DNA of 64,000 bases, taken from the UHGV virus genome UHGV-0178594; one strand, 5' to 3'. A program made the position numbers and the translations under genes. The notes below the pieces were generated by a model. The model did not search any database, was not told the DNA's origin, and saw only the letters and a program-made list of their open reading frames with translations. Of the stretch, positions 1 through 64,000 are shown in pieces. This stretch comes from a virus. Position 1 is the first letter of the stretch; the number at the start of each line of letters is the position of its first letter.

Positions 1-969
1 TACTCCTAATATCATTCGTGTTGTATAGCCGATCCGGTCCTCAAAATGGGCTACGTTTTTCACCAACAGCTTACGAGGCAACGATTCGTCCAGCTTATTT
101 TCCTGGTCGTAACGATACACGAGGATCTCAATAACCATTCCCGGCGTGATGTCGGGATTACCCGCGACCTCAATATCCATTTTGGGTACGAGCGACAATT
201 GCATATTGCGCAGAGTTTCCATATCCGGATCGGATATATAGCGTATTGGAAGTGAGCTATCGCCATATTCGACATAGCCTTCAGTCATTGAATAGCCGGT
301 AAATCGATACTGAGTATTTGCCGTAACGGCATACTCTTGCTGTATAAGCCTCATTTTTGAAATCGTGTATTCCGCCCTGGGGTTGTTCCCTTCATAGGTG
401 AATGATGGTTTGGCTTTCATAAGGTCAGCTAATGTATAAAAGTTAAACTGACCACGGCAGGCCCAGCATAAAGCGCCTTTATCGCGGGCCATTTCAGATA
501 GCATTTTGGAGGGTTTTTCCCCGGCGGAAAGATGGTACGTACAGCTTCGTTTCAATGCGCTGGAGGCGATTTTCAGTGTACCGGTATACGTCTTGAAAAT
601 GGTATCAGGCGTTTTATTTGTATGCAGGTTAGCCCGTATGGCGGGGATCTTAAATATCCGAACGTCTTCACTGACTGCAATGACCGTGATGACATCACCA
701 GCCAGCACCGCAGATGTTACGAAAAAAGTTGTTTTAAACGTGCCTGAATTGCCTTGTGGATCTCCCATCTCTGCAACCAGTGCTGCGCCGTATTTTGTTT
801 TCCAGTCATCAATTATGGTGCCGGTAATGTCGTGAATTTCCAGTTTCAGCAATGGTGCACGCAGGTTTGCCTTTTCCACATATACGGAAGTGAATATCCA
901 CTCCCTGGGTACTTTGTTTCCGTTGATGGTAACGGACTGTAGAAAGTATTGCTGTAGCTCCTGGGACAT
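1..969 (-). CDS. hypothetical phage protein (partial; continues beyond left edge)
   Basis: Hand translation from ATG at 969..967 (MSQELQQYFLQSVTINGNKVPRE...) stays open toward position 1; start 3 nt after stop of upstream gene; not in ORF track because no in-window stop. Confidence 0.4.
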   Translation of the reverse strand, partial: MSQELQQYFLQSVTINGNKVPREWIFTSVYVEKANLRAPLLKLEIHDITGTIIDDWKTKYGAALVAEMGDPQGNSGTFKTTFFVTSAVLAGDVITVIAVSEDVRIFKIPAIRANLHTNKTPDTIFKTYTGTLKIASSALKRSCTYHLSAGEKPSKMLSEMARDKGALCWACRGQFNFYTLADLMKAKPSFTYEGNNPRAEYTISKMRLIQQEYAVTANTQYRFTGYSMTEGYVEYGDSSLPIRYISDPDMETLRNMQLSLVPKMDIEVAGNPDITPGMVIEILVYRYDQENKLDESLPRKLLVKNVAHFEDRIGYTTRMILGV

Positions 970-972
970 GGC

Positions 973-1740
973 TTACCCCATTCTCAGAGAGGTTTCAGTA
1001 ATAATTCGTTTCGCGTCCAGCTCCCAGGCGGTGATCACGTCTGCTATAACACTAATTGCCGTTTGTGCAGCATAAATACGCTCTTCCCCAATTGGGGCTG
1101 AAACATCAGTAAAACTGATGTCTTTAGCATCCTGAATCGCGCAAATTAGCGGGACGGGTACTCGTACCAGCGGGGTTGTTGCTTCAAACTGCGTTCCTGC
1201 CATCAAGCGAAGACGTGCTCCTAGCGAGTTACACATCAGACTCATGGTCGCCTTATCCGTCGCCATTAATGTAACGTCATACGTCAGATTTGCCTGGGTG
1301 TATTCCAGGGCTACTAAAGGCATACCGCTGCCAGGTTCGCAGAAGTGATCACATCTTTTGCGGTCTATCTGCTGGTCATTGTTGATATAGCTGATATCCA
1401 TTGAGCGCGAGATATTAATCAGAGGGAGTGCATCGCGATTAATGTTCGGATTCTCTGGCTTTCTCCCTTGCCCGGCATTAGCACGGCGAACCGCTTTAAG
1501 GAACTCGACCGCGTTATCAAAACGGGCAACATAAACACGCTCCGCTGGTGGGCGACTCAGGAATGATGCAAAGCGCCTTTCTTCTTTTGCTGGTTCCACC
1601 AGCGTTACGTCAGAAAAAATGTCACTGATTAGCGTAGCAAAAGCGTTATCCACTCTTTCCAGACCAGTTGTCTGGAATTTTCCAGTACGCGTTGTCTGCC
1701 ACTCGCCAATGCGGGACAGGAGAGTTTTGTTGGGTGTCAT
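973..1740 (-). CDS. hypothetical protein
   Basis: 255-aa ORF, 4-nt overlap with upstream ORF (operon); no recognisable motif. Confidence 0.55.
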   Translation of the reverse strand: MTPNKTLLSRIGEWQTTRTGKFQTTGLERVDNAFATLISDIFSDVTLVEPAKEERRFASFLSRPPAERVYVARFDNAVEFLKAVRRANAGQGRKPENPNINRDALPLINISRSMDISYINNDQQIDRKRCDHFCEPGSGMPLVALEYTQANLTYDVTLMATDKATMSLMCNSLGARLRLMAGTQFEATTPLVRVPVPLICAIQDAKDISFTDVSAPIGEERIYAAQTAISVIADVITAWELDAKRIITETSLRMG

Positions 1741-2540
1741 TCGATCACTCCGTTTTGAGTGGTATCAAAGTTCCTGGCCGGGATGCAGTAATAAAGGGAG
1801 CCGACGTGTTGTGTTCCGTAGCTGAAGATTCGATGCACGTACCACCAGCGGCGGGCGAGGCCATTCGCCATTTCTTCGTTCCATTCCAGGATTGAACCAA
1901 CAGGTACGTTGTTTGCAGCAATACGCAGGATTAGCACTTCATCAGCAAGACCATCCTGTTCTCCATCGGCATCAATGGCATGAAACGAATCCCTTCCGTC
2001 CGGGTTATCCAGGACGTATACGATTTCCGGTTCCAGATAGGTAAGCTCACGCTGGTTGTTGTCCAGTTGCGTGAAAGACTCTTCACCTGTTTCATCGTTT
2101 ACGACGCCATAGGTGCCATCAGCCGGGCGGTATAAAAGCGCCTCGAACGCGTCAGGGCTTGATTCAATAATGAGCATCCAATCGGCGCGGATCTGGTCGT
2201 TGAACGCTTTATGTCCGTTATATCGGGTTTTAAGCTGCTGGTTTGGTTCTCTGTTAGCGAGCGATGCCGGTAGGGGAGCGATGTCAGGTTCAATCACTTC
2301 CGTAACAGAGTCACCAGCATTATCAGGCCAATTATCATGGCTATTAGATTGGGTGGCGGCGTGCTCTTCCAGAATACTGAATGGCCCTGCACTGACATTC
2401 CCATTTTCCGTTGTGCTTCCTTCATTCGCTTCAACCGTCGTTGTCTCTTCTCTCTGCGTGCTGTCATGTTCTGTTCCCTTTCTCATCAGGCTTGCATCAT
2501 CAGCAAGCCATTCATCAAAACGGCCCATAAGCGTCCTCAA
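1737..2540 (-). CDS. hypothetical protein with acidic low-complexity N-terminus
   Basis: 267-aa ORF, first gene of leftward operon divergent from higB. Confidence 0.55.
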   Translation of the reverse strand: MRTLMGRFDEWLADDASLMRKGTEHDSTQREETTTVEANEGSTTENGNVSAGPFSILEEHAATQSNSHDNWPDNAGDSVTEVIEPDIAPLPASLANREPNQQLKTRYNGHKAFNDQIRADWMLIIESSPDAFEALLYRPADGTYGVVNDETGEESFTQLDNNQRELTYLEPEIVYVLDNPDGRDSFHAIDADGEQDGLADEVLILRIAANNVPVGSILEWNEEMANGLARRWWYVHRIFSYGTQHVGSLYYCIPARNFDTTQNGVIE

Positions 2541-2691
2541 AGGTCGATTTATCAGGTATCGAAAGGAAGATTTTCGGGAGATTGTGATTTTGGATGGAGG
2601 AGGGGAATTGTTATAATATGCACTTGCGCACGGTGCAACGGTGCGCTATCATTATGACATTCATTAATAATCATGGAGGATAAAATGATCG

Positions 2692-2994
2692 ATGAACAAA
2701 AAGATTAACATAAAGAATTTCAGGGATGAGTGGCTTGATGATTTTTTTGAATTTTCAATACCACACAAAAAGATACCTTCTGATATTCAGATTACATTGT
2801 TGCGGAAGCTGGATATTATCAATGCTGCAACTACTTGGAAGGACTTGAGATCACCACCAGGTAATCGGTATGAGGAATTGTCAGGGAAGCTAAACGGCTA
2901 TTCATCAATAAGGGTGAATAAGCAATACAGGTTAATTTTTAAGTGGGTTAACGGAAAGGCCGAGGACTTGTATCTCGACCCTCACAAATACTAA
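2692..2994 (+). CDS. higB: HigB-family toxin (RelE/ParE superfamily mRNA interferase)
   Basis: 100 aa; C-terminal ...YRLIFKWVNGKAEDLYLDPHKY typical of HigB killer proteins; followed by HTH antitoxin. Confidence 0.75.
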   Translation: MNKKINIKNFRDEWLDDFFEFSIPHKKIPSDIQITLLRKLDIINAATTWKDLRSPPGNRYEELSGKLNGYSSIRVNKQYRLIFKWVNGKAEDLYLDPHKY

Positions 2995-3065
2995 AACAAA
3001 TACCCGGCGGATGGGCCGGGTACTGACCAGAGTCCACTTAATACGCACGCTAGTAAGGGCAAAAA

Positions 3066-3404
3066 ATGAAACAGGCAACCAGAAAACCGACGACTGTAGG
3101 TGATATCCTGCTGTACGAATACCTGGAGCCGTTAGAGCTTAAGATCAACGAGTTAGCAGAAATACTTCATGTTCATCGTAACACCGTAAGTGCTCTTGTT
3201 AATAACAATCGTAAGCTAACGATGGATATGGCATATCGCCTGGCAAAAGCATTCGATACTTCTGTAGATTTTTGGATTAATCTTCAGACCGCAGTAGACC
3301 TGTGGGAAGTCGAAAATGATATGCGCGTTCAGGAAGAGTTAAGTCGTATCAATACTGCTGAAAAATTTATTTCTCAGCGGAACCTGAATAAAAAAGCAGC
3401 CTGA
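3066..3404 (+). CDS. higA: HigA antitoxin, XRE-type HTH
   Basis: 112 aa; HTH LAEILHVHRNTVSALVNNNRKLTMDMAYRLAKAF; directly downstream of higB; hairpin terminator follows at ~3428-3452. Confidence 0.75.
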   Translation: MKQATRKPTTVGDILLYEYLEPLELKINELAEILHVHRNTVSALVNNNRKLTMDMAYRLAKAFDTSVDFWINLQTAVDLWEVENDMRVQEELSRINTAEKFISQRNLNKKAA

Positions 3405-3460
3405 TATAGTTAAACACATACAAAAAGCCCACTTAACAAGTGGGCTTTCCTTTGGAATTA

Positions 3461-3820
3461 ATGAACATTAAACCTATCCGTACAGAACAAGATTATGAGG
3501 CCGCACTGCGTGAAGTCGAACCGATGTTCGATAACGAACCGGAAATGAATACTCCGGAAGGTGATTTCTTTGAGGTTATGAGTCTTCTCATTGAGGAGTA
3601 CGAGAAGAAACATTACCCAATTCAGCCACCATCACCTATTGAGGCCATTAAGTTCCGCATGGAACAGCAAGGGCTGACCGTGAAGGATCTGGAACCGGCT
3701 ATTGGTAAATCAAATCGTGTTTACGAGGTGCTAAATGGGACACGAAATTTGACGTTACCTATGATTCGTCGTTTACATTCCCAGTTTGGCATTCCTCTTG
3801 AAAGCCTGGTTGGTGTTTGA
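3461..3820 (+). CDS. HigA-like HTH regulator (E. coli K-12 HigA architecture), no cognate HigB upstream
   Basis: N-terminal domain plus C-terminal HTH (GTRNLTLPMIRRLHSQFGIPLESL) resembling K-12 HigA; start taken at internal ATG (MNIKPIRTEQ). Confidence 0.6.
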   Translation: MNIKPIRTEQDYEAALREVEPMFDNEPEMNTPEGDFFEVMSLLIEEYEKKHYPIQPPSPIEAIKFRMEQQGLTVKDLEPAIGKSNRVYEVLNGTRNLTLPMIRRLHSQFGIPLESLVGV

Positions 3821-3869
3821 GTTTGGCGGTCTGGAAGACCGCCTTCACCAAAAATAAAGATAAGAAGGT

Positions 3870-4619
3870 TTGAATTTTTATATGAGCAAAGATTCATCAT
3901 TAGAAAATAAAGATGAAAATGTCACAGTCAGGAACACAATAGAAGAAGCCATAAGAGACAAGTTATTTAATAAGTTGTTTGCATATGTTGTGGTTTCTTT
4001 TTTAGTCGTTAACTGGCAGGATATTATTATATTATTTAAATCAAAGTACGATATATATACAACATTGTCTATAGTATGGGTTGGTGAGAAATATCACTTT
4101 CCTTATGTTGGCCCCATCATTGTATCTCCGTTTGTGGCTCATTTTGTTATGCCATTTATATATGGAACCACTGCGTCAGTGGTAATGCCTTATATAACAA
4201 TGTATATATCAAAAGCAACAGGCAGGAACTATGCAAGAATTAGATACATTGACTATGAGTTTGATTTAGAAGAGAGGGCAAGAATAAAAGAGTTGCAGAT
4301 CAACTTGAAGCAAAAAGAGAGCAAGCTTTTAAGTCTAGAAAAGCAAACAGAAGATCAATATAAATTATTGTCTGCAATTGAAGAGAAGAAGAGAGAGACT
4401 GAGAGTGCCAGAGTGGCTCTGTATCACGGCATAAAAGTAATTGTCGATGTATATAAAGCAAAAAAGAAAAGAATTTCCACCCAAGAAGATTTTGCCGATT
4501 TATTAAAAGCAATTGAAGAAAGCGATTTTTATAAAGACACTGGATTGTGGGGTATTAATAAACTAATAGATGACGTAGAGAAAATATATGAGTCTCAATC
4601 GACAACAAAGGACAAGTAA
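3870..4619 (+). CDS. membrane protein with two TM helices and long C-terminal coiled coil
   Basis: AT-rich ORF; hydrophobic segments FAYVVVSFLVVNW and PIIVSPFVAHFVMPFIYG, then K/E-rich coiled coil; terminator at 4622-4648. Confidence 0.55.
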   Translation: MNFYMSKDSSLENKDENVTVRNTIEEAIRDKLFNKLFAYVVVSFLVVNWQDIIILFKSKYDIYTTLSIVWVGEKYHFPYVGPIIVSPFVAHFVMPFIYGTTASVVMPYITMYISKATGRNYARIRYIDYEFDLEERARIKELQINLKQKESKLLSLEKQTEDQYKLLSAIEEKKRETESARVALYHGIKVIVDVYKAKKKRISTQEDFADLLKAIEESDFYKDTGLWGINKLIDDVEKIYESQSTTKDK

Positions 4620-4652
4620 TATAAAAGGCGGGATAACCGCCTTTGTTGTAAA

Positions 4653-5849
4653 TTAAGAACCTTTCTTCACATACTCCATAAACATTTTTTCAGCTTGCTC
4701 AGGTGACGTTCCTGTCATGACCAGCGCATCAATGAACGCTTGCTTCTTCAGTGCGAATTGATCGGCAAGGCGTTGCTGAAGCTCCTTGTTTTTCTGTTTC
4801 TCACGTTGCAAGGCTGCTTCTTTTGCTGCTGCCCGTTTTTTCTGTGCATCGGACAACTTTCTGGCCCTGGTCAGCTGGTCACGTAGCTTGTCAATCTTGC
4901 CGTTGTCCTTTGCCAGTTTTGTGCTTAAAGCGGCCTGGCGTTTCTGATAGAGCTTCCATTCACGTTTAGCTGCCTCAACATTCGTTTTGCTGCTACGGTT
5001 TCGATTGAACGCCTTCTCGTCTTCTTTTGTGAAGTGTTTTGTCGTGCGGCGGCGATCGTCACCAAAGGCAACTTGCGTTGCAGCTTTTTGCAGGGCGCGA
5101 GCAATACTCATCTGCCAACTGGCAGACTGTAGTCGTGTCATTGAGTGGATCACATGTTTACAGGCGACGCCTTGCAGCTTAGGGTTGCGAACTTTTGGAT
5201 AGGCGTATTCTTTTGGCGGGGCCAGGGCAAAGTTACCTGCAGTGGCGATGTAGCGATACCAGTATTGATGGCGACCGCAGTCACAATCGAAAGACACTCG
5301 CCCGGCACACAGTGATTTTGTGACTTTCAGGGCTGATTTATCGTCTTCTGCGATGTCATCGACCATCTGATCCCATTCTTCAAAACGTACCCGGACAATG
5401 TGGTGCTGGTGAACGGATATATCGGACGCTTCCACGCGGATATTAATCACATTGTGACGAAGAGATACGGGCGTAGCTCTTTTGATACCAGAACCGTCGT
5501 CTACGGCGTTATTTGCTCGCTTAATATCGATAGCCTGGCTGGACGCTACCAGTTGTGCGTATGTAATGCCAGCCGTCTTGCTGTCGTATTTTTCGCGAGC
5601 TTTGCTTCGCAGCTTTTCGAAGCCTTTCAGATCGTCACGCGTAAAGAACGTGCCGCCTTTCTTTTTCCCCAGCTTAAGAATGTCTTCGGCTGATTTATTC
5701 CTAAGCCTGCCCGGCGTGAGTGTCCTGTTCGCCTGGCGGCGTTTGCGGTTTTGCTCTTTCCTGATGAGTTCAAATACGCGTGTGAAATCCTTAGAGGACA
5801 GGCCGTCAGTGATATATCGCCCGTCCTGATTTTTCAGGAAGTCAGGCAT
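4653..5849 (-). CDS. SWIM-type zinc-finger protein with basic coiled-coil C-terminus
   Basis: 398 aa; CxC...CxH motif (FDCDCGRHQYWYRY...GVACKHVIH); K/R/Q-rich tail. Confidence 0.55.
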   Translation of the reverse strand: MPDFLKNQDGRYITDGLSSKDFTRVFELIRKEQNRKRRQANRTLTPGRLRNKSAEDILKLGKKKGGTFFTRDDLKGFEKLRSKAREKYDSKTAGITYAQLVASSQAIDIKRANNAVDDGSGIKRATPVSLRHNVINIRVEASDISVHQHHIVRVRFEEWDQMVDDIAEDDKSALKVTKSLCAGRVSFDCDCGRHQYWYRYIATAGNFALAPPKEYAYPKVRNPKLQGVACKHVIHSMTRLQSASWQMSIARALQKAATQVAFGDDRRRTTKHFTKEDEKAFNRNRSSKTNVEAAKREWKLYQKRQAALSTKLAKDNGKIDKLRDQLTRARKLSDAQKKRAAAKEAALQREKQKNKELQQRLADQFALKKQAFIDALVMTGTSPEQAEKMFMEYVKKGS

Positions 5850-6171
5850 TTTCTATCTCCGGTGCCGAGCCAGCGTAATCGCGAATCTTGTTTCTTAGCC
5901 ATGCTGCGTCAGGAAGAGTTAACGTTGTCCCTACCGGCATTTCTTCCATTTCTGACTCATGGCCCACCAGCACGCGAAATACCCAGCGCAAATCAGCGTT
6001 GCCATAGGCGCGATAGGCCGCCAGGTCTGAGCGATAAACCTCATCAATTTTTATCGTGTACTGGAAATTATCGGAGTGATACTCCGATACCCGCTTGATC
6101 ATCTCCTGATGGAATAGTGCGCGCAGCACATCGTCTTCAATGCATCGATCGTCGAGCCTGCTGTAACTCAT
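5842..6171 (-). CDS. hypothetical protein
   Basis: 109-aa ORF overlapping start of downstream SWIM gene by 8 nt (translational coupling). Confidence 0.45.
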   Translation of the reverse strand: MSYSRLDDRCIEDDVLRALFHQEMIKRVSEYHSDNFQYTIKIDEVYRSDLAAYRAYGNADLRWVFRVLVGHESEMEEMPVGTTLTLPDAAWLRNKIRDYAGSAPEIENA

Positions 6172-6502
6172 AACAGTTCCTCACAGTCATAACCTGGGGG
6201 GAACTGTATGCAGGGTGTGAAATGCGAGAAACAGACAGGCCACCAGTTCAGGGGGATGTGGTTCATAAATCCCCTCACTGGTGACAAGTGACTTTCATTA
6301 ATCTTTATGCGGGGGCCAGCTTCATTGTTTGCTGGCTGTAGATTAAAAATTAAATAGTGTGAATGACATGGACGTTATTCTCGAATTGTTAAAGCTAATT
6401 GTTCTGTTTATGAACGCCTCGTTGACCACGCAAATACTGGCGTTAGTATTTTTGTTACTCTTCTACCTGGTATTAAGGGAGTTAACAAAGCTACTGAGTT
6501 GA

Positions 6503-7156
6503 TTAAAGTATCACCGTATCTTCATCAATTACTTGCCCGGCCAGCGATTTTGGTTGGGTATTTCCTGCTTTAGCTTTTTGATCGCTGATAATGGACAGGA
6601 ACGAGGCCATTATCCCTGCTTTGTTTTCTTTCTCTACCGCTCCTGTCATTTGTTTCAGGTAATCCGCGCTGGCAACATTATGGTATACCGTTGCATAGCA
6701 GCACAGAATCATCAGGATGTGCTCTGGTCGGATATCTTGCCAGTTAACTCGATAAACCTCTTCACCGTTGCCGTTGTATTCGGTATCGACGATAGAGTCG
6801 GGGATCTCAAATGCCCCTTTGTTCTTGTCAGGCAGGGATAGCAGCCTTTGTAGTTTCAGCTCCCGGTATCTCTCCATGCCGACAATGATCGCTGCTCTGC
6901 CGTCGGCGTGCCGTGTTTTTAATGTTACCTGGCTGGCACCTGTACCGGCTGAAATGGTTGGCGTGATTTCGTCAACCAGCACCTTAAATTCACTTTTACG
7001 CAGCTCGGCAATTGCTGGTGGAATTTTTCGTTTTTGTTCAATAGCAGATGCAGGGAGCGGCTTTACTTTGTCAATTACAAGCGCGCCGTCTTTCAGGACT
7101 GCCGTAGCCATCAGCGGCTTGTTAGTAGAAAGACTGAATATTGCGATCTTTTGCAT
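6503..7156 (-). CDS. hypothetical protein
   Basis: 217-aa ORF; hairpin with U-run (minus-strand reading) at ~7178-7205. Confidence 0.5.
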   Translation of the reverse strand: MQKIAIFSLSTNKPLMATAVLKDGALVIDKVKPLPASAIEQKRKIPPAIAELRKSEFKVLVDEITPTISAGTGASQVTLKTRHADGRAAIIVGMERYRELKLQRLLSLPDKNKGAFEIPDSIVDTEYNGNGEEVYRVNWQDIRPEHILMILCCYATVYHNVASADYLKQMTGAVEKENKAGIMASFLSIISDQKAKAGNTQPKSLAGQVIDEDTVIL

Positions 7157-7421
7157 GGCTTTTACTCCACGATAGCAGGCACAAAAAAAGGCCGCACATG
7201 GCGGCCTGCTTTGGCGTTATGACTCCCTACCGCGCATCGGCTGAAAGTTAGTCGTCAAAAGAACCTTCAACGGGAGCCGTTTGCGCAATGGATTTTGTCC
7301 AGATTGTGATTTCCAGAATAGTGTCAACAATTTTTTTGAATTTTTTATTCGCGCTGAATTTGGCCTAGGTCATTTTGGCGTAGATGTTTGCTTTTGTAAC
7401 ATAAAACTTCAGTTTTTTTAC

Positions 7422-8045
7422 ATGAAGGATGGTTTTGTGAAGTTAAGGGTTTTGGGAGCAGTGCTCGCGGTTATATTGGGGGGAGTTTCTCTTAATGCTG
7501 CCTATGCAGGCGCATTACCTGCAAAGTATGAGGCTGGGCTGAAGGTGTTGCGAAACGCCAAAACAAACTATACGCCTGATGAAGTTTCAAACTATTGCCA
7601 AAAAGAAAATATCCCACTGAAACCTGTAGAGCCATTCTTTAAAAGCAACATTGAGTTCTGTGTATTTGCGTATGCAGCAGATGAAACAGGAAAGGCCATA
7701 CAAAAGACAGGGTATTCCACCAAAGACACAATGTCGGTGTTAAGTAACGGCGTGTTGCAGTTTGAGCTTTATCGTCAGCAAGGAATGGGAGATCTATTGC
7801 AGCCTTTGTATGGTCTAGCATTGGTGCCGGAAGGTCAGCAGTTTCTGATCAAAAAAGGCCTCATGAGGCAGGAAGATGTAGCTGGTTTCGATGCCATCGT
7901 TGCCTATGAAAAACAACTCAAGGAACAGCGCAATAAAAAACCATCTGCCTCATGCGTGCAAAGCAAAACAGCAGAATACAGCGCAGTGGCTGGGCCTTTA
8001 GCCCCACAAATGGCAGAGCAATGGTGTAAACAATACGGGCAATAA
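7422..8045 (+). CDS. secreted protein (signal peptide)
   Basis: Start at internal ATG giving MKDGFVKLRVLGAVLAVILGGVSLNAAYA signal-like N-terminus. Confidence 0.5.
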   Translation: MKDGFVKLRVLGAVLAVILGGVSLNAAYAGALPAKYEAGLKVLRNAKTNYTPDEVSNYCQKENIPLKPVEPFFKSNIEFCVFAYAADETGKAIQKTGYSTKDTMSVLSNGVLQFELYRQQGMGDLLQPLYGLALVPEGQQFLIKKGLMRQEDVAGFDAIVAYEKQLKEQRNKKPSASCVQSKTAEYSAVAGPLAPQMAEQWCKQYGQ

Positions 8046-8065
8046 GTTACGCAGCGGAGGCAGAA

Positions 8066-8458
8066 TTGAAAAGATTAGCTATTGCTTTATTGGCAGCTTT
8101 CCCTTTGATCGCTCACGCCGGGAATTTACAAGTGAAGTGCGGTAGGTTTGATATAAAAATCTATCCGAACGCCATATTTCTGAATGGGAATAAGGTCGAT
8201 AACGCGCACCGGAAAACTGAATCTGACGTAATGAGCTATGTGTTCCAGGAGTATGCCGAGATGGGGGGAACTTACACGTTGTACTCGCTGGATGTTCCTT
8301 CTCGCGGTGATATGACGTTATCTCATCAATGGCAGAACGCCGATGGCGAAGCTCTGCGCGAGGTTAAAACAGAAAAATGTGGCACTTTCCATTCTTTTAA
8401 AGGGAAAGCGCCCAATGTTAAATCTACGCTTGAAAAACAGCGTGCTGGTGAGCTTTAA
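8066..8458 (+). CDS. small secreted protein (signal peptide)
   Basis: MKRLAIALLAAFPLIAHA signal-like N-terminus; 130 aa. Confidence 0.5.
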   Translation: MKRLAIALLAAFPLIAHAGNLQVKCGRFDIKIYPNAIFLNGNKVDNAHRKTESDVMSYVFQEYAEMGGTYTLYSLDVPSRGDMTLSHQWQNADGEALREVKTEKCGTFHSFKGKAPNVKSTLEKQRAGEL

Positions 8459-8793
8459 GCCCCTTTAATCACGGAGATTTCGTTTCCCGCACGATAGCGG
8501 CGGGGAACGGAACTCTCCATCAGGTCACGAATTACTCCCGCTTCACGCAGTTCCTCTGTCTCCCAGTATCTGTTTGTCACCAGGTCAAGGCTGGCAATGA
8601 CTTTATGCCGGTCATTCGGCATTGCTTCTTTTTCAGCCATTATCATCAGTGAGAACTCTTCATCCAGTAGAATTTGATACCAGACTTTTGACAGTTCCAA
8701 CTCTCTAATGAGGGTGAAGCGCCGCTCAATTGTGGCGGAAGAATAAGTGAAATCAATTTTTTTCGTGACATACATTTTGCTGTGTCCGGTCAC
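8455..8793 (-). CDS. hypothetical protein
   Basis: 112-aa ORF convergent with 8066..8458. Confidence 0.4.
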   Translation of the reverse strand: MTGHSKMYVTKKIDFTYSSATIERRFTLIRELELSKVWYQILLDEEFSLMIMAEKEAMPNDRHKVIASLDLVTNRYWETEELREAGVIRDLMESSVPRRYRAGNEISVIKGA

Positions 8794-8831
8794 TTAGTAG
8801 TTAAAGCCCCGGCATGACCGGGGCAAATCTA

Positions 8832-9758
8832 TTAACTAACAATCCAGTCGGTCGCTGCTACATCTTCTGGCTGTAAATCAATCGCACAGATCTTGCCGTC
8901 GCGAAAGGTGCGCCAGTTTTTCCGTGAGCCTCTTTCGGGCCATACCCAGACACTTTCAGGCCAGGATGCTCGACGGCATACGGTTGCATACCCTGTTTTA
9001 ATCTTCTCTCTGGCGGTATGCAACGACAGGTTTGCCTTTGGACTTTCAGGCACAGGATGGTGAATGGCCTGAAATAGCCCCATCCTGGGATGATACCAGC
9101 GTTTGTTGCGTGGTTCAGCCTCCGACATAACCTGCTTAAAGGCTTTCCGGAAGGGGGCCAGGGCCACAATGGAGCGTCTCGCAAGCAAACCATCGGGAGT
9201 TAAAAACTCATGCGTATCTGTGGGGATCCGGTAAGCGTTGACCAGGTTGCGGCATTTGGCTTCAGTCAGGCCGCATTTCGCCGCTAACTGGCGATAGCCA
9301 ATGTAGCCTTCCGGAATATTGCCTTTCTTTATTTGCTCGACGGTTTCAGCGACTTTGGTCACTTGTGCCGATACTTCGGCTACCTGGGCATTAACGGCGT
9401 TGATCCGGCGTTCATGCTCAAGATGCATTTGCGCCATTTCGGCCAGAATTTCGGCTTTTGATTTTAACGGTCCTCTGGCATTCTCCAGTTCGCGCCAGCG
9501 GTCCACCAGCCGGGCGGTGAATTCGGGAGAGAGCTGCGCGACGACGATAATGCTATCGCGCTTGCCTTGTTCGCCTTCGAAGACGTAATAGCTCGCCGGG
9601 CGGCCTGCAGTGGGCTTTTCCTCAATTTGAGGAAAAGTTATTACGCCCCGTTCCGCCAGGTGTTCAATGGTGCGTTTAACGTTGTCAGGACGCTTACCCA
9701 CCAGCTCCGCGATCTCAATACTGGTCATTGTCGCTTTTTGAGAGATGGACAGATTCAT
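8832..9758 (-). CDS. antirepressor-like protein (Rha/Bro-N-type N-terminus) fused to DUF2829-like C-terminal domain
   Basis: N-terminus MTSIEIAELVGKRPDNVKRTIEHL...; C-terminus ...WVWPE...DWIVS; homologous to 50236..50943 plus 50039..50251. Confidence 0.6.
   Translation of the reverse strand: MNLSISQKATMTSIEIAELVGKRPDNVKRTIEHLAERGVITFPQIEEKPTAGRPASYYVFEGEQGKRDSIIVVAQLSPEFTARLVDRWRELENARGPLKSKAEILAEMAQMHLEHERRINAVNAQVAEVSAQVTKVAETVEQIKKGNIPEGYIGYRQLAAKCGLTEAKCRNLVNAYRIPTDTHEFLTPDGLLARRSIVALAPFRKAFKQVMSEAEPRNKRWYHPRMGLFQAIHHPVPESPKANLSLHTAREKIKTGYATVCRRASWPESVWVWPERGSRKNWRTFRDGKICAIDLQPEDVAATDWIVS
9190..9600. repeat. ~0.4-kb direct repeat (left copy) inside antirepressor gene, ~90% identical to 50390-50760
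   Basis: Long identical runs, e.g. aaaactcatgcgtatctgtggggatccggtaagcgttgaccaggtt and ttcgcgccagcggtccaccagccgggcggtgaattcgggagagagctgcgc. Confidence 0.7.
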
Positions 9759-9973
9759 CAGTGCACCTCCACGCAGTTCATTGGCAGATTCCAGTAATTG
9801 AGGATCTCCATCGCATCAAGAGTGAAGCGAGCAGCAAAAATGCAGGGTTCTTCGGGAAGGTATGAGCGCGCTTCTGCTTCGGTTGCAGCCATGACGCAGA
9901 TATACAGGTGTTTTTGGCAGGAATAGAAACGCCAGATAAATTCAGAATGAGTTGGGGTAGGGATAGTAGCCAT
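9758..9973 (-). CDS. Icd-like small protein (immI-type module)
   Basis: 71 aa, ATGA-coupled to antirepressor gene; paralog of 50943..51167 (EFIWRF...AATE.EARS). Confidence 0.4.
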   Translation of the reverse strand: MATIPTPTHSEFIWRFYSCQKHLYICVMAATEAEARSYLPEEPCIFAARFTLDAMEILNYWNLPMNCVEVH

Positions 9974-10785
9974 ATTGGCAGCCTCCTTTGACTAAGTTAA
10001 GGAGCTACCGCGTGAGGTTCCAATCTCAATGGCGGTAGCACTGACTGGGTTGGAACTACCGGCGTCAAAGGGAACCGGCCTGCCTTTCGGCAGCCCAGCC
10101 AGCACTACCATTGATCTCTGAGCTAAACGCTAAGTATGGCTGTGCGATGGCATGACACAAAAAAAGACGCGTTCGGCGTCTGTGTCGCCTTTGACATTAT
10201 CCGGGGTTCCAATCCCGGCACCCGTTTTTCTAAGGTGCCGTAGAAATATACCCCACGATAATGCCAGGGCGCAACTGTGTGTTTTCTTATGCTTTTCTTT
10301 TCTTCTTTTGGGCTTGCTTGCAGGCGTAGGCCATTGCTTTAGCTTTCACTTCATCCAGCTTTCCGGTGATCACTTCTTTTCCGAGAGTGACAAACCAGTC
10401 ATAGCAACCGCCAGTGATGTTCTGGATTTGAAAGTTGAGGTAGCGAACGGTCATTTTGACACCCCCAGCGCGAGTAAAGAATGCAGATTATCGCGTGAGT
10501 GGCGGACAACGAGTGATGGGAAAAGACAGTAGCTGTTCATAGTGTAGTGACTCCTTGCTTTCGGAGCCGCCATCGACTGTTCCACGGTCTGGTGGCGGCG
10601 CAATAAAGGTTGGAACACCGTGAGTCAACGGGGGCTTTTCAGCCACCTATATTGCACCGCCATTGGTATGGCGGCGGCAATCATACGAAAAACCAAACGG
10701 TTTGTCTCAAAAAGTTGACCGGTGTACCAATCGGTTGTGAATGTACAACGGCGAATCTCACAATTCAACTTAAAATGTTAGAAAA

Positions 10786-11361
10786 TTAATTTATCAATTC
10801 AGTCACCATCTGATACAACGTCATTTCATCAGCATTGTGCCGCCTGAAATCTGCTTTGCCGCCTATTTTTCCATCAGCATGAACAGGAACCAACCAGGGG
10901 TATTGCTCGCGGATCTCTGCTGGCGCTGCGTGTTGATGGTGCCATTTACACAAAGGGAGGACGTATTTATGCGCGTTCTCTGCTGTTCTCCCGAAGATGT
11001 GGTGCAGGGATACCACAGGGCTATGCTGTCCGTGCATATGGCAGGCAATGCAGGGGAGAGCACCGATGGCAGTTTGTATCCGGCGCTCATCTGCTGTGAG
11101 TGTTCTGCCTTTCAGGCCGCGTGACGCGCGAGTTTTTTTGACAGGAGCAGAAGCGGCCTTCTCTTTTCTTCGCTGTTCATATTGCTTCGCTTTTTCAATT
11201 TTCTTTTGCCGATATTCAGGCGATGCGGCTTTTTCTCGCGCACGCTGCTGCTGGCGTTGAGCTTGCTGAAGACGCTTTGCCCTTTGTTCCTCCCGCCATT
11301 TCGGATCAGCCAGTTTTTGCAGGGCTTTTTGTGTCTGTTTCTCCCAATAGCTTTGCTTCAT
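10786..11361 (-). CDS. Ref-like HNH endonuclease (recombination enhancement function)
   Basis: Cys/His cluster LPCIACHMHGQH...LPLCKWHHQH; ORF track begins at TTG 11403, ATG at 11361 preferred; 34-bp palindrome immediately upstream. Confidence 0.55.
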   Translation of the reverse strand: MKQSYWEKQTQKALQKLADPKWREEQRAKRLQQAQRQQQRAREKAASPEYRQKKIEKAKQYEQRRKEKAASAPVKKTRASRGLKGRTLTADERRIQTAIGALPCIACHMHGQHSPVVSLHHIFGRTAENAHKYVLPLCKWHHQHAAPAEIREQYPWLVPVHADGKIGGKADFRRHNADEMTLYQMVTELIN

Positions 11362-11404
11362 AGAAATACCCGGTTTGTCTACATCGCCGCTATGGTTGAT
11401 CAAA

Positions 11405-11438
11405 TGTGTTAGAAAATCAAAATTGATTTTCTAACACA
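11405..11438. promoter_or_regulatory. 34-bp perfect palindrome, bipartite operator candidate (GTTAGAA-N14-TTCTAAC)
   Basis: TGTGTTAGAAAATCAA-AA-TTGATTTTCTAACACA in divergent promoter region between Ref-like gene and rightward early operon. Confidence 0.6.
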
Positions 11439-11633
11439 AAATGAAGATACTTTTTTTCAGACGCTATATCAGGAGGTCATGATGCTTGTCGCAATAAGTG
11501 CAATCCACCAGCAATCCGGTACAGAAATTGGGTTGCTATATGCCCTGTTTTTCACTGTCCTGGCGTTGTTTGAGCTGGGCATTGAACTCTTTGCTCTCAT
11601 CAACTTTTGCGTAACGTTCCTGGGGAAACTTTG

Positions 11634-12245
11634 ATGTCAAAACGCATTATGAAAATTTACATCGCGGGTCCGATGACTGGTTATCCCGACTACAACCGCA
11701 CAGCGTTTTTTTCGAAAGCAAAAGAGCTGATGGAGGTAGGGCATATTGTTCTGAATCCGGCGCTGTTACCTGCTGGCCTCTGCGAGAGCGAATACATGGA
11801 TATTTGCCTTGCAATGGTGCGTTCGGCTAATGCGGTCTATTTGCTCAAGGGGTGGGAGGAATCAGTTGGCGCTCGTGCAGAGCACGAGCTGGCTCAAAAG
11901 CTGGGGCTGAATGTAATTTATGAGTCACCAACCAACATTGAATGCCAGGTTGCTCCGCATATTTACCGGGAACTGGTCAATGCACTGCGTGATATCGCTG
12001 CTGTATATCACGGCACAGAACAGCTTCGTGAGCGTTTAGCCCATACCATTTCCTATTACCTGTCTGCATCTCATGAGCACAAGCTCCGTCAGAAGGTAAT
12101 GATCAAATTTATCATGAGGTTATCGAAATCCCTGGCAAACGCCGATCCAAAGAATCCATTACCGAAAGTGGCAATGAATTACCTGAAGTCCTGCAACATT
12201 GTTTCTGAAGATGGCGTTCTTTTGGTTAGAAGGAGTTCTGCGTGA
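11634..12245 (+). CDS. DUF4406 / nucleoside 2-deoxyribosyltransferase-like protein
   Basis: IYIAGPMTGYPDYN motif near N-terminus; first gene of long rightward operon. Confidence 0.55.
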   Translation: MSKRIMKIYIAGPMTGYPDYNRTAFFSKAKELMEVGHIVLNPALLPAGLCESEYMDICLAMVRSANAVYLLKGWEESVGARAEHELAQKLGLNVIYESPTNIECQVAPHIYRELVNALRDIAAVYHGTEQLRERLAHTISYYLSASHEHKLRQKVMIKFIMRLSKSLANADPKNPLPKVAMNYLKSCNIVSEDGVLLVRRSSA

Positions 12246-12592
12246 GCTGGCGGGGATGGGGAAGGGCAGAAATCATGATACTCCGCCAGTGCGCCGGGAC
12301 TATGACAGTCGAGGGTATTGGGAGACTGATCGGGCGTACCGGTGGTGCTGTCAGGACTAAAGCGCGGCAATTGCGGATCAGCATGATTCTGAAAGGTGAC
12401 TTTCACCAGTCAGCCAAATACCGGCAGAGCGATATAGAGCTGGCGCGGCAGCTTCATCAGTGTGGCGTTCCCCGCCGTGAGATCGCAGAAAAACTCGAAA
12501 TGCCCCTGGGCATGATTAATCAGTACGTTTATTTCGAAAGGAGAGTGCATGAAGTCAGAAGGTTTAACGCCCGCACAACTGGCAGAGCGTAA
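12242..12592 (+). CDS. hypothetical protein
   Basis: 116-aa ORF, ATGA-coupled to upstream gene; overlaps next ORF by 44 nt. Confidence 0.4.
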   Translation: MSWRGWGRAEIMILRQCAGTMTVEGIGRLIGRTGGAVRTKARQLRISMILKGDFHQSAKYRQSDIELARQLHQCGVPRREIAEKLEMPLGMINQYVYFERRVHEVRRFNARTTGRA

Positions 12593-13058
12593 CGCTGAGT
12601 ATGTAACGGAAATTTCCCGACTTGAGAAAGAGCGCGCGGCGCTGGCGGCAGAGAATGCGACACTGAAGGCGATATGTGAGGACCGCCGCACGTTCATCAT
12701 GAATGGCGTGCTGCTTGGTTTTATCCAGATGCCAACAGCGGAAATAGATCCAGCTCTTGAAACAATTCGTGTCGCCCTATCACCACAAAATCCTACCCCT
12801 GCGACCGACGCTTTCTTGGATGAAATGAAGACTGAAGCACGCAAGGAAGGGGCTTACTTTGTGGCGAACAGAATGTTGGCTGCCTGGAAAGCTGGTTTTA
12901 TTGATGATACTGCGAAGAACGCCGCGGATATTGCCCGGATGATTCTTACCTCTACTGATTTTATGGCTAATGCGCCGGAAGGAGATTTTGACCGCTCATT
13001 CTCTGATGGCGTTCTCGAAGATATCGCTGAACAGCTTCGTAAAGGAGTCATCCAGTGA
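12549..13058 (+). CDS. Ead/Ea22-like protein
   Basis: Shares ERAALAAENATLKA coiled-coil and C-terminal IAEQLRKG module with paralogs 14099, 18256. Confidence 0.55.
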   Translation: MKSEGLTPAQLAERNAEYVTEISRLEKERAALAAENATLKAICEDRRTFIMNGVLLGFIQMPTAEIDPALETIRVALSPQNPTPATDAFLDEMKTEARKEGAYFVANRMLAAWKAGFIDDTAKNAADIARMILTSTDFMANAPEGDFDRSFSDGVLEDIAEQLRKGVIQ

Positions 13059-13777
13059 GCGAAATTAATTACCAGGCACTGCGTGAGGCGGCGGAACGTG
13101 CAATTCCAGCAATGGAACGCCTGTTAATGTTGCCAGCTGATGATGATTTGTTAAGTGAACAGGAACTTAAAGATTACGGTGTGGATATTGATGCGCTCAA
13201 CGCCTTCAAATTTCTGGCCGGACCAGAAACCGTGCTGGCACTACTGGATGAACGGGAAAGAAACCAGCAATACATCAAATCTCGCGACCAGGAGAACGAG
13301 GATATTGCGCTAACGGTAGGGAAGCTGTTAATCGAAAACGGTCAGCTTGTTGCCGATACGCTACGCCACTTAGCTGATAACGAAATCGACTCTGATTATT
13401 TTGCTATCACCTCAACTAATGAGAACGGTACTGAAATTGATCATGAGATGTCTATTACCGATTACGCACTGCAAGCTGCCGGAACTGTAGACGAATTGGT
13501 TGCGGCGCTGGAAGCCGCAAAATCAAAACTCAACGAGCAGCGTGAATATTACGAGGGAGTAATCGCGGATGGAAGTAAGCGCATAGCAGAGTTAGAAAGT
13601 GGTTCTCAGGCACAAAAGTTAGTTGAAGCAATCATTGTTGCGATAGAAAACGAACAGGAACGTCTTTTTGATGAAGATTACCTAATGGATTCGAAAGAAT
13701 GCATTGACGTAATTCGTGAAGAAGTAAAGCGATGGAATGATTCCCGCGCCGCTGGCATTCGCATCAAAGGAGAGTGA
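13055..13777 (+). CDS. Ead/Ea22-like protein
   Basis: GTG start in conserved junction; N-terminus [14 protein letters not shown] shared with 19190 ORF. Confidence 0.55.
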
Positions 13778-13778
13778 G

Positions 13779-14102
13779 ATGACCACATCGCATTCTGCAA
13801 TCACCCAGGAAAAAGTATTTCGCTTGCTCGAACGTCTGGAGGCGCTCGCCACGGAGGAGGATATATCCCCGGAGATGCTGGTCGAGTGCAGCCGTGTGAT
13901 ATTGCGTCGCAAGAACGACATCGCGCGGCTGACATCTGGCGCACAATCCGTATCAGCCAGTCCAACGCTTTATTGCAGCTTCTGCAACAAATCCCAGCAC
14001 ACCGTTAAAAAGTTAATTGCCGGGGACAACGTTTTCATCTGCAACGAGTGCGTGAAAGATTGCAACAACATTATCCAGGAAGAGCAAAGGGAATCAGCAT
14101 GA
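13779..14102 (+). CDS. ClpX N-terminal zinc-binding-domain-like protein
   Basis: C-terminus [36 protein letters not shown] closely resembles ClpX ZBD ([20 protein letters not shown]...ICDECV). Confidence 0.6.
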
Positions 14103-14809
14103 AATTTTCCAAATTCTCGGAGTTGGTGAATCGTATTTTGTCCAACAACCACAGCCATCGTCGCGATATGGATGTAACGATCGTTGTTCATTCGCCTGGT
14201 CGCATCGGTTCAACACCATCAGTTGAGGTTCAGTCAATTCAGGTGGGTTTTGATTGGGATGCCGGGAAAGTGCTGATTTTCCCAGCACAGCCACTGACCA
14301 CGCTAACACCAGAACAGATTACTGATATTACGGATAGTGTGCGCAAAGGTCAGTCTTGGCACGCATATCAGGAATACAAGAAGCATAAAGAGCAGTTGGA
14401 AAAATTGTCGATTGAACTGGATGCTGCAAGACGGCGCATTACAGAACTGGAGAGCGAACGCGCGGTGCTGGCGGCGGAGAATGCGGAGCTGAAGTCTGTG
14501 CACCCTCAACCATTCGGAGCTGAGATGATGAAGGCTCTTGATGCGTATGAGAAGCATCAGGATGAAGTGCCAGAGACTGGAATGCTCAATGCATTTTTCA
14601 TCTTGCGCGACAGTATCCGTGTTGACACCCCAGCCACCGATGCTTTCCTGGCTGAAGTACGTGCGCAGGGCGTGGATATGGCTCGTAACGCGATGATTGA
14701 TTTTGTCGATGGTGAAGTTGGGCCAAACAAGAACGTTCCGGGGCTGATTAGAGGCGCAGAGATATGCGTAAGTATTGCTGAACAGCTTCGCAAAGGAGGC
14801 AGCCAGTGA
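14099..14809 (+). CDS. Ead/Ea22-like protein
   Basis: ATGA overlap with upstream stop; [13 protein letters not shown] and [11 protein letters not shown] modules. Confidence 0.55.
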
Positions 14810-15081
14810 ATATCGACACGACAATAACGATCGATACGCTCCTAAATACCGGTCTGGCACTTCTCGGTTGGCTTTACATCATGTCCCGTACATGGCGATG
14901 GCTGGGTTCCATTTTCCTAAAACAGTGGAAAAAACGGCGCAAACAGGAACTACGTCAGAAGGCATTAGAAGCGTTCTATGACGCATTTGAGCTTAGCCGC
15001 ATTGAACCAGGTACAACAGCCAGGATAGCGACAAAAGGCGACCTGATGATAGTGATGTTCAGACAGGAGAAAACAAAATGA
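14806..15081 (+). CDS. small membrane protein
   Basis: 91 aa with hydrophobic segment LLNTGLALLGWLYIM. Confidence 0.45.
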   Translation: MNIDTTITIDTLLNTGLALLGWLYIMSRTWRWLGSIFLKQWKKRRKQELRQKALEAFYDAFELSRIEPGTTARIATKGDLMIVMFRQEKTK

Positions 15082-15302
15082 CAGAACAGACGATGACAAA
15101 TCGCGAACTTGTTGATGCCGCGATTGAACTTGCTGGCGATTTTTATTCCATGTTGGGTTACGAGCATCGACCTGGTTTTAAGTATTGGGAGTCACCGCAT
15201 CCGCAAGAACAACAGGTGTTTGAAATGGCCTGCCGTGCTTTTGAGGTTATTCGCGGTTCTGATGTGATGGAGGCCGTTGCCGACTTGGAGGATGAAGAGT
15301 GA
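15078..15302 (+). CDS. hypothetical protein
   Basis: 74-aa ORF, overlapping stop/start with neighbours. Confidence 0.45.
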   Translation: MTEQTMTNRELVDAAIELAGDFYSMLGYEHRPGFKYWESPHPQEQQVFEMACRAFEVIRGSDVMEAVADLEDEE

Positions 15303-15610
15303 GCATCATTAAAGAAATGCCGGTAGAACGTGATGAATATGGCTGCTGGACACATCCGGAGTATGAAAAGTTTTGCGCAGGTCGTGAATATATATCCACT
15401 GAGGAATTTGACGCCTGGATGAAGGAAAATAATCTTCAGTGGACTATTCGCAGTATGGATGAAGATCATTTTAATCTGGACGCAGATGGTCCCGATATTG
15501 CCGCCTGGGAACCAGAGCGACCAGAGGGCGAAGGATGGTTTGTTGGCTCTATTCATGACACTGAAGATGGCCCGGTTTGTATCTGGCTGCGGGAGAAGGT
15601 TGCCGCATGA
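15299..15610 (+). CDS. hypothetical protein
   Basis: 103-aa ORF in coupled operon. Confidence 0.45.
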
Positions 15611-16293
15611 CCCAGGCGCTGCATGAAGTGAATTTATATAGCCGTATTGATGGTTCAGGCTACAGAAACATATGGGTTGTTGGTGATCTGCATGGTTGCT
15701 ACACCAGATTGATGTCTGAACTTCATCGTGTGGACTTTGACCCGACACAGGATTTACTGATATCGGTTGGCGACCTTATCGATCGCGGCACCGAAAATGT
15801 TGAATGCCTGGAGCTATTGCAGATGCCCTGGTTTCGGTCGGTTATGGGAAACCACGAGCGATTAATGATCGATGCGTTAAGCCCCGCAGGCAACGTGAAT
15901 AACTGGCTAATGAATGGCGGCCAATGGTTCTTCATGCTGGACGCTGATCGGGAAATATTAGCCAGGGCGCTGGTGGAGCTGGTAAAGCGTCTGCCCTATA
16001 TCATTGAGTTGAACACCGGGCATGAAACTATCGTTATAGCCCATGCCGACTATCCTGATAACGAATACCAGTTTGGTAAACCTGTTAGCGATCTCAATGT
16101 TACCTGGCGGCGTGAGCGATTTTATGACGCGGTTGATGGTGTTGGTGGAATGATCACTGGTGCAGATAGCTTTATTTTCGGGCATACGCCAGTAAACAGC
16201 CCGAAATCTTTCTGGAACCAGCACTACATAGACACTGGCGCGGTTTTTTGCGGAAATCTGACGCTAAAGCAGGTGAAGGGAGGCCAGCCGTAA
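15607..16293 (+). CDS. Ser/Thr protein phosphatase (lambda PPase / NinI-like metallophosphatase)
   Basis: Motifs GDLHG, GDLIDRG, GNHE characteristic of PPP-family phosphatases; ATGA-coupled start. Confidence 0.8.
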
Positions 16294-16324
16294 TCCTGAA
16301 CACATCGTTTATGCACTCAAAACC

Positions 16325-16356
16325 GTGTTAGAATATTGATTTTAATTTTCTAACAT
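16325..16356. promoter_or_regulatory. palindromic operator candidate (GTTAGAA-N14-TTCTAAC)
   Basis: GTGTTAGAATATTGATTTTAATTTTCTAACAT between phosphatase gene and 16398 ORF. Confidence 0.5.
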
Positions 16357-16397
16357 ATTATTTTACCGCTCGGAACAAAACAGAGTCGGTATACATT

Positions 16398-17393
16398 ATG
16401 AGTGCAATAATCACACCTCATTTCGTAAACGGAGCTGGTGTGGCTGTCTTTCCGGTAGACAAGCCCACCAGCAACTACATTGGCGCAGGTCGCCGTTTCA
16501 TTATCTCTCCACTTCCGCGCGAACAGGCTGAAAACACGCCAGATGGCGTAGTGGATCTGAACTATTCGCTGGTTGCCAACCAGTCTCTGAAAGCATTTTT
16601 TCAAAGCGAGCGCGTATTTAACGCATTAGGCGGTGAAGATTCGCTTGTTCATTGGGTAAGTTCCAATATCCACGATTGCCAGGCGCACGATAAGCGCGAT
16701 TGCAGCCACCAGCTAACCACTCATTTCTATAACGGCTCTGCCGTTCGCCTGTGCTGGAAGCATGATGCGGAATACATGATGAAGGGGTACGGCAAGCTGG
16801 ATGACCAGTTATCCCTAAATCGTGCCAACTGGGTTATGAACTGGGCTGCGAGCGAGTTAAAACTACCGCCAGAACGCGATCTGAGCATGGTTGAACTCAC
16901 TTTTTGGGCCATTCGCCGGAATCTGAAAGACGAGCTGCCAGATGAAGCCGGTCGCATTGCATTTTGTCAGCCAAAACAGGAAATCCCTACCGGCACACTG
17001 AAAGAATCGGATATCACCTGGGAGCACAGCACCCGTGAGCTGGTGGACATAACCGCAGAGCAGATCGTCAACCTGTCTGTAGATGAGGATTCCGGCCTGC
17101 TGTATATGCGCCGACCAAAAGCGGTTCTCGGTAAAAGCCCGGCTTATCTCCGGTTTGTGATTTCTCGTCCGTGCATCGGATGCGGAGGCAAAGTTAATCA
17201 CCCGTTCATGTACCGCGCCCGCTCGTTAAACGAACACGATCGCTGGGCCGTTCCTCTTTGCGATGAATGCGCCAGAAGCGCAGAAAACGATGTCCGGGCA
17301 TGGGAAAAAGCACATGGCATACGCCTTTACGTAGCCGCCAACCAGCTTTTCGACTTCGCCATCGAGCGCGGAGTGATCACGTTCAATAACTGA
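16398..17393 (+). CDS. hypothetical phage protein with C-terminal Cys cluster
   Basis: 331 aa; CIGCGG...PLCDEC zinc-ribbon-like motif; palindromic site 16325-16356 upstream. Confidence 0.5.
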   Translation: MSAIITPHFVNGAGVAVFPVDKPTSNYIGAGRRFIISPLPREQAENTPDGVVDLNYSLVANQSLKAFFQSERVFNALGGEDSLVHWVSSNIHDCQAHDKRDCSHQLTTHFYNGSAVRLCWKHDAEYMMKGYGKLDDQLSLNRANWVMNWAASELKLPPERDLSMVELTFWAIRRNLKDELPDEAGRIAFCQPKQEIPTGTLKESDITWEHSTRELVDITAEQIVNLSVDEDSGLLYMRRPKAVLGKSPAYLRFVISRPCIGCGGKVNHPFMYRARSLNEHDRWAVPLCDECARSAENDVRAWEKAHGIRLYVAANQLFDFAIERGVITFNN

Positions 17394-17397
17394 TGGA

Positions 17398-17976
17398 GTG
17401 GATCAAAAAATGAAAGAACGCGGGATGATTTTTAACGATGAGATGGTCCGGGCAATTCTTGGCGGGAATAAAACACAGACTCGCAGGATTGTTGAAGAAA
17501 AATTCTATGGACGAGCAGTTGCCGCAGAGTTGCTTGCCAAGCATTGTCCATATGGTCAACCGGGCGATCGTATTTGGGTTCGCGAAACCTACCGGGTACA
17601 TGGCAAAGCGACGGACGTCGCAACGCTGGTTTATCGCGCAAGCGTGCGTAACTCCTGGACAGAACAAACGCACCGGGTTCCGGTCGATGTTTGTAATAAA
17701 CCAGTATCAGAAAAGTGGACGCCATCAATTCACATGCCGCGCTGGGCATCGCGCATTCTTCTGGAAATTACCGACGTGCGTGTGGAACGGCTGCATGACA
17801 TGAGCGAGGCAGATGCTAAAGCAGAAGGCGCAACTCCGGCGACGTACAAGATTACGCCACCTGAAGCTGTTTATCGCGTTGGTTTTGGTGATATCTGGCG
17901 CAGTATTTACGGGCAGGATAACTGGCTATCTAACCCGTGGGTATGGGTAATCGAGTTTAAGCGCATTCAGGAATAA
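17398..17976 (+). CDS. hypothetical phage protein
   Basis: 192-aa ORF; start uncertain (ATG at 17398, 17410 or 17425). Confidence 0.45.
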   Translation: MDQKMKERGMIFNDEMVRAILGGNKTQTRRIVEEKFYGRAVAAELLAKHCPYGQPGDRIWVRETYRVHGKATDVATLVYRASVRNSWTEQTHRVPVDVCNKPVSEKWTPSIHMPRWASRILLEITDVRVERLHDMSEADAKAEGATPATYKITPPEAVYRVGFGDIWRSIYGQDNWLSNPWVWVIEFKRIQE

Positions 17977-18059
17977 ACCGTGAGTATGCATCAAATCGTC
18001 AGTTTTTCAGGTGGACGAGCATCGGCCTGTCTCGTTCATCTGTTCGAAGAGGTAGTGGA

Positions 18060-18263
18060 ATGACAATCGTAAAAACCCATACCGGTACCGTGATCACCAA
18101 AGATGGCCCGCAGGTAAAAAAACTGCACCAAACAGAGCGGATGTGGGTCGTTGGCAAAAACGAGTTTTACCACAAAGAAACTGGACGCCGCCATTTTGCA
18201 GAAAATACGCGCCGCCGACTGCTGTTAGACACCATCAAGCCTATCGAGGTGAAGCATGTTTAA
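18060..18263 (+). CDS. hypothetical small protein
   Basis: 67-aa ORF. Confidence 0.4.
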   Translation: MTIVKTHTGTVITKDGPQVKKLHQTERMWVVGKNEFYHKETGRRHFAENTRRRLLLDTIKPIEVKHV

Positions 18264-18495
18264 ACAGAACGAAAAAGCTATCGCTCAAATTGCTGATTAT
18301 ATCCCGCGTGCGTGCCGAGGTATGCAGTTGCAGGAAGCCAAAGCGCGCCTGGAGAAAAAAATTGCGCTCTATATTGATGACGGCTGTGATGCCGCCGTTC
18401 TTAACGCGGCGTTCGCACCAGCTCTTAACCGTCATACTCGGGAGTCTTTTTTTTCGTGCATCGCAGCGCAACTCCGCAAAGGAGGCAACCAGTGA
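18256..18495 (+). CDS. Ea22-like C-terminal module protein
   Basis: Ends ...CIAAQLRKGGNQ, same C-terminal module as other Ea22-like ORFs. Confidence 0.4.
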   Translation: MFKQNEKAIAQIADYIPRACRGMQLQEAKARLEKKIALYIDDGCDAAVLNAAFAPALNRHTRESFFSCIAAQLRKGGNQ

Positions 18496-18758
18496 GTGAG
18501 TCAAAATGCCAAATTAATGGCAACAAGATAGAACCGTGCGCGGCGTTGACGCAATCCCTGGAACATGACGCTGAATACACGACGCGAAAAGGTCTGCTGA
18601 AATACAAAATCTATAACCATGCATTAATTCATTCACAAGACCTGATCATGCTGCGGTCAGGCGAGTTTTCTAAATCGCCGATTCGAATTTCATTTTGCCC
18701 GTTCTGTGGTGAAAGTCTGAAAACGTGGGAAGCGGAGGCAACCAGTGATCAAAATTAA
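18492..18758 (+). CDS. hypothetical protein with zinc-ribbon-like motif
   Basis: GTG start in conserved junction; ...ISFCPFCGESLKTWEA. Confidence 0.4.
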   Translation: MSESKCQINGNKIEPCAALTQSLEHDAEYTTRKGLLKYKIYNHALIHSQDLIMLRSGEFSKSPIRISFCPFCGESLKTWEAEATSDQN

Positions 18759-19203
18759 CTATCAAGAACTGCGCGAGGCGGCGGAACAGGCAACGCAAGA
18801 TGAATGGGTAGCATATATTTTGCCGGGTCATAACGGCATTTATCCTGCGCGCACGTCTGAGGGTAGGCATTGCGGATACTTTATTGACTGGCCTGGTATT
18901 GATGGGCTGAGAAACGCTGGTGCCAATGCCCGTTATATCGCGGCTATCCCACCAAAAGTTGCTCTGGCGCTACTGGGCGAAATTAAGCGCCTGGAAGACG
19001 CAAATATTGATGCCATGTGCCGAATTGCAGAACTGGAGAGCAATCGCGCGACGCTGGCGGCGGAGCAGCGTATTCAGATTGCAATAAATGAACTGGTTGC
19101 TCTGGCCCCGCGCCTGGATAAACGAGCGATGGATGCACTCTCTGTGACTGTGGTGCACCTGTATAAACTGATTAATAAGGAGGCAACCAGTGAGCGAAAT
19201 TAA
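18745..19203 (+). CDS. Ead/Ea22-like protein
   Basis: N-terminus (V)IKINYQELREAAEQ; internal ELESNRATLAAEQ. Confidence 0.5.
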   Translation: MIKINYQELREAAEQATQDEWVAYILPGHNGIYPARTSEGRHCGYFIDWPGIDGLRNAGANARYIAAIPPKVALALLGEIKRLEDANIDAMCRIAELESNRATLAAEQRIQIAINELVALAPRLDKRAMDALSVTVVHLYKLINKEATSERN

Positions 19204-19888
19204 TTACCAGGCACTGCGTGAGGCGGCAGTGAAAGCAACGTGGGGAGACTGGGACTCATATAAACCACACCGTGGCGCACGTGGTTATGAGGTCCGACTA
19301 AGTAGTCAGGCCATTGCGCAACACGTTCTGAAAAACAACGCTGAATTTATTGCTGCCTTTAATCCCAAGGTTGCTTTGGCACTACTGGATGAGATCAACG
19401 CATTAGAGGAAACGCGTATCAACGATGTTTGCCGTATTGTGGAACTAACAAAACAACTGGAGTCGGCAAAATCAAAACTCAACGAGCAGCGCGAGCATTA
19501 CGAGGGAGTAATCGCGGATGGAGGTAAGCGCATAGCAGAACTGGAAAAACAATGCGCTGAATCGGAGCGAAAAGCATTAAGCAACTTTGAAGAGTGTGCT
19601 GCGATGGCTGAACGTATCGAAGAGTTGGAGCAGGCCAACACAAGACAGGACGCCAATATAAACCACCAGCAGGAGGGCGTGACTCAATCAGTCACCCGAT
19701 ACATATATCACTACAACGCAGTGAATGGTTCTGACTCTATGTCTGGAATTGCGCGGTTAACTTTCATGATCAAATCACAATCTGACCTTGACGCACTTAA
19801 AAGCGCACTTAGCAAGGTTGGTGGTTTCCGTGCAAAAGCAATTACATCTCTTTCATATCTTGGGTGTGAGGAAGATAGCAAACGATGA
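19190..19888 (+). CDS. Ead/Ea22-like protein
   Basis: N-terminus [13 protein letters not shown]; shares [25 protein letters not shown] with 13055 ORF. Confidence 0.5.
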   Translation: MSEINYQALREAAVKATWGDWDSYKPHRGARGYEVRLSSQAIAQHVLKNNAEFIAAFNPKVALALLDEINALEETRINDVCRIVELTKQLESAKSKLNEQREHYEGVIADGGKRIAELEKQCAESERKALSNFEECAAMAERIEELEQANTRQDANINHQQEGVTQSVTRYIYHYNAVNGSDSMSGIARLTFMIKSQSDLDALKSALSKVGGFRAKAITSLSYLGCEEDSKR

Positions 19889-20418
19889 AAGAAGGATTTA
19901 AAGATAATTCAGGTGCAGCGCAAAACACTGGAGAAATCATTGAGGCATTTAATGGGGAGGAAATGCCCACTTTATTCAGAAAAGAATATCCGCGAAAGAG
20001 TAGAGCACTAGAATTGCTGTTTATCATTCTGTTTTTCGTGTTGCTGATACCAATAGCCTCAATATTAGTGACTGTTCTAATGGGGAAAGTATTTGAACCG
20101 TTAGTTGAACTGTATATCGATATAGTGTGGACCCCATTCAGGAAGCTACACAATAAAATTAACCCACATAAGGAAACAGATATGGCAACTTTGAAAAAAG
20201 AAGATCGTTTTACCAAAAAACAAATCGCCGAGGCAAAAATCCTCGATAACAACGGAACCTACTTCATCAACGGTTCCATTCTTCCTGTTTATATCAATGA
20301 AGATGGAGACACTTACCTTATTGAAGAGTACGAAAAAGGCGAGCCGAGCGAACACCTCATTAAAGATTTGTTCGCGGATGGCGTTATTGTTGCTGTTAAT
20401 CCGATTGGCTACAACTAA
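19885..20418 (+). CDS. hypothetical AT-rich membrane protein (possibly two small genes)
   Basis: Hydrophobic segment LLFIILFFVLLIPIASILVTVLMG; second possible start at MATLKK (~20182). Confidence 0.35.
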   Translation: MKEGFKDNSGAAQNTGEIIEAFNGEEMPTLFRKEYPRKSRALELLFIILFFVLLIPIASILVTVLMGKVFEPLVELYIDIVWTPFRKLHNKINPHKETDMATLKKEDRFTKKQIAEAKILDNNGTYFINGSILPVYINEDGDTYLIEEYEKGEPSEHLIKDLFADGVIVAVNPIGYN

Positions 20419-20428
20419 AGCATAAATT

Positions 20429-20941
20429 ATGACCAGTATTACCAGAGAACAGGCCAAGAAAATTATTGAAGCTGCCGATGAGGTTATTAGTGCGCTTGCC
20501 GGAACTAACGAGGATGTTCACCCTGGTAGCGATAACATGCTACGTCTGTGGGATGACCTGAATGACCGTTACGCGCCGCCGGAAGTTGTGCGTGAGCTGG
20601 CGCGTATCGTGCTGGCATCGCTGGAAGCGGAGCCTGTAGCGTGGCGATATCGCTACGTGAAAAAAGGCGTTACGGACTCTCAGGGGGAGCCGTGGGTTGG
20701 TGACTGGAAATATGTACCGACAAAAGAGGATTGCAACGACAGGCCGAGCTATGAGATTCAGGCCTTATTCACTGCCCCGCCAGTCCCGGTGACATCAGAA
20801 GGACTGGTTAAAGCCGTGCGTTTCTATGAACAAGTTAAGCGTGAAAATCCGCCAGTCGAAACCGGAGCATGGAAAGACGCGATTGACTGGGTGCTCAAAG
20901 AGGCCTGCCAGGTTGTAAACACTGGCATCAAAGGAGACTGA
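20429..20941 (+). CDS. hypothetical protein
   Basis: 170 aa; shares LASLEAEPVA...PPVPVT module with 21149 ORF. Confidence 0.45.
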   Translation: MTSITREQAKKIIEAADEVISALAGTNEDVHPGSDNMLRLWDDLNDRYAPPEVVRELARIVLASLEAEPVAWRYRYVKKGVTDSQGEPWVGDWKYVPTKEDCNDRPSYEIQALFTAPPVPVTSEGLVKAVRFYEQVKRENPPVETGAWKDAIDWVLKEACQVVNTGIKGD

Positions 20942-20942
20942 T

Positions 20943-21152
20943 ATGGCTATTGCCGCAAGTTACACCATGCATCTCTATTGTGATTGCCTCCAGTGTACAG
21001 ATGGCAAATATAAGTCGCCAGACTTCGGTGAGTATATCGGTACGTCATGGGCTGGCTGTGCAAAAGAGGCGCGCAAAGATGGCTGGCGAATAAGCAAAGA
21101 CAAAACGCGTGCTTTTGCGCCCGGGCATAAAGTTTTGAGGATTAACAAATGA
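20943..21152 (+). CDS. hypothetical small Cys-rich protein
   Basis: 69 aa; CDCLQC...C. Confidence 0.4.
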   Translation: MAIAASYTMHLYCDCLQCTDGKYKSPDFGEYIGTSWAGCAKEARKDGWRISKDKTRAFAPGHKVLRINK

Positions 21153-22213
21153 CCACTTTAACCGACAAAGAACTGATTAAAGAAATCAAAGAGCGAATCG
21201 GCAGCCTGGACGTGCGAGACAATATTGAGCGCCGTGCTTATGAAATTGCTCTGGCATCGCTGGAGGCAGAGCCAGTGGCAAAAATTATAGCTCACTACCC
21301 ATTAGGAATTGACGTAGGCAAACAAAAGTTCGTACAGGCCATTGGAGAGCTTCCTGACTTTGGAGGATATCTATTCGCCGCTCCACCTGTGCCGGTAACA
21401 CAGGCTAATGTCGCGCAAGCAATTGAAAATCTTAAGCAGAAGTTAGTGGAATGCAATCGCTATAACTACTGCGCAGATGCAGTTAAAGATGTTGAGGATG
21501 CCAGCCGCGTCTTGGCACTCCAAAATCAAAATATGTCAGCACCGATAACGCAGGAGGCCATTGAAAACGCAATTGAATATATCCGCAGTATTGCTTTTCA
21601 CATCGATGAAGACGATTACCACGGCAAGCATATTGCGTATTTCATGCGACAAGCACTGGTCTGGCTGGAAGGGCATTCATGCAGCGACGACAGACAGGAT
21701 AAAGCCGAGAATCAACCAGTACGCGGTAACCAGGCTGCCGAATCCAATCGCGGTAATGAGTGGACCGGCAATCCTGATATTGATAACGCCATCATCATGC
21801 TTGACCGCATAGATACGGCGGAAAGTTACGATGATGACCGTATTGAGGCTGTTAAGGCTGTTTTGCGTAGACTGGCAGGCAACTCTCCGGTAATTCCGGA
21901 TGGTTTATCCACGGTATGCGCTGAGGCTTATCAGGTTGTAGGAGTTATGGCAGATGCGCTTGGTGTATTCGGTGATGCAGCAGTACAGAAAGTTCTGGAT
22001 AACCTGTCACAGCAAAAACTTGTTCACAGAGATGTGCTGCCGTTCTCGCTTCCGGTAACTCCGGATGGTTGGGTTATGGTTCCTAAACAGGTAACGCCGG
22101 AAATCAGCAACGCGATAAACGTTGTGGGTCAACGCTGTACATGCGGAAATTGCTCTCAGCGGTTGTGGGATTTATTACTCGACGCCACACAGCAAGGAGT
22201 TAACCGTGGCTAA
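21149..22213 (+). CDS. hypothetical protein
   Basis: 354 aa; ATGA-coupled; N-terminal module paralogous to 20429 ORF. Confidence 0.5.
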   Translation: MTTLTDKELIKEIKERIGSLDVRDNIERRAYEIALASLEAEPVAKIIAHYPLGIDVGKQKFVQAIGELPDFGGYLFAAPPVPVTQANVAQAIENLKQKLVECNRYNYCADAVKDVEDASRVLALQNQNMSAPITQEAIENAIEYIRSIAFHIDEDDYHGKHIAYFMRQALVWLEGHSCSDDRQDKAENQPVRGNQAAESNRGNEWTGNPDIDNAIIMLDRIDTAESYDDDRIEAVKAVLRRLAGNSPVIPDGLSTVCAEAYQVVGVMADALGVFGDAAVQKVLDNLSQQKLVHRDVLPFSLPVTPDGWVMVPKQVTPEISNAINVVGQRCTCGNCSQRLWDLLLDATQQGVNRG

Positions 22214-22389
22214 CCTGCAACTTATCCTCAAAGGTGAAAAGATTTGAGGATTCGCATCATTAATAACACCGACAAGCATCCGGATGATTATTTGGATTGC
22301 TCGTTAGCAGAGCGCGTGGAATTGATATAAGAGAATCTCCGCGCATCGGCAACACACAGCTAAATATGTTCGCAATAAAGGGTAAATCA

Positions 22390-22791
22390 ATGGCTAAATT
22401 TCGGAGAACTATTATTTTTCTGGCAATGTTATCTGCCTGCCATTTATCACATGCATCGGTTATTGTTGCAACCGCCGCAACAACGGCAGCAATTAGCGCC
22501 TCAGCCGCAAGCGAGCAGGAGCAACGCACTGCAATCAATGCATCCGCAAATACTACCACTGTAGCAGTCACGCAAGATAAGCCAAATATAGGCTTTGTTA
22601 CTTGCGGAAAACGGTATGGAGAGACGGTCGGTTCTCTTGGTTGCGCAGTGTGGCATGACGAACGAGCAGAAATTCCGTGGAAATCATGGCCTGGTTACAT
22701 TCTTGGCGAAAAGATACCCACCAGCTATGAAGTAAATGCTATTTCGTTCGACCAATATAACAGAGTCGCAACGGTCTACTTTTCTTATTAA
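22390..22791 (+). CDS. secreted protein (signal peptide)
   Basis: Internal start gives MAKFRRTIIFLAMLSACHLSHA signal-like N-terminus. Confidence 0.4.
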   Translation: MAKFRRTIIFLAMLSACHLSHASVIVATAATTAAISASAASEQEQRTAINASANTTTVAVTQDKPNIGFVTCGKRYGETVGSLGCAVWHDERAEIPWKSWPGYILGEKIPTSYEVNAISFDQYNRVATVYFSY

Positions 22792-22797
22792 CACGGA

Positions 22798-23097
22798 GTG
22801 ATTATGTGGCGCGGTAATAATCATGGCAGAAGCCATATGATACTTACCGAATATAAGCTAGACCACAAAACCAATAAATCACGCTCAGTATATTTGCTCC
22901 GGCACAATAGCCGCGTAAGGAATACCGTGCTGGAGCAATATCTGACCGTTGAAATGGATAATTTCGGGAATTTCAAGCCAACAATATCGCTTGATGATTT
23001 CCCTCGTGGTTTAAGCGAAAGAGAAGCAATGCTGAAATTAGCAGAATGGCTACAAAGATTGAGCATTGTTATTGAAGATAACTGGAGTCAACCATAA
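22798..23097 (+). CDS. hypothetical protein
   Basis: 99-aa ORF. Confidence 0.4.
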   Translation: MIMWRGNNHGRSHMILTEYKLDHKTNKSRSVYLLRHNSRVRNTVLEQYLTVEMDNFGNFKPTISLDDFPRGLSEREAMLKLAEWLQRLSIVIEDNWSQP

Positions 23098-23273
23098 TGA
23101 AAAACAGAAAGAAATTTTGGATTACTTTTTTGTTTGTATGCCTTTGCGGTTCATTTGTTTTGTTGGCTGGTGGTGTTGAATGGGGAACGATGGGATGTGG
23201 AGTTGGGAGTGGCTTTACGCTTCTTGCAGCCTGGGTTATCGCTGGCGTTCAGTCTGGAGGAGGGTATTACTAA
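23097..23273 (+). CDS. small hydrophobic protein (58 aa)
   Basis: Hand-found ORF below track cutoff, MKNRKKFWITFLFVCLCGSFVLLAGG...; start overlaps upstream stop. Confidence 0.3.
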   Translation: MKNRKKFWITFLFVCLCGSFVLLAGGVEWGTMGCGVGSGFTLLAAWVIAGVQSGGGYY

Positions 23274-23352
23274 GTAATTTTATTACCCCCTTCATAACGG
23301 ATATCACTCTCGTGATAACGGATATTCCAATTTTGATAACGGATAAAGCCAA

Positions 23353-23562
23353 ATGAGGCATTTTTTAAGGCTGGCATTTGTTCTGGCGCTATTTGCTCCT
23401 CCGGCTGCGATGGCTGGAGAACAGCAGCACTGTGTAACTGAATCAGAGAATCTTGTAATAGTCACTCAATGCGATGACGGAACGGTGACCGTGGTTAATG
23501 TACGAGATAACCGTGTAGCCGTGTGTCGTAAAGGCGAATCATGCAAGGAGATAAAGCTATGA
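23353..23562 (+). CDS. small secreted protein
   Basis: MRHFLRLAFVLALFAPPAAMA signal-like N-terminus, Cys-rich mature part. Confidence 0.4.
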   Translation: MRHFLRLAFVLALFAPPAAMAGEQQHCVTESENLVIVTQCDDGTVTVVNVRDNRVAVCRKGESCKEIKL

Positions 23563-24323
23563 CCAAAATCACTAAAGAGCGTATATCAGAGATTATTTCC
23601 CGTATCGAAATGTATGGTCACGGTGCTGGATATACGGCAGATGAAGTATTGGCGCTTGCCAAAATAGCGTTAGCGCCTTGCAAGGATGGTAACGGAATGA
23701 CACTGATTGACTTTTTAGTGAAGGAATTATCTAAGGGAGCTGGATGGCCTGATGGAAAAGATTTTTGCTATCTACCCATTCCGCTGGCAGGTTGTAGTTG
23801 GGCTACGGTTCGTTTTGATACGCGCCATAAAAATTACCAATCATCAAAGAATTATTCCTTTGATGGCATTATTTGCGATATCAGTGACCTTGATCGCAGT
23901 GCGTTTACATCGGTTGTCACTCGTGAACAATATGAAGCAGCTCGCATAGCGTCTCAGAAAGTCGAGTTCAATGGTGATGAACTTGAAAGTAAGGCTTACA
24001 AGTTAGATTTTGAGCAATGGCTGGAACAGCAACGCGGGAAAATCGATGTGGACTGCGGTTGTGTGTCTGCGGAAACATTCATGCACTGGTTGCGGGTAGC
24101 TTATGAGGCTGGCAACCATCCGGATTTTCCGGATAGTTCCCAACAATCGCCCAAGAAAAGCGTAAAAACCTCTCTGGAAAGAGGCTATCTTGAGGCCGCA
24201 TTAAAGATTAAGCCGGGCCATACGCTAGGCGTCATTGATGCCATGTTGGTTCATGAAATGGCTAAGGCTTTATTGCCACTGGTAGCAGATCAACATGAGG
24301 CGAGTCATGCCAACGAAAGCTGA
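23559..24323 (+). CDS. hypothetical protein
   Basis: ATGA-coupled start (MTKITKERIS). Confidence 0.45.
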   Translation: MTKITKERISEIISRIEMYGHGAGYTADEVLALAKIALAPCKDGNGMTLIDFLVKELSKGAGWPDGKDFCYLPIPLAGCSWATVRFDTRHKNYQSSKNYSFDGIICDISDLDRSAFTSVVTREQYEAARIASQKVEFNGDELESKAYKLDFEQWLEQQRGKIDVDCGCVSAETFMHWLRVAYEAGNHPDFPDSSQQSPKKSVKTSLERGYLEAALKIKPGHTLGVIDAMLVHEMAKALLPLVADQHEASHANES

Positions 24324-24591
24324 ACTACAGACGCGTGTAGAGGAACTTGAAAAAGAGAACACTGGCCTCAAAAAAATGCTGGCACGGGCAGAAAGGGAGT
24401 TATCTGGCAAACTTCTGCCAGAAGAACTGCCACCAGCAGATATACCAAAGCGAGTGTCTCGGTGGATGAAGTCTTTTTGTTTGCCGTGGGAGGCGTTTTG
24501 GTGCTACGACCATCGCAGATGGTGTGATGAACTTGATAGCAGTTTTCCCTACTTTGCGGAAGGTAACACCTGCCCTCAATGCAGGGGATAG
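24295..24591 (+). CDS. hypothetical protein
   Basis: 98-aa ORF with coiled-coil N-terminus and Cys-rich C-terminus. Confidence 0.35.
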   Translation: MRRVMPTKAELQTRVEELEKENTGLKKMLARAERELSGKLLPEELPPADIPKRVSRWMKSFCLPWEAFWCYDHRRWCDELDSSFPYFAEGNTCPQCRG

Positions 24592-24926
24592 CATTTAACG
24601 AAATCGATCACCCTATCCTGAACTTCGGAAAGAAGGTATTTTTCACGAGCCAGGACGTCAGGATATTGACGTTCTGGCCTTACCAGATGCCGGAGCTTCC
24701 CATTAAGCAGAATGGCCTCAGAAAACACTTTTACGCTGTGCTTTATCCCCTCTGTTTCACTTTTCAGCGTCAAAATAAAGCGCAATTGCTTGTTAGCCTG
24801 ATTCAGATTCAATACCCGAATTTGCAGTTCGTCTATGCTATTTCGCAATGGGATTGATGCCACCACACTGGTGCAGTCTCTGATTGTCTGAATTGAACGG
24901 CTAACATTGAGAACGTTATTGTGCAT
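24576..24926 (-). CDS. hypothetical protein (paralog of 25234..25584)
   Basis: Shared N-terminal motif ...SIQTIRDCTSVVASIP vs ...SMQTIRTNTAVVDSFP. Confidence 0.45.
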   Translation of the reverse strand: MHNNVLNVSRSIQTIRDCTSVVASIPLRNSIDELQIRVLNLNQANKQLRFILTLKSETEGIKHSVKVFSEAILLNGKLRHLVRPERQYPDVLAREKYLLSEVQDRVIDFVKCYPLH

Positions 24927-24958
24927 GTGCCTGATCCACTAACTCCGGGAGGTTTCTT

Positions 24959-25231
24959 GTGTCAGATCGAAATATAGCAGCTAAAAGCAAGGAAGAGCGA
25001 GACAAGGTGAACGTAGACCTTGCCGCCAGCGGCGTTGCTTACAAAGAACGGCTGAATATACCTGTGATTGCAGAGCAGGTGGCCCGTGAGCAACCGGAAA
25101 ACCTGCGCGCCTATTTCATGGAACGGCTACGGCACTACCGGCTGTTAAGCCTCCAGTTGCCAAAAGGGAGCGATCCGGTGTATCAGAACGAGGATGCGAA
25201 AAAAAATAACGGCAAGATGGGGGAGACTTAA
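24959..25231 (+). CDS. hypothetical protein
   Basis: 90-aa ORF between inverted paralogs. Confidence 0.4.
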
Positions 25232-25233
25232 AC

Positions 25234-25584
25234 ATGCTTAACTATCACGACAACACGCGTTCTATGCAGACAATCCGCACCAATACAGCGGTGGTCGATA
25301 GCTTTCCTGTACATACTCAAGGCCGTGAAGATACCGTGGAAGTGCGACGCATGTTGTGTCGCCGGTCACCGGGCCACCAGCACTTCATCGTAACGTTTAA
25401 AAGCGATGTAGAGCGCGCCGAGAAAATCTCTAACTCCACATCTCTGGTTAAGCCGTTAGCGGAGGTTATTGTGCGCAACAATAAGGCGCGCTTTGTCCTT
25501 GAGGAGCATCATTCTGATTTTAATGAAAAAATCGAGTCAAGCATTTTGCAATATATGAATGGCACGTTCACGCCACCAATGTGA
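25234..25584 (+). CDS. hypothetical protein (paralog of 24576..24926)
   Basis: See paralog; ATGA-like coupling with upstream ORF. Confidence 0.45.
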   Translation: MLNYHDNTRSMQTIRTNTAVVDSFPVHTQGREDTVEVRRMLCRRSPGHQHFIVTFKSDVERAEKISNSTSLVKPLAEVIVRNNKARFVLEEHHSDFNEKIESSILQYMNGTFTPPM

Positions 25585-25645
25585 TTAGCCCCCAGCGTGG
25601 CGCGCGTACAAACCCCGCTTTCACAAACTATGCCTTTTCAATGTA

Positions 25646-25665
25646 TACTGTATGAATAAACAGTA
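25646..25665. promoter_or_regulatory. LexA box (SOS operator) upstream of umuD-like gene
   Basis: TACTGTATGAATAAACAGTA matches CTGT-N8-ACAG consensus, ~20 bp upstream of ORF start. Confidence 0.75.
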
Positions 25666-25683
25666 TTATTGAGGTAAAACGCT

Positions 25684-26073
25684 ATGGGCTTCCCTTCTCC
25701 TGCGGCGGATTATGCAGAGAGCCGTATTTCTCTTGATCAGCAACTAATCAGACATCCTTCTGCGACCTACTTCATGCGGGCGGCAGACAGCCATCACCGT
25801 GAGGGAATATTGCAAGGTGCTTTGCTGGTGGTTGATTCCTCACTTACTCCGGTTGATGGTTCACTGCTTATATGCGCTATGGAGGGTGAATATCGCATAA
25901 AGAGATACAGGAAGTATCCGCGCCAGCACCTGGAGGATTTAAGCACCGGGAAGAAAGAGGCGTTACCAGTGGATGACGATGGATACACGGGCAGTAATGC
26001 TGTTTTTGGTGTGATCACTCATGTCATCAATGATGCCCGAAGTGGGGAATTTGATGATTGTCCGGTTATTTAA
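25684..26073 (+). CDS. UmuD'-like protein (P1 HumD-like, S24 peptidase fold)
   Basis: Strong similarity to UmuD core (GFPSPAADY...HPSATYF...VFGVITHV); 129 aa; LexA box upstream; no umuC adjacent. Confidence 0.7.
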   Translation: MGFPSPAADYAESRISLDQQLIRHPSATYFMRAADSHHREGILQGALLVVDSSLTPVDGSLLICAMEGEYRIKRYRKYPRQHLEDLSTGKKEALPVDDDGYTGSNAVFGVITHVINDARSGEFDDCPVI

Positions 26074-26145
26074 GCTGCAAAGTGCTGGTGCTTTATGCCT
26101 GTGAAGTTTATAATTGTGTACACATAACGAGTACACGAGGTGTTT

Positions 26146-26367
26146 ATGCAATCCATTAACTTCCGTACCGCGCGCGGCAACCTTTCTGAAGTGCTCAACA
26201 ATGTTGAAGCCGGGGAAGAGGTTGAAATCACCCGCAGAGGCCGTGAGCCAGCAGTAATTGTCAGCAAGGCTACTTTCGAAGCCTACAAAAAAGCGGCGCT
26301 GGATGCTGAATTTGCATCCCTGTTTGACACCCTGGACTCCACCAACAAGGAACTGGTTAACCGATAA
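26146..26367 (+). CDS. phd: Phd antitoxin (prevent-host-death)
   Basis: [39 protein letters not shown] matches P1 Phd as I recall it. Confidence 0.85.
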
Positions 26368-26747
26368 TGAGGCATATATCACCGGAAGAACTTATTGCGC
26401 TTCATGATGCGAATATAAACCGCTACGGCGGCCTGCCGGGAATGTCAGATCCGGGTAGGGCAGAGGCCATTATCGGGAGAGTTCAGGCAAGAGTTGCCTA
26501 CGAAGAGATCACCGACCTTTTCGAAGTCTCCGCAACCTACCTGGTGGCTACAGCGAGAGGGCATATATTCAATGATGCCAATAAGCGTACCGCGCTAAAC
26601 AGTGCGCTGCTATTTCTACGCCGTAACGGTATACAGGTATATGATTCTCCCGTGCTGGTGGAACTTGCGGTGGGGGCTGCAACTGGTGAAATCCCCGTAT
26701 CTTCAGTAGCGGAAAAACTACGTGAACTATATGGTTCCAATATTTGA
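26367..26747 (+). CDS. doc: Doc toxin (death-on-curing, Fic fold)
   Basis: [17 protein letters not shown]...[11 protein letters not shown]; ATGA-coupled to phd. Confidence 0.85.
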
Positions 26748-26776
26748 AAAGAAGCCCGCTCAACCAAGCGGGCTTC
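26746..26776 (-). terminator. rho-independent terminator (minus-strand reading)
   Basis: Hairpin gaagcccgct/gcgggcttc preceded on plus strand by A-run (U-run in minus transcript). Confidence 0.5.
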
Positions 26777-26827
26777 CTACTATCACTCAATGATTTTTTC
26801 TGCTGTCAGCCAGCTAATTTCTTGCTT

Positions 26828-27625
26828 TTAGGCGTCAGCATCAGCATCCTCTGCTTCCACATCTGCCGCGACTTCATCGGACTGTTCTTCTTTGGCCTGT
26901 TCTGCAATCGCCGCACGGCATTTCGCCCTGGCTGTAGCGATGGCCTCAACTTTCACGTCATTAGGAATACTTGAGGTGACATACATATCCAGTTCTTCAG
27001 CACGGAATACTGTTTTGTCCAGGAATTCATCAAGCATCCAGGTTAAGGAAAAGTCGCAGGAAATCAGCTCTACTTCGCCTTCCGCGCCGTTTGGGAAATG
27101 GATAAACATCTGCTTGCCCAAGCCAAGCACGCGACAAGCAGCCATCATTACTGCAAGTTCCAGGTCTTTGTTTTCACCTGCTACTGGTTGATCCACACCA
27201 GTAATAGTGCCGTTCAAATGGATATTATATGGCTGATATTTAGAGATGCGTTCTACACGCCATGTGCCGGTTAAGGTTCCCTGGCGGAAGATTATTGGCG
27301 TGACCGAAAGCGACAGCTCTCGAATGAGTTGTTGTGCTATGGCTGGGTCATACAGGGGATCTAACGCGATGCATCCATAAGACTGCGCCAGTTCAAACAA
27401 TTCTTCCTGTGTGCACTGAATGTCTCTTGCCGTAATAAAACGTCTGACTCCCGTTTTTCCGTCACGCCAGATAGCAATGCCATTCTCACTATCTAACTCT
27501 TCGTCTAAACCCAGGTATGTAAGGATGGTTCGCTCAATGGTGGCAAAGGGCAGGGACATATCATCGTTTACATCCACCAGCAGGCCGTTACGCAGGCGAT
27601 ATTGAATGTTTTTGGTATTTTCCAC
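26828..27625 (-). CDS. hypothetical protein with acidic C-terminal tail
   Basis: 265-aa ORF, last gene of leftward operon starting at cre-like gene. Confidence 0.5.
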   Translation of the reverse strand: MENTKNIQYRLRNGLLVDVNDDMSLPFATIERTILTYLGLDEELDSENGIAIWRDGKTGVRRFITARDIQCTQEELFELAQSYGCIALDPLYDPAIAQQLIRELSLSVTPIIFRQGTLTGTWRVERISKYQPYNIHLNGTITGVDQPVAGENKDLELAVMMAACRVLGLGKQMFIHFPNGAEGEVELISCDFSLTWMLDEFLDKTVFRAEELDMYVTSSIPNDVKVEAIATARAKCRAAIAEQAKEEQSDEVAADVEAEDADADA

Positions 27626-27631
27626 GTTAAA

Positions 27632-28282
27632 TCACTCCACAACAAACCAGTCACAGGCCAGTAAATCATCCACAGACGGCAACCAAACGCTGTCCATATT
27701 TTGTGCATCTTTCAATACAAAATGGTCACCATAAGGAACGTGAATGCCGTGTAAATTGACGCTTCCAGCGAGAACTAACCAGCAGAATTGCTTTTCGCCT
27801 TTCCACTCGCGTCGGGCAACTTTCTTGCCTTCCTTCAACCACATTAGCGCATCAGAGAAGTCGGCTGCTTCAAGGTCGATTTCTTCTTGCTGGGTGGTGA
27901 TGCCACCAGCAGAAATAGTTACGCTCCCAGTAAGATTAATCATTACGCCGTTGTCATCCGTAATGATGACCGTGGTTCCATTTTTGGAGGCGTCGTTAAC
28001 CAGGCCATAGCATTCCTCAAATGGTTTCTCCGGGGCATAGAACAGATAACCGTTTTCATAAACGATCAGATACCCGCCAGTTTTTGGTCGGTGTTTTTGT
28101 AAAAACATTGCGTCAACACAAACTGTTGCCCCTTTTGGTTCAACGAGTTCGATGCAGCCCCAAAGTGGGGCATCAGTTACTCCGAAAATAACAACATTTT
28201 TGATTTTCGATGCACTAACGTTTTTGTGAGCTTTGTATTTGGGAAGGAACTTAAAAAGCTCTTTCGTTGGCATGTTATTCAT
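27632..28282 (-). CDS. hypothetical protein with C-terminal DUF2829-like domain
   Basis: C-terminus FSDALMWLKEGKKVARREW...DWFVVE resembles DUF2829 phage domain. Confidence 0.5.
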   Translation of the reverse strand: MNNMPTKELFKFLPKYKAHKNVSASKIKNVVIFGVTDAPLWGCIELVEPKGATVCVDAMFLQKHRPKTGGYLIVYENGYLFYAPEKPFEECYGLVNDASKNGTTVIITDDNGVMINLTGSVTISAGGITTQQEEIDLEAADFSDALMWLKEGKKVARREWKGEKQFCWLVLAGSVNLHGIHVPYGDHFVLKDAQNMDSVWLPSVDDLLACDWFVVE

Positions 28283-28296
28283 AGCCTTTCCTCTAC

Positions 28297-28791
28297 TTAA
28301 AACTTTGCGTACTGAAGCGGTGTACGCTTGATTTCAATGCGGTCTTCCGATGTGCTACCAAAGCCACCAGCACCTCGCTCTGTTTCATCGAGTTCATCAA
28401 CTTCTACCAGCGATACCGGTTCAACACGCTCAAAAATGCCTTGCATGACCGCCATTCCTGGCTTGAGGCAAACGCCTTCACCACCGGGATCTGTAATCAG
28501 TTTTGCTTTGATTTCACCGCGATAATCGGAGTCGATAATTCCTACGCAGTTAGCCAGGCGCGTATGCTTTTTGCAGCCCAATCCGGAACGAGGATAAAGT
28601 TTCAGACACCAGCCAGGAGGGATCGCCATAGCGAGGCCGGTATGCACCCACCAGCTTGAGGAAATAGCGCCGTTGCTATTGATACCTGGCGTTATTTCAA
28701 CAGCAATAAAATCCATCGCCGCCGATCCGGCGGTGGCGTAAACGGGGAGTCTTGCCGCCGGATGAAGGCGTTTCACTTTCACGTTAATCAT
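28297..28791 (-). CDS. dUTPase-like protein
   Basis: dUTPase-like motifs AGSAAMDF, RSGLG, GIIDSDYRGEI, RGAGGFGST. Confidence 0.6.
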   Translation of the reverse strand: MINVKVKRLHPAARLPVYATAGSAAMDFIAVEITPGINSNGAISSSWWVHTGLAMAIPPGWCLKLYPRSGLGCKKHTRLANCVGIIDSDYRGEIKAKLITDPGGEGVCLKPGMAVMQGIFERVEPVSLVEVDELDETERGAGGFGSTSEDRIEIKRTPLQYAKF

Positions 28792-29276
28792 TGCTTTTTA
28801 GCTCTCCGGGTAAATGTATAAATCCGGCGTTTGATATGCGGAGCGGTCGGAACGGAGACGCAGGTATTCTCGATAACACCTTGTTCCTCCAGCGATCGCA
28901 CAGCACGCAAGAACTGTGATGCATCACCACCGCCAGACAGCCAGAATTTGCGGGCATAGACGCTGCCATTACGGATAATTTCTGCGATCACCCGCGCTTG
29001 CGTCTGGCTTTCTCGATAGCCAAAGAGTTCTCTTGCCTCTCCTTGTGGGATAGCCAACTGATAGCCTTTCCCGCTACGGTGACGGACAAAACCGTGAGCA
29101 ATGAGGTTCTTCAGCTCATTTCGGGTGCGGATACACCCGTACTCAGGGAACTGTGTGTTGATATCACCAGGCTTATGCCATTCATCAGGACTATCAGCCA
29201 GGAGGGACAGAAGTTTCCCTGACAGCTCAGGATTAGTGGTTGGATAGCAGTTCAGGGATGGGTAGTAAGTTTTCAT
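28788..29276 (-). CDS. hypothetical protein
   Basis: 162-aa ORF, overlapping stop/start coupling. Confidence 0.45.
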   Translation of the reverse strand: MKTYYPSLNCYPTTNPELSGKLLSLLADSPDEWHKPGDINTQFPEYGCIRTRNELKNLIAHGFVRHRSGKGYQLAIPQGEARELFGYRESQTQARVIAEIIRNGSVYARKFWLSGGGDASQFLRAVRSLEEQGVIENTCVSVPTAPHIKRRIYTFTRRAKKQ

Positions 29277-29617
29277 TTGCGCCCCCTTGCCGGATAGCGC
29301 CCGGCATTTGCATCAGGAGCAATGAAGCCGCTGGTGGGGCGAGTGAAAACATGGTTAATTTTCTCGGTCATAGCGCGATAATTTTCCTGATAGTGGGCCA
29401 GGAGTTTTTCAGCAGCAATGACGGTTACTTTCCGGACGTAGCGTTCAGCTTCCTCCAGATTTCGCCAGTTTTTTTCGAGGGTAAACACGGGAACGGCATC
29501 AAGTCCGGTCATAACACCGAACACCACGACCGCCTGGTCGCGCTTAACGCCCGCAGTGAAGGTTATGGTGTAACCGTCAACAGTGAAGCGTTTTGATTCC
29601 GTAATACGATTGTGCAA
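29273..29617 (-). CDS. hypothetical protein (immediately downstream of cre-like gene)
   Basis: 114-aa ORF. Confidence 0.45.
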   Translation of the reverse strand: MHNRITESKRFTVDGYTITFTAGVKRDQAVVVFGVMTGLDAVPVFTLEKNWRNLEEAERYVRKVTVIAAEKLLAHYQENYRAMTEKINHVFTRPTSGFIAPDANAGRYPARGRK

Positions 29618-29689
29618 AGTACCCTCCGCAATAGGCGAGGGTACTTTACATTAAAATGCACTGTCTAAAAAGATTGTTAGAAAATTAAT

Positions 29690-30718
29690 TTATGAATCCA
29701 TCAGGCGACTATTTGCACCAACGGATGCCCCGCTACGGCGCAAATATCGCATAAGTGTTTCGGGCTTTTTCCATGTGCCTTCCTGCATGATCTCGACCAT
29801 TGACACCTGTTTCTCAGCCATATCAATTGCCGCACCAACACGCGCACTATGGCCTGTCCACGTCCGGTATCTTCCTTTGTTCGGCGTGGCATCTCGTTTG
29901 TTCAGCAACCCCCAGGCATCGCTGAATATTTTCTCCATTGCAGGTGCAGTAAGGGGAGTTGTCGTGATTCTGGCCTTATTACTGCGGTGTATTGGCGGGA
30001 ATAGCACCGCGTCCGGATGTTGACGAAGTCCGGACACCTCCAGCCAGTCGTTCAGTACGGCGGTAGTGCAACGAGAAAGCACCTTATCAAGTCCGGCGGC
30101 GGTCGTGATGGTCTTCGTGTGCGAAATATGCAGCGTTACAGTGTCACCTGTTTGGTCCAGATCTCCGACGCGGATGCGCGAGATTTCTGACATACGCATC
30201 AGGGTATTGTATGCCACGAAGAGAAACGCCCGATTGCGCAGGTCCACCAGCCGCTCGGAACGGGACAGCAATACGTCGAGCAATTTCAGATCATCCCACC
30301 GCAACGGTATAGCCTGGCCTGTTCGCTCGCCTTTTTCCGTTGCCGCTTCGCGCCGGATGCGCCGCATGGCCAGAGACACACTTTTATCGTCCGACAGCGG
30401 CGGGAGGCCACATTGCGAAAGCAGCATGTTAAGCATGGCATAGTGCTTATCAATGGTGGTCGAAGCCAGATCGGCCTCATGCAACTGGAGAAGATACTCG
30501 CGGGCCATTTCCGACGTAATCGGGAACCAGGGGCGCTGGCGCGAGTTACACCACCGCGCCCAGGAATGAAACACCAGACGGAGATCACGAAGTGTATTTG
30601 GGGCATAAGCTCCCTGGTCGTTCATGAACTGCATAAAGTTTTTTGCAGCTTCCTGGTATTCGGTGCCAATATCGCGCAGAAAACCACCAGAACCGCCGGA
30701 GATAACTAGTTCACCCAT
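29690..30718 (-). CDS. Cre-like tyrosine site-specific recombinase
   Basis: Extended similarity to P1 Cre (WFP...YLL.L...SLAMRRIRRE...RNRAFLFVAYNTLMR, SGHSARVGAA.DMA); 342 aa. Confidence 0.8.
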   Translation of the reverse strand: MGELVISGGSGGFLRDIGTEYQEAAKNFMQFMNDQGAYAPNTLRDLRLVFHSWARWCNSRQRPWFPITSEMAREYLLQLHEADLASTTIDKHYAMLNMLLSQCGLPPLSDDKSVSLAMRRIRREAATEKGERTGQAIPLRWDDLKLLDVLLSRSERLVDLRNRAFLFVAYNTLMRMSEISRIRVGDLDQTGDTVTLHISHTKTITTAAGLDKVLSRCTTAVLNDWLEVSGLRQHPDAVLFPPIHRSNKARITTTPLTAPAMEKIFSDAWGLLNKRDATPNKGRYRTWTGHSARVGAAIDMAEKQVSMVEIMQEGTWKKPETLMRYLRRSGASVGANSRLMDS

Positions 30719-30870
30719 GAAACTATTAAACCTCTATATACAGATAACGCTACGTGAAAAATAGAAAACTGACAGGGTAGTTATAAGTTAATTTTCAAAA
30801 TTCAAGCCTTTGATTCGAGGCATGATTTTTCATCCTTGTCAATACTGCCAGTTTACTGGAGATTATAGCC

Positions 30871-30902
30871 TAACTTTAAATAATGCCAATTATTTAAAGT
30901 TA
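30871..30902. promoter_or_regulatory. lox-like recombination site candidate (13-bp inverted repeats, 6-bp spacer)
   Basis: TAACTTTAAATAA-tgccaa-TTATTTAAAGTTA, perfect arms; 153 bp upstream of cre-like start; arm begins TAACTT as in loxP. Confidence 0.5.
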
Positions 30903-31098
30903 GAAATCGGAACTTTTTTCCCAAAAAAACACCGACCAGATCACTTCGCAAATCCGTCAGCCATGCGGTAGCCGCTCCTGGTTACATTTTCTAATAGGAA
31001 CAATCAAAAAAAAGCGGTTTTATCCTTTACTCACCTTGTTATTCAGCATAAATTTGTCACAGGACTTTTATGTTAGAAAACTAAATCGAGTAGGAATA

Positions 31099-32136
31099 AT
31101 GAGTAAGAAGTCGATCGAGAATGAGTACAAACGGTTCCTGCAAACCGCTGAACGGTGGAAAGAGCTGGTGGTCGCAAACTCTGTTTTCCATGATACCAGT
31201 TATGTTGGCGAGGAATTTCGCCATGTTGCATTAACACATGATCCGGCTGTATTAGAAGAAGCTGAAAAATGCATAGCCGAATGGAAAGCCTTTGTTGATC
31301 TGTGTCGCAAGGATGATGACAAAGCCTCAAACATTGTTGAGTCGGTTTATTTACCGATCCCATTCATTGTTGAGGATACTAATCAGAGTACGCACATCGT
31401 TATGCAAAGCGCAACCACAACGAGAACATTTACGCGCGAAGACCTGCTGAAAAAATACGATAAAACTATAAAGAAAAGCATGAAAAACAGGATATTTTCA
31501 CAGGTTGTCGGTGCGCTTGAAGAAGAACGCAGATTCTTCGCCGCTGAACGTGAGGGCGAGGTATACCGCGCAAGAAAAGAAGGTTATACCGATGTGGTGA
31601 TTACCACCAATATTGAGGGCAACAATGGACTTTCACGCTTCAGAGTGGGTACGCACGGTGCGCTGATCTTTGCAAAAAAAGCAAACACAGAGATTCCCGT
31701 TGTTAACAACGTTGGTGAGCGCCGCACCCTTACCATTTACACTGGCATTAAACCGCTTCCGTGCGGACTTCTCGGCGAATTTGACCTTTATCGGGTTCGT
31801 GATCTGGAAAAGCAGCAGCCAAGCTACGTCGTGAAGTCATATATCCTGAGAAACATTGATATCCGCAATCAGAGTTTAAAAAACAAATCAGATAAAATGC
31901 TGGCCGAAGCCGATCCAGCCATACACCAGATCGTAAGCCGGAAAATTCAAGAGGCTAAAGATGCAATGGCAAGGCTGGATAAAATGGACCTGGAACTACT
32001 GGAAGTTATGATTGCCTCCGGCGATGACCTGACAGGCATCCGCCTTACTGAAGCCAGGAAAAAATACGGTAAAAGCGTTGAAGAACGCTATGGGTACACA
32101 TTCACACAAACGATGTACGCGGCAAAACTCTGGTAA
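31099..32136 (+). CDS. hypothetical protein; positional analogue of P1 c1 (between pacB and lox)
   Basis: 346-aa ORF convergent with pacB-like gene; GTTAGAA half-site in its leader; no recognisable motif. Confidence 0.4.
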   Translation: MSKKSIENEYKRFLQTAERWKELVVANSVFHDTSYVGEEFRHVALTHDPAVLEEAEKCIAEWKAFVDLCRKDDDKASNIVESVYLPIPFIVEDTNQSTHIVMQSATTTRTFTREDLLKKYDKTIKKSMKNRIFSQVVGALEEERRFFAAEREGEVYRARKEGYTDVVITTNIEGNNGLSRFRVGTHGALIFAKKANTEIPVVNNVGERRTLTIYTGIKPLPCGLLGEFDLYRVRDLEKQQPSYVVKSYILRNIDIRNQSLKNKSDKMLAEADPAIHQIVSRKIQEAKDAMARLDKMDLELLEVMIASGDDLTGIRLTEARKKYGKSVEERYGYTFTQTMYAAKLW

Positions 32137-32153
32137 TCGCAAGCCACCCACAA

Positions 32154-32175
32154 GCCCCGAATCGCCGGGGCTTTT
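32154..32175 (+). terminator. rho-independent terminator
   Basis: gccccg-aatcgc-cggggc hairpin followed by TTTT. Confidence 0.55.
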
Positions 32176-33682
32176 AAATGTCAATATCAGGAATATCCAC
32201 TTCTGCCAACACCTGATCGCGGAATGTTGCGAGTTCTGCGCCAATGTCTTCATTAGCAGGCACGTAATCCACCAGCATAGTGAAGCAGTAGGTATCCCAT
32301 CTGTCCGGTGACTTGATGTTTAACTTCTGCCGCATGTGCTCCTTGCGCATCATCGCTACCTTCCCTTCTTCGTTAAGCATATACGGGATTTTTGATGCCT
32401 GATCTGCGGTTTTGGGGTCACTATCGATACGCATACGCCCGGATTTAATGGCATCCCCTGCCATAATATTGGCGTAAGCACGCTGATTGACAAAGCGTTC
32501 TCTGTCTCTTAGCGCAAACATAGGCTTACCCCAACGGATGCGAACGGGATTAGCACCACGGCGGACAAGCTGCGCACACGTATCTGAACCAAAGCCATCA
32601 GCATCCACAGCAATGGTGATGTTCGGGTATTTATCAGGAGTGCATTCGTTATAGATAAAGTCGGCAAAAGCCAACGGGTCCATAGTGCCTGGCATCTCCA
32701 GTATCTTAAAGTTCACAACGCGTCGTTTCTCACGATAACCGGATACTTTGCATATATTGAGCACCGATTTATCGCGACCATTACCGACGTCAGCGGTCGC
32801 TACCCAGCCCCAATCTTTCTCCAGCAACACTTTACGCCGTGCGGCGCGGTCGCACTCATCACGACCAAGCAAATACCCGTTAATTGCACGCGGGAACTGG
32901 CCCAGCACCTTAACCATGTACTCCAGCGAATCCCTGCCGCCGTACTCCAGCAATTTCTCACGAATAAAGCTCGGTTCAACGAATGGTGATTCTTCAGAGT
33001 TAAGGACTATTGCCGTCCAGACACCTTCCGGATTGCCTTCTGCCTTTGCCCTTGAATGGTGAGATTCATAAAAGTAACCGCTTGGACGCGTAGGCTGGGA
33101 AAGCATGAGCATACGGTTATCTTTCTGCGTTAACGCCCCCGTCATGACGTTAATCGCCTTATCGGATATGCCCGATGCTTCATCAAGAATTAGCAGTAAA
33201 TGCTCCGCGTGCTCCCCCGCCAGTGCCTCTTCGTTACCGAGTCGATAACCTTTACAGAGCACTTCCCATATCCCTTTACGGGAACGCTCATAAAACATGG
33301 TGTCAGACAGGACAAAATAGGTCTGTAACCAGCCGTGGCGCTTAACAGCATTCGCCCAAAACTGTTTCACGTATTTGAATACGCCTGTTTTTACCTGGCC
33401 TATTTTGTTCGCAACAATAATGACGCGGGCGTCGGGGAACAGGATCATAAAAATTAGTAGCAACATCGCGGTAAGGGACGACTTACCCGTTCCGTGTCCG
33501 GACGTAACGGTCGTCCTGCTTCCCGTCTCCTGCACTGACTGAATGATCTGCTGCTGCTGGTGGGAGGGGAACATCCCAAAAATATCGACAACCGCCTGGG
33601 TAAAGTTGTATCGATACCTGATAACCATATCGCGCCAACGTGGATCACTGGTGACGCACTTAATCTTACGACCACCAGCCAT
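32174..33682 (-). CDS. terminase large subunit (PacB-like)
   Basis: 502 aa; Walker A-like TSGHGTGKSS and overall terminase ATPase/nuclease layout; downstream of PacA-like gene. Confidence 0.7.
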   Translation of the reverse strand: MAGGRKIKCVTSDPRWRDMVIRYRYNFTQAVVDIFGMFPSHQQQQIIQSVQETGSRTTVTSGHGTGKSSLTAMLLLIFMILFPDARVIIVANKIGQVKTGVFKYVKQFWANAVKRHGWLQTYFVLSDTMFYERSRKGIWEVLCKGYRLGNEEALAGEHAEHLLLILDEASGISDKAINVMTGALTQKDNRMLMLSQPTRPSGYFYESHHSRAKAEGNPEGVWTAIVLNSEESPFVEPSFIREKLLEYGGRDSLEYMVKVLGQFPRAINGYLLGRDECDRAARRKVLLEKDWGWVATADVGNGRDKSVLNICKVSGYREKRRVVNFKILEMPGTMDPLAFADFIYNECTPDKYPNITIAVDADGFGSDTCAQLVRRGANPVRIRWGKPMFALRDRERFVNQRAYANIMAGDAIKSGRMRIDSDPKTADQASKIPYMLNEEGKVAMMRKEHMRQKLNIKSPDRWDTYCFTMLVDYVPANEDIGAELATFRDQVLAEVDIPDIDI

Positions 33683-35046
33683 TAGTCATCCTCCGGCTGG
33701 TCTATCGCAATCTCGTCATCTACAGCATCAAAACCGGTATCCCCCGCGTCATAATCACCGTAGATATCAGCCGTGGCGTAAGGGTCTATATTCAGGTCTT
33801 CATCATTGGCCTCAAATTCACCGGCTTTACGTTCTCCGTTCCGGTCGTAATCCCCCATCCCAAGCCTATCAACGATTTTCGCTACTTCAGCCCGGCGTTG
33901 TGCAAGCCATTGTGGGAGTCCAGCTTGTTGCTCGGCAAACTGCTTCGCCTCTTTATCCAGTTGCTCATCATCAACATCGTTAACGTCAGAAACCGGAGGC
34001 TCCAGAAGTGAGATCGCTTTTGCCGCTCGTGCCGCCAGGATAGCCGGGACACTGACGCCCTGCCGCTCGATATATTCAGCAACACCTATATCATCCAGCT
34101 CCTCGCGCTCACGCATACGTATAGCGGCGGCGATAACCCTGGCGGCGCGTGCGTCAGCGCCAATGCGATACTCAATCTCCTTGCCACGCTGCTCGGCTTG
34201 TAGGCGGGCAATCGCCAGTTTTTCTCTGGCCTCAGCCTCCCTGAATGCCTGCTGACGCGCGCCCTGCGCAAGTTTTTCATCCCCCTGGCGTAGCTTCTGC
34301 TCGTTCTGATAGATGGCTGCCAGCCTGGTGATAAAGTCATTCATGTAGTAGGCCGCATCGCTGATCAGTCCGAGAAGACGCTGCCCTGGGTGCATCCCCT
34401 CTGGCTGTGTATCACCGAGGGCGTCAATCTCTTCCTGTAGTCGCTCCGCTTCCTGGTCAACGATAGCCTGATACTGAATTGCTCGTTCCTGCGCCATCTG
34501 AATCGCAAGTCGTAAATGTTCAGTCGCGCCGTTCTTCATCATCTCACGGGCGACGTTGGTGGCAGGCAAAGTGGTGCTTTGAGCTGATGAATCAGGGATC
34601 ATTTGCAATGATCCCTTGTTTCGTTGGGCTTTATCGCTGCTTTTAGGGATCATTTCTCCCATTTCATCACAAAATGATCCCTTCACATCCTTGTGTATCT
34701 TGTTGTTATTACTTGGCTTTTCTTTGTGATCCGCATTTTGTTTTTGCGGCATGGCGCGGAACCGTCCACCAGCCAAAGATTTGTCAGTTTTTGTAAATTC
34801 TGTGCTTTTATTAGCCTTTTTTTGCTCTTTTTTTGAGCCGGTGGCGCTGCTTTTTGCGCGCTGTTTTGTACTTTTCCCGGTAGCCTTAGCTTTCGCCTTA
34901 ACCTCATTTTTTTTCATATTGAGATGCTTTCTGGCGGTGTTAAAGCTGAGGTCATGCTGCTCGCAATATTCTTTTATGGTGATCCCGGTTTCTTCTCTTA
35001 ACTCCAGGAACTTAGCTCGATGCGCTTCCCAGTTAATTAACGTCAT
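33682..35046 (-). CDS. terminase small / pac-recognition subunit (PacA-like)
   Basis: N-terminal HTH-like segment; GATC hexamer cluster inside the gene as in P1 pacA; ATGA-coupled to pacB-like. Confidence 0.55.
   Translation of the reverse strand: MTLINWEAHRAKFLELREETGITIKEYCEQHDLSFNTARKHLNMKKNEVKAKAKATGKSTKQRAKSSATGSKKEQKKANKSTEFTKTDKSLAGGRFRAMPQKQNADHKEKPSNNNKIHKDVKGSFCDEMGEMIPKSSDKAQRNKGSLQMIPDSSAQSTTLPATNVAREMMKNGATEHLRLAIQMAQERAIQYQAIVDQEAERLQEEIDALGDTQPEGMHPGQRLLGLISDAAYYMNDFITRLAAIYQNEQKLRQGDEKLAQGARQQAFREAEAREKLAIARLQAEQRGKEIEYRIGADARAARVIAAAIRMREREELDDIGVAEYIERQGVSVPAILAARAAKAISLLEPPVSDVNDVDDEQLDKEAKQFAEQQAGLPQWLAQRRAEVAKIVDRLGMGDYDRNGERKAGEFEANDEDLNIDPYATADIYGDYDAGDTGFDAVDDEIAIDQPEDD
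34594..34731. promoter_or_regulatory. candidate pac site: cluster of GATC-containing hexamers (TGATCC)
   Basis: GGGATCATT x2 and AATGATCCC x2 as inverted pairs plus TGATCC at 34726; five GATC in ~135 bp inside pacA-like gene. Confidence 0.45.
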
Positions 35047-35435
35047 AGGGAAGCCTCACGTTTTTTCACAGCGGCGTTCCATAGCTGGTTAGTCATCGCC
35101 ACCAACTGACGCTGCTCCTTTCGTAATTGAGCTTCTATCTTTCGGTTGGTGTTTTTCACCAACAGCCGACCGAATTCAGGAGTGCGCCCGCGCACCTTGA
35201 ACTGGTATCCATTCAGGCCATGTAACCAATATTTCCGGGGGTATACGCGGTCGTCTATTTCGCAAATGGCACGACTGGAACGAACAAAAAAACGTATGAT
35301 GTTATTTACGTTTACGCGCGACACATGAAGGTGAGGATATTGTGCTTTTGCACGGCTGGTGATTTCGGTGACCGTCAGATAGCAGTTAGCCCTGATCATG
35401 ATATCCGCTATTTCGGCGCTACTGATTTGCTCCAT
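35043..35435 (-). CDS. hypothetical protein; positional analogue of P1 Lpa (late promoter activator)
   Basis: 130-aa ORF immediately upstream of and coupled to pacA-like gene. Confidence 0.35.
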   Translation of the reverse strand: MEQISSAEIADIMIRANCYLTVTEITSRAKAQYPHLHVSRVNVNNIIRFFVRSSRAICEIDDRVYPRKYWLHGLNGYQFKVRGRTPEFGRLLVKNTNRKIEAQLRKEQRQLVAMTNQLWNAAVKKREASL

Positions 35436-35511
35436 TTATCCCCCGGATAGAAAAAGACCGAGGGGATGATAATCAGCTTGTTAATACTGAGAAGACTGTC
35501 AAAAACACGAT

Positions 35512-35543
35512 CTATTAGAAAATTAATATCAATTTGCTAACAC
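35512..35543. promoter_or_regulatory. degenerate palindromic operator candidate (ATTAGAA-N14-TGCTAAC)
   Basis: Upstream of Lpa-position gene; right arm abuts stop of 35543 ORF. Confidence 0.4.
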
Positions 35544-35926
35544 TACCAGCGGGATAAACGAACAACATGCTTAACTTTTGCCTCCCACTTCCCTTTATGT
35601 TTGTTGATCACCGCCTGCGCCATCTTCAGACTGGCTTCAAAATCGGCTTTTCGACCACTATTGCCCACCAGCAACGCTCCGTCTATTTCGGGTAAGCATA
35701 AATAATCCTGCTCGACGGTAAGCGGCATTGATGATGTAACCTGGCAGGCTTTCCATCTGAAGCGTATGCGCACACTCCTGACTGACATCACGACATAACC
35801 TGATATTGTGCTCTTGTGTCCGGCGTCTGTGCGTGTAGCCTTGCATGATGTTATCTTGCAGGTGATGATGTCCCAACCAATGTGCATCGCATCCTCAGTG
35901 CGTAATTTAGTAGTCTCGTACATCAA
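35543..35926 (-). CDS. hypothetical protein
   Basis: 127-aa ORF; stop abuts palindromic site 35512-35543. Confidence 0.35.
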   Translation of the reverse strand: MMYETTKLRTEDAMHIGWDIITCKITSCKATRTDAGHKSTISGYVVMSVRSVRIRFRWKACQVTSSMPLTVEQDYLCLPEIDGALLVGNSGRKADFEASLKMAQAVINKHKGKWEAKVKHVVRLSRW

Positions 35927-36498
35927 AAAACCTCCCAGTCAGTAGCGATAATATCAACTCCAGTTGCAAACCAGTCTGTCTGCGCCTGTAAATCCCCATT
36001 CATCATTACCAGGCGAGGCATAACCATCACATCACAACCTTCAACAATATCGAATGCCTCTTCCGGCAGGAATTCGACGAGCTTTTCTTTGCTACCAACA
36101 CTGCCACGGAGCATCGATATATAGCTCCCTTTAGGCCATGATGTTCGCCGGGCATCAAGCCCCTTCATCATCCAGTAAAAGGCCGATGAGAACGGGATGT
36201 TCTTTTTGGCGATGAGCACGTTATTCGCTTCTGTGTACTTCAGGAACTTAACTAACCTTACCATCGACTCGGATAACGCAATGTACGGCTCATGATTGAT
36301 TGCTGACACACTTACGCCGTGCAGTCCAACACTTACCACTGTCATATCACCGTTCTGTGCAGTTTCGATGTTGACGCCTTTACGAACTAACGCTGCATAA
36401 AGCTCCTCGCGCTTTTGCGTCCAGCATTCTCGTCGCCCTATAAAGTCACTCAAAACGAGATCATCTTCTAAATACGCGTTATCGTTCGCCGTTAACAT
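35923..36498 (-). CDS. hypothetical protein
   Basis: 191-aa ORF, coupled to downstream ORF. Confidence 0.45.
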   Translation of the reverse strand: MLTANDNAYLEDDLVLSDFIGRRECWTQKREELYAALVRKGVNIETAQNGDMTVVSVGLHGVSVSAINHEPYIALSESMVRLVKFLKYTEANNVLIAKKNIPFSSAFYWMMKGLDARRTSWPKGSYISMLRGSVGSKEKLVEFLPEEAFDIVEGCDVMVMPRLVMMNGDLQAQTDWFATGVDIIATDWEVF

Positions 36499-36950
36499 AA
36501 CGTCTCCTTTTTTACACGCGCGACTATCCCCCGGCTGAACCGGTAGTGACGTCGTAACTTCGTATTAATTAAGGGTTACAGCCTGAGCGGCTATATGATG
36601 AATTGAAAGGAGTTGTGGCGGTGGTGCCTCCACCTGCCAGGTTAGCCACGCCCGGCGACGACACTTATCAGAACGTAGTGAATGAAAATGGCTTCGTCAC
36701 GAGCGCATAGCCGCAATTACCACAACGGAAACGGCGCTCACGCTAATTAAACGCCTTTTCCTGTTGTACGCCGTGCTCTTCCGGCTGTCACACCGAATCG
36801 CCAGGATGGTGAATCCGCAGTCCGACGCTATGAACGGGGCTTGCACATTCCGGCTACCTGGTGTGCCCATGCAGTGTTAGTAAAAGGTACCTAACAGCTA
36901 CACCAGACCGCTAACGACGCATGTGCCATACGCCGTGTTACAACCAAATG

Positions 36951-37026
36951 TGGTGGCCCCTACCGGACTTGAACCGGTGACCGTGCGATTATGAGTCGCC
37001 CGCTCTAACCACTGAGCTAAAGGGCC
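36951..37026 (-). tRNA. tRNA, anticodon CAU (tRNA-Ile2/ileX-like or Met)
   Basis: 76 nt, GGCCCTTTAGCTCAGTGGTTAGAGC...CTCATAA...GGTTCAAGTCC...CCA; close to E. coli tRNA-Ile(LAU). Confidence 0.8.
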
Positions 37027-37455
37027 AGATTACTGTTAATTACGCTTACGCTTTTTGCCAGAACCGCGTAAGGCTTTTGCCGCTTGCTCTACCCCGTATG
37101 CAACCACCAGCAGAAACAATAATGTCCACTCCGGGTTTTTATCGGCAAACGCCCAAAAATCCATCACTTGCAGCCACCTTTTAAGACAAAACGCCATTGC
37201 TGTTAGGTTGCGGTGCCGGGTGCCTCCCGGTGACGTTAACCAGTTAACAATTAACGCCGGATCACTTATGGATTCTCGTTACGCCAGTAAAAAGACCACC
37301 TTTACTGTTTTAACTGTTCCGCGTGCGCTTAGCCGCATTCACCGCAATGGTAAGAGCATTTGGCTGACTGGGCGGCGATGACGCCTGTACGCATTTGGTG
37401 ATCCGGTTCTGCTTCCGGCATTCGCTTAATTAGCCAAATACTCTTAACGTTGCGC

Positions 37456-37542
37456 TGGCGGAGAGTAATGGAATCGAACCATCATCGCTTGCGCAATGGG
37501 ACGGTTTTCAAGACCGCTTGAGCACCATGCTCCCTACTCTCC
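37456..37542 (-). tRNA. type II tRNA, anticodon UGA (Ser candidate), atypical D-arm
   Basis: 87 nt; acceptor GGAGAGT/ACTCTCC, loop CTTGAAA, long variable arm, T-loop TTCGATT, encoded CCA. Confidence 0.5.
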
Positions 37543-37647
37543 AGTGATTGTGATGGTCGGTGCTGAACTCCGACACAGGGTTGTAGCAAGCCCCGCAAAG
37601 CGCGCACTACTGTAGTTGCGGCACATCAGCCTGTGCATTCATCACAA

Positions 37648-37725
37648 CGGTAAGGGTACTTCGTAGGGATTCGAACCCTCTGCCAAGCTCGGCGATCTCC
37701 GACGTCGCAAAATACCCTTACCTGT
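37648..37725 (-). other. tRNA-like fragment / degenerate tRNA
   Basis: Contains GGGTTCGAATCCC T-arm inside an 8-bp closing helix but no canonical D or anticodon arm. Confidence 0.3.
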
Positions 37726-37730
37726 TGTGT

Positions 37731-37806
37731 TGGTGCCGGTTAACGGACTCGAACCGCTGACATCCTGCTTACAAGGCAGGCGCTCTACCAACTGAGCTAA
37801 ACCGGC
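37731..37806 (-). tRNA. tRNA-Thr (anticodon UGU)
   Basis: GCCGGTTTAGCTCAGTTGGTAGAGC...CTTGTAA...GGTTCGAGTCC...AACCGGCACCA. Confidence 0.8.
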
Positions 37807-37810
37807 AATT

Positions 37811-37897
37811 TGGTGGGGAGTGATGGAGTCGAACCATCCGAGTCGCAATGACAGTAGATTTACAGTCTACCCCGCTACCCCTACGGACTAACTCCCC
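37811..37897 (-). tRNA. tRNA-Tyr (anticodon GUA), type II
   Basis: 87 nt; anticodon loop CTGTAAA, long variable arm, T-loop TTCGACT, CCA end. Confidence 0.75.
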
Positions 37898-37902
37898 TAA
37901 AT

Positions 37903-37979
37903 TGGCGATGGTGGGTGGATTCGAACCACCGACCGACAGCTTAGAAGGCTGCTGCTCTATCCTACTGAGCTACACCATC
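37903..37979 (-). tRNA. tRNA-Arg (anticodon UCU)
   Basis: GATGGTGTAGCTCAGTAGGATAGAGC...CTTCTAA...GGTTCGAATCC...CACCATCGCCA. Confidence 0.75.
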
Positions 37980-38440
37980 ACTTGCCGGGTACGTCTCCGG
38001 CGAGGGCTTCCACCTCCGTATGCTTTTCGGCGCACCGCGCCCTGGCTGCAATTCGGTAACAGGGGATGCATAACCCTGGCTTCCAGCGTGATTAGCGCCT
38101 TCAGCATGACGGGATATACCCGTTACAAGACATTATCCCAGAAAGCCATTAACCAATGGCTGTTACGCGGGAGGGACGTAACAGGTAAGGGCGCTGACCA
38201 GAAAGACCTGACCCTTCTCATTCATCTGGTTAATCACACCAGCGCCCTTGCCTGTTATGCCTCCCCGTTCCCTAATACACAGACGGGGACACTCTGCGGT
38301 CGATTTTTTGACGGGGGACGACTCATACCCCGTGGCGTCAGGCTTCTTAGGCCGCTACCATCATCAGATCATCGTTTGCATTTACTTTAATGGTCGGGTT
38401 CTAAACCGCCGCAAAGTCGCTAACCATGACGAAAACACTG

Positions 38441-38464
38441 AAAAAACACCCACCCGAAGGTGGG
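38441..38464 (-). terminator. rho-independent terminator (minus-strand reading)
   Basis: cccacc-cgaa-ggtggg hairpin with A6 on plus side (U6 after hairpin in minus transcript). Confidence 0.55.
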
Positions 38465-39290
38465 CAAATATCCCACTCGCGGTATTGCCACTTAGGCGTA
38501 TGGTCAACCTGGCAACTCGGTGTCCTCAACGGGGAAGGAATAACCCCGCCATACTTACCGCCGCGCCTGTCGCGGTTATCGCTACGTATCAACATAAAAG
38601 CCGACTGCCTGAGCAAGATTCACTTTCAAAGGCCCGCAGAAAGGAATCCATAGTCGGCTTTTATCTTGAAGCGGCTCTCTCTCCGCCCGTCACCGTCCTA
38701 TCCCGGTTGTCGCGTTTGCCACGCCAGCCGTAACGAGGTTTAAAGTCTTTTCACGTTTTCATCACTCGACTGCCGTCTATGGCTGTTCGTTGCAGCGGGG
38801 GTGCCTCCCCCTGGGAATATCCCCGGCCTTACCCCATTCTTTCAAGACACAATGCAAGGCCACATCCGCATAGGTGCATTACCGCAACGTTAAGGAGACT
38901 CAGAGTCAGCAAAATAAGAGGAAAACCCAACTCTGCGCCTCCTTAACGTTGAGGATGTGCACTGATGATGACCCGATGCAGCCTGGCCCACTTAACATAC
39001 TCACTGCCAGATCATCATCAATGAACACCATAAAAAGACCTTCCGTGGCTCAAGTCACTGTCGTTTACTCCGTAAAATGCTCTCGCTGAAACCACTTTAC
39101 GCACTAAACCTGCCGGGCATGTATTTGCACGGTGCCGGAGCTTTCCCTTACCTTAAAATTTACTTTCTAACACTTAAAATTGTTTGATGCTGGTGGGGAA
39201 AGACAATGAAGTGACTATCAAACCCGCAAGCGACATGGGAAGCTCCCCACCAGCACGAAAAATTCTATGTTAAGTTAACTACATAATCAA

Positions 39291-39323
39291 TATGTTAGAA
39301 AAACAATTTTAATTTTCTAACAC
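39291..39323. promoter_or_regulatory. palindromic operator candidate (GTTAGAA-N14-TTCTAAC)
   Basis: ATGTTAGAAAAACAATTTTAATTTTCTAACACA, 4 bp from stop of 39325 ORF. Confidence 0.5.
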
Positions 39324-39324
39324 A

Positions 39325-40533
39325 TTATTTCCCGTAAAGATTTTCAACTCCACCGTTCTTCTTATCCCACTCGTTCGCCCATACCCGGCAAGCATCAATT
39401 ATTTCCTGACGGCGATCGCCCTGCATGAACGGAATGCTTTCATGAAAGCTGCTTGGAATGCAGGCCACACTGAACACTGTATCAAACTCAGTCTGCTTGA
39501 TTGCCTCCAACGTCTCTGGACGCATTTTCAATTCGTCGATCGGTGCATCCTTAGAGTCCATAATCCGGCGATGCAAGCGTGGAAAATCCGTTTCAAGGTA
39601 CGCCATAATTTTATCTGCCAGACATTCGTCTATGTCGGTATTCCAGTCAGTTTCGAAGCCAGGAATTCGGTAGTAAAGCGGCGTTCCCCATACTGACGGG
39701 ATCACATCCATCGTCAGCAGGCGGCTGGTTCTGATTTGCTGATGGTAATTTGCCGTCAGCAACGCTTCGCCACGTTGCCCAGTCTCCGCGACCAGACCAT
39801 GCGGAAACTCATGGATATAGGCAATAGCTTCTCTTCCGTCATACATTAGCGGGAATGTCTCTGGCCTTTGCCCCATGCCACAGGCGCGATTCAGATCATG
39901 ACCAAGCTCTGAGCACTCTCGTTTCAATGTTTCAATAATGCTCTGCGCCGCTGCTAACTTTTTACGCAGTGTGACGAGTTCGCCTTGATACTCAACGCAT
40001 TGCTGATTTAGCTTGGTTAAACGCTCTTTTAGTTCCCGACGCTCTCTTTTCAGCGTGCGGTTATCTTTCTCCGCAACATCCAGTCGTTTTGTCAGGCTTG
40101 GCGGATAGTCTTTTTTGTAACGACTCAAATCGACTTCAGCAGATTTGCGCAGTGTATTTGCCTGCTCAAGACGCGCCTCCAGATTGCCGATCTCATTACG
40201 CATATTCGCGGCAAATTGATTAACTGCATCCCCCAGGCTTTCAACTGTCGCTGATACACCAGTGACTTGAGAAAAACGGATCAAGCCATCATTAACGGCT
40301 TGCTGATATTCCTCAAACTGATCCACCAGCTTATTGTAATCAACTGCCCCATCATCAAGGAGCTGGTTGATTTCCGCCACCAGGTTATCTGTAGTGGCAA
40401 TGACGCTCTCATGCAGTCGCTTTGACAGGTCATCGCCCGGATTTCGTTTCTGTATAAGCGCGATTTGTGTCCGCAGCGTTTCAATTGCGGTTGAGATGAT
40501 CTCCAGGCTTGATGATTCTACTTGCTGACTCAT
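39325..40533 (-). CDS. coiled-coil protein with C-terminal globular domain
   Basis: 402 aa; N-terminal ~200 aa heptad-rich; flanked by GTTAGAA palindromic sites and terminator 40606-40631. Confidence 0.5.
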   Translation of the reverse strand: MSQQVESSSLEIISTAIETLRTQIALIQKRNPGDDLSKRLHESVIATTDNLVAEINQLLDDGAVDYNKLVDQFEEYQQAVNDGLIRFSQVTGVSATVESLGDAVNQFAANMRNEIGNLEARLEQANTLRKSAEVDLSRYKKDYPPSLTKRLDVAEKDNRTLKRERRELKERLTKLNQQCVEYQGELVTLRKKLAAAQSIIETLKRECSELGHDLNRACGMGQRPETFPLMYDGREAIAYIHEFPHGLVAETGQRGEALLTANYHQQIRTSRLLTMDVIPSVWGTPLYYRIPGFETDWNTDIDECLADKIMAYLETDFPRLHRRIMDSKDAPIDELKMRPETLEAIKQTEFDTVFSVACIPSSFHESIPFMQGDRRQEIIDACRVWANEWDKKNGGVENLYGK

Positions 40534-40605
40534 GTTTGTTCCCTTTCTTGAAATTAGTTTTCTAACATATTTTATTAGTATGCAATTTCAATAAAAAGAC
40601 TCAGG

Positions 40606-40631
40606 CAACAAAAAACCCGCCAACTGGCGGG
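40606..40631 (-). terminator. rho-independent terminator (minus-strand reading)
   Basis: cccgcc-aact-ggcggg hairpin adjacent to A-run on plus strand. Confidence 0.6.
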
Positions 40632-40642
40632 TTTATGACCGT

Positions 40643-40969
40643 TTAGACGTGTTGGAGTAGCATGTATGCCATATAAATCAAAGCTATCAGTACGACAACT
40701 ACCTCTGAAATTCTAAACGCGCGCTTTACTATCTGCCGCTCACCGTGGGGTATACCATCCGAGTATTCCTGATCCGTCATTTTCCCCAGCCAGCTTACCG
40801 ATAACAGAGCTGCATTCTCACTCATATCAAGTTCACTTACGGCCTCTCGTATAAGTGGCGCGGTTACTTTCCTGGAAGCAACTTTCATGGTTATGCTTCT
40901 GGTTCTTCCGGCGTCATCAGCAAACGTCAGATTTACGTGGTGTTTTCTGCTCAATGAACAAACTCCCAA
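40643..40969 (-). CDS. tail-anchored membrane protein
   Basis: 108 aa with single C-terminal hydrophobic helix VVVVLIALIYMAYMLL. Confidence 0.45.
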   Translation of the reverse strand: MGVCSLSRKHHVNLTFADDAGRTRSITMKVASRKVTAPLIREAVSELDMSENAALLSVSWLGKMTDQEYSDGIPHGERQIVKRAFRISEVVVVLIALIYMAYMLLQHV

Positions 40970-41151
40970 TCATTGGCTTTCGCGCTTTCCGGGGTAATGC
41001 ATACCTTGTCGCCGGTAACTATGTTTCGGGCTTCTAATGCCCCATCATCCATCTTTTTAAGCTCTATACAGAAAGAATGAGGCCATGAGCAGCGACGAGC
41101 AACAACGTTAGCACCGGCAGGGATAAGTTCAGCCACGTTAAGTAAACGCAA
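40951..41151 (-). CDS. hypothetical small protein
   Basis: 66-aa ORF overlapping downstream start. Confidence 0.35.
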   Translation of the reverse strand: MRLLNVAELIPAGANVVARRCSWPHSFCIELKKMDDGALEARNIVTGDKVCITPESAKANDWEFVH

Positions 41152-41165
41152 AACGATTTCTCCGT

Positions 41166-41609
41166 TTAATCAAGATTTACATATTCCGTGATAGCTTTTA
41201 TGGCTTCATCGGCACTGCGCGCCTCAAAGCAGTAATAGCCTGCTTCCGTGAGGCGAGTCATCCAGACGAGCTGTTCGGGAGTCAGACGGTTTCTCCCGTG
41301 CTTCATCTCAATGCGCATTCCGTGATACCCACCACGAGCAAGGTCAATAGAAAGGTCCGGATAGCCCTTCTTCTGACCTTCTGCCACCATCTTAATGGCT
41401 GTCCTTTTGCCTCTCAGGCCGCCGTTCGGTGTTGAGTGTGTGTGCTCATACACGTATCGCATGTTGCGATACAGCCAATCCAGAACGCGAACCTGTTCGT
41501 AATGTTCGTAATTCCGTTTTAATAAGTCAGGATTTCTTTCTAACTCTCTCAGTGCAGCAGCGTGCGGGGATATTTCAGAATACGCACTATGATGCCTGCG
41601 TCTTCGCAT
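41166..41609 (-). CDS. VRR-NUC domain nuclease
   Basis: PD-(D/E)xK-type motif GYPDLSIDL...GMRIEMKHG; ATG directly abuts a GTTAGAA half-site. Confidence 0.55.
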   Translation of the reverse strand: MRRRRHHSAYSEISPHAAALRELERNPDLLKRNYEHYEQVRVLDWLYRNMRYVYEHTHSTPNGGLRGKRTAIKMVAEGQKKGYPDLSIDLARGGYHGMRIEMKHGRNRLTPEQLVWMTRLTEAGYYCFEARSADEAIKAITEYVNLD

Positions 41610-41798
41610 CAAATTTCTAACACAAACTTCCTGAAATCATGAACACGATAATAACAAGAGCGTTAGTTTTATCAAAACCGAGGGGAATACTACTGAAGAG
41701 ATAGGCGGATGCAACAGGTCGGACTTGTTTTTAGAGTAAATGGTGATGCGGGTCAACAAGCCGGGTAAATTGTATGTCATTTACCCAACTTGTTATTT

Positions 41799-42059
41799 TT
41801 AATGGTTTATTTTATCAGGTTCGTTAATTTCCGTAACCGCCTTGTCGATAGCAATCATCCATCCTTCATAGGATAAATCATCAACAAGTCCCACCAGCTT
41901 ATCGTCAGTGTGCGGAAAATAAATCCATCCCCATTTCGAAGGGTTTTCTATATGCCGCAGGGTAAATACCCGCTTATAACGGTGGTATTCAAGGGCGTAT
42001 CCCTTCCCTTGTGAGTACGCTTTTAAGTCGTCGATCGTAAACCTACGATTCTTCCGCAT
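41799..42059 (-). CDS. hypothetical protein
   Basis: 86-aa ORF coupled to upstream ORF. Confidence 0.4.
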   Translation of the reverse strand: MRKNRRFTIDDLKAYSQGKGYALEYHRYKRVFTLRHIENPSKWGWIYFPHTDDKLVGLVDDLSYEGWMIAIDKAVTEINEPDKINH

Positions 42060-42061
42060 GG

Positions 42062-42496
42062 CTACCCCACGATTCGATATTTCTCTATAGACTCGTCGTA
42101 ACTTGTGTATACGTATGGCTCTGTATCATCAGCATAAGGCGCGACTTCCAGAGCATGAACGGGATTGTATACCGCGTCATTTTCCAGGCGATCGCTCGAA
42201 TACAGATGCCCGGCTAAAACCGTAAGCGCCGGGCGACTCATTTTGTAGATTTCTGCCACATCACTATCTACAACTTGTCCAAATGATATGTCGCCACGCT
42301 CCAGCAATAACGTTTTAAGCGCAGGCCACCACGGCCCATAAAGATGATAAAGCTGTGGATCTCTTTTCAGCCTTTCCGCCATGCCATCCAGATATGCATC
42401 CAGAAACGCCTCTTCACTCCTGCCATTGAGCGCCTGCGGCAAAATGTCCTCAAGGTAGGATTCCGTCGGTTTTACAGTGTCAATTAATGTCGTCAT
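42062..42496 (-). CDS. hypothetical protein
   Basis: 144-aa ORF downstream of darB-like gene. Confidence 0.45.
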   Translation of the reverse strand: MTTLIDTVKPTESYLEDILPQALNGRSEEAFLDAYLDGMAERLKRDPQLYHLYGPWWPALKTLLLERGDISFGQVVDSDVAEIYKMSRPALTVLAGHLYSSDRLENDAVYNPVHALEVAPYADDTEPYVYTSYDESIEKYRIVG

Positions 42497-42532
42497 TCAA
42501 ATTCGGCCCCGGTTGGGGCCGCTCCTTATCTG

Positions 42533-45500
42533 TTAGGCCGCATCGGCGATTATTTTACGCAGTTCATCTAACGAGTAACGCGTAGATACCATCCATGCAG
42601 GACGGTCAAAGTTCACATCAGCAACCGGGTTTGCTTCAAAATTCCAGAAACGCCCGCCAATCTTCTTAATCGCGTCTTTGGCGTTCCGTATTGTCGAGGA
42701 ACCAGGTTGGTCGGCAATGAGATAAACCGCACCGACGTCCTCGCTGACACTCCACCAGCGCCCGCGAACACGCGCCTTAGCGCGAATCGGCTTATCATTA
42801 ACCACAATGATATAGTCATCATTCGCCGCTTCATCAGCTCTTGCTTCAGCCACTGCCGCCTGCTCTTCTCTTTTGCTTTCAGCCTGTTCAAGCCTTTCCG
42901 CGATCTCTGATTCGGTGGCCCCGCCGTTTTTCAGCGATACATAGTCTTGCCACGTTGCTGATTTGAGCGCATCCGGCAACTCATTCACATAGTCACCGTC
43001 TTTCAACTCACGGGCGCGGCGGGTAGCCATTTCTACCAGGCGATTAACAGAAACAGCATCAGCAAAATCGTCCTTACTAATGTGTTTTTCATCAAATGCA
43101 TTGATGACAGCCCCCACCTTAATCCACTGTGATGCCGGTGATTCCAGGGGGTTATCAGCCTGGACTATGGCGAGTTTCGCTCCATCTACCCCATTATTCG
43201 CCAACTGTTCCAATGCCGCCCATCCATCTGCATCACTGAGTGATTTATATTGCTCAAACAATGCATCGCGCCAGGCCACCAGCGCAGAACGTGTTTTTTC
43301 GATCTTCGTCTTAATTTTGGCGATCTTGACCTGATTAAACATCCGTTCAATATCATCGATATTGCTAAAGGCTTTCATTCTGCCCTTGAATAAACGGTAT
43401 GCCAGCACGGTCCTCCAGAATGATTCCAGACCTTCTCCGGACGGTTTGCGGAACAAGCTAAGAATATCTTCAGAAGTGACTTTATTAAGCGAACGACCTG
43501 ACAGACCACGCCCAGCCATCCAGTTTTCGAACTCCTGGACAACATCATCCATCGTTGCCTGTGCGCCCCATGCCTGCATTCCCTGGATGTAATCATACCC
43601 ATACAATGCCTGGAGGAATCCCTCGCCGTCCACGATATTCAGCGGGTTATCACTGGCTTGTATTTTTGCCACTTCACGCTTCAGCGCCTCATCGTTGCCA
43701 TCTGGATATATCCATCGTTCAGGTGCTATATCCGATGCTCGCCCGATTTTTTGGCCTATCACGCCATCATAGGCCGATGACAGCGCGATCTGACCATCAT
43801 CTGTGCGATATGCCCAGTATTTAATAGCTGACCCACCGCCCCATGCATTACCAGGTTTACCAGCAATAACATTCATTACCCCATTGCGAATAGCATCATA
43901 GAACTGATCGCGAGTAAGTATTGTTGATAGCTGGTGGCACTGAACACCACGCGCAGCCGTTGCGCGCGATTCAGCTACCCCCTCTTCAAAAGTTACCGCT
44001 TCAATCACAGAGTCAAACGGCAATGTAACGATTGACCCCGGTGATCGAGCGTAACGACTTGCTCTATCCAGCCAGGCGATACGGCAGAGGTATTGTGCTT
44101 TTTCACCGTCAATTTTTTCCACCCGGACAATCGCTGTTGTTTCGCGATCATCAATGACTGCACGGTAATAACTACCTTTATGCAACAGGATATTCTTGTC
44201 AGTGCGCATATATTCCTGTGGGTTCTGAATAACATCGATACTGATATCCAGCACACCAGACTTAATAGCGCGCTCCACATCACCACGAGAGCGTTTCATT
44301 ATGGTATCCGCGTCTTTTGCCCTGGTGATCGCAAACCGCAGCACCCGCGCACGTTTTCTGTAGCTACTCAACTGCTCAAGCGCGAATTTTTGCCCATTCC
44401 TGTTCGTACCCGCTTTTATCAGGTCGTCAAGATTGCGCTGGTAATACTCTATCTGTTCCATCGCGCTTTTCAGTTCTGTCTCCATCATGCCGATATCTTT
44501 TCCGGCGGCGTTTGCCGCTTTCAGGTAGATATCGAGAGCATTGTTGGCCTCGCGCTGTGCTTTCAGTTTCAGACGTTCTTCACGCTCTTGCGCCTGGCGA
44601 GCCATGATTGCGCGGCGTTCTTCCGGGTTTGCCGCCAGCATAATAGCGCGTTCATCAGCATCATCCGCATCACCATTGGCGATCTCTGACATGTCGGAGG
44701 TCATCACCATCTTGATCCAGTCTTTCTTACGTTTCAGCGTATCCAGACGGAAGTCGTCGAATGTGCCTTTGCCACAATAGTAGTGAACATTGACCTTCTC
44801 TTGCGGTGAACCTACGCGCGCACCGCGCCCATTTCGTTGGTCGATACTGGCTGGTGTCCAGGGTAGTGTCAGGTGGTGGATATCGGTTGTCCCGATATGC
44901 AGGTTAATACCTACTTCAGCCTTCTTGTTACAGATAATGATGCGCGTGCGCCCTTCGTTATAGTCGGCGGCAATGCCTTCCATACCCTCAAGGCCAGCAT
45001 CATTTTTAGCTGAGAGATAATCCTCATATTGGGCAAGTTTGCTGTAGTAGGTTTCCCATGCCCCTTCTTTGTATTCACCGTTTTTATTCGGAGTAGGTTC
45101 AGTCGGCTTATTCACCTTCTTCAGCTTGATGCCGCCAGCCTGGCTAACGGTCGTCGCATTGATAATGCCTATCTCCTGCTCCGGCATTTGCAGTGCACTG
45201 GCGATAATACGGCGCAGCTTCTGGTGCTGGGCTTTTTCATCAATGAAGACAATTTGTTTACCGTTCTTCAGACCTTCACGAAGGTTTTCGATCAGCGCGG
45301 CATACTTCGGCGGGATGGGGTGTGATACCTGCTGCAGATCAATCCCGGCGGCAGCAATGGCCTTCAGTATTTCAGCTTCCAGTTCAATGCTGGCACGTAT
45401 TTCAACATGCGCCGGATGTTCACTAAAGGTGGTCTTCACTACCTTACTGGTGCGCGTACTAACCAGCCCACCAGCGCCGTCTTCTTCGGCCTCGTCTGCA

Positions 45501-48500
45501 TCATCTGCCACTTTACCGCCAGCTACTTTTGGCAGGGCATCAGCAATAGCTTTTACCTTGTCTGCAAGCTCAACGGGGAACTGGAATGTAATCGCACTGG
45601 CATACAGATCCGGATCTATAGCAACCTTATCCATGTCGCGGATGATGGAGAAGATGAAATCATCCGGTTTTTCGTTTGTGATATGCCCGTTTTCATCAAC
45701 CGTCAGCGCATCTTTACTACTTAACTCCTGTGCACGCTTACGAAGCTCTTCATAAGCAGCCTCCTGCTCCCCTGTCATCGGGATCTGCAAGGTATTCTCG
45801 ACAATATCAGGGATTTTAACCGTCGCCCCGACGTCCGCAGCAGTCTTCAGAGTAGTCCAGCGATGGAAAATACCACGCAGGCCATCAAGGTTCTGGAAGC
45901 CAACCAGCCCCTGCTTCTCTTCCACTTCCCCGGAAATTTTCTGGACCTGAACTGTGGCTGTTTTACCAAACACACGAACGAAATCATCAGGCGTAATGAT
46001 GCCCATGCGCATCCACTCTTCCTGCGGAATGACAGTAGACAGCATGTTGAAGGCATCAATCGGACTGTTCACCAGCGGTGTTGCCGTCAGCATGACTACA
46101 CCACGCCCGTTGTTGCGTTTCATCATGTACGCAGCTTTTACAGCCATGTCGCGGGCCATCTTGGATACTGCCGGGTTAGGCAAATATGCCAGTTGTCCCG
46201 CTTCACGCCCGGCATTAAAGGAGTTGCGGTAGTTATGCCCCTCGTCGGCAATCACGCTATCGAAGTTCATATCCTCAAAGTACGGGATATTCTGCTTCTT
46301 CGTTGTACCGGTATTCGCGGCCTGATCCTTAATCTTGTTCTTCTTCTGCGCATCACGGTGTTTACCAGACGCCAGGTCAAGACGCCCCATTTCCACAGCA
46401 TTAAAGACAGCTTGCTGTGAGTTCTCCTCGATGGTTTTTTCTCGTAGCGGGATAGACGCGAATTGTTCTTTTGTCATGATGACCGTTCGCCAATTTGACG
46501 ACGGGATCATGTTCATGCGCTGAACGATAACGGCGCTGGCGGACTCTTTCACAACATTTCTGGTAAGAGGCTGCCCGTTACTGTCGAGGCGGGGTTCGCC
46601 ATTTTCATCAAGCACCGGCGCGGTCAGAATATTGCCGTCTTCATCACGAACTTCATCCAGACCGATAAACATCATATTTGCGAAGGCATCAGCACTGTAG
46701 AAGCTCTGTGCCTCGTGATACCAGTTCTGATAAACCGCCTTCGGAACAACAATACACGTGCGTTTAGTGCGACCTGTTTCGAAGTTATACGCCTCAAGCG
46801 CAAGCGCGGTCGTGGTTTTACCCAGCCCGGTACCAAATCCCATGATGCCGCGCCCATCTTCTGACAAGCGACGAACTTCTTCATTCTGATAAGTCAGAGG
46901 AATGCGCTTTCCACTAATCCCTTCCAGGCCAAGCGGTGCGTTAGAGTGCGTGAACGGAATGAAGCCATTGAATGCGTCGTTATAGTCACGGGCTATCTGA
47001 TCCGCCTGCGGGTGGGTGCGTAACCAGTCGTTAAAGCTAACTTCCAGTTGAGCAATTTTATCCAAGTACTCGTTAGCGTTCTGCCCACGCGGTTTAACAC
47101 CGTTCAGGTAGTTTTCTAACTGGTTCAGGAAGCCGTCTTTATTGTTGGCCTTCTTGAACTCATTCCCGTTTTTGCCGTTTACGGTTCGTAGTTGATAGCC
47201 GGTAAATACCCCGTCCTTACCTTCGTAATCGTCCGGAGATACCAGAATGCCATCGACGACCTTCAGATCAGGTTCAGTGTACTTAAACTCGTCATAGCCC
47301 TGCTCTGCCAGGAACTCTTTTATCAAGCGGCGATCCAGCCAGCGGGCGTTCAGATTAACGGTGACTTTATTTAGTGGCGTGAAAATGCGTTTCTCTTCGA
47401 TTTTCGCCAACTGACGCTCAAAGTTCGCTTTCTGCTCACCTGTTGACGCATCACGCCAACCCACCAGCAATGTTGTTTTGGTTGCAATATCGCCGCTGGT
47501 GGCGCGGTCCATCGGCAGCAGGCAGCCATACCCATCAATAGCGATATCATCAAATTTCGCCAGGTATTCAAGGGCCGCGTCGTCGTCCTCTGGCAGTTCA
47601 CCAGCAAACGCCTCACGAAAGTCGCCCAGCGTTATAGGATTAAGGGCTACATCACTGAAAAGATGTGCTATCACTTGTTCAGGACGTGTAAAGTCAATAC
47701 CGGCAGCACCATCCGTTACATCAAGTCGCCCTGCCAGAAGGTCAGAAGTGGAACCATCCTGTTTCACATTGCCAGTGAACGTCATCCAGTTTTTAGCGCC
47801 AGCTTCAGCAAGCCCATTCAGCTTAATCGCGTGCGGTGGTCCATACTTCGCAACTTCTGCTGCCGCCAGGCGGGATGCATCTGCCAGTTTGTCATCAACG
47901 TTCACCCCCAGGTTACGCAAATCAAGTGCCTTGTTGATCAACTGCCCTATCAACGCACCGCGCATAACGCGCTCCCTGTCTTTTTCTCGCTGTTTGCCAG
48001 CAAAGCGAATCATTGCTGCCACTTCATCACTGACAACCGATGGATAGTCGGACGCGATCGCCGATATCTGGTCCCATGACAAAGCCAGAATCCCGTTTGT
48101 TGACTGGAACGCGATCTGCAGATCGCCAAACGTCGAAACACCATATCGACTTACATCAAGCGCGGAGGATTTGGTTGTCGTGTCCTTAACCCATTTCAGA
48201 CCATCAAACTCATGCCAGATACCGCCTACAAGGCGTTTATCGCCCACTTTCGCGCCCTGCCATGCCTGGGTAGTTACTCCGAGCAAATCCCAATTAATAC
48301 GGCTTTCAAAGCGGCGTGATAACGCGGTTTTCATCGACTCATTGGATACACGACCGTCCTTTTTCACCACCAGGGTATTGCGGAAGCTGGTGCGTTCCAT
48401 GTCGCCGTAAACAAATCGCTTCCCTTCGGTTGTAAACCATTTCCCTTTGAGGAAGGTATCCCAAAGGACGTTTGCCGATTTGAGCGTTGCATCATCCGTG

Positions 48501-49384
48501 TCGGGGATCATCTCCAGGAAGGTTTCCGGGTGTTTACGCAATACCCATACGTCCACCACCGTATCTGTACCGGATTCGCTGAACGTACCAGAAGGCATAC
48601 GATGCGCGCCCAAAAATTCCGCTTTACGGCTGACTTTATCGCGCAATTTTTTGTATTTCGTACCATCGGTCATGCCATTCGGCACCACCAATACAATTAG
48701 TCCACCAGGCTTAACCTTGTCGATTGTGCGCAGCACAAAGTAATTGCCAACGTTCTTCTCGTTTGCATATGCCGGATCAAGCCCGGCGACACCGGAACGC
48801 CCTTCACCAAACGGTACGTTACCAACAGCGTGATCATACATTGCGTCTTTCGCCGCCAGCGCCTCAAACGCCCCGATATTCACATCGTCTTCCGGGTGCA
48901 AAAGCTGGTTTATTCGACCGGAAATCGGAGACAGTTCGGCGCTGGTCATTATCATGCCCTGCCGTTTTGTCTCCTGGAAAATACCTGTGCCCGCTGATGG
49001 TTCCAGTACGTGCCCGCCATCAATACCGTAGTCAGCAAACAGATCCCATATACCTTCAGCCATAAACTGTGGCGTGTAGTATTCGTATTGGCTGCCCTCA
49101 CCATCTGTCAGGCCGCCTTCACCGGTATACCCGGCAAGAATCTGACGTTGTGCGTCAGTTAATTTCGCCCCATCGAAGCCGGGCGGAAGGGAATTAAGAA
49201 GATTTACTGCGGCGTTGTTTGCTGCCCGGCGTGTTTTCTGAATACTGACGCCATCGACTTTCTTAACGCCAAAGGTCACTACAGCTCGCGGTTTATGCAA
49301 CCGACTAACAATTTCAATCAGCGCCCCAATGCTGGTGGCCTGGCTAATTGAATCAATTATTTTGTCCAAAGGAAGCCCCCTCAA
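42533..49384 (-). CDS. DarB-like anti-restriction protein: N6-adenine methyltransferase fused to SF2 helicase
   Basis: 2283 aa (P1 DarB is of similar size as I recall); MTase motifs EPSAGTGIF and GNVPFG; helicase motifs GTGLGKTT, DEGHNYRN, LTATPLVNSP. Confidence 0.75.
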   Translation of the reverse strand: MRGLPLDKIIDSISQATSIGALIEIVSRLHKPRAVVTFGVKKVDGVSIQKTRRAANNAAVNLLNSLPPGFDGAKLTDAQRQILAGYTGEGGLTDGEGSQYEYYTPQFMAEGIWDLFADYGIDGGHVLEPSAGTGIFQETKRQGMIMTSAELSPISGRINQLLHPEDDVNIGAFEALAAKDAMYDHAVGNVPFGEGRSGVAGLDPAYANEKNVGNYFVLRTIDKVKPGGLIVLVVPNGMTDGTKYKKLRDKVSRKAEFLGAHRMPSGTFSESGTDTVVDVWVLRKHPETFLEMIPDTDDATLKSANVLWDTFLKGKWFTTEGKRFVYGDMERTSFRNTLVVKKDGRVSNESMKTALSRRFESRINWDLLGVTTQAWQGAKVGDKRLVGGIWHEFDGLKWVKDTTTKSSALDVSRYGVSTFGDLQIAFQSTNGILALSWDQISAIASDYPSVVSDEVAAMIRFAGKQREKDRERVMRGALIGQLINKALDLRNLGVNVDDKLADASRLAAAEVAKYGPPHAIKLNGLAEAGAKNWMTFTGNVKQDGSTSDLLAGRLDVTDGAAGIDFTRPEQVIAHLFSDVALNPITLGDFREAFAGELPEDDDAALEYLAKFDDIAIDGYGCLLPMDRATSGDIATKTTLLVGWRDASTGEQKANFERQLAKIEEKRIFTPLNKVTVNLNARWLDRRLIKEFLAEQGYDEFKYTEPDLKVVDGILVSPDDYEGKDGVFTGYQLRTVNGKNGNEFKKANNKDGFLNQLENYLNGVKPRGQNANEYLDKIAQLEVSFNDWLRTHPQADQIARDYNDAFNGFIPFTHSNAPLGLEGISGKRIPLTYQNEEVRRLSEDGRGIMGFGTGLGKTTTALALEAYNFETGRTKRTCIVVPKAVYQNWYHEAQSFYSADAFANMMFIGLDEVRDEDGNILTAPVLDENGEPRLDSNGQPLTRNVVKESASAVIVQRMNMIPSSNWRTVIMTKEQFASIPLREKTIEENSQQAVFNAVEMGRLDLASGKHRDAQKKNKIKDQAANTGTTKKQNIPYFEDMNFDSVIADEGHNYRNSFNAGREAGQLAYLPNPAVSKMARDMAVKAAYMMKRNNGRGVVMLTATPLVNSPIDAFNMLSTVIPQEEWMRMGIITPDDFVRVFGKTATVQVQKISGEVEEKQGLVGFQNLDGLRGIFHRWTTLKTAADVGATVKIPDIVENTLQIPMTGEQEAAYEELRKRAQELSSKDALTVDENGHITNEKPDDFIFSIIRDMDKVAIDPDLYASAITFQFPVELADKVKAIADALPKVAGGKVADDADEAEEDGAGGLVSTRTSKVVKTTFSEHPAHVEIRASIELEAEILKAIAAAGIDLQQVSHPIPPKYAALIENLREGLKNGKQIVFIDEKAQHQKLRRIIASALQMPEQEIGIINATTVSQAGGIKLKKVNKPTEPTPNKNGEYKEGAWETYYSKLAQYEDYLSAKNDAGLEGMEGIAADYNEGRTRIIICNKKAEVGINLHIGTTDIHHLTLPWTPASIDQRNGRGARVGSPQEKVNVHYYCGKGTFDDFRLDTLKRKKDWIKMVMTSDMSEIANGDADDADERAIMLAANPEERRAIMARQAQEREERLKLKAQREANNALDIYLKAANAAGKDIGMMETELKSAMEQIEYYQRNLDDLIKAGTNRNGQKFALEQLSSYRKRARVLRFAITRAKDADTIMKRSRGDVERAIKSGVLDISIDVIQNPQEYMRTDKNILLHKGSYYRAVIDDRETTAIVRVEKIDGEKAQYLCRIAWLDRASRYARSPGSIVTLPFDSVIEAVTFEEGVAESRATAARGVQCHQLSTILTRDQFYDAIRNGVMNVIAGKPGNAWGGGSAIKYWAYRTDDGQIALSSAYDGVIGQKIGRASDIAPERWIYPDGNDEALKREVAKIQASDNPLNIVDGEGFLQALYGYDYIQGMQAWGAQATMDDVVQEFENWMAGRGLSGRSLNKVTSEDILSLFRKPSGEGLESFWRTVLAYRLFKGRMKAFSNIDDIERMFNQVKIAKIKTKIEKTRSALVAWRDALFEQYKSLSDADGWAALEQLANNGVDGAKLAIVQADNPLESPASQWIKVGAVINAFDEKHISKDDFADAVSVNRLVEMATRRARELKDGDYVNELPDALKSATWQDYVSLKNGGATESEIAERLEQAESKREEQAAVAEARADEAANDDYIIVVNDKPIRAKARVRGRWWSVSEDVGAVYLIADQPGSSTIRNAKDAIKKIGGRFWNFEANPVADVNFDRPAWMVSTRYSLDELRKIIADAA

Positions 49385-49521
49385 AACCGTTAAATCCGCC
49401 TTAAGCGGTTCGGTTTGAGAGGGTATGGAGAATGTTATTTTCAGGGATGAACGACACTACCGTCAAAATCACATACTCACCATAGTTTGCCTACTTATTA
49501 ACCCATGAGCGGGAGAAATAT

Positions 49522-50007
49522 ATGGCAAACATTGAACCTCGCTGGCTTATTGAGGCCCGTAAAAATATTGGAGTCACCGAAATAAAAGGAGCGAAACACA
49601 ATCCAGAGATCGTTCAGTTCTGGCGGGATATTAAGCGCAGCGGAATTAAAGACGACGAAACGCCGTGGTGCGCTGCATTTGTTGGTGCAATGCTGGAACG
49701 TGTAGGTATCCGCTCAACAAGATTTGAGTCGGCAAAATCCTATCTGGATTGGGGCGAGAAATTAGATACACCGGCATACGGATGTATCGTTGTATTTACC
49801 CGCGTAGGCGGTGGGCACGTAGGCTTCGTTGTCGGACACCGCGCCAATGGCGATCTGCTTGTCTTGGGTGGGAACCAGGGGGATGCTGTTAATATTCGCG
49901 CATTCCCAACATCAAGAGTGTCTGGCTATCGCTGGCCTGCTGGCGAACCACGCAATACAGCTCTGTTACCAGTCGGAGACGCAGCAACCTCAACTAATGA
50001 GGCATAA
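49522..50007 (+). CDS. putative cysteine peptidase / cell-wall hydrolase (CHAP or NlpC/P60-like)
   Basis: Candidate catalytic Cys (TPWCAAFV) and His (GGGHVGFVV) spacing; 161 aa. Confidence 0.4.
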   Translation: MANIEPRWLIEARKNIGVTEIKGAKHNPEIVQFWRDIKRSGIKDDETPWCAAFVGAMLERVGIRSTRFESAKSYLDWGEKLDTPAYGCIVVFTRVGGGHVGFVVGHRANGDLLVLGGNQGDAVNIRAFPTSRVSGYRWPAGEPRNTALLPVGDAATSTNEA

Positions 50008-50030
50008 AAAAGCCCCGGCCAAGCCGGGGC
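50005..50030 (-). terminator. rho-independent terminator (minus-strand reading)
   Basis: gccccggc-caa-gccggggc hairpin next to A7 on plus strand. Confidence 0.6.
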
Positions 50031-50038
50031 ATCACACT

Positions 50039-50251
50039 TCAAGTTACGATCCAATCATTACCGACTGCATCCGCCGTCGATAAATCGACTTCCCGGATCT
50101 GGTATCCATTAATACAAAACCATCCAGTAGTAGAGCTATTATCAGGCCAGACCCATACACCAACACTCCATGCTTTACGGCGGCACACTTCAGCCTGTCC
50201 TTCCCTGATTTTTTTTACCGCCTGCATGATGTCCATCACTCGCCTCCCCAA
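50039..50251 (-). CDS. DUF2829-like small protein (separate ORF here, fused to antirepressor in left copy)
   Basis: ...EVCRRKAWSVGVWVWPD...DWIVT; 16-nt overlap with upstream antirepressor ORF. Confidence 0.45.
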   Translation of the reverse strand: MGRRVMDIMQAVKKIREGQAEVCRRKAWSVGVWVWPDNSSTTGWFCINGYQIREVDLSTADAVGNDWIVT

Positions 50252-50943
50252 CCGATTACCTGGAATTGCCCCATCCTTGGGTGATACCAGCGTTTTCCTC
50301 GGTGTTCAGCCTCCGACATCATCAGGGTAAAGGCATTCATGAAGGGAGATAAGGCCACAATAGTACGACGCGACAATACCCCCTCTGGCGTCAAAAACTC
50401 ATGCGTATCTGTGGGGATCCGGTAAGCGTTGACCAGGTTACGGCATTTGGCTTCAGTCAGGCCGCATTTCGCCGCCAGTTGGCGGTAGCCAATGTAGCCT
50501 TCTGGTATGTTGCCTTTCTTGATCTGCTCGACGGTTTCAGCGACCTGGCTAACCTTTGACTCAACAGCATGAAGCCGCTTTTGCTGCTGAACTGCATTCG
50601 CAGCCATTGCAGCGATCATCTCTATTTCGGTCAACGGCTGGCGTACTTGTTCTTCCAGTTCGCGCCAGCGGTCCACCAGCCGGGCGGTGAATTCGGGAGA
50701 GAGCTGCGCAACGACAATAATGCTGTCTCGTTTGCCTTGCTCGCCTTCGAAGACGTAAGCCTCAACGCCACGACGCAATCCTAAGTTATTGATTTTTTCG
50801 AAAACAGCCATTGGCGGTTTTCGGATAATGCTTCGAGCAACCATACGCTCAATACTACGTTTAACGTCAGAGTGTTGACTTCCCACCAGCTCCGCAATCT
50901 CAATGCTGGTCATTGATAGTTTTTCGAGAATGCAGATATCCAT
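50236..50943 (-). CDS. antirepressor-like protein (Rha/Bro-N-type)
   Basis: Paralog of 8832..9758 N-terminal 230 aa; ~90% identical DNA stretches. Confidence 0.6.
   Translation of the reverse strand: MDICILEKLSMTSIEIAELVGSQHSDVKRSIERMVARSIIRKPPMAVFEKINNLGLRRGVEAYVFEGEQGKRDSIIVVAQLSPEFTARLVDRWRELEEQVRQPLTEIEMIAAMAANAVQQQKRLHAVESKVSQVAETVEQIKKGNIPEGYIGYRQLAAKCGLTEAKCRNLVNAYRIPTDTHEFLTPEGVLSRRTIVALSPFMNAFTLMMSEAEHRGKRWYHPRMGQFQVIGWGGE
50390..50760. repeat. ~0.4-kb direct repeat (right copy) inside antirepressor gene
   Basis: See left copy; same orientation, ~41 kb apart. Confidence 0.7.
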
Positions 50944-51167
50944 CAGTGAGCCTCCGCAATGCCGGGATTGGTAATATTGCGATACCAGGGATTAGTGTTT
51001 GGTTGTGGGGAAGTAGAGAAACGACCAGTGAGAACGCCATACTGATCAGGGATCAGAGAACGGGCTTCTTTTTCAGTTGCGGCAATTGCGAAGTGATCAC
51101 AATGTTTTTGCAGGGAGTGGAAACGCCAGATGAATTCTGGACGTGAGCAATGATTGGCATTAACCAT
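50943..51167 (-). CDS. Icd-like small protein
   Basis: Paralog of 9758..9973; ATGA-coupled to antirepressor. Confidence 0.4.
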   Translation of the reverse strand: MVNANHCSRPEFIWRFHSLQKHCDHFAIAATEKEARSLIPDQYGVLTGRFSTSPQPNTNPWYRNITNPGIAEAH

Positions 51168-51494
51168 AGTTACGGCCTCGTAAGTTGATAAACAACCTGC
51201 GACCCGCTGTCAAACAGGTGGCAGGACGTGACAGGGTTGACAGACTGGCACTTACGAAACCAGCAGGCCGAAGCCTCCCCATCACGCCCCACCATAATTC
51301 GGGCGTAACGTGGTTTTACGGACACAAAAATACCGCAATATCGGAAATGTGCGGTTGTCCGCGTAAGTATTCAGGCTGTCAAACCTGGTCGCAGAATTTG
51401 CTACGACGGCATGAATATAAGCCTGAACATTAGAAAGATCAACAGAATTTTTATCAAATGCTGTTTTTTAGTGACAATGTAAATCATACATTCT

Positions 51495-51526
51495 TGATTA
51501 GAAACATCAATTTAATTTTCTAACAT
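51495..51526. promoter_or_regulatory. palindromic operator candidate (ATTAGAA-N14-TTCTAAC)
   Basis: Between RepL-like gene and icd-ant module. Confidence 0.5.
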
Positions 51527-51582
51527 ACATTTTCGAGCGATGAAATTCCCGCCGCACGGTTATTGTACAGTCAATCGCAACA

Positions 51583-52542
51583 TCATCCCCGAAAGCCCTC
51601 CGGAATTGACCAGTCTTCCCGGTCAAATTCAGACCGATAGCCACGCTGTATCATCAGGTCAAATGCTTCATTGATGGTTGCACATCCCTGGGAACCAGAA
51701 TAATCCATAGAGAAATCCAGGGCGCTGGATCGTTTGGGCTTATTCACTGTGGTAGCACTACGTAACCATGCAAATTTTTTTGCCAGTTTTTCAGCGGTAC
51801 GATACAGAGCCTGCCGTTTTGCGTACCCCTCGTCTGAACGACGCTTTGCAGCTCTCGCTTTTGCTGCCGCCAGGCAGTGGTTGGTATGTTCTTCCCTGAT
51901 TACTGTTTTTTTATCCAGCAAGCCATTATCCGCTTGAGAACTATCTGCTGGTGAAGCCTTTGGCTGAACCGCGCATGATCTTTCTCTTCTTTTGGCTATA
52001 GAGTGACTCTTATTTTCTATTGGCTGTTCATTTTGAACATGGGGGGGCTTGTTCAATTTGAACAGGGGGTTCCCAGTTTCAAAAAAATAACGAACCTTTG
52101 AAATCAACTGCTTAACCAGTTTTGTGGCGTTGGCAAATTTGATGCCCTGCTTACTCCCTATCTCCATTGCTACATGAATGAAGTGGAGAAATTGTGTTGT
52201 AAACCGGTACACGTTACACACCTGAGCATTGTTATTCGCTACCTGATGCTGCTTAACAAGCATTCCGCACTTCGTCGCTTCGGCAAATGCCCGGCGCACA
52301 GTAGAAATACTGCGTCCTGTAATCTCGGACATATCCGCATATGAGCGACGGATCATGTATTCATCGGTAGCTCCTGCCAGGTTGGCGAACTCGGCAATAA
52401 TGGCGCTATGTGAAGGGGAAAGAAAACCGCTATGACGAGCAAAAAAACTCAACTGATGACCTTTGATTTTTTTGTGGTATTCAGTGTTGTTTTTATACTC
52501 AGAAGTGTTGAAAGTAACTGAAACTGAATTTAAAATACTCAC
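51583..52542 (-). CDS. RepL-like replication protein (lytic replicon type)
   Basis: N-terminus MSILNSVSVTFNTSEY...; internal direct repeats suggest an origin inside the gene as in P1 repL/oriL. Confidence 0.45.
   Translation of the reverse strand: MSILNSVSVTFNTSEYKNNTEYHKKIKGHQLSFFARHSGFLSPSHSAIIAEFANLAGATDEYMIRRSYADMSEITGRSISTVRRAFAEATKCGMLVKQHQVANNNAQVCNVYRFTTQFLHFIHVAMEIGSKQGIKFANATKLVKQLISKVRYFFETGNPLFKLNKPPHVQNEQPIENKSHSIAKRRERSCAVQPKASPADSSQADNGLLDKKTVIREEHTNHCLAAAKARAAKRRSDEGYAKRQALYRTAEKLAKKFAWLRSATTVNKPKRSSALDFSMDYSGSQGCATINEAFDLMIQRGYRSEFDREDWSIPEGFRG
52026..52070. repeat. two ~20-bp direct repeats inside repL-like gene (candidate oriL iterons)
   Basis: GTTCATTTTGAACATGGGGGGG and GTTCAATTTGAACAGGGGGT. 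Confidence 0.35.
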
Positions 52543-52741
52543 CAGATAGTTCCGTGAAAAATCTATCTACCGTATAAATCTATGCCAGTGGATTTATACA
52601 CCCAAAAGCCGCTACTCAGCGGCTTTTGCTTTTTTTGGCAGTCGCTACCGGAGCAGTGACCGCGATCCTACTCGATCACGTGCCGTCGGATCAACAGTGT
52701 ATAAAAACACACTGTGTTAGAAAATTAAGCTAGCTTTTAGC

Positions 52742-53740
52742 TCACATCCTCTTAGACACAAAGATCAGCGGAGTCACCGTCTTGTTCTCTTTCACCGGTA
52801 TTTCTTGTTGTTTATTGGCTGATATTGGCAGACCATAAGTGGCATTAGCCCCCAGGGATTCAAGCATCGCCGCGACAATGCGTGCATCATCCTCTGACTG
52901 CATACGGCAGAGCGCCCGGCGCTGTTCTGCGCTGATAAAAACAGGCATTTCCTGGATAGCATCACGCAAAATACGGCGGCATTTCTTCGCGTTCTCCCCC
53001 TGGCTTTCCATCATCGCGGCCTGGTCGCGTAGTTTGTCGCGAAGCTGCATATTTTCCACTTCAAGATGTATCAGTTCCGACTCCAGAACTTCACGTTGTG
53101 CTGATTCGAATATGGCTTGCTGACTCTTCATTGCTGAAAAGTGGTGAACCAGATCCGTAGCAGCATTATCGGTAAAACCTTGTTCGATAAGTGCCGCATG
53201 AATCGCCGCGTCGCGTTCTTCTGCTGATTCAAGCATCAGGCTTTTCTTGTCGAGGCTGATATAGTTAGGCACAGTTACGTAATCAAAACCGTGAAAAGAC
53301 TTTACCAGGGATACAGAGTAATCTGGACCAGATGTAGCCCATGACCAACCACCTGCGCAAGAATTAATCATACCCTGAACAATACGTCCGGTGTCCGTAT
53401 CCAGTATTTCCTGTGTATGGGTAACAATGCCGTTGTCGTCAATTGAAATGTCGATAGTCCTGTTTGACGGCACGTTCTCCAATACAACAGGCTTCCCATC
53501 TACCATCACAACAGAGACTTCCGGCAAGTCCAGGCTTTTCGTTTTGTTATAGTGCATCGCCCGGCGACCATGACCATAATAACCATACATCTCACCCAGT
53601 GCGATACGCTCTTTTGTTTCTGGCGAGTTGAATGTGTCTCGTACCGACTGGATAACGTAATTGCGATTGTTCTGAGGTGTGTGTTTGCGGATTTTCTCTA
53701 CCAGGGAGAAGCGATCCGTAACGGTATTCAGTGATTGCAT
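52742..53740 (-). CDS. hypothetical virion-associated protein (possible prohead protease)
   Basis: 332-aa ORF directly downstream of and coupled to 561-aa portal-like ORF; assignment is positional. Confidence 0.35.
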   Translation of the reverse strand: MQSLNTVTDRFSLVEKIRKHTPQNNRNYVIQSVRDTFNSPETKERIALGEMYGYYGHGRRAMHYNKTKSLDLPEVSVVMVDGKPVVLENVPSNRTIDISIDDNGIVTHTQEILDTDTGRIVQGMINSCAGGWSWATSGPDYSVSLVKSFHGFDYVTVPNYISLDKKSLMLESAEERDAAIHAALIEQGFTDNAATDLVHHFSAMKSQQAIFESAQREVLESELIHLEVENMQLRDKLRDQAAMMESQGENAKKCRRILRDAIQEMPVFISAEQRRALCRMQSEDDARIVAAMLESLGANATYGLPISANKQQEIPVKENKTVTPLIFVSKRM

Positions 53741-53753
53741 TATTTCCCTCCGG

Positions 53754-55439
53754 TTAATTATTGCTCATCACAAATTTTGCAAAGTTGATTAATTGTTCTT
53801 GCGTCCAGTTTTCCGGATCGTCACCGGACGACAACGGCGCGGATTCGTACATACCATGCTCGTTGTTTTGCTCTGATTCATTCGCCTTAAACTCTTGGAT
53901 CATTACGTTGAGAGTGTCATCGTCGATACGAAGCTGTTCGGTGAACAGATAACGCATAAACGCGTCGCTACCCGCCAGTTTCGGGTTGTTCTGGATCTGG
54001 TCCATTATTTGCGAGATGACAGCTACGAAGTTGGCGCGCGCATCCAGCTCTCGGTTTTCCTCTTCCTGGATAGCTGTGTTCATTGAGTTGAATTGCACGT
54101 CATAAGGACGGTTTTTTTCGGTGTAAACCTTCCCGTATTTATAAGCGAGGTGAATGTCATGAAGCCGATAAATAGTCCGCTGGGCGGCCTGTCTGATCCA
54201 GTTCGCGCGTAAGGCGGCCTGGATAGCTGTTTGCTGCCAACCGCCTTCTCCAAGTCCACCACTCATCTGATCAGCCCAGCCAAGCATTGTTGCGTCAATA
54301 CCGAGGCTTGCCGCGAGCTGTCGGAGATGAAACATAACGTCTTCGATACCACTGATATCTGCGGGTATAGATTGCGTATCAATGGTGATCCCGTTCTTCC
54401 CATCCCCCATGACGGGTATCAGATGGTTAAGTACAGATGGGAGAGCATTAGAATTAATCGACCGTTGCGCTACGAGGTCGCTATGACGCTTCAGTGCCTG
54501 GCTGACCCCGCGCGTATAATTCGCCGCGTTTACCGGATCTATCGTGTTCGTTGTGAGTGCAATCAGGCGATCAATTTTTGCAGCGTTGTTTCGCGTTGCT
54601 TTCAGCGCAGCAAGCGCGGCACATAAATTCAGGTAGGGTTCATAACTGTATTCAAGAAACGACGTACCGTAGTTCTGCGTCTCCATTAACGGCTTGTCCT
54701 GCTGTTCACTAAGCAAGGAATAGCCTTTAGTGCCGTAAGTTACTGGCATTACTTTATGCTGAGGCGTCCAGTACGGGTTTTTCATGGAAACCAGATTCCA
54801 CGGTTCGGTTATAACTCTGCGCAAAGTATGCGTATCCAGAATATAATCACCGCTGAATCCGACAAGTTGGCTACCGCGATAAAACTCCTGAACGAAATGA
54901 GGGAGCGTGTAATAGCTCGACTCAATTCCAGTTATCCCCTTCCCTTGCTCTGCATATGGACGAATATAAGACACACCGAAAATAGCCATGATCATGGCCC
55001 ACGATGGCAGGCCATCATTAATCATTGAGCTTAAATCAGCGGTCAATTCCTCACATCGACTTACAGCCTCCTTATCCGCCCCATTTTTCGGAGAGAGAAT
55101 AAATGCGAGGCCTGTTTTTTTTGATGGAGCCAGAGAATGCGCAATGTGAATGTTTAATGCTGTGGAGATAGTCGGACTTTTCGCCATCGTCTCCAGTATG
55201 TTGTATTTTTGCAGGCGGTCACTCGGTAATTCTGCCGATATAGATACAGTATCCGCCGCGCTTGTCATGCCATCGCTATTGCTCCCCAGGATGCCAGGAC
55301 GCAAGGCGGACAGGCCAGAACGAGCAACGACGCTATGCCCGCTCGCAAATACGACCGGATCGGCAGGCGTAACATCACCACCGCTGAAGGCTTTCTTCAA
55401 TGCCGACAGAAAGCCCTTGTTTTTGTCTTTCGTTGCCAT
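53754..55439 (-). CDS. hypothetical virion protein (possible portal)
   Basis: 561-aa ORF downstream of dar-like operon; size consistent with portal; no motif confirmed. Confidence 0.35.
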   Translation of the reverse strand: MATKDKNKGFLSALKKAFSGGDVTPADPVVFASGHSVVARSGLSALRPGILGSNSDGMTSAADTVSISAELPSDRLQKYNILETMAKSPTISTALNIHIAHSLAPSKKTGLAFILSPKNGADKEAVSRCEELTADLSSMINDGLPSWAMIMAIFGVSYIRPYAEQGKGITGIESSYYTLPHFVQEFYRGSQLVGFSGDYILDTHTLRRVITEPWNLVSMKNPYWTPQHKVMPVTYGTKGYSLLSEQQDKPLMETQNYGTSFLEYSYEPYLNLCAALAALKATRNNAAKIDRLIALTTNTIDPVNAANYTRGVSQALKRHSDLVAQRSINSNALPSVLNHLIPVMGDGKNGITIDTQSIPADISGIEDVMFHLRQLAASLGIDATMLGWADQMSGGLGEGGWQQTAIQAALRANWIRQAAQRTIYRLHDIHLAYKYGKVYTEKNRPYDVQFNSMNTAIQEEENRELDARANFVAVISQIMDQIQNNPKLAGSDAFMRYLFTEQLRIDDDTLNVMIQEFKANESEQNNEHGMYESAPLSSGDDPENWTQEQLINFAKFVMSNN

Positions 55440-55671
55440 GATTCACCGCAAAAGGTTTCCGATTTCGTGGCAGCTTATCCAGTGTGTGATTTCATCAGTA
55501 ATTTTTCGTTGTTTTCACCATATGCTGATGTTTTTTCATATGCGGAAATGCTTTTCCAAAAACGCAACCACCAAACAAGGAAGTTATGTTTATAAACATT
55601 TTTGTTGTGTTTTATATCTTTTGTGTTAGTATTCTTATCGCCCATGATGGATAAATTGCATAAGGAAACTT

Positions 55672-55854
55672 GTGAAGTATTCAGAGTTCAAACGCTGGTT
55701 AATCCAGCAAGGGGCAGAGTTCAGGAAAGCGCCTGGTGGCGGCAGTCATCAGAAAGTGAACCTGAACGGAAAGCGGTCGGTTTTCCCGGACCACGGTTCA
55801 AAGGAAATGCCTGAACCGCTACGCAAGAAAATAATGAAGGACCTGGGGCTTTAA
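55672..55854 (+). CDS. hicA: HicA toxin (mRNA interferase)
   Basis: MKYSEFKRWLIQQGAEFRK...GSHQK...LRKKIMKDLGL closely matches HicA family. Confidence 0.8.
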   Translation: MKYSEFKRWLIQQGAEFRKAPGGGSHQKVNLNGKRSVFPDHGSKEMPEPLRKKIMKDLGL

Positions 55855-55884
55855 GCCCCAGCCTTTTTCACTAGGAGCTTCTCT

Positions 55885-56316
55885 ATGTTTAACTATCCGG
55901 TAAAACTGGAGCGCGACGACAAAACCGGCGCGTATGTCGTATCATGCCGCGACCTACCATTGTTTAATTCCGTGGGTGACTCAGTTGAAGAAGCGTTGCT
56001 TGAGGCTGGTTATGGATTGGTCGCAGCGGTTGCGATTGAGATTGAAGAACGCCGACCTGTTCCCACTGGTAGCGAGCCAAAAGAAGGTGAGTACGTTGTC
56101 TCTTTGCCAGTGCTACCAGCAATGAAGGCTGCACTCCACAACGCGATGATAGAAACCGGCACACGCAAAGCAGAGTTGGCGCGCAAACTCGGAAAAAATG
56201 GAACACAGATTGATCGTCTTCTCGACGTCGAACATTCATCGAAAGTTGAAACTGTCGAGCTGGCACTGCATCAACTGAATAAAAATATCGTCGTATCTGT
56301 CACACCAATGCGGTGA
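55885..56316 (+). CDS. hicB: HicB antitoxin
   Basis: 143 aa directly downstream of hicA; N-terminal RNase H-like segment (YPV.LERDDKTGAYVVSCRDLP) plus C-terminal HTH-like region. Confidence 0.75.
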   Translation: MFNYPVKLERDDKTGAYVVSCRDLPLFNSVGDSVEEALLEAGYGLVAAVAIEIEERRPVPTGSEPKEGEYVVSLPVLPAMKAALHNAMIETGTRKAELARKLGKNGTQIDRLLDVEHSSKVETVELALHQLNKNIVVSVTPMR

Positions 56317-56427
56317 CTGCTCCCCGCCCTGCTGGGCGAGGATTTACGGGGTATTTGTTAAAAACGCTCTATTCAAAGAAGAAATACCGAATCCCCCGGA
56401 GGTTATCCGGGGTGTCCGGTCGCCAGG

Positions 56428-57813
56428 TCAGGTTTCCAGCCCAAAATCGCTTTGTTCTGTTTTGGCTTCGAACATCGTGAAGTTAAGCCCTTTCCCCTCT
56501 CCATGTTCCAGTTCAATCTCATTAGAAACAGCGGTCAAAATACTACGTAGATCGACATCTCCACCGCCGAACATATCGCCCAACGCCTGCTGTTTATGAA
56601 TCAGTTCGTCGTTGATTTTTTGTGCCATTTTTTTGAATGCAGCCCCCATGCGCTTCGCGCTTCGATTATTTGCCACGATGAATAGCGCCAACGCCTCAGC
56701 TTCCGGCGTGCTATCACCGAAGAGTCCGCGCTGGGCTATCACCTCTTCCACTGCCTGACCGTTGTCTTTGGCTTCACGAACAAGGTTAATCGCGTCCTGG
56801 AGTGCTGCTATAGCCTGTTTATCCAGACCGTTCACCTGCTCTATACCATCAACCAGACCAGTTACAGCATCATGATGTGCATCGCCAGAAATCGACTGCA
56901 TTTGCGCAAAGTCACTGGCCGCTGTATTAAGCGCGGTCAGGATATTGCGCATTTCCGGATCCGGTTCTTCCGCCACAAGCCGAACAAGTCGCTCATCCTT
57001 ATAGGCTTTGGCAAAAATCGCATTCTGAATGCGATCGATAAGCTGTTTCGTTGGACGTCCATCGGCTGTAAGCAAACCTGCCGTCGCGGTATCGCCTATT
57101 TCGTGCAAAAACGCACGAATAAACGCATCATTGGACCGCGCCAGTAGATTTCCATCATCTGAAGGATTAAATAGCGCCATGACGCTCTCAGTGAGAAATT
57201 GCGCATCCGCATACGCTTTCTCACTTGCAGCCATCTCTTGCAGATCGCTGATGTTTGAGTCGCGTGCAAATTGAGCACGATCAACGTCAGTGAGGCGCTC
57301 GCGAACCAGTACAGGCATCACCATTGCCCTGACGTCTTCGGGATTAAGGCCAAACTCTTTAGCGTGATCGATAAGATATTGTCGGTAATCTTCAGCCTGC
57401 CCTTGTTCATAAGCACGCCAGATTCCCATGCTTCGACCATTACCAGACTCAACGACATTATCCGGACCAACAATCGGGGAACCATGACTACTCATACCCG
57501 AATCAGTGAGTTGTGCCGGGCGTAAATTGGCGGCGATACGGTTAACCTGGAGCTTACTTGACAGTCGGGTGCGATCGCGAGGCTGGAGTTCCTCCGGAAA
57601 TGACGGATTTATACTTCCGTCCAGGTTGTTAGAAATGATGAGCTTTTTGGCATCAATAACCTTGAACGCTGTTTTAACTTCGTCGCCTTTGCTGGTGACG
57701 ACATAGCTGCTACGCCCCAACTTCGTCTCTTGCTTTTCAAGAGATGACACCACAGCGATAACCCCCTCAATGTTCGCTGCGGCCAGAAGTGCTGATGTTA
57801 CGTTTTGAGTCAC
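56428..57813 (-). CDS. dar-operon protein (DdrB-like position)
   Basis: 461-aa ORF last in lydA-lydB-hdf-darA-like operon; positional assignment only. Confidence 0.4.
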   Translation of the reverse strand: MTQNVTSALLAAANIEGVIAVVSSLEKQETKLGRSSYVVTSKGDEVKTAFKVIDAKKLIISNNLDGSINPSFPEELQPRDRTRLSSKLQVNRIAANLRPAQLTDSGMSSHGSPIVGPDNVVESGNGRSMGIWRAYEQGQAEDYRQYLIDHAKEFGLNPEDVRAMVMPVLVRERLTDVDRAQFARDSNISDLQEMAASEKAYADAQFLTESVMALFNPSDDGNLLARSNDAFIRAFLHEIGDTATAGLLTADGRPTKQLIDRIQNAIFAKAYKDERLVRLVAEEPDPEMRNILTALNTAASDFAQMQSISGDAHHDAVTGLVDGIEQVNGLDKQAIAALQDAINLVREAKDNGQAVEEVIAQRGLFGDSTPEAEALALFIVANNRSAKRMGAAFKKMAQKINDELIHKQQALGDMFGGGDVDLRSILTAVSNEIELEHGEGKGLNFTMFEAKTEQSDFGLET

Positions 57814-57904
57814 AATTAACCACCTTTCTGTAAAAAAGGCAGTGTAAAAAGTGTGTTATTTCGGTGACTATTTTAAGAAGAAAGGGGCATTTTGCCCCTC
57901 TCTT

Positions 57905-58276
57905 TTACGCTGCATACCCGTTAGCTGAAACCCAGTTTACGGTCTGTTCTTTGGCCTGGTCGAGTGTCAAAAATTCACCAACATATTGAGATATGCCTCT
58001 CAAAGCATCGATGAACTCCATTTGTGATGATTTAGTAAATGCACCACTAAGGAAGTCAGCAACAATTTTAGGCGTTTCTTGTGCCGCCGGTTGCACTTCC
58101 TCTTCTTGCTGTTGTGCTGGATTATTCGATGAACCAAGCCCCAGCTTCATCATCACTTCAACTATCCGCACGCCAATAGTGACACGTTGTACCGCAGTCG
58201 CGCTTTTTTGCGCTGACATCAGCTCAGACAGTTCTTTGCCTAAGCTAAGGCGCTCCGTTACTGATATTTTCACCAC
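57905..58276 (-). CDS. DdrA-like small protein (positional)
   Basis: 123-aa ORF coupled to DarA-like gene. Confidence 0.4.
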   Translation of the reverse strand: MVKISVTERLSLGKELSELMSAQKSATAVQRVTIGVRIVEVMMKLGLGSSNNPAQQQEEEVQPAAQETPKIVADFLSGAFTKSSQMEFIDALRGISQYVGEFLTLDQAKEQTVNWVSANGYAA

Positions 58277-60222
58277 ACGCCCCCTTGTTGTATCTCTGCC
58301 AGAATGTTGATCAGGTGATCGGCTGCCGCACCAACAAGTGACTCGTTCTCATCATATCGACCTGCGTTGATAAGAACATTAGCTGCCTCCTGAATGCGAT
58401 CAAACTCCGCTCTAATCACCGTCAAATCACGGGACGTAAACTGCAACGGCACGGATTTCAGATATTCCAGCGCACTGTCCGCCTCCTGATCAGCCTCACT
58501 AACTACTGGCCCATCTGAACCTGTATCAGACTCTTGGGGGGATTCAGGTTCAGACTCAGGTTCTGGTTCTTGTACTGCTTCCGGTGCCTGATCTAATGTC
58601 TGTTCAGCTTCGACTACTTCTGATTGATTCTGAAGCGCGTCATAGATATCCATTATAAAAAGGTTCTCCCCATCTCCAAGTGGATAAGCGACGTTAGGAA
58701 ATGCTTTGCGGAAGAGGATTTTTATCTGCGCCTTAAAGGTTTTCAAGTCGCTTCCAAACAGATCAACGTAGCCATCAATATGGTTCGACATACTGGACGC
58801 AACCAATTCGCCTGCAATCTCTTTCAATTCATCGTCACCAGGGAGATATAGCAACTCGTACTGACTGACTTCTTCGTCTGTCAGTTTGCGGTCATACGTA
58901 ATGATTCCGTGACGAGCATATTCGTAATACGGATCAGCCTGATCAGGACGGTCAAGTACAGCTTTATTTCCTTCAGGAACCGCACCAACACCCGCCGGGC
59001 GAGATTGGAGCGCATAGCGATATTTACCAACCTCCAGGGGATCAGGATGTGATGCTGGTTGTGGCTCCTGTTCAGGCTGCGGCTGATCAGTTGGCTCAGG
59101 CTGGCCCGGCAACACATCCACTTTGTATTGATCAGCATTATGTTCACGATAGGCTTTAAGTAATTTGGTTGCAGCGTCCGCTGAACTCCCACCTTTAACA
59201 GCACTGACATCAATACTGAAATTGCCTTCTGGTGCCTCAATCGTGACAAAGCTATCACTGCCTGACGTGACATACTTAACTACAGCACCATTATCCAGCG
59301 TTGTTTGGCCTTCTGTAGCAAGATTATGTTTTATGTGTCGCAGTTGATCATTGAAGGCACGCTCTTTAGTTCCTTGGCTCTTAGCTGACAATAAATTATC
59401 GCGCTTAGCCTGCAATTCCGCGTTAAGGGCTTTTTGTGCGTCTAATTTATTCTGCATATCATTGAGTGTTGAGCGTTTCTCTGCCAGCCCCCGCTGTGCG
59501 TCTTCAACCTGCTCAATCAGCACAGAACGTTCTTCTGCCAGCTTGTCGGCTTCATTGAGATACCCCTCAATATCAGCCTTCATTTTGTCCTGGCGCTCCT
59601 TTGCTTTTTTGAATTTTGCACTGTTACGCTCAATGAGGTTAGAAAGCGCCTGACACACCTGGCTCAGAGATACATCACGCCCACCGATTGGCGCAACAAC
59701 ATGCGTAACGTTTCTTTTGTTAAGAAGAAACTGAAACGCAACCAGCTCGTCATCCCCTTTAATTCTTGTGCCGTCTGCGGTTGGAGAATGGAAAATTATG
59801 CTTGTCGTTTGTCCATCGGTTAGAGGTATTTGTGCTGTTACAACAGGGATATTAGCAACCCGGCGCACGCGCCCAATGATTGCCCCACCGATACTATTAC
59901 GTCCGTCTTCATATTCACCTGCCTCATCCGTACCCGCAGCAATGTCAGTGCCATTCAGGCCGCGATTAAGCGCCCGGACAAATGCTCGCATTGTTTGCGC
60001 TAACCGCAATTTTGTTGTGGTTATAGCTTCGAACATTGCCTCATTGGTAGTTACCAAAATTTCGTTGCCCATATAGGCCAGCTCGATATCTTCCAGCGTC
60101 GCAGGCTCGATAAGTAAATCATCCTCGGTGATATCTTCCGCCACCCAACGATTAGGCGTATATCCAGTGAGCGTATCTGCAAAAGTGGACTGGATATTTA
60201 TTCGAATAGGTTTCTTTATCAT
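58270..60222 (-). CDS. DarA-like capsid-internal anti-restriction protein
   Basis: 650 aa (P1 DarA ~639 aa as I recall); operon order lydA-lydB-hdf-darA mirrors P1. Confidence 0.5.
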   Translation of the reverse strand: MIKKPIRINIQSTFADTLTGYTPNRWVAEDITEDDLLIEPATLEDIELAYMGNEILVTTNEAMFEAITTTKLRLAQTMRAFVRALNRGLNGTDIAAGTDEAGEYEDGRNSIGGAIIGRVRRVANIPVVTAQIPLTDGQTTSIIFHSPTADGTRIKGDDELVAFQFLLNKRNVTHVVAPIGGRDVSLSQVCQALSNLIERNSAKFKKAKERQDKMKADIEGYLNEADKLAEERSVLIEQVEDAQRGLAEKRSTLNDMQNKLDAQKALNAELQAKRDNLLSAKSQGTKERAFNDQLRHIKHNLATEGQTTLDNGAVVKYVTSGSDSFVTIEAPEGNFSIDVSAVKGGSSADAATKLLKAYREHNADQYKVDVLPGQPEPTDQPQPEQEPQPASHPDPLEVGKYRYALQSRPAGVGAVPEGNKAVLDRPDQADPYYEYARHGIITYDRKLTDEEVSQYELLYLPGDDELKEIAGELVASSMSNHIDGYVDLFGSDLKTFKAQIKILFRKAFPNVAYPLGDGENLFIMDIYDALQNQSEVVEAEQTLDQAPEAVQEPEPESEPESPQESDTGSDGPVVSEADQEADSALEYLKSVPLQFTSRDLTVIRAEFDRIQEAANVLINAGRYDENESLVGAAADHLINILAEIQQGGVW

Positions 60223-60836
60223 GCATCTTCCTCCAGGCGCGCTATTTCTTCTTTCAATACGCGAGTTTTCGCCAGTTCCTGCGCCATCTCGGTTCTAATG
60301 ATTTCAGTTTCTCTTGTTGCGCGGTCTGAATTACCTTGCACCTGATTTAATTTTTCTTTGGCCCTTTCAATATCCTCGCGGATCGCATCGCGAGATTCCT
60401 TTGCCTCTGCTAGTTTCTGCGCATTGGACTTAACGCCTTTTATTTTCTTATTCCCATCATCAATATCTTTCGCCGCACGAGCTAACTTACGCGCCAATGA
60501 TTTCTGAAATGATGATGCGCCTTTATTAAATAAAGCAGCCAGTGATTGCCCTAAAGCCATCAGCGTTTTAACTGGCTTGAAAGGAACAATTTTTCCGTTC
60601 AGTTTTACACCAGAAATATCACCAGTATCATTAACCTGAACGTCCATCGTCTGCTCATCGATTCCGATAAGGGTAAACGTGCGCGTCATGATCCCGTCTT
60701 TCTTCCTGCCATTACTGGCGGGGATCACCCTCGCTATCTTGTAGCCTCCTTTACCGATTTCTTTGACGAGTTTTGCCAGCCCCTTTTCGTTTAACTCATC
60801 ATAATTAAGAAGAACATAATTAGACTTATTTGACAT
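60219..60836 (-). CDS. Hdf-like protein (positional)
   Basis: ORF between lydB-like and darA-like genes; start taken at internal ATG (MSNKSNY). Confidence 0.4.
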   Translation of the reverse strand: MSNKSNYVLLNYDELNEKGLAKLVKEIGKGGYKIARVIPASNGRKKDGIMTRTFTLIGIDEQTMDVQVNDTGDISGVKLNGKIVPFKPVKTLMALGQSLAALFNKGASSFQKSLARKLARAAKDIDDGNKKIKGVKSNAQKLAEAKESRDAIREDIERAKEKLNQVQGNSDRATRETEIIRTEMAQELAKTRVLKEEIARLEEDA

Positions 60837-61272
60837 TCCAGTCTCCTTCACACTTTTCAATCATAAACTGGCGTTCTATGCAGTCATTGATAGGGAAAAT
60901 GCGATAAAGCGGATTCAGGCGGCAATTACCGTTAGTCAATGTGACCTTTAGATCCCACTTCGCTGGCTCAAGATATTTCGTGTCGATGAGCAAATATTCT
61001 TCTCTCTCACCGCGTTTTGATGCGTCAACTGGTCTTGTTTTCCCCGAAATAACCACAGATGGATTTTTCAAGTCCTGCAACCAATATTCGATTTGTGCAT
61101 TGCTTACCCAGCTTCGCTTAACGCGAAGCGACACAGGAAACGCTATAGCAGACTCTTTCACTACAGCTTCGCCAATGCTCAAAATATCAACACTCTTGCG
61201 ACGAAATAAGAAACGGTCAATAACGGCAACAAATGCCATGATAAAAATGAAATAATTTCCAAAGTCACCCAT
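60826..61272 (-). CDS. LydB-like antiholin (positional)
   Basis: 148 aa, ATGA-coupled downstream of holin-like gene. Confidence 0.45.
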   Translation of the reverse strand: MGDFGNYFIFIMAFVAVIDRFLFRRKSVDILSIGEAVVKESAIAFPVSLRVKRSWVSNAQIEYWLQDLKNPSVVISGKTRPVDASKRGEREEYLLIDTKYLEPAKWDLKVTLTNGNCRLNPLYRIFPINDCIERQFMIEKCEGDWNVK

Positions 61273-61598
61273 TACTTCTCTCCACCTTTTCCCCCACTCG
61301 CTATTACGCTTAAGAGATTCAAGACGTTACTAGCTCTGGACTTCAAGCCCTGTAAAATTTCACTTCCGTTGTTACTGGCAATCAGAACAACGCAGTAAAT
61401 GATGCCTTCCGGCCATTCATAGCTATCAGCCACCCAAAACCCCGCAAGCCCGGCAGTTACCGCAGTAAACAATTCACTCGCGAGGTTGAGCAGTGACGCA
61501 GAAATGCGCCCGTCTCTAACTCCGAGAAGGAATACGCCGGTTCCACTCAGCAGGGATGTTATGACTGCTACAGCCAGATTTTCATAATCTGCAAACAT
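61272..61598 (-). CDS. holin (LydA-like)
   Basis: 108 aa with hydrophobic helices AVAVITSLLSGTGVFLLGV, LASELFTAVTAGLAGFWV, IIYCVVLIA. Confidence 0.5.
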   Translation of the reverse strand: MFADYENLAVAVITSLLSGTGVFLLGVRDGRISASLLNLASELFTAVTAGLAGFWVADSYEWPEGIIYCVVLIASNNGSEILQGLKSRASNVLNLLSVIASGGKGGEK

Positions 61599-62058
61599 AC
61601 CCCTCCAGAAATGACGTTTAACGCGGCTTCAACTTATCCAGTTTGTTATTTTCCGACTAAATGCCATTCACACAAAATGGATGCATATGATGGCCCGGTG
61701 GTCCGTAAACCTCGTCACTCAGAGCGTGGAGGATGCCAAATTCGCGTATCAACAAAATGGTCCAAACACGGCTTTAAAGAGAAATACGCTTGAATGCGCA
61801 AGATGTGAGCTGATTCTTGAGGACAAAATGATGACATGTGAGTCTTCACAAGCGTCATTCAGTGAATATAATGCCCCCCTCTCAGATACCACTAACTGAG
61901 TGTTCATTTTGCCCGCCGTCATTGACTGGACGGCGGCCTTTTTGTACCAAAGGATTGTATTACTAAAAAAGGTCACAAAAGCACTCACTAATAAAGCCCT
62001 CAACAAAAGAGGGCTTGAAATATCAAAAAAGCAGTGCTGATTGGATTGTTATGATTGT

Positions 62059-62481
62059 TTATACAGGCATCTCAGGCCATGAGATATCTGCATCAACAGA
62101 AGTGTCAACTCTATTAAGAAGAACTCTATACCTCTTTAACTTTGTCAACATTTCTATTTCCTCATCAGTGGCAATATCCATATCAACAGCATCCTGAAGC
62201 GTTGATATTTTTATGCTCACATCATTCATAAGACTACTTTTGGTGTTTTCAGCAATGCTGACTCTATCCTCTAAGCTCATAGGTTGTGGGTCAGATAACA
62301 TTGGATAACCATCGCCATTTGCAATTATTATTTTCCCATTGCCATACCCTGATAACAATTCATCATATAAGTCATCAGGTATATGTACAGTATCGGACGG
62401 CCATGAACCGTTTTTATCGTAATCTTCTTTTAGACTGTCGTCGTAGAAACCACCAGTCTCTTTGCTGTAATACTTTGCCAT
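62059..62481 (-). CDS. tail fibre assembly protein (Tfa / gene U-like)
   Basis: MAKYYSKETGGFYDD... N-terminus and C-terminal ...DISWPEMPV typical of Tfa chaperones; directly downstream of tail fibre gene. Confidence 0.7.
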   Translation of the reverse strand: MAKYYSKETGGFYDDSLKEDYDKNGSWPSDTVHIPDDLYDELLSGYGNGKIIIANGDGYPMLSDPQPMSLEDRVSIAENTKSSLMNDVSIKISTLQDAVDMDIATDEEIEMLTKLKRYRVLLNRVDTSVDADISWPEMPV

Positions 62482-62512
62482 TTAAGCACCTTCATTCTAA
62501 TTAACTATATTT

Positions 62513-64000
62513 TTAATAACCATAAGCAACATACTGTGCATATATTTTATCAGTGGAGCTACTTTTCACTGTAAAACCAGTGGCTGAGTGGTTGTATGTA
62601 TAAAGAATTGAATTGACAGCATTCCCGCTGTGAGGCGAAATCACAACTACCGCACACGCCTCAGGAAAAGTAGTCGGAAAGTTAACCACGCTTCCTGGAG
62701 TTAAATTTGTTATAAACCCCCACTGCATCATCACCCTAGTTGATGTATCCTTATGCCATCCATGAATGTTGGCATATGCTGTGTTTTTAGCCTGATATTT
62801 CGTGTTGAAATTACTATAGTTACCAGGGGTAATCTGACCAGCGGCAGATAAATTCCCCATAACCCTTACATGACCATCAGCACGTCCTAATTCTACGCGA
62901 CCATCACCGCCATCTATCTTTAATGGAGTGTAAACGACATCACCATTAACATTTTGCCCAGTGGTTGATATCTGGAAACTATATCCAGTATTAGTTATTA
63001 GGAATCCATAGTTATTATTATAAGTTAGGCGTATAGCATTTTGGCTGCTGGATATAATTTCACCGGTAACAGTACCACCTGTTGTTGGTAACGCACCAAC
63101 ATGACTTGCCGTTAATGTGATGTCTGCAGAACCATCAAAAGCCACTCCACTTATTTTTCTGGCAGTTTTTAACTTTGTCGCTGTAGCTGCATTACCACTT
63201 GTATTTTGATTTCCGGCAATATTAACGCCCGGAAGATTGATGTTTGCTGTACCATCAAACGAAACCCCGCCTATTGTGCGCGCTGTTTGTAGTTTCGTTG
63301 CAGTTGCAGCATTGCCGGTAGTGCTCTGATTACCTGTTTTATTCACGCCCGGCAGGTCGATGTTTGCGGTGCCATTAAATGAAACACCACCAATAGTTCT
63401 TGCCGTTTGTAATTTCGTTGCAGACGCCGCGTTTCCGGTTGTGTTCTGGTTGCCTGTTGTATTTACACCAGGGATGGAATCCTTCGATGTGTAGACCTGC
63501 GCCCACTCAGACCAACTGGCTGTATCAGTATCTCGTCGCGAACGTACATGTACAGGCGCATGAGCACCACTTGTACCGCTCCAACCTATGAACAACTCGC
63601 CTTCACCAGCGGCAGTTGCGCCCTTAAGATGAAGCACATTCCCGTAAGCAGAAGGATAGCCGTTGTTGTACGCCTCATACATCTGCAATCCAGCAGCAGC
63701 ACCTTGCGTTGTACCGGTGAGCGCAGTAACACGCCCTCTGGACGTAATTGTTGGTATCGAAATGTTCGCAGAACCATCAAAATTAACACCGTTGATTGTG
63801 CGGGCTGTTTGCAGTTTTGTAGCGGTTGCAGCATTACCTGTTGTGTTCTGGTTACCGGCAATGTTCACACCCGGCAGGTTGATATTGGCGCTGCCATCAA
63901 ATGACACTCCGCCGATTGTGCGTGCCGTCTGAAGTTTCGTTGCGGTTGCAGCATTGCCGGTAGTGCTCTGATTACCTGTTTTATTCACGCCTGGCAGGTC
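62513..64000 (-). CDS. tail fibre protein (partial; likely continues beyond right edge)
   Basis: Repeated ~40-aa unit GNQ.TTGNAATATKLQTARTIGGVSFDG.ANI.LPGVN; ORF track start at 63988 may be internal. Confidence 0.7.
   Translation of the reverse strand, partial: DLPGVNKTGNQSTTGNAATATKLQTARTIGGVSFDGSANINLPGVNIAGNQNTTGNAATATKLQTARTINGVNFDGSANISIPTITSRGRVTALTGTTQGAAAGLQMYEAYNNGYPSAYGNVLHLKGATAAGEGELFIGWSGTSGAHAPVHVRSRRDTDTASWSEWAQVYTSKDSIPGVNTTGNQNTTGNAASATKLQTARTIGGVSFNGTANIDLPGVNKTGNQSTTGNAATATKLQTARTIGGVSFDGTANINLPGVNIAGNQNTSGNAATATKLKTARKISGVAFDGSADITLTASHVGALPTTGGTVTGEIISSSQNAIRLTYNNNYGFLITNTGYSFQISTTGQNVNGDVVYTPLKIDGGDGRVELGRADGHVRVMGNLSAAGQITPGNYSNFNTKYQAKNTAYANIHGWHKDTSTRVMMQWGFITNLTPGSVVNFPTTFPEACAVVVISPHSGNAVNSILYTYNHSATGFTVKSSSTDKIYAQYVAYGY
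63118..64000. repeat. intragenic ~120-bp tandem repeats in tail fibre gene
   Basis: At least five copies of the 40-codon unit at DNA and protein level. Confidence 0.6.

Follow-up and report, generated by a model that had tools for sequence, protein, structure and literature searches.

A conserved tRNA-like RNA and a tmRNA-like RNA in the small-RNA gene array of a P1/D6-like phage-plasmid

Introduction

Is a T-arm-bearing element within a phage tRNA cluster the relic of a tRNA gene, or is it an RNA in its own right, and what are the tRNAs around it used for? These questions are raised by UHGV virus genome UHGV-0178594, of which one strand of 64,000 nucleotides was analysed (the window). An earlier sequence-only reading of this DNA had described five tRNAs, one of them atypical, together with a tRNA-like remnant. 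UHGV-0178594 is a P1/D6-like phage-plasmid, and the minus strand at 36.7-38.5 kb is a co-oriented array of small-RNA genes, largely untranslated, at the position of the P1 tRNA/tci segment (Table 1). The novel parts of the array are the supposed remnant, here called module A, and the neighbouring tmRNA-like RNA; the tRNA genes range from ordinary to already known and add little on their own. Our overall reading, which we hold to be probable though far from settled, is that this is a small-RNA array in which the tRNAs mainly boost decoding and module A is a selected structure, excised as a tRNA mimic.

Table 1. Features of the array and the evidence by which each was assigned
Feature	Position	Strand	Evidence
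Intrinsic terminator hairpin	38447..38466	-	GCCCACC-UUCG-GGUGGGU and U run (terminator scan)
tmRNA-like RNA without recognisable tRNA-like domain	38262..38436	-	tmRNA_permuted, 24.1 bits, E = 0.009
Module C, long hairpin	38169..38266	-	Inverted repeat I3; fold -52.7 kcal/mol, z = -5.8
tRNA-Arg (UCU, reads AGA/AGG)	37903..37979	-	ARAGORN; Rfam tRNA 72.1 bits
tRNA-Tyr (GUA), type II, CCA encoded	37811..37897	-	ARAGORN; Rfam 43.8 bits
tRNA-Thr (UGU, reads ACA)	37731..37806	-	ARAGORN; Rfam 74.9 bits
Module A, tRNA-like	37640..37730 (core 37648-37725)	-	Fold, covariation, conservation
Structured spacer, module A to tRNA-Ser	37543..37647	-	Weak fold, z = -1.4
(8/4) tRNA-Ser (UGA, reads UCA/UCN)	37456..37542	-	ARAGORN; tRNA-Sec model 44.6 bits
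Module B, long-stem RNA directly 3' of tRNA-Ser	37340..37457	-	Inverted repeat I1; fold
STnc100/PasD-like prophage sRNA region	37209..37346	-	Rfam RF02076, sub-threshold
Small ORF, product resembling P1 TciC	37036..37197	-	BLASTP
tRNA-Ile2 (CAU)	36951..37026	-	ARAGORN (labelled Met); Rfam 66.7 bits
Module D, minimal stem-frame copy	36700..36767	-	Direct repeats D4-D6; weak fold, z = -1.9

Results

Layout of the array

ARAGORN returned exactly five tRNA genes in the 64-kb window, all on the minus strand and with the same coordinates as in the sequence-only reading. That reading had also limited the tRNAs of P1 to Asn, Thr and Ile, which is correct by the P1 annotation, and the repertoire here is indeed larger, with Arg-UCU in place of Asn and with Tyr and Ser added to the P1 set of Asn-Thr and Ile. 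The expansion is not unique to the window, since P7 and D6 already carry its Ser tRNA and Ro157c2YLVW carries its Tyr tRNA. The set Arg-Tyr-Thr-Ser-Ile was also found in a few P1-like contigs, with only one other among the complete ones examined. The clusters of P1, P7, D6 and Ro157c2YLVW occupy the same genomic position and strand; unlike P1, the window lacks tciA/tciB, upl and an intact plp. The terminator lies just upstream of the tmRNA-like RNA and matches, by coordinate mapping, the 3' end of the P1 'dicF-like region', and no sigma-70-like promoter was found in the array region. A literature search on P1 ban-operon RNAs gave nothing relevant.

Structure and conservation of module A

Module A is bounded by a 6-bp outer helix (CACAAC/GUUGUG), which is followed by a bulged A and by a 15-bp helix (GGUAAGGGUAUUUUG/CGAAGUACCCUUACC). 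Its T arm is AGGG-UUCGAAU-CCCU. The interior also contains a hairpin like a D arm (GCGAC GUCGGAG AUCGC), whose loop has GG, and a 3-bp stub (CCG AGCU UGG) takes the place of the anticodon arm. In the predicted structure, the invariant D-like hairpin and the T arm sit in a three- or four-way junction that is closed by the ~21-bp helix. The core folds at -33.6 kcal/mol (z = -4.0), and 37640-37730 folds at -41.4 kcal/mol (z = -5.5), as good a fold being found in 0 of 200 shuffles. The exact T-loop motif GGTTCGAATCC occurs six times in 64 kb, namely in the five tRNAs and in module A. The sequence-only reading was right to see a real element with a T arm at 37648-37725; the helix around it is 15 + 6 bp about a 1-nt bulge and not 8 bp as had been proposed, and the statement that D and anticodon arms are lacking does not hold for an interior with a D-like hairpin and a stub. 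No Rfam family matched module A at E <= 10 other than noise, and no tRNA model matched it. Its assignment as a tmRNA, as YrlA or to any other Rfam family was rejected, there being no matching model. Phage rV5 has no module A; its own tRNA-like sequence is another one, of 99 nt, in which the 'anticodon' has 4 bases. Homology of module A to this rV5 'tRNA-???' was also rejected, the two sequences being unrelated.

Module A is identical base for base (100%) in the window, P1 and D6, so it belongs to P1 itself and did not come about through the expanded repertoire. Searches gave 17 phage records and 615 plasmids with module A, while a scan of species-representative genomes returned one Escherichia contig only. 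A homolog with 85% identity and compensatory changes is present in Enterobacter phage BUCT554, and further copies lie in lambdoid-type and Uetakevirus phages with no tRNA gene nearby. In all, 36 variants were collected. In the alignment, 11 of the 21 stem pairs change on both sides and 91.7% of cells are paired; the covariation score was reached by 0 of 500 shuffles, and the conserved U.G pairs are possible on the tRNA strand alone. Across distant phages the interior varies less than the stem, and the internal hairpins are invariant across the family, so that covariation cannot confirm these hairpins. Copies away from tRNA genes, combined with compensatory changes, are the signature of a selected RNA structure and not of decay. 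On these comparisons module A is a conserved structured RNA under selection rather than a decaying pseudogene, and the label of remnant does not suit an element that is the same in P1 and D6, recurs in unrelated phages and compensates changes in its stem.

Long-stem frames and their interiors

The supposed remnant matters more than the tRNA genes; it is a member of a family of long-stem cassettes that hold varied small RNAs in many phages. Three further members were recognised in the array. Module B folds at -47 kcal/mol (z = -5.3) in single-sequence folds, which were used here; RNAalifold missed the non-homologous closing stems. Its interior is kept beside the Ser tRNA of rV5-like phages, where the closing helix is of unrelated sequence; an element of ~85 nt downstream of Ser is common to the window and these phages, and the BLAST match to them spans 37373-37542. 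Module C has arms (AACAGGCAAGGG...CCCUUACCUGUU) akin to those of module A around a different interior, and the pattern AACAGGYAAGGG is found exactly only at 37715, 38180 and 38245. Module D consists of ACAACAGGAAAAGGCG...CGCCGUUUCCGUUGU and then GGUAAUUGC.

The remaining elements between the tRNA genes are of mixed kinds. The spacer that separates module A from tRNA-Ser starts with the recurring motif GUGAUGAAUGC and a small hairpin, and UUGUGAUGA/CCAUCACAA closes it. Its identity to the upl/plp junction of P1, read on the other strand, is 99%; its hairpin GCAC-AGGCUGAU-GUGC is GCGC-AGGCUGAU-GCGC in BUCT554. The RF02076 match reached 40.8 bits (E = 5.6e-7), short of the gathering score of 47; sRNAs of the STnc100 and Pas kinds are carried by prophages, often near tRNA hits (bioRxiv 10.64898/2026.05.13.724894). 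The small ORF product has 39% identity to P1 TciC over 33 aa (E = 3e-8).

Recurrence of the frame allows a reading in which modules A-D are mainly processing or transcription signals (RNase III-type stems and/or boxA-like anti-Rho elements) and the interiors are passengers, which we consider possible but unlikely. It would account for four modules with related arms (ACAACAGGyAAGGG...CCCUUACCGUUGU) and unrelated interiors, and for the different cargos that other phages put into the same frame; stems of ~21 bp would suit RNase III, and the 3' arms of many copies (UGCUCUUU/UGCUCUUA) have what we take to be a resemblance to boxA. A passenger, however, would not be expected to be more conserved than its stem, as the interior of module A is, and NusB/E would have poor access to a boxA that is paired within a helix.

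Origins of the four canonical tRNAs

The Arg, Thr, CAU and Tyr genes pass the Rfam RF00005 gathering score of 29 bits, and on alignment the cluster is a mosaic. The Thr and Ile2 genes are P1 genes, essentially identical to those of P1-like phages (75 of 76 positions shared with P1 trnT and 75 of 76 with P1 trnI, respectively). The CAU gene was taken as Ile2-like in the sequence-only reading, and this is borne out by the match to trnI, by 89.5% identity to the chromosomal tRNA-Ile(CAU), which every one of 5,426 E. coli genomes carries, and by the name tRNA-Ile given by PGAP/RefSeq to identical plasmid copies. The Ile2-type acceptor pairs C4-G69 and C5-G68 can be read in its sequence, and the tRNA is presumably lysidine-modified and reads AUA.

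The Tyr gene, as well as Ser with module B, has relatives in the tRNA clusters of rV5-like phages. Tyr is identical to that of Ro157c2YLVW at 86 of 87 positions and to that of rV5 at 80 of 87, and the rV5-like order, Arg-Tyr-Ser-(tRNA-like)-Thr-Met-Pro, differs from that of the window. The tRNA-Arg is itself a mosaic, whose acceptor stem, D stem and T arm are common to the P1-type tRNA-Asn (the T arm matches Ro157 Asn exactly, and a few T-arm bases differ in P1), whereas its D loop and anticodon arm resemble those of the rV5 Arg tRNA in an alignment with rV5/TP1 Arg. The alignments thus describe Arg-UCU as a P1-type Asn body, unlike that of rV5, bearing an Arg D loop and anticodon arm. P1-like phage-plasmids thus swap tRNA cassettes with virulent rV5-like phages, and one tRNA body was remodelled from Asn to Arg-UCU.

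The (8/4) tRNA-Ser(UGA)

The element at 37456-37542 had been described as a type II tRNA with anticodon UGA and an unusually short D-loop, and this is borne out, the gene being a genuine type II tRNA with UGA and a compact D arm. The best Rfam model was tRNA-Sec (RF01852) and not RF00005, at 44.6 bits below the cut-off of 47, as befits such an atypical tRNA with a short D-loop; its identification as a tRNA-Sec was rejected on this score and on the anticodon, as Sec requires UCA. The acceptor stem (GGAGAGUA/UACUCUCC) has eight Watson-Crick pairs and the T stem (AUGG/CCAU) has four, the D stem has 4-5 bp with a loop of 3-5 nt containing GG, and a GCAA loop caps the 6-bp V stem; G73 and CCA are encoded. 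The gene is 100% identical in P7, 98.9% in D6 and ~90% in rV5-like phages, and relatives were found in rV5-, Felix O1-, T5- and T4-like phages. A structural parse of 13 phage members of the Ser family showed 8:65 to be Watson-Crick in all 13, whereas 49:65 would be no better than G.U or a mismatch, and position 49 serves to close the V stem. A double compensation is seen in one member (L102), from A8-U65 to G8-C65 and from C-G49 to U-A49, and the D stem covaries across the family (GAGC/GCUC, GCUC/GAGC, GCUA/UAGC and GUCA/UGAC). The parse fits an 8/4 branch rather than 7/5, a preference that rests on one compensating sequence.

Serine tRNAs of the (8/4) type, in which the D stem is Sec-like and bears a tetraloop, were reported from bacteriophages by Mukai et al. 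(NAR 2017; PMC5389517); the class sits in bacteriophage tRNA clusters and has G73 or U73 as discriminator. The window Ser shares with this allo-tRNA group the 12-bp acceptor branch split 8/4, the Sec-like compact D arm, the long V arm, G73 and a serine anticodon, and both are picked up by the tRNA-Sec covariance model; its D loop is one base shorter than the tetraloop version of rV5. The carriers in that report are metagenomic and alpha-proteobacterial phages, whereas those found here are enterobacterial P1-, rV5-, Felix O1-, T5- and T4-like phages. The 8/4 serine shape is thus common in well-studied enterobacterial phages, and annotation pipelines mislabel or miss such genes. The gene has the features expected for SerRS identity (long variable arm, G73 and CCA end), and judging from these elements the tRNA is probably serylated and used in translation.

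Codon usage and the use of the tRNAs

In the 41 long ORFs of the window, AGA, AGG, AUA, ACA and UCA occur at 6.3, 4.4, 11.4, 15.7 and 11.5 per thousand, and the codons of four of the five tRNAs are 1.6-3 times commoner than in general reference values for E. coli. Tyr codons are not enriched in the same comparison. The proposed expansion toward rare codons is thus right for AGA, AGG, AUA, ACA and UCA and wrong for Tyr, so that rare-codon supply cannot be the whole story. The tRNAs may mainly add decoding capacity for AGA/AGG, AUA, ACA and UCA, of which the phage makes more use than the host.

The Tyr gene also bears on the reading that the tRNAs are mainly spares against tRNA-cleaving weapons (anticodon nucleases, colicins D/E5, retron/PARIS-type systems) and do not serve codon matching, which is unlikely in our view. 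Phage tRNAs can counter tRNA-targeting defences; the targets of colicin E5 include Tyr and Asn tRNAs, and the target of colicin D is Arg. A Tyr tRNA carried where its codons are not enriched would be explained in this way, as would the first slot that switches between Asn and Arg among P1-like contigs, the position of the P1 tRNAs beside tciA/B/C, annotated 'tellurite or colicin resistance', and an 8/4 Ser body and a chimeric Arg that are unlike host tRNAs. Against this, four of the five tRNAs match phage-enriched codons, and the anticodon loops look ordinary.

The tmRNA-like RNA

The tmRNA-like RNA contains a tag frame without a start codon at 38347-38379 (GCA AAC GAU GAU CUG AUG AUG GUA GCG GCC UAA, ANDDLMMVAA*). 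The 5' motif GUUUUCG is similar to the D-loop motif of tmRNA (GUUUCGAC), and the tag is followed by hairpin H5 (38328-38333/38311-38316), a pseudoknot (38319-38322/38299-38302) and a terminal hairpin. In H5 and the pseudoknot 6 of 10 pairs change on both sides, and the covariation score was reached by 0 of 500 shuffles. The homologous region occurs in 756 phage records, among them P1-, lambdoid-, Felix O1- and Vi1-like phages; it mostly lies within tRNA clusters or beside them and has a start-less frame of the form ANDxxxxx(A/V)A, and this tag-template RNA appears to be unannotated. The frame has exactly 10 codons in all 42 unique family members, with stops in the other frames. Synonymous and non-synonymous counts over the tag family came from pairs that are not independent, and a shifted frame scores similarly; coding constraint on the tag is argued from the invariant length, the stops in other frames and a comparison with L300. 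This bona fide permuted phage tmRNA (tag ANDEQFLMVA) differs from the enteric tag ANDEQFLAVA by five synonymous codons and one non-synonymous codon.

The likeness is to the two-piece (permuted) tmRNA, phage-borne examples included, and lies in a start-less tag that begins with UAAAU followed by GCA AAC GAU and runs for 10 codons ending in VAA or AVA, with a stop and then a hairpin and a pseudoknot. Two genuine permuted phage tmRNAs, L300 and L251, have tags similar to those of the ANDDLMMVAA type. Unlike a permuted tmRNA, the tmRNA-like RNA gave no alanine-type tRNA-like domain with ARAGORN or Rfam, and no acceptor strands, T arm or CCA could be assigned in it. ARAGORN made no tmRNA call in the window, the lambdoid loci examined, the Felix O1-like TP1 or the Vi1-like locus, and the Rfam tmRNA models reached at best 24-29 bits against 47. 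ARAGORN found permuted tmRNAs in 13 of 204 tag-bearing viral loci. The single call by ARAGORN in a Felix O1-like locus, a 749-nt 'permuted tmRNA' in L327, was judged spurious, being a tRNA-like 3' half with part of tRNA-Lys. A literature search on 'tmRNA-like' phage RNAs gave nothing relevant, and the supplements of a 2025 tmRNA database held no phage list.

Discussion

The shape of module A suggests how it may work. Its long stem, of RNase III-substrate length, would let it be cut from a polycistronic RNA, and the freed module would then act as an anticodon-less tRNA mimic that shows its D-loop/T-loop elbow to a host factor handling tRNA or tmRNA. The leading candidate for this factor would be SmpB, because module A, like the tRNA-like domain of tmRNA, has no anticodon arm and travels with a tmRNA-like RNA. 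The two lie on the same strand within 300 nt at 8 of 18 non-P1 loci, and no tmRNA-like RNA is near the other 10 copies of the 18; the P1-type copies have one in the locus in 83 of 96 cases, ~470-680 nt from module A.

A phage precedent exists in mycobacteriophage DS6A, which encodes an RNA that is little more than the tRNA-like domain of tmRNA, and a molecule similar to it strongly inhibits tmRNA, perhaps via titration of SmpB (PMC4131195). Like the tRNA-like domain and the DS6A RNA, module A combines a T arm with an acceptor-type helix and no anticodon arm, and it is likewise encoded by a phage, here near a tmRNA-like tag frame. The differences are that its helix has 15-21 bp as compared to 7 bp in the tRNA-like domain of tmRNA, that its D-like hairpin is stemmed, and that it lacks G3.U70 and a free ACCA 3' end. 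At the third pair of module A (16:86) the P1 type has U-A, most other copies having U.U, and the 3' strand runs on into GUUGUG with no CCA; without G3.U70 and a free CCA end it cannot be a chargeable tRNA-like domain. Neither ARAGORN nor the Rfam tmRNA models detected it. The bacterial Y RNA YrlA (RF02553) also joins a long terminal helix to a tRNA-like D/T elbow. Its order is permuted (T arm, closed acceptor hairpin, D arm), unlike that of module A, which has the normal arm order and no acceptor hairpin. RF02553 gave no match on 37640-37730, its only weak match being at the Tyr/Thr junction, and a YrlA-like permuted order was seen only in Felix O1-like phages.

A bolder proposal, which we regard as decidedly doubtful, is that module A and the tmRNA-like RNA together form a trans-translation system, either as an unconventional split tmRNA, in which the anticodon-less tRNA-like piece and the separate tag-template piece would work together, or as decoys that titrate SmpB/tmRNA. 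By inspection, no complementarity by which the 5' end of the tmRNA-like RNA would form an acceptor stem with module A or with a stem frame was consistent across lineages. If both RNAs do act on ribosome rescue, they would be a new way for a phage to manipulate the translation quality control of its host, directly testable in P1.

Module A as a selected RNA has also to be weighed against readings at the level of DNA. The stem frames could be module boundaries that act as recombination linkers, with incidental hairpin potential, as sharp homology breakpoints at the module edges and different inserts between the same flanks might suggest. This is very unlikely, as linkers need no self-complementarity, whereas pairing is kept where both arms depart from the consensus (L127, L130) and the G.U asymmetry points to one transcribed strand.

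Decay of a tRNA gene during rearrangement of the cluster, leaving a pseudogene with no function of its own, would fit a perfect T arm and D-like hairpin kept with no anticodon arm, the place of module A directly 3' of tRNA-Thr in P1-like genomes and the recombination junction right at its 3' edge in the window, but it is scarcely credible for a sequence identical in the window, P1 and D6, copied in unrelated phages without an adjoining tRNA, and rich in paired double substitutions around an invariant interior, where a neutral relic would gather disruptive changes. Just as improbable is conservation through an antisense protein gene, the putative lipoprotein gene plp of P1, instead of RNA structure: the 3' end of plp is annotated across module A and 30 nt into tRNA-Thr, and the BUCT554 copy also has an antisense hypothetical CDS, but plp has lost ~232 nt from its middle by deletion in the window, with module A intact to the base, no plus-strand ORF of at least 25 aa spans 37616-37847, the paired double substitutions fit RNA pairing and not codon constraint, the U.G wobbles would be A.C on the opposite strand, and D6 has no annotation at module A. 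In P1, a very well-known phage genome, a conserved structured RNA lies hidden under an annotated gene.

Conservation of the tRNA and module array

The five tRNA genes of the array are intact, that for serine has an 8/4 shape, and the structures of the tmRNA-like RNA and of modules A and B are conserved (Table). The sequence-only reading had taken module A for a tRNA remnant, with a T arm inside an 8-bp helix and no D or anticodon arm. The tRNA-like element itself is real, because it folds far better than shuffled sequence (z-score -4.0 for 37648-37725, and -5.5 with flanks, 37640-37730), but the architecture described was wrong. The closing helix is 21 bp long, and the interior consists of a D-like hairpin (GCGAY-GUCGGAG-AUCGC), a 3-bp stub (CCR-NNNN-UGG) and a T arm (AGGG-UUCGAAU-CCCU), whose T-loop motif occurs nowhere else in the window outside the tRNA genes. 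The window, P1 and D6 share exactly the same sequence from CACAAC through GUUGUGAUGAA, and the homology ends directly after.

Searches located module A in 17 phage records and 615 plasmids, as well as in hundreds of E. coli plasmids. When one genome was scanned for each bacterial species, the sole match was an Escherichia contig, and no Rfam family matched. Enterobacter phage BUCT554 (Uetakevirus) carries a copy of 85% identity; the 5-kb locus that was examined there contains no tRNA. Scanning viral contigs with looser patterns returned further divergent copies in other phage contexts, and one of these copies lies in the untranslated region directly upstream of a holin-like gene on a lambdoid-type contig. 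In an alignment of 17 distinct variants the closing helix was 91.9% paired and 11 pairs changed on both sides; none of 500 column shuffles reached the observed covariation score, and sliding the partner strands lowered the pairing to 34-54%. The interior is almost invariant and more conserved than the stem, so covariation is uninformative there. The identity among the window, P1 and D6, the two-sided pair changes and the BUCT554 copy without a nearby tRNA argue against a remnant. Rather than a gene in decay, module A is a selected RNA structure that enterobacterial phages and phage-plasmids carry.

Features of the tRNA and module region and of the two C4 loci
Feature	Position	Strand	Basis or remark
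Two C4 antisense RNA genes	10028-10238 and 51214-51420	(-)	Rfam
Module D	36700-36767	(-)	long stem, arms related to module A
tRNA-Ile2(CAU)	36951-37026	(-)	
STnc100/PasD-like match	37209-37346	(-)	Rfam, sub-threshold, 40.8 bits vs 47
Module B	37340-37457	(-)	long stem, arms related to module A
tRNA-Ser(UGA)	37456-37542	(-)	
plp-matching stretch	37616-37761	(+)	comparison with P1 plp
Module A	37640-37730	(-)	one of four long-stem modules
tRNA-Thr(UGU)	37731-37806	(-)	
tRNA-Tyr(GUA)	37811-37897	(-)	
tRNA-Arg(UCU)	37903-37979	(-)	chimera; alignment with P1-type Asn and rV5 Arg
Module C	38169-38266	(-)	long stem, arms related to module A
tmRNA-like RNA	~38436-38262	(-)	just downstream of the 38447-38466 terminator; permuted-tmRNA model, sub-threshold
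Tag frame without start codon	38347-38379	(-)	GCA AAC GAU GAU CUG AUG AUG GUA GCG GCC UAA = ANDDLMMVAA
Intrinsic terminator (one)	38447-38466	(-)	terminator scan of 36.4-38.8 kb

The arm sequences of modules A-D are related and their interiors unrelated, and modules A, B and D are followed on the 3' side by a G(G/A)UGAAUGC motif and then a small hairpin. Module B accompanies the Ser tRNA; its interior is kept downstream of the Ser gene of phage rV5, within a closing helix of quite different sequence. Other phages have the same stem frame around other inserts, some with T-arm-like hairpins, and judged by these sequences the frame looks like a cassette slot. Between module B and tRNA-Ile2 lie both the STnc100/PasD-like match and a TciC-like small ORF. 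A 2026 preprint relates STnc100 to PasD and describes both STnc100 and the Pas sRNAs as carried by prophages, often near tRNA matches (bioRxiv 10.64898/2026.05.13.724894). Scanning of 36.4-38.8 kb gave the one terminator and no sigma-70-like promoter.

The tmRNA-like RNA

The permuted-tmRNA model matched 38262-38436 weakly (24.1 bits, E = 0.009). All tmRNA models were far below threshold on this RNA, ARAGORN called no tmRNA in the window, and no acceptor strands, T arm or CCA could be assigned in it. Its 5' (A)GUUUUCG aligns with the D-loop motif AUAGUUUCGAC of genuine permuted tmRNA genes. The tag of E. coli tmRNA is ANDENYALAA. The ~150 nt round the tag frame have homologs in 756 phage records, mostly unannotated, and the carriers include Vi1-like, Felix O1-like, Klebsiella, lambdoid-type and P1-like phages. 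In the Felix O1-like phage TP1 the RNA lies inside the tRNA cluster and appears to have a putative promoter of its own upstream.

The tag frame has exactly 10 codons and a stop in 42/42 unique family members, and the other two frames contain stops in 42/42 and 31/42; the tags include ANDEQFLAVA, ANDNVFLAVA, ANDNTFLAVA, ANEEMYLAVA and ANDDLMMVAA. Bona fide permuted tmRNAs with G3.U70, T arm and ACCA, found by ARAGORN in some metagenomic viral contigs, carry tags such as ANDEQFLMVA and ANDNSYRMVA, and the enteric tag ANDEQFLAVA differs from ANDEQFLMVA by five synonymous codon differences and one non-synonymous. Downstream of the tag stop, covariation supports a hairpin and a pseudoknot: 6 of their 10 pairs change on both sides, and 0/500 shuffles reached the covariation score. 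Module A adjoins the tmRNA-like RNA (directly 5' or 3', <300 nt) in 8 of 18 non-P1 loci; of 96 P1-type copies, 83 have the tmRNA-like RNA in their locus, ~470-680 nt from module A. No base-pairing scheme joining the two was found.

Two further kinds of tRNA-like element were seen in the comparison phages. Salmonella phage PhiSH19 (locus L136, 1300-1900) has several unannotated tRNA-like structures around its tmRNA-like RNA, one of which, a 16-bp closing helix round a hairpin and a T arm, has the architecture of module A in a different sequence. A permuted element in Escherichia typing phage 1 (Felix O1-like, locus L137, ~940-1010) and in a second phage locus (L327, 55-140) runs T arm, closed acceptor-type hairpin, D arm, which is the arm order of YrlA Y RNAs; its acceptor-type hairpin covaries between the two phages (ACCCUUC/GAAGGGU vs ACUCG/CGAGU).

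Possible function of module A and alternative explanations

We infer that module A is probably a processed tRNA mimic. Its ~21-bp stem is of RNase III-substrate length, and its invariant loops, the D-like and the T loop, may fold into a tRNA elbow able to bind a tRNA- or tmRNA-handling protein. The leading candidate partner would be SmpB. An RNA little more than the tRNA-like domain of tmRNA is on record in mycobacteriophage DS6A, and a similar molecule has been shown to be a strong inhibitor of tmRNA, perhaps by titrating SmpB (PMC4131195). Module A, the tRNA-like domains of tmRNA and the tRNA-like modules of Y RNAs all present a tRNA shape that lacks an anticodon and sits on a long helix. 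However, module A lacks the G3.U70 and CCA end that define the tmRNA domain, as well as the permuted order and model match that define the Y-RNA module, and it belongs to no family. A phage system in which module A and the tmRNA-like RNA together act on trans-translation is rather improbable; if true, it would be of high interest and directly testable in P1.

In the main alternative to a tRNA mimic, the long stems would serve a long untranslated transcript as signals for its processing or for anti-termination. Many 3' arms of the stem frame are UGCUCUUU/UGCUCUUA, which we take to be similar to boxA. Conservation owing to an antisense gene fits poorly. The annotated 3' end of P1 plp (putative lipoprotein) is indeed antisense to module A and 30 nt of tRNA-Thr, but the conserved U.G pairs of module A are possible on the tRNA strand only. 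In the window the middle of plp has been removed by a ~232-nt deletion at a 14-nt repeat, which left module A untouched, and no plus-strand ORF across module A is left; with plp broken there, its reality as a gene is in doubt. A pseudogene origin of module A and a role of the stem frames as DNA linkers also fit poorly with the paired changes of the helix.

The tRNA genes and their history

ARAGORN found the same five minus-strand tRNA genes at exactly the coordinates first read from the sequence, and all except Ser-UGA pass the gathering score of the Rfam tRNA model. Thr-UGU and the CAU gene are each 75/76 identical to their P1 counterparts, trnT and trnI. ARAGORN's Met label for the CAU gene was rejected: C4-G69 and C5-G68 in the acceptor stem identify it as the AUA-reading Ile2. 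Each of the 5,426 complete E. coli genomes has a tRNA-Ile(CAU) with which the gene shares 89.5% identity, and its plasmid copies are labelled tRNA-Ile in RefSeq.

The atypical type II tRNA-Ser proposed earlier is borne out by the ARAGORN call and by tRNA-Sec as best model in a permissive Rfam scan (44.6 bits; gathering score 47). P7 carries an unannotated copy of 100% identity and D6 one of 98.9%, for which tRNAscan-SE called no amino acid according to the record; copies of ~90% identity in rV5-like phages were found by ARAGORN alone. More distant carriers of relatives are T5-like and T4-like Klebsiella phages, an Acinetobacter phage and Felix O1-like phages. In all 13 family members parsed, the acceptor stem has 8 bp and the T stem 4 bp. 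In these, 8:65 is always Watson-Crick, while position 49 could meet 65 only as G.U or mismatch and closes the variable-arm stem instead; one relative (L102) shows the double compensation A8-U65 to G8-C65 and C-G49 to U-A49. Covariation is also seen in the short D stem, with four different Watson-Crick combinations. Mukai et al. found '(8/4) tRNA-Ser' of this shape in bacteriophage tRNA clusters via the tRNA-Sec model and noted its Sec-like D stem and tetraloop (PMC5389517). By this match the window gene is a member of a published, little-noticed class, and its long V arm, G73, encoded CCA and UGA anticodon indicate that it should be a serine acceptor reading UCA/UCN.

Tyr-GUA is 86/87 identical to the Tyr of phage Ro157c2YLVW and 80/87 to that of virulent phage rV5. 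Arg-UCU has its acceptor stem, D stem and T arm in common with P1-type tRNA-Asn, the T arm being exactly that of Ro157 and a few bases different from that of P1; in D loop and anticodon arm it is similar to the rV5 Arg tRNA. In the P1-like contigs whose flanks are complete, Asn and Arg alternate in the first slot, and Tyr and Ser can each be there or missing; Asn-Thr is the commonest set, and the full set of the window was found once more. The rV5 cluster runs Arg-Tyr-Ser-(tRNA-like)-Thr-Met-Pro, and given this make-up, exchange between rV5-like and P1-like clusters would be the simplest history. The window cluster is a new combination of already known P1-like and rV5-like genes. Between tRNA-Ser and tRNA-Thr of rV5 (locus L005, 1690-1788), ARAGORN gives a 99-nt tRNA-like sequence with a 4-base 'anticodon' (atcc), unannotated in the record.

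The proposed expansion towards rare codons holds in part. Per thousand codons, the 41 long ORFs of the window use AGA at 6.3, AGG at 4.4, AUA at 11.4, ACA at 15.7 and UCA at 11.5, as compared to general E. coli values of ~2.1, ~1.2, ~4.3, ~7.1 and ~7.1, respectively; Tyr codons show no such bias. The tRNAs may thus raise the capacity for codons over-used by the phage. The carriage of Tyr without codon bias leaves room for phage tRNAs as spares against tRNA-cleaving toxins or defences.

P1-like setting

BLAST placed the tRNA/module region closest to Escherichia phage D6 (92.9% identity over 84% of 1.8 kb), followed by P7, P1 and other Punavirus-type phage-plasmids. The homologous P1 segment runs dmt, 'dicF-like region', trnA(Asn), trnT(Thr), plp/upl (other strand), tciA/B/C, trnI(Ile2), ban, and layout variants are present in D6 and Ro157c2YLVW. 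The two separate C4 antisense RNA genes suggest two immI-type loci in one 64-kb window, and together with an isrK match they are consistent with a P1-like immunity organisation. One C4 gene adjoins the isrK-like RNA and the other an a1/b1 target element. The D6 record (locus L001, NC_050154, 2915-3620) places three tRNA features on the strand opposite to ARAGORN's and leaves the tRNA-Ile2 gene (locus 1854-1929) unannotated.

Follow-up and report, generated by a model that had tools for sequence, protein, structure and literature searches.

By definition, transfer-messenger RNA (tmRNA) combines a tRNA-like half with an mRNA-like half, and in the current view of trans-translation the template is tethered to a charged tRNA-like domain. 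Phages also produce small structured RNAs together with their tRNAs; the species 1 and 2 RNAs of phage T4 (rnaC and rnaD), the function of which is unknown, are co-transcribed with the phage tRNAs and presumably released by the tRNA-processing enzymes, and we know of no tag frame in either of them. Full tmRNAs occur in Bxz1-type mycobacteriophages and in Bacillus phage G (PMC4131195; PMC11915505), and mycobacteriophage DS6A carries a "TLD-only" tmRNA, reportedly an inhibitor of tmRNA (PMC4131195). When RefSeq plasmids and 543 bacterial viruses were surveyed in 2014, mycobacteriophages were the only group in which ssrA was found (PMC4131195), and the 2025 tmRNA database rejects truncated forms (PMC11915505). 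Here, we describe a ~185-nt RNA element at positions 38255..38441 (minus strand) of a 64,000-nt stretch of viral DNA (UHGV-0178594; "the window") that, as read from its sequence, is organized like the mRNA-like domain of tmRNA and has no tRNA-like domain. This tag-template RNA, common to unrelated phages, is the main feature of a 1.2-kb region (37980-39160) that the original prediction had singled out as a candidate structured RNA, overlooking the element itself. Full-text literature searches and the tmRNA database papers with their supplements yielded no description of it.

The window is a P1/D6-type phage-plasmid, and the studied region, a non-coding leader beside tRNA genes, finds its best matches in D6 and P1. 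It is predicted to form the 5' untranslated leader of an operon that is read leftward under repressor control, and its counterpart in P1 is the promoter-proximal part of the ban operon. Positions 37980 to 38585 align with P1 leader sequence located from Pban to tRNA-Asn, and the P1 annotation gives, in the same order, Pban, the operator Obanab, a "dicF-like region," and tRNAs. In the window, the leader is followed by tRNA-Arg/Tyr/Thr, RNA modules, tRNA-Ser, a small ORF, tRNA-Met, and homologs of D6 orf6 and orf5; the ban gene itself is absent downstream. A promoter-like site for the leftward operon (TTGATT, 17 nt, TAGAAT; 9/12 in a consensus scan) is predicted on the minus strand at 39262..39290, directly downstream of a pmgS-like gene (end at 39325) and at the position of P1 Pban/Op72. 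Its -35 hexamer is abutted by an inverted pair of repressor-operator-like repeats (AAATTnAnTTTTCTAACAY; I7, 39292..39323) comparable to Obanab, the bivalent C1 operator of P1, and a third copy of the repeat is found at 39152-39173. The "motif site" flagged earlier at 39161 is genuine: with at most one mismatch, TTTCTAACAC occurs in 20 copies in the window against 3.9 expected, a count that 0 of 100 shuffles reach. An operator-like pair beside a putative sigma-70-type promoter, an apparently untranslated leader, and tRNAs on the same strand are together what one would expect of a P1 ban-operon leader.

The GC content of the region is indeed elevated, with positions 38001-39000 (53.5%) at the top of all 64 one-kb bins; the other bins range from 38.5% to 52.4%, and the excess is real but modest. 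Likewise, there is no convincing ORF at 37980-39160, only mechanical ones of which none is conserved, and the two longest, of 180 and 161 aa, lie on the plus strand in antisense orientation to the tRNAs and RNA elements. A Pfam search with nine ORFs of the region gave no match with E below 0.07, and the alignment with D6 across the region contains indels of 1, 1, 4, 1, 2, 6, 3, and 2 nt; given the lack of Pfam matches and these frame-breaking indels, we regard the region as non-coding. On the same two counts there is no trace of the decayed protein genes considered in the original prediction, nor was an intron-like element found, as Rfam searches at the gathering threshold and at E up to 10 matched no group I or group II intron family. 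Together, these searches returned only tRNAs, a sub-threshold STnc100 match, microRNA-type matches, and weak tmRNA matches, and a single large ncRNA or intron was rejected on this basis. The microRNA-type matches merely reflect hairpins. The proposed wealth of RNA structure is borne out, and part of it is backed by covariation in the alignment. The extended inverted repeats are present (I1, I2, I4, and I6), the gccgact/agtcggc repeat cited before being I4 (38589-38606 with 38652-38669, 94% complementary), and against shuffles the fold z-score is -5.3 for the minus strand at 38590-38960 and -2.5 for 37980-38254. Instead of one large ncRNA, however, the region holds a chain of separate modules that differ in evolutionary reach. 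The mean column identity to D6 across the whole leader is 84%.

The leader is an array of reusable RNA modules, comprising long hairpins with conserved arms, STnc100-like blocks, pre-DicF sequence, a terminator-like hairpin, and the ~185-nt structured RNA, all on the minus strand. Its 5'-proximal hairpin (I6, 39183..39260; GCUGGUGGGGA / UCCCCACCAGC) has 17-nt arms (39183-39199 with 39244-39260) that are 88% complementary, and D6 keeps the stem with a varied loop. The long hairpin I1 (38869..38967; arms 38869-38906 with 38930-38967) is a variable-loop member of the "CAAC-G(G/T)TAAG...CTT..C-GTTG" module family and can be aligned with the arms of modules at other places in the window and of other phages; the D6 version has a compensatory stem change (AACGUU/AACGUU to AACAUU/AAUGUU) and a loop that has diverged with a 2-nt indel. 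The block after I1 (38680..38868), restricted to D6-type plasmids and almost identical in D6, begins with an STnc100-type opening (GCGGUAAUGCACC...) that aligns with STnc100-like modules; it has no Rfam match and has only this opening motif in common with the STnc100 (RF02076) module. Outside the region, at 37209-37346, STnc100 scores 40.8 bits against a 47-bit threshold. A further hairpin (I4, 38589..38669; AAAGCCGACU...AGUCGGCUUUU) with 18-nt arms is present in the minimum-free-energy fold and is followed by UAUGUU, a terminator-like arrangement.

Positions 38479..38575 (minus strand) are homologous to the ~100 nt immediately upstream of DicF in lambdoid phages, with 90-93% identity to lambdoid and Stx phages. 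In one lambdoid locus (L006), the matching flank (1501-1598) lies beside an Rfam DicF (1426-1477), and the counterpart of the segment in P1 is the annotated "dicF-like region," which maps to window positions 38431-38532. The DicF model (RF00039; 52-53 nt), which does find DicF in L006, has no match in the window at the Rfam gathering threshold or at E up to 10; a real DicF is ruled out there, only its flank being common. At the position held by DicF in lambdoid phages, inside the operon leader, there is instead a terminator-like hairpin (GCCCACC-UUCG-GGUGGGU) with a U7 tract (38437..38466, minus strand), 5 nt upstream of the tmRNA-like RNA. This hairpin corresponds closely to the minus-strand terminator noted before at 38441-38464: an 8-bp stem (five GC pairs) with a TTCG loop at 38466..38447 precedes T7 (i.e., the GC-rich hairpin and U tract on the transcribed strand expected of a putative Rho-independent terminator). 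Because a terminator scan returned only 2 terminator-like sites against 3.0 expected by chance, we credit the hairpin for its conservation in P1 and D6 and not for the scan count. Of the leftward transcript that had been thought to end here, the direction stands, by homology to the P1 ban-operon leader, and the simple end does not.

Directly after the tmRNA-like RNA comes the long hairpin I2 (38170..38266, minus strand; 38170-38196 with 38240-38266), which has 27-nt arms that are 81% complementary, is present in the fold, and belongs to an "ACAGG(U/C)AAGGGC...GCCCUUACCUGU" module family. I2-type arm motifs flank the tmRNA-like element in most relatives, and the hairpin is probably a processing or stability element. 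The spacer between I2 and tRNA-Arg (37980..38169, minus strand) has several short hairpins, is seen in P1-type phages only, and has ~87% identity to P1, P7, and D6.

The tmRNA-like RNA is the best-conserved piece of the leader, being 96-98% identical to its counterparts in P1 and D6 as against 87-88% for the flanks. It begins with a nearly invariant 5' domain of 60 nt (GUUUUCG...GCGACUUUGCGG...UUUAGAAC...GACCA) that ends right at an Ala codon. This codon, the putative resume codon GCA (38379-38377, minus strand), lies in an invariant U(-5)A(-4) context. A UAG stands in frame 24 nt before it, a start codon is lacking, and the GCA opens a 10-codon tag ORF, ANDDLMMVAA (38379-38350), with its stop codon at 38349-38347. 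The stop codon lies between the arms of a UGG/CCA hairpin, and beyond it follow an H-type pseudoknot (S1, 38333-38328 with 38316-38311; S2, 38322-38319 with 38302-38299) and a hairpin, H3 (38289-38283 with 38268-38262); thus, one pseudoknot and one hairpin come after the tag, compared with the usual three pseudoknots of tmRNA. Among 32 diverse relatives that were aligned, all have a GCA or GCT resume codon and 10 codons followed by TAA or TAG; the upstream in-frame stop is UAG at -24 nt in 31 of the 32 and UGA at -18 in the remaining one (L172), and an ATG, GTG, or TTG between this stop and the resume codon is found in none. The tags, which include ANDDLMMVAA, ANDDVVLMAA, ANDEQFLAVA, and ANEEMYLAVA, conform to an ssrA-type degron (A-N-D/E-x-x-hydrophobic-L/M-x-A/V-A), a pattern that is kept despite free divergence of codons 4-8 at the nucleotide level. 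The exact frame, the synonymous third-position changes (GCA/GCT, AAC/AAT, GAT/GAC, and GCC/GCG/GCT), and the preserved degron pattern point to selection on the encoded peptide.

All-against-all column covariation was swamped by clade structure and was therefore replaced by helix-wise counts with slid controls. In the stop-codon hairpin and the two pseudoknot stems together, 94% of cells are paired and 12 pairs have changed on both sides, values that 0 of 500 shuffles reach, and the slid controls are 32-55% paired. Taken singly, the stop-codon hairpin is 100% paired with all four of its pairs changed on both sides, and S1 and S2 are 97.5% and 92% paired with seven such pairs. The third hairpin, H3, combines a conserved loop with 10 or more different stems. 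For a candidate helix in the 5' domain (columns 11-15 with 49-53), one pair shows a change on both sides and three pairs deviate only through unpaired cells, in a domain that is near-invariant.

Sub-threshold matches to the Rfam tmRNA_permuted, beta_tmRNA, and tmRNA models were obtained in the tag region, and there only, for every family member tested. The window element scores 24.1 bits with tmRNA_permuted against a threshold of 47 (E = 0.0039 in a 371-nt search), in an alignment confined to the resume-to-stop part with 119 model positions skipped, and the relatives score 20-26 bits with the tmRNA models; the window element does not reach the curated tmRNA covariance-model score (RF00023 / RF04321). 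In the reverse comparison, made on a set preselected for a shared 16-mer, matches of the family HMM to genuine permuted tmRNAs begin ~25 nt 5' of the resume codon, extend into the pseudoknot, and have E-values as low as 8e-8. Neither ARAGORN nor Rfam at the gathering threshold identified a tmRNA in the window or in the family loci (17 of these for Rfam), and a T-arm+CCA scan of the window returned its five tRNAs only. In the complete genome of Cronobacter phage CS01, ARAGORN found 0 genes (no tRNA and no tmRNA), and there is no T-arm+CCA candidate. ARAGORN, Rfam, a T-loop regular expression, the T-arm+CCA scan, and inspection of the flanks in many relatives being all negative, a hidden tRNA-like domain was rejected. 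A T-arm-bearing tRNA-like module adjoins the element in some relatives, with a third acceptor pair of U-U or U-A rather than G-U; CS01 is without any. Base pairing with host tmRNA was also rejected, as the duplex energies with E. coli ssrA equal those of shuffled controls, both for the whole RNA and for the 5' domain paired to the 3' helix-2 region of ssrA.

Relatives were found in 230 and 472 phage records with two query types. The carriers include P1-like, Ackermannviridae, N4-like, T1-like, and P22-like phages, with hosts in Escherichia, Salmonella, Klebsiella, Erwinia, Cronobacter, Serratia, and Aeromonas, and 660 of 5,426 complete E. coli genomes (12%) have a relative. In every case, the genomic setting is a leader or a tRNA array of a lytic or late operon. 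None of ~470 phage records annotates an RNA here; the element represents an RNA gene family without annotation, which pipelines miss or overprint with a "hypothetical protein." Among the matches listed for a 15-base family pattern in bacterial genome contigs, unrelated taxa dominate and none was matched by the family filter; six enterobacterial/gammaproteobacterial candidates among these listed matches are not family members.

The explanation that we rank first, and in which we place about half of our confidence, is that the locus is an operon leader made of RNA modules from which the tmRNA-like RNA is excised and acts on the host trans-translation/ssrA-degron pathway. The RNA would be cut from the lytic-phase transcript at the flanking hairpins or tRNAs; an action on host trans-translation is, on sequence grounds, its most likely function, and the excised RNA might provide ribosomes that the host Ala-tmRNA-SmpB has rescued with another template for the tag, the mechanism we favor, or, as a close second, might titrate factors that bind the tmRNA coding region. 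Several observations sit uneasily with this explanation: there is no tRNA-like domain in the window element or in the complete CS01 genome, although tethering to a charged tRNA-like domain is required in the current view of trans-translation; the complementarity to E. coli ssrA does not exceed that of shuffled controls; and in P1-type phages a strong terminator-like hairpin stands just upstream of the element. The more specific proposal that a free-standing tmRNA coding module in unrelated enterobacterial phages reprograms host ribosome rescue in trans, a phage-chosen degron being added by ribosomes rescued via Ala-tmRNA-SmpB or another route, is one that we advance tentatively and with more doubt than belief. 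That a tRNA-like domain is nowhere to be found, even in a complete carrier genome, would also suit an undecoded decoy that mimics the tmRNA coding region and pseudoknots and sequesters a host factor, for example ribosomal protein S1, SmpB secondary sites, RNase R, or a tmRNA-targeting defense nuclease. Such a decoy would account for the maintenance by covariation of the stop-codon hairpin, the pseudoknot, and H3, and it has a mirror case in the tRNA-like-domain-only tmRNA of DS6A, the reported tmRNA inhibitor (PMC4131195); however, it has no need of an exact 10-codon frame, of synonymous changes (GCA to GCT, AAC to AAT, and among GCC/GCG/GCT), or of a degron pattern, and we consider it unlikely on balance.

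The element is consistently placed in leaders, immediately preceded by terminator-like hairpins or promoters and followed by tRNAs or late genes, and long hairpins typical of processing sites flank it. This could mean that the leader, with the element, acts only in cis, as an attenuator and a platform for processing and stability that sets the expression of the downstream tRNAs and genes, with the tag-like frame as the relic of a captured tmRNA coding piece. A relic would not, however, keep its frame, stop codon, and degron pattern across phage families that have nothing else nearby in common, and the element is the most conserved part of a leader whose neighboring modules are freely swapped, which makes a purely cis-acting role improbable. 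The missing start codon, the near-invariant 60-nt 5' domain that ends at the Ala codon, and the failure to find a partner tRNA-like domain in either the window or the complete genome of CS01 could also be reconciled with initiator-independent translation from the Ala codon, in which the 5' domain would fill the P site in an IRES-like manner or as a mimic of the tRNA-like domain and a free ssrA-like decapeptide would compete for SspB/ClpXP. We know of no precedent for a native bacterial element of this kind, and a free decapeptide would be short-lived and needed at high concentration; we therefore hold this mechanism to be very improbable. Almost no credence can be given to decayed genes, an intron-like element, or small proteins: mechanical ORFs of 33-180 aa do exist, and a 33-aa hydrophobic ORF (38829-38930) has a strong Shine-Dalgarno-like AAGGAGG and a TTG start codon, but Pfam matches are lacking, the indels relative to D6 are non-triplet, and no Rfam intron family was matched. 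The 33-aa protein was rejected because its ORF is not conserved in D6, where it has a 2-nt indel and has lost the TTG, while the hairpin that holds the Shine-Dalgarno-like sequence keeps its pairing there through a compensatory change.

As a conserved, covarying RNA that consists of the tag template only, the element would amount to a natural experiment on the mRNA-like half alone, and it is not easily dismissed, given its spread over hundreds of phages and ~12% of complete E. coli genomes. If it acts on host trans-translation as we favor, it would offer a concrete way into the manipulation of ribosome rescue and ssrA-dependent proteolysis by phages in lytic growth; if it is an in-trans template, it would represent a mode of trans-translation untethered from a charged tRNA-like domain and a new viral control of host protein quality control. 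Phage P1, a standard laboratory tool, carries the element, so these ideas are directly testable there.

How, then, does the element relate to known systems? Relative to the dicF locus of lambdoid prophages, the window shares the ~100 nt upstream, a terminator-type hairpin takes the place of DicF, and the STnc100-like sequence found 3' of DicF in lambdoid phages recurs; unlike in the dicF locus, the two flanks are separated by an insertion that holds a tmRNA-like RNA, a long hairpin, and tRNAs. The closest likeness is to the coding piece of permuted two-piece tmRNAs (alpha- and beta-proteobacteria and cyanobacteria; RF00023, RF04321, and RF01850), with which the element shares the resume context (UAAAU followed by GCA AAC GA), U(-5)A(-4), the absence of a start codon, a short tag running from A-N-D... 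to hydrophobic-Ala-Ala, and a stop codon in a helix-5-like hairpin that is followed by an H-type pseudoknot. In addition, the UUUUCG at its 5' end resembles the 5' tRNA-domain or adjoining segment (by ARAGORN limits) of genuine permuted tmRNAs in viral contigs. Unlike tmRNA, the element is only ~185 nt long, lies within phage operon leaders, and is without an acceptor stem (G3-U70), T-arm, CCA, or separate acceptor piece. Where the DS6A RNA keeps the tRNA-like half without a tag frame, the window element is the opposite half; both are phage-borne tmRNA derivatives, and DS6A provides a precedent for a phage that carries half of the molecule.

The minus strand of the window at 38255-38441 (~185 nt; the element), within the GC-rich, ORF-poor part of the leader at 37980-39160, encodes a conserved structured RNA that is built like the tag-encoding half of tmRNA but lacks the tRNA-like half. 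In a sensitive BLAST search, only 38254-38441 has counterparts in unrelated phages (Erwinia phiEa2809, E. coli ECBP1, Cronobacter CS01 and others), in stretches of their DNA that carry no annotation; there it lies on the same strand as the tRNA genes and mostly upstream of them. The window copy carries the frame ...UAAAU GCA AAC GAU GAU CUG AUG AUG GUA GCG GCC UAA, that is, ANDDLMMVAA; peptides in other phages differ but resemble it (ANDNEFKVAA, ANDDLMLMAA, ANDDVVLMAA), and a pattern scan of IMG/VR yields ~90 members with at least 17 tag variants. When the frame was analyzed in 32 diverse relatives (alignment A3), it ran for ten codons to a stop codon in every one, with synonymous changes at codons 1, 2, 3, 9 and 10. 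Upstream, the frame is closed by a UAG at -24 nt in 31 of the 32 (by a UGA at -18 in locus L172), no start codon is present between this upstream stop and the tag frame in any of them, and the U(-5)A(-4) that precedes the resume codon never varies. In E. coli tmRNA these two positions set the frame.

In the same 32 sequences, 94% of cells are paired in the stop-codon hairpin and both stems of an H-type pseudoknot, and 12 of the 18 pairs are changed on both sides; none of 500 shuffles reached the observed value, and sliding the partner columns left 32-55% paired. In a third hairpin, at least ten different stems carry a loop that is conserved as UGUGAUUAAUAA or, in the P1 type, as UGUAUUAG. Rfam tmRNA models match the tag region only, below threshold (tmRNA_permuted, 24 bits vs 47; E = 0.004 on a short search). 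The family HMM aligns ARAGORN-called permuted tmRNAs over a span that begins 5' of the resume codon and reaches the pseudoknot; the E values, down to 8e-8, are inflated because the test set was preselected for a shared 16-mer. The 5' UUUUCG of the element corresponds to the 5' tRNA-domain or adjoining segment of permuted tmRNAs as delimited by ARAGORN. Dozens of IMG/VR contigs (among loci L007-L126) have ARAGORN-called permuted (two-piece) tmRNA genes whose resume context, UAAAUGCAAACGA, is the same. The permuted tag ANDERFLMAA (L031, L103) is nearly identical to ANEERFLMAA (L220, from the family without the tRNA-like domain), which hints at how that family originated.

No tmRNA was found in the window or in the relatives by ARAGORN or by an Rfam gathering search, and complementarity of the element to E. 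coli ssrA is not above chance. The complete 48-kb genome of CS01, in which the element follows its own promoter and precedes the terminase operon, contains no tRNA, no tmRNA and no candidate with a T-arm and CCA. A tRNA-like module with a T-arm is present in some relatives and at 37642-37730 (minus strand) in the window; it is not universal, and its acceptor-like stem is without G3-U70. In the window copy, uncalled by ARAGORN, GGUAAGGGUA and UACCCUUACC form a 10-bp stem, GCGACGUCGGAGAUCGCC forms a hairpin and AGGGUUCGAAUCCCU resembles a T-arm. Modules of this type adjoin the tmRNA-like RNA in viral contigs L061, L146, L171, L194 and L187.

The P1-type query matches 230 phage records and the lambdoid-prophage variant (L359, tag ANDDLMLMAA) 472, covering P1-like phages, Ackermannviridae (Det7, Ag3, SFP10), N4-like Gamaleyavirus, Drexlerviridae and HK620, as well as Vibrio, Aeromonas and Erwinia phages. 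Among the matches listed, the annotation beneath the element is 'none' or 'hypothetical protein', the exception being the 'dicF-like region' of P1, a feature into which the 5' end of the match extends. The element is also found in 660 of 5,426 complete E. coli genomes (582 plasmid and 140 chromosomal places), none of which has an RNA annotation on it. In lambdoid prophages it occupies the gap between the Q antiterminator and holin genes, just 3' of a tR'-like terminator; at L359 2642-3744 (E. coli chromosome NZ_CP058748.1), the variant is followed by a T-arm-like GGCAGGTTCGATTCCTGAC.

The best DNA matches of 37000-39400 include Escherichia phage D6 (89% identity across 81%), P1, P7 and further P1-like phages, and E. 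coli plasmids match at up to 99.9%; the element itself is 96-98% identical to P1 and D6, the surrounding leader 87-88%. Because the annotated order of the homologous P1 DNA is P1ban with the bivalent C1 operator Obanab, the 'dicF-like region', tRNA-Asn and tRNA-Thr, tciABC and tRNA-Ile, and then ban, we take the region to be the untranslated leader of an operon that corresponds to the P1 ban operon. Upstream, a PmgS-like gene (402 aa, minus strand) ends at 39325. ARAGORN calls five tRNA genes in the window, all on the minus strand: tRNA-Arg (37903-37979), tRNA-Tyr (37811-37897), tRNA-Thr (37731-37806), tRNA-Ser (37456-37542) and tRNA-Met (36951-37026). They are followed not by ban, as read from the downstream genes, but by homologues of D6 orf6 and orf5 and then by lpa and pacAB. 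The tRNA-Ser(UGA) fits the Rfam tRNA-Sec model (44.6 bits; threshold, 47 bits) better than the general tRNA model, an oddity on which the D6 record also remarks.

The minus strand carries a promoter-like TTGATT-17-TAGAAT at 39290..39262. The motif TTTCTAACAC, noted in the original prediction, is genuine (20 copies in the window vs 3.9 expected); its extended consensus, AAATTnAnTTTTCTAACAY, has 20 window sites (five-fold over-represented, e.g., 11406/11428, 16325/16347 and 39292/39314), frequently as inverted pairs 22 nt apart. One such pair (39292-39323) abuts the -35 hexamer, and a third copy is found at 39152-39173. The consensus has the layout of the P1 C1 operator on the opposite strand and differs from the P1 motif ATTGCTCTAATAAATTT. 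Judged from the sequence, it is probably the binding site of a C1-type repressor of the phage, and the leader would be transcribed only in the absence of active immunity repressor. The minus strand has two distinct C4 antisense RNA loci (10028-10238 and 51214-51420), one adjoined by isrK and the other with a c4 a1/b1 target element, and the window therefore appears to contain two immI-type regions.

The leader is non-coding and modular, with putative repressor control. Its GC content had been called elevated, and 38001-39000 (53.5%) ranks top among all 64 one-kb bins; the ORFs are mechanical only, the nine tested giving no Pfam match at E < 0.07, and the alignment with D6 has indels of 1, 1, 4, 1, 2, 6, 3 and 2 nt. 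The predicted inverted repeats and minus-strand terminator are likewise present. The observation thus stands, and its interpretation (a large ncRNA, an intron-like element or decayed genes) does so only in part. From 5' to 3' on the minus strand, the leader begins with a hairpin (I6, 39183-39260) and a D6-lineage-specific stretch including hairpin I1 (38869-38967), whose D6 counterpart has a diverged loop and retains the pairing through a compensatory G-to-A/C-to-U change. Inside I1, a hydrophobic 33-aa ORF (38829-38930, minus strand) has a Shine-Dalgarno-like AAGGAGG, a TTG start codon and a type I toxin-like layout; as a small-protein gene it was rejected, being broken in D6 by a 2-nt indel. 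I1 and the following sequence align with a recurrent module pair, a long hairpin (arms CACAAC(A)GGTAAGRGCATT/TGCTCTTWCCGTTGTGG) and then a GGTGAATGCG... block. STnc100-like modules (GGTGAATGCG...CAGCACC...) lie on the minus strand at 37209-37346 (Rfam STnc100, 40.8 bits, below the 47-bit threshold) and 37543-37640; such sequence is found 3' of DicF in lambdoid phages and 3' of long hairpins in others. Next come I4 (38589-38669, with a U tract), which is the pair quoted originally (38589-38606 with 38652-38669, 94% complementary), and a module at 38479-38575 that is shared with lambdoid and Stx phages at 90-93% identity; the minus-strand fold of 38590-38960 has z = -5.3 vs shuffles. In one of these phages, in the ydfC-dicB interval, the latter module directly precedes a true DicF (73 bits in Rfam); the window has no Rfam match to DicF, and a terminator-like hairpin (38466..38437; 8-bp stem, TTCG loop, seven T's) occupies its position. 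The element, hairpin I2 (38170-38266; arms of the I1 family) and ~190 nt common only to P1-type phages complete the leader. The long hairpins, whose arms (CACAACAGGTAAGRGCATT ... TGCTCTTWCCGTTGTGG) are conserved and whose interior varies freely, also occur at 37642-37730, at about 37340-37450 and at many of the loci L042-L232; because they punctuate arrays of tRNAs and tmRNA-like RNA in many phages, they may be processing sites.

We propose that cutting at the long hairpins or tRNAs on either side would free the RNA from the lytic transcript. The encoded peptide appears to be under selection, and the frame would then be decoded; a decoded frame with no start codon points to a resume-type mechanism, and this would implicate the host trans-translation system. 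Initiator-independent translation would also decode such a frame, and we regard it as very improbable. A decoy role seems unlikely, and a purely cis role, for an RNA that recurs between unrelated neighbors, is more doubtful still.

In a 2014 survey that covered RefSeq plasmids and 543 bacterial viruses, ssrA turned up in mycobacteriophages only, and DS6A was described as a tRNA-like-domain-only form (PMC4131195). The 2025 tmRNA database includes 79 phage sequences and states that it rejected truncated forms (PMC11915505). The element is absent from Rfam 15, and the literature searched yielded no published description of it. It is a widespread, unannotated variant of tmRNA-kind RNA, directly testable in phage P1; the tag of the window copy reads ANDDLMMVAA where that of E. 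coli ssrA reads ANDENYALAA.

Follow-up and report, generated by a model that had tools for sequence, protein, structure and literature searches.

The 64,000-nucleotide stretch of UHGV virus genome UHGV-0178594 analysed here (the window) carries a pmgM–pmgR–pmgS block that, judged from its sequence, is very probably ordinary conserved backbone of a D6-like phage-plasmid of the P1 family, silenced, like its P1 counterpart, by the prophage repressor and organised as two early minus-strand units followed by the head of a third. The block is a standard, previously annotated portion of the P1/D6 phage-plasmid backbone, and the record of phage D6 labels these genes as similar to P1 pmgS, pmgR and pmgM. 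The window was 100% identical to E. coli plasmid NZ_LR890273.1, fell in a sublineage of seven plasmids at ≥99% identity, and was colinear across its entire length with phage D6 (MF356679) at 84% nucleotide identity. A first-pass annotation had described four ORFs as we found them, all on the minus strand, and had taken the gene for the 402-aa protein for an insertion and the module for defence or anti-defence cargo. The insertion did not hold up: the block was present in 113 D6-like plasmid records compared with 120 carrying the portal gene, and its GC content (0.43–0.50, against 0.46–0.52 for darB and its upstream edge) showed no sharp anomaly. Distant P1-like elements (contigs L008 and L010) also keep the block beside darB–ulx, in the order darB–ulx–orf86-like–...–pmgM–(variable ORF)–pmgR–pmgS–...–lpa, with PmgS there just 24–31% identical. 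Sequence searches returned homologues of P1 genes, the result that the annotation had itself named as contradicting its reading: identity to the P1 proteins was 56% for PmgM (E 1e-47), 28% over 65 aa for PmgR (E 9e-8) and 22% for PmgS (BLASTP, residues 2–395 against 7–415, E 2e-13). We also considered orf86 and orf66 as counterparts of P1 pmgL or pmgN and rejected this, as no similarity was detected. From the directly observed homology, synteny, motif enrichment, site positions and conservation, and domain content, we infer repressor binding, promoter activity and biochemical roles for the whole block.

The regulatory part of this picture depends on the heptamer GTTAGAA, of which the window has 21 copies where 6.5 ± 2.8 are expected; none of 100 shuffles reached this count. 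Within the module it lies at 39165, 40560, 41538 and 41615 and, as an inverted pair, at 39294/39315. It forms the core of a longer motif, GTGTTAGAAAATTAATTT, of about 18 bp, which can also be delimited as a 17-bp asymmetric form with an AT-rich tail. A weight matrix made from 14 sites, with D6 left out of its construction, found 16 sites in the window compared with 0.7 in shuffles, and 15 sites at homologous places in D6, where the sites were kept while the flanking bases had diverged. Core-bearing sites in the module lie at 41604–41623, 40549–40568, 39292–39323 and 39154–39173; the copy at 41538, inside the nuclease gene and without the extended motif, is probably due to chance. Further sites stand immediately 5′ of c1 (31070), lpa (35512/35524), ref (11406/11418, bivalent), icd-ant (51507) and repL (52714, oriented opposite to the gene). 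In the P1 record, C1 operators are annotated for c1, lpa, the ban/tRNA leader (bivalent), 26/pmgL, ppp and pmgR/pmgS, the last with the remark that it "controls expression of pmgR and pmgS". Enrichment, positions parallel to those in P1 and conservation in D6 thus support the earlier suggestion that GTTAGAA sites are repressor operators, and we regard the motif as the core of a predicted D6-type prophage repressor operator occupying, in the records examined, the places of P1 C1 operators at c1, lpa and the pmgM, pmgR/pmgS and tRNA/ban-leader regions.

An asymmetric operator of about 17 bp, enriched, occurring singly or as overlapping inverted pairs, and located where early genes and the repressor gene have their promoters, corresponds to a P1-type circuit. 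Its recognition sequence is not that of P1: the P1-type operator ATTGCTCTAATAAATTT had no match in the window with up to three mismatches allowed, and in place of a P1-like C1 the window encodes a repressor 80% identical to D6 C1, for which tblastn gave no match to P1 C1 and, within the phage collection, a match to D6 alone. The immunity logic is shared with P1; the specificity is different. The older D6 immC record holds no operator features, and a text search for the motif in the accessible literature returned nothing relevant. In the proposed mechanism, the D6-type "C1" repressor of the lysogen (345 aa, ~31099–32136) would silence the units by binding the ~18-bp operators, which lie at sigma-70-type promoters or a short way downstream. 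Once the repressor is inactivated, PpmgM would transcribe pmgM–orf66–pmgR as far as a terminator at 40613–40634, PpmgS would transcribe pmgS only, and the promoter beside the bivalent operator would transcribe a structured leader and five tRNAs.

We think it quite unlikely that the motif is instead another cis element, for instance a component of a phage-specific promoter or a site for some other regulator. Such an element would fit the overlap of the GTTAGAA core at pmgS with a −10-like hexamer, TATGTTAGAA, and the orientation of most single sites toward the downstream gene; however, the repL site runs opposite to repL, and several sites have a separate promoter-like hexamer pair upstream of them. 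The sites also mirror the P1 C1 map, down to the bivalent arrangement at ref and the tRNA/ban leader and to the site before the repressor gene, and their 17-bp asymmetric, AT-rich-tailed form is similar to the P1 operator. A P1-type late (Lpa) promoter pattern derived from LP26, LPpmgL and LPpac, of which LPpmgL is the late promoter serving the block in P1, gave 6 matches against 5.2 expected.

Under the prophage-repressor reading, the first unit begins with a putative sigma-70-like promoter on the minus strand at 41648–41675 (TTGATA-16-TATTAT with a TG extension, 10 of 12 matches); D6 retains its −10 region, TGTTATTAT, in otherwise diverging surroundings. A single predicted D6-type operator (41604–41623, minus strand, matrix score 20.2) lies between this promoter and the pmgM start codon, and its core, GTGTTAGAAA, is likewise conserved in D6 amid diverged flanks. 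The pmgM homologue itself (41166–41609, minus strand) can be read as 148 aa from a TTG (41166–41612) or from the ATG at 41609; since the operator overlaps the start codon and a clear ribosome-binding site is lacking, the start or the regulation of pmgM may differ from this description. The assignment to the VRR-NUC nucleases made in the first-pass annotation was borne out: the 148-aa protein scored 26.2 bits against Pfam VRR_NUC (gathering score 23.8), and the PD-(D/E)XK motif E39...D86...E102-x-K104 is readable in its sequence. Its closest solved relative is psNUC (PDB 4QBL; E 1e-16 across residues 39–147), with D86, E102 and K104 aligned to "ypDl...riEiK" of 4QBL. psNUC is a dimeric junction-resolving enzyme, and the stand-alone group to which it belongs (psNUC, stNUC, saNUC) consists of homodimers that cleave four-way junctions symmetrically (PMC4103454). 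PmgM is probably a Holliday-junction or branched-DNA resolvase, and as a dimer it would most likely remove branches from phage DNA that is replicating or recombining, ahead of headful packaging.

Downstream of pmgM lies orf66 (66 aa, 40951–41151, minus strand), which matched phrog_7206, of unknown function, and is confined to D6-like elements; a homologue search returned 66-aa proteins alone, at 68–98% identity, and P1 has no counterpart. What lies between pmgM and pmgR varies, and contigs L008 and L009 have in this slot a protein whose domain is Tad2-like (anti-Thoeris; E 1.8e-6). This shared slot in L008, together with a common RRxxW...DWE pattern, had prompted the candidate that orf66 is a miniature Tad2-like (DUF2829) protein, which we rejected: orf66 and five homologues had no Pfam match even at E 10, a profile search of the PDB found no Tad2 chain, and hhalign against the L008 protein gave a probability of 0.7%. 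A protein search for further Tad2-like relatives returned none. The two proteins have only the genomic slot in common.

The unit continues with the pmgR homologue (40643–40969, minus strand), identified through P1 PmgR and PHROG matches (phrog_9115 at 5e-50, phrog_3177 at 6.8e-10) and by synteny with P1 pmgR, immediately upstream of pmgS. Its 108-aa ORF encodes a protein of 103–108 aa depending on the start, which is likely a TTG (40954) that overlaps the stop codon upstream. The protein carries an added C-terminal transmembrane helix, a hydrophobic 19-mer with a mean Kyte–Doolittle value of 2.42 from residue 87, so that the membrane protein of the first-pass annotation stands; this tail is present in the window, D6 and L008 and absent from P1. 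P1 pmgR is essential for making virions, and its knockout gives tails and incomplete heads (PMC9024508). As similarity is modest and P1 has no membrane anchor, the role of PmgR may not equal that in P1, and the extra helix could mean a modified role. The unit is closed by an intrinsic terminator (minus strand, 40634–40613; a 9-bp stem with 6 G-C pairs followed by a T-run) with a local fold of about −18.6 kcal/mol, conserved in D6 with a changed loop; the terminator noted in the first-pass annotation is therefore real.

The second unit consists of pmgS, for which a sigma-70-like promoter is predicted on the minus strand at 40564–40591 (TTGAAA-16-TATGTT). A single operator (40549–40568, minus strand) overlaps its −10 element, with a matrix score of 27.9, and its positional counterpart in D6 reaches 28.3. 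D6 matches the window at 100% over the −10 region and the operator, but the −35 region is not conserved. Because this promoter-like site lies under its own operator and the terminator lies just upstream, the 402-aa gene looks separately transcribed and repressor-controlled, in line with the independent regulation claimed before. The same annotation had seen operators bracketing the gene, but those on the 3′ side do not bracket it; they precede the next minus-strand unit, which consists of a leader and five tRNA genes. The protein encoded by the pmgS homologue (39325–40533, minus strand) starts with a coiled coil, continues with a conserved beta-rich middle domain and ends in an (HhH)2 domain. 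Its similarity to P1 PmgS and its family is full-length and colinear, with phrog_1660 (P1 gp093; 86 representatives, mostly 360–470 aa) matched at E 3.8e-143 over residues 1–401. The gene lies directly downstream of a pmgR homologue in P1, D6 and L008; in L010 just a 57-aa membrane ORF precedes it. An AlphaFold model built from 53 sequences (pLDDT 85.6) replaced one built from 10 close sequences (pLDDT 63.8). The best-conserved part of the protein is the C-terminal half with the (HhH)2 nucleic-acid-binding fold, which resembles the RNA-polymerase alpha-CTD and the RAD51 N-terminal domain; fold searches with the beta-rich middle domain gave no structural match.

This DNA-binding-like domain argues against the annotation "prohead scaffold" in the D6 GenBank record, which is matched by the PHROG label "head morphogenesis" and which we hold to be very improbable. 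A long alpha-helical coiled coil is common in scaffolding proteins, and a separate scaffold was not identified in P1 (PMC9024508), yet deletion and knockdown of P1 pmgS are viable (PMC9024508, PMC10695390) and the P1 authors propose the N-terminal part of the capsid protein as scaffold (PMC9024508). Apart from its helical character, PmgS lacks the marks of a scaffold, which would belong to the head module, be expressed late and be needed for heads: the protease and portal genes are ~12 kb away and the capsid gene is elsewhere, and the predicted promoter of pmgS is sigma-70-type and operator-overlapped, not late. In two Vibrio phages, the PmgS-like gene lies among early and DNA-metabolism genes (DNA methyltransferase, anti-repressor, YfdP/YfdQ-like), not head genes. 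The label is probably wrong, and PmgS would rather be a coiled-coil, probably dimeric protein that binds DNA through its C-terminal (HhH)2 domain, a dispensable accessory early protein.

Downstream of pmgS, the next minus-strand operon is headed by a bivalent (inverted-pair) operator at 39292–39323 (scores 26.8 and 28.8), beside a putative sigma-70-like promoter (39262–39290, minus strand, TTGATT-17-TAGAAT). A long leader hairpin follows (39190–39256, minus strand, −30.2 kcal/mol), in which D6 has compensatory changes (GGGGA/TCCCC to GGGCG/CGCCC) that preserve it, and then a single operator (39154–39173, minus strand, score 25.6) with a weaker copy at the homologous D6 position. The tRNA genes of the operon (Arg, Tyr, Thr, Ser and Met; 36951–37979, minus strand) were identified with ARAGORN and Rfam. 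Directly 5′ of them, the leader carries a highly conserved noncoding RNA (37975–38470, minus strand; 97% identical to D6 and ~90% to P1) with a tmRNA-like 10-codon tag frame (38379–38347). This widely conserved, unannotated tmRNA-like tag-template RNA is a separate observation. ARAGORN found no tmRNA in any copy of the leader RNA. In a 65-sequence MAFFT alignment the flanks could not be aligned and the helices were out of register, so that RNAalifold predicted almost no structure and column-based pair counts were unreliable; a per-sequence hairpin search replaced these counts.

The defence or anti-defence cargo proposed in the first-pass annotation was not confirmed, and we consider it distinctly unlikely that the nuclease, membrane and coiled-coil proteins act jointly, as helpers of the adjacent DarB/Ulx anti-restriction system, against rival phages or the immunity of the host. 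The block always adjoins darB–ulx, distant relatives included, the variable slot holds the Tad2-like protein in L008/L009, and T6SS toxins also contain VRR-Nuc domains (PMC9635880). However, orf66 has no detectable relation to Tad2, the closest solved relative of PmgM is a junction resolvase, and the genes are backbone by their record counts rather than variable cargo. The PADLOC check suggested earlier matched no defence-system profile: PADLOC-DB 2.0 gave only coiled-coil noise between PmgS and JetC/LmuB (14–22 bits) and nothing for PmgM, PmgR or orf66, and NCBIfam gave SMC/Rad50 coiled-coil matches alone, far under the cut-offs. Dispensability for plaques, as seen for P1 pmgS and pmgM, would suit accessory genes, but these deletions are among 24 P1 knockouts without a plaquing defect in which antirestriction was also unchanged (PMC9024508, PMC10695390), and P1 pmgR is needed for virion formation (PMC9024508). 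It is also rather unlikely, in our estimate, that PmgS and its conserved neighbours, which always occur next to darB–ulx, form an early host-takeover or anti-defence set, in which dimeric PmgS with two alpha-CTD-like domains would bind AT-rich DNA or decoy alpha-CTD-binding host factors at the onset of lytic growth; an absent plaque phenotype in laboratory K-12 hosts is compatible with this.

Taking the block as repressor-silenced backbone, the main value of the finding is that a false lead is removed, with no new defence island. Annotators of the many D6-like E. coli and Salmonella plasmids gain a working operator motif of the D6-type repressor and a regulon map. As by-products, PmgS emerges as a likely early protein that binds DNA and bears an alpha-CTD-like (HhH)2 domain, and PmgM has a specific candidate role as junction resolvase. 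The tag-template RNA of the neighbouring operon is potentially far more interesting than the module.

Among known systems, the block corresponds to the P1 pmgL–pmgM ... pmgR–pmgS region with operators O26 (Op82), Oppp (Op83) and OpmgRa/b (Op86a,b). Homologous PmgM, PmgR and PmgS occur in the same relative order, prophage-repressor operators (here predicted) lie at sigma-70-type promoters, and the bivalent operator heading the tRNA operon next door corresponds in position to the bivalent P1 operator Obanab, with which the tRNA/ban operon begins. The operator sequences are unrelated, however, the repressors showed no similarity by tblastn, and P1 has pmgN, pmgO, pmgP, ppp and pmgQ between pmgM and pmgR, where the window has just the 66-aa ORF. 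In P1, pmgR and pmgS are contiguous and the block adjoins tail genes, whereas in the window the two genes are parted by terminator, promoter and operator, PmgR bears a membrane helix, and the block adjoins darB–ulx. Like psNUC, PmgM is a one-domain PD-(D/E)XK nuclease of ~145 aa that keeps the catalytic D...ExK, but its N-terminal 38 residues are lineage-specific, and its activity, dimeric state and substrate are predicted. Unlike the (HhH)2 domains of alpha-CTD and RAD51/RadA, that of PmgS is joined to a 215-residue coiled coil and the unmatched beta-rich domain, and in the D6-type sequence its second hairpin has departed from the GIG consensus. The window differs from D6 in its tRNA set, in the absence of tciA/tciB and at the start of pmgM, which is annotated upstream of the operator in D6 and is unusable in the window because of an in-frame stop codon. 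Otherwise D6 orf9–orf12 are orthologous to the genes described here, with PmgS 94% identical and the same operators and terminator.

The four open reading frames (ORFs) named in the first-pass annotation were all present on the minus strand, and its account of the genes, the terminator, and the GTTAGAA sites was confirmed. The 148-aa protein (41166–41612; TTG start, with ATG at 41609 as the second codon) passed the VRR_NUC Pfam threshold (26.2 vs. 23.8 bits), the 108-aa protein (40643–40969) ended in a strongly hydrophobic 19-mer, and the 402-aa protein (39325–40533) gave Pfam matches of the coiled-coil type only. The fourth ORF, orf66, encodes 66 aa (40951–41151), and an intrinsic terminator (40634–40613, minus strand) separates the 108-aa and 402-aa genes.

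This module is already-annotated backbone of the P1/D6 phage lineage. The 2.6-kb region matched the 92.8-kb E. coli plasmid NZ_LR890273.1 at 100% identity and phage D6, a P1-like plasmid prophage that is colinear with the whole window (from ~64.8 kb, through its origin, to ~32 kb), at 84%. The D6 record describes orf9 as a "putative prohead scaffolding protein, similar to P1 pmgS," orf10 as "similar to pmgR," orf11 as hypothetical, and orf12 as "similar to pmgM," followed by orf13, ulx, and darB. The 148-aa protein matched P1 PmgM (56% identity, E = 1e-47), the 108-aa protein matched P1 PmgR (28% over 65 residues, E = 9e-8), and the 402-aa protein matched P1 PmgS colinearly from end to end (22%, E = 2e-13); PHROG profiles were consistent with these assignments. 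No counterpart of orf66, or of orf86, the small gene between ulx and pmgM, was found in the corresponding P1 region.

The block had been read as an independently regulated insertion, which the distribution data contradicted. Among PLSDB plasmids, 113 carried the module and 120 the portal gene of the same element, and GC content stayed between 0.43 and 0.50 across the block with no sharp anomaly. Gene order also matched in two far more distant groups of P1-like contigs, L008/L009 and L010–L012, whose PmgS proteins were 31% and 24% identical, respectively. In both groups, darB (~2,290 aa), ulx, an 84-aa orf86-like gene, and small ORFs precede pmgM; next come a single variable ORF and a gene for a small membrane protein, which in L008 is a PmgR homologue, and then pmgS, with lpa a short way beyond. 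Nearly equal prevalence, even GC content, and shared distant gene order thus indicate that the block is an old, syntenic part of the phage lineage.

The probable pmgR start is a TTG at 40954, overlapping the orf66 stop codon (TTGA), with GGGAG eight bases upstream. The pmgM start region (41604–41650) corresponds to D6 11373–11412, where the D6 record begins a 165-aa product at a TTG that precedes the operator. In the window, a stop codon closes the frame from that TTG, so any pmgM start common to both must be further downstream. The operator overlaps the window's ATG, for which no clear Shine-Dalgarno sequence is evident. Just past the orf86 stop codon, an 8-bp inverted repeat (GGGTAAAT...ATTTACCC, 41763–41786) is kept in D6 with a changed loop, and may act as a weak or bidirectional terminator between the darB-ulx-orf86 unit and pmgM.

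The regulatory half of the earlier interpretation, by which the GTTAGAA sites are repressor operators, was supported. The window contains 21 copies of GTTAGAA against 6.5 expected, a threefold over-representation, and none of 100 shuffles reached 21. Aligned copies yielded a longer motif, GTGTTAGAAAATTAATTT, occurring singly or as overlapping inverted pairs. A weight matrix built from 14 window sites, with D6 left out of the building, matched 16 sites in the window (0.7 in shuffles) and 15 in D6, the latter at positions homologous to those of the window. By the D6 gene table, the site at 31070 immediately precedes the repressor gene c1, a pair (35512/35524) precedes lpa, another pair (11406/11418) separates ref from its divergent neighbour, and the sites at 51507 and 52714 precede icd-ant and repL, respectively; four more are those of the module. 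The C1 operators annotated in the P1 record are Oc1a–e at c1, Olpa at lpa, the bivalent Obanab at the ban/tRNA operon, O26 at 26/pmgL, Oppp at ppp, and, at pmgR, one described as "OpmgRa... controls expression of pmgR and pmgS." The enriched motif stands at the places of P1 C1 operators. P1 has operators at ref, c4-icd-ant, and kilA-repL as well.

The P1 operator sequence itself gave no match in the window with up to three mismatches allowed. The window's 345-aa repressor was 80% identical to D6 C1, and tblastn found no P1 sequence matching it. The best reading is a P1-like regulatory logic run by a repressor/operator pair of different specificity, in which we infer that the repressor binds these sites. 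Strong operator copies were also found between ppp and a pdcB-like gene (bivalent, 16325–16356), downstream of ref (single, 10775–10794), and next to a cre-like recombinase gene (single, 29674–29693), and these are predicted to widen the D6-type repressor regulon.

Within the module, promoters were predicted by consensus scans and conservation relative to D6, all on the minus strand. The putative pmgM promoter (TTGATA-16-TGnTATTAT, 41675–41648) is followed by an operator reaching the pmgM start codon (41623–41604), then by pmgM-orf66-pmgR, with the terminator as the end of the unit; the −10 element and operator core are kept in D6, and the bases between them have diverged. At the predicted pmgS promoter (TTGAAA-16-TATGTT, 40591–40564), the operator (40568–40549) overlaps the −10 element and pmgS comes next; ACTAATAAAATATGTTAGAAAACTAATTT is identical in D6 and the −35 hexamer differs.

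A third unit begins directly past the pmgS stop codon with a bivalent operator (39323–39292), followed by a candidate promoter (TTGATT-17-TAGAAT, 39290–39262), a 67-nt hairpin (39190–39256, −30.2 kcal/mol as RNA), and a further operator (39173–39154). The next ~1.2 kb past 39154 hold no ORF and lead to tRNA-Arg, Tyr, Thr, Ser, and Met, with the whole unit on the minus strand. This unit is the counterpart of the Obanab-controlled operon of P1 (dicF-like region, trnA, trnT, and so on), so the sites 3′ of the coiled-coil gene belong to the next operon. The sites said to bracket that gene are present, but the 3′ ones head the tRNA operon. Pairing in the 67-nt hairpin is preserved in D6 through a double compensatory change (from GGGGA/TCCCC to GGGCG/CGCCC), and P1 likewise has a hairpin between OpmgRa and OpmgRb.

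The tRNA content of this operon varies: Arg, Tyr, Thr, Ser, and Met in the window (36951–37979), Asn, Thr, Ser, and Met in D6 (6084–7850), and Asn, Thr, and Met (annotated as Ile2-CAT) in P1. The D6 tRNAs are on the plus strand in the record and on the minus strand by ARAGORN, co-oriented with the operon, and ~630 bp of D6 carrying tciA/tciB are missing from the window. Between tRNA-Ser and tRNA-Met, a sub-threshold Rfam match to the STnc100 sRNA was detected (37209–37346, minus strand; 40.8 bits vs. 47, E = 2e-6). The leader of the equivalent P1 operon carries an annotated "dicF-like region."

The closest solved relative of PmgM was psNUC (4QBL; E = 1e-16 over residues 39–147), and the catalytic D...ExK motif aligned at D86, E102, and K104; PHROG 5702, "Holliday junction resolvase," also matched (1e-35). 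Bacterial and viral VRR-Nuc proteins of the stand-alone type form dimers and cleave four-way junctions symmetrically, and a part in the recombination, replication, or packaging of phages has been suggested for them (PMC4103454). P1 can form plaques without pmgM (PMC9024508, PMC10695390). We infer that PmgM would be a debranching nuclease acting ahead of headful packaging. A C-terminal membrane helix is present in PmgR of the D6 type (window 40643–40969; D6 10407–10706) and of L008 (4607–4870), whereas the 72-aa P1 PmgR lacks it; PmgR with this helix could plausibly be a membrane-anchored assembly factor. In L010, the gene before pmgS is only a 57-aa, mostly hydrophobic ORF with two hydrophobic stretches as judged by eye.

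A search of 1.84 billion proteins gave 86 PmgS family representatives at E ≤ 1e-3, which makes this a small family; conservation is much higher in the C-terminal half than in the coiled coil. Positions 333–390 of a 53-sequence profile matched two (HhH)2 domains, the N-terminal one of RAD51 (1B22, 3e-6) and the RNA polymerase alpha-CTD (1DOQ, 4e-6), and single-sequence Pfam searches gave HHH_5 in 6 and RNA_pol_A_CTD in 5 of the 53. A confident AlphaFold model from this alignment (pLDDT 85.6) comprised four long helices (4–217), a beta-rich domain (226–285) without matches in fold searches, and a helical C-terminal region. Two Vibrio phages encode the homologue amid early genes, beside a DNA methyltransferase and YfdP/YfdQ-like genes, and P1 remains viable upon pmgS deletion and knockdown (PMC9024508, PMC10695390). 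Together with the operator-controlled promoter, the profile, model, phage context, and P1 viability argue that PmgS is a DNA-binding early protein. The prohead scaffold annotated in D6 is argued against by the C-terminal (HhH)2, the early-gene context, P1 viability, and that same promoter.

The module had also been proposed to be defence or anti-defence cargo. In favour of this reading, the anti-restriction genes darB-ulx are its constant neighbours, pmgS and pmgM are dispensable in P1, and the slot between pmgM and pmgR is variable. However, PADLOC returned only 14–22-bit coiled-coil matches on the module, and P1 knockouts without a plaquing defect, including pmgS, pmgM, and pmgL, left antirestriction activity unchanged (PMC9024508). 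Inserted defence cargo was therefore not supported, and we regard a defensive role of the module as quite improbable. The slot holds a 167–182-aa protein with a Tad2-like (anti-Thoeris) domain in L008 (4081–4584) and L009 (4036–4584) (Pfam E = 1.8e-6), an unrelated 130-aa ORF in L010, and orf66 in the window, and may be a cargo place for small counter-defence genes. For orf66 itself, Pfam, a PDB profile search, and hhalign detected no similarity to Tad2.

Beside the module, in the operon controlled by the 39154–39323 operators, lies a conserved noncoding RNA-like element of ~500 nt that directly precedes the first tRNA (38470–37975, minus strand). It was 97% identical to D6 (7846–8339) and ~90% to P1 (NC_005856, ~68,856–69,353), lying in P1 between the "dicF-like region" and trnA with no annotation; identity among the flanking proteins is only 22–56%. 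The 2-nt and 4-nt indels speak against protein coding, and a hairpin kept with different sequences (GCCATT/AATGGC vs. GTGCT/AGCAC) argues for RNA structure. Copies of its 5′ ~180 nt, 70–85% identical, occurred in intergenic DNA of unrelated virulent phages, frequently close to tRNA genes, and 99 phage records matched in total; Ackermannviridae, Schitoviridae, Drexlerviridae, Akiravirus, and an Aeromonas phage are represented. At least 120 IMG/VR contigs contain the exact pattern ACCANNAANRTAAATGCAAACGA.

Each of the 127 copies examined has UAAAU, followed by GCA and a frame that runs for exactly ten codons and ends in a stop (38379–38347 in the window, minus strand). Past the stop codon, a hairpin occurs in at least five fully complementary versions, and the pseudoknot stem after it is likewise kept by compensatory changes. 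The best Rfam matches of the copies were to tmRNA_permuted (24–33 bits, below the threshold of 47), and ARAGORN found no tRNA-like domain in any copy. An exhaustive tmRNA survey of 2014 listed, among phages, only mycobacteriophages and Bacillus phage G, and the leader element is absent from it (PMC4131195). Neither the element nor its tag peptides occurred in the searchable literature. While the module itself is of low interest, the leader RNA beside it merits its own follow-up. Judged from its sequence, the ten-codon frame has the pattern of a tmRNA tag template: all four synonymous Ala codons occur at codon 10, and the 18 peptide variants (e.g., ANDDLMMVAA, ANDDVVLMAA, ANDEQFLAVA, ANEEMYLAVA, and ANDNEFKVAA) follow AN[D/E]x....A, the tag of E. 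coli tmRNA being ANDENYALAA.
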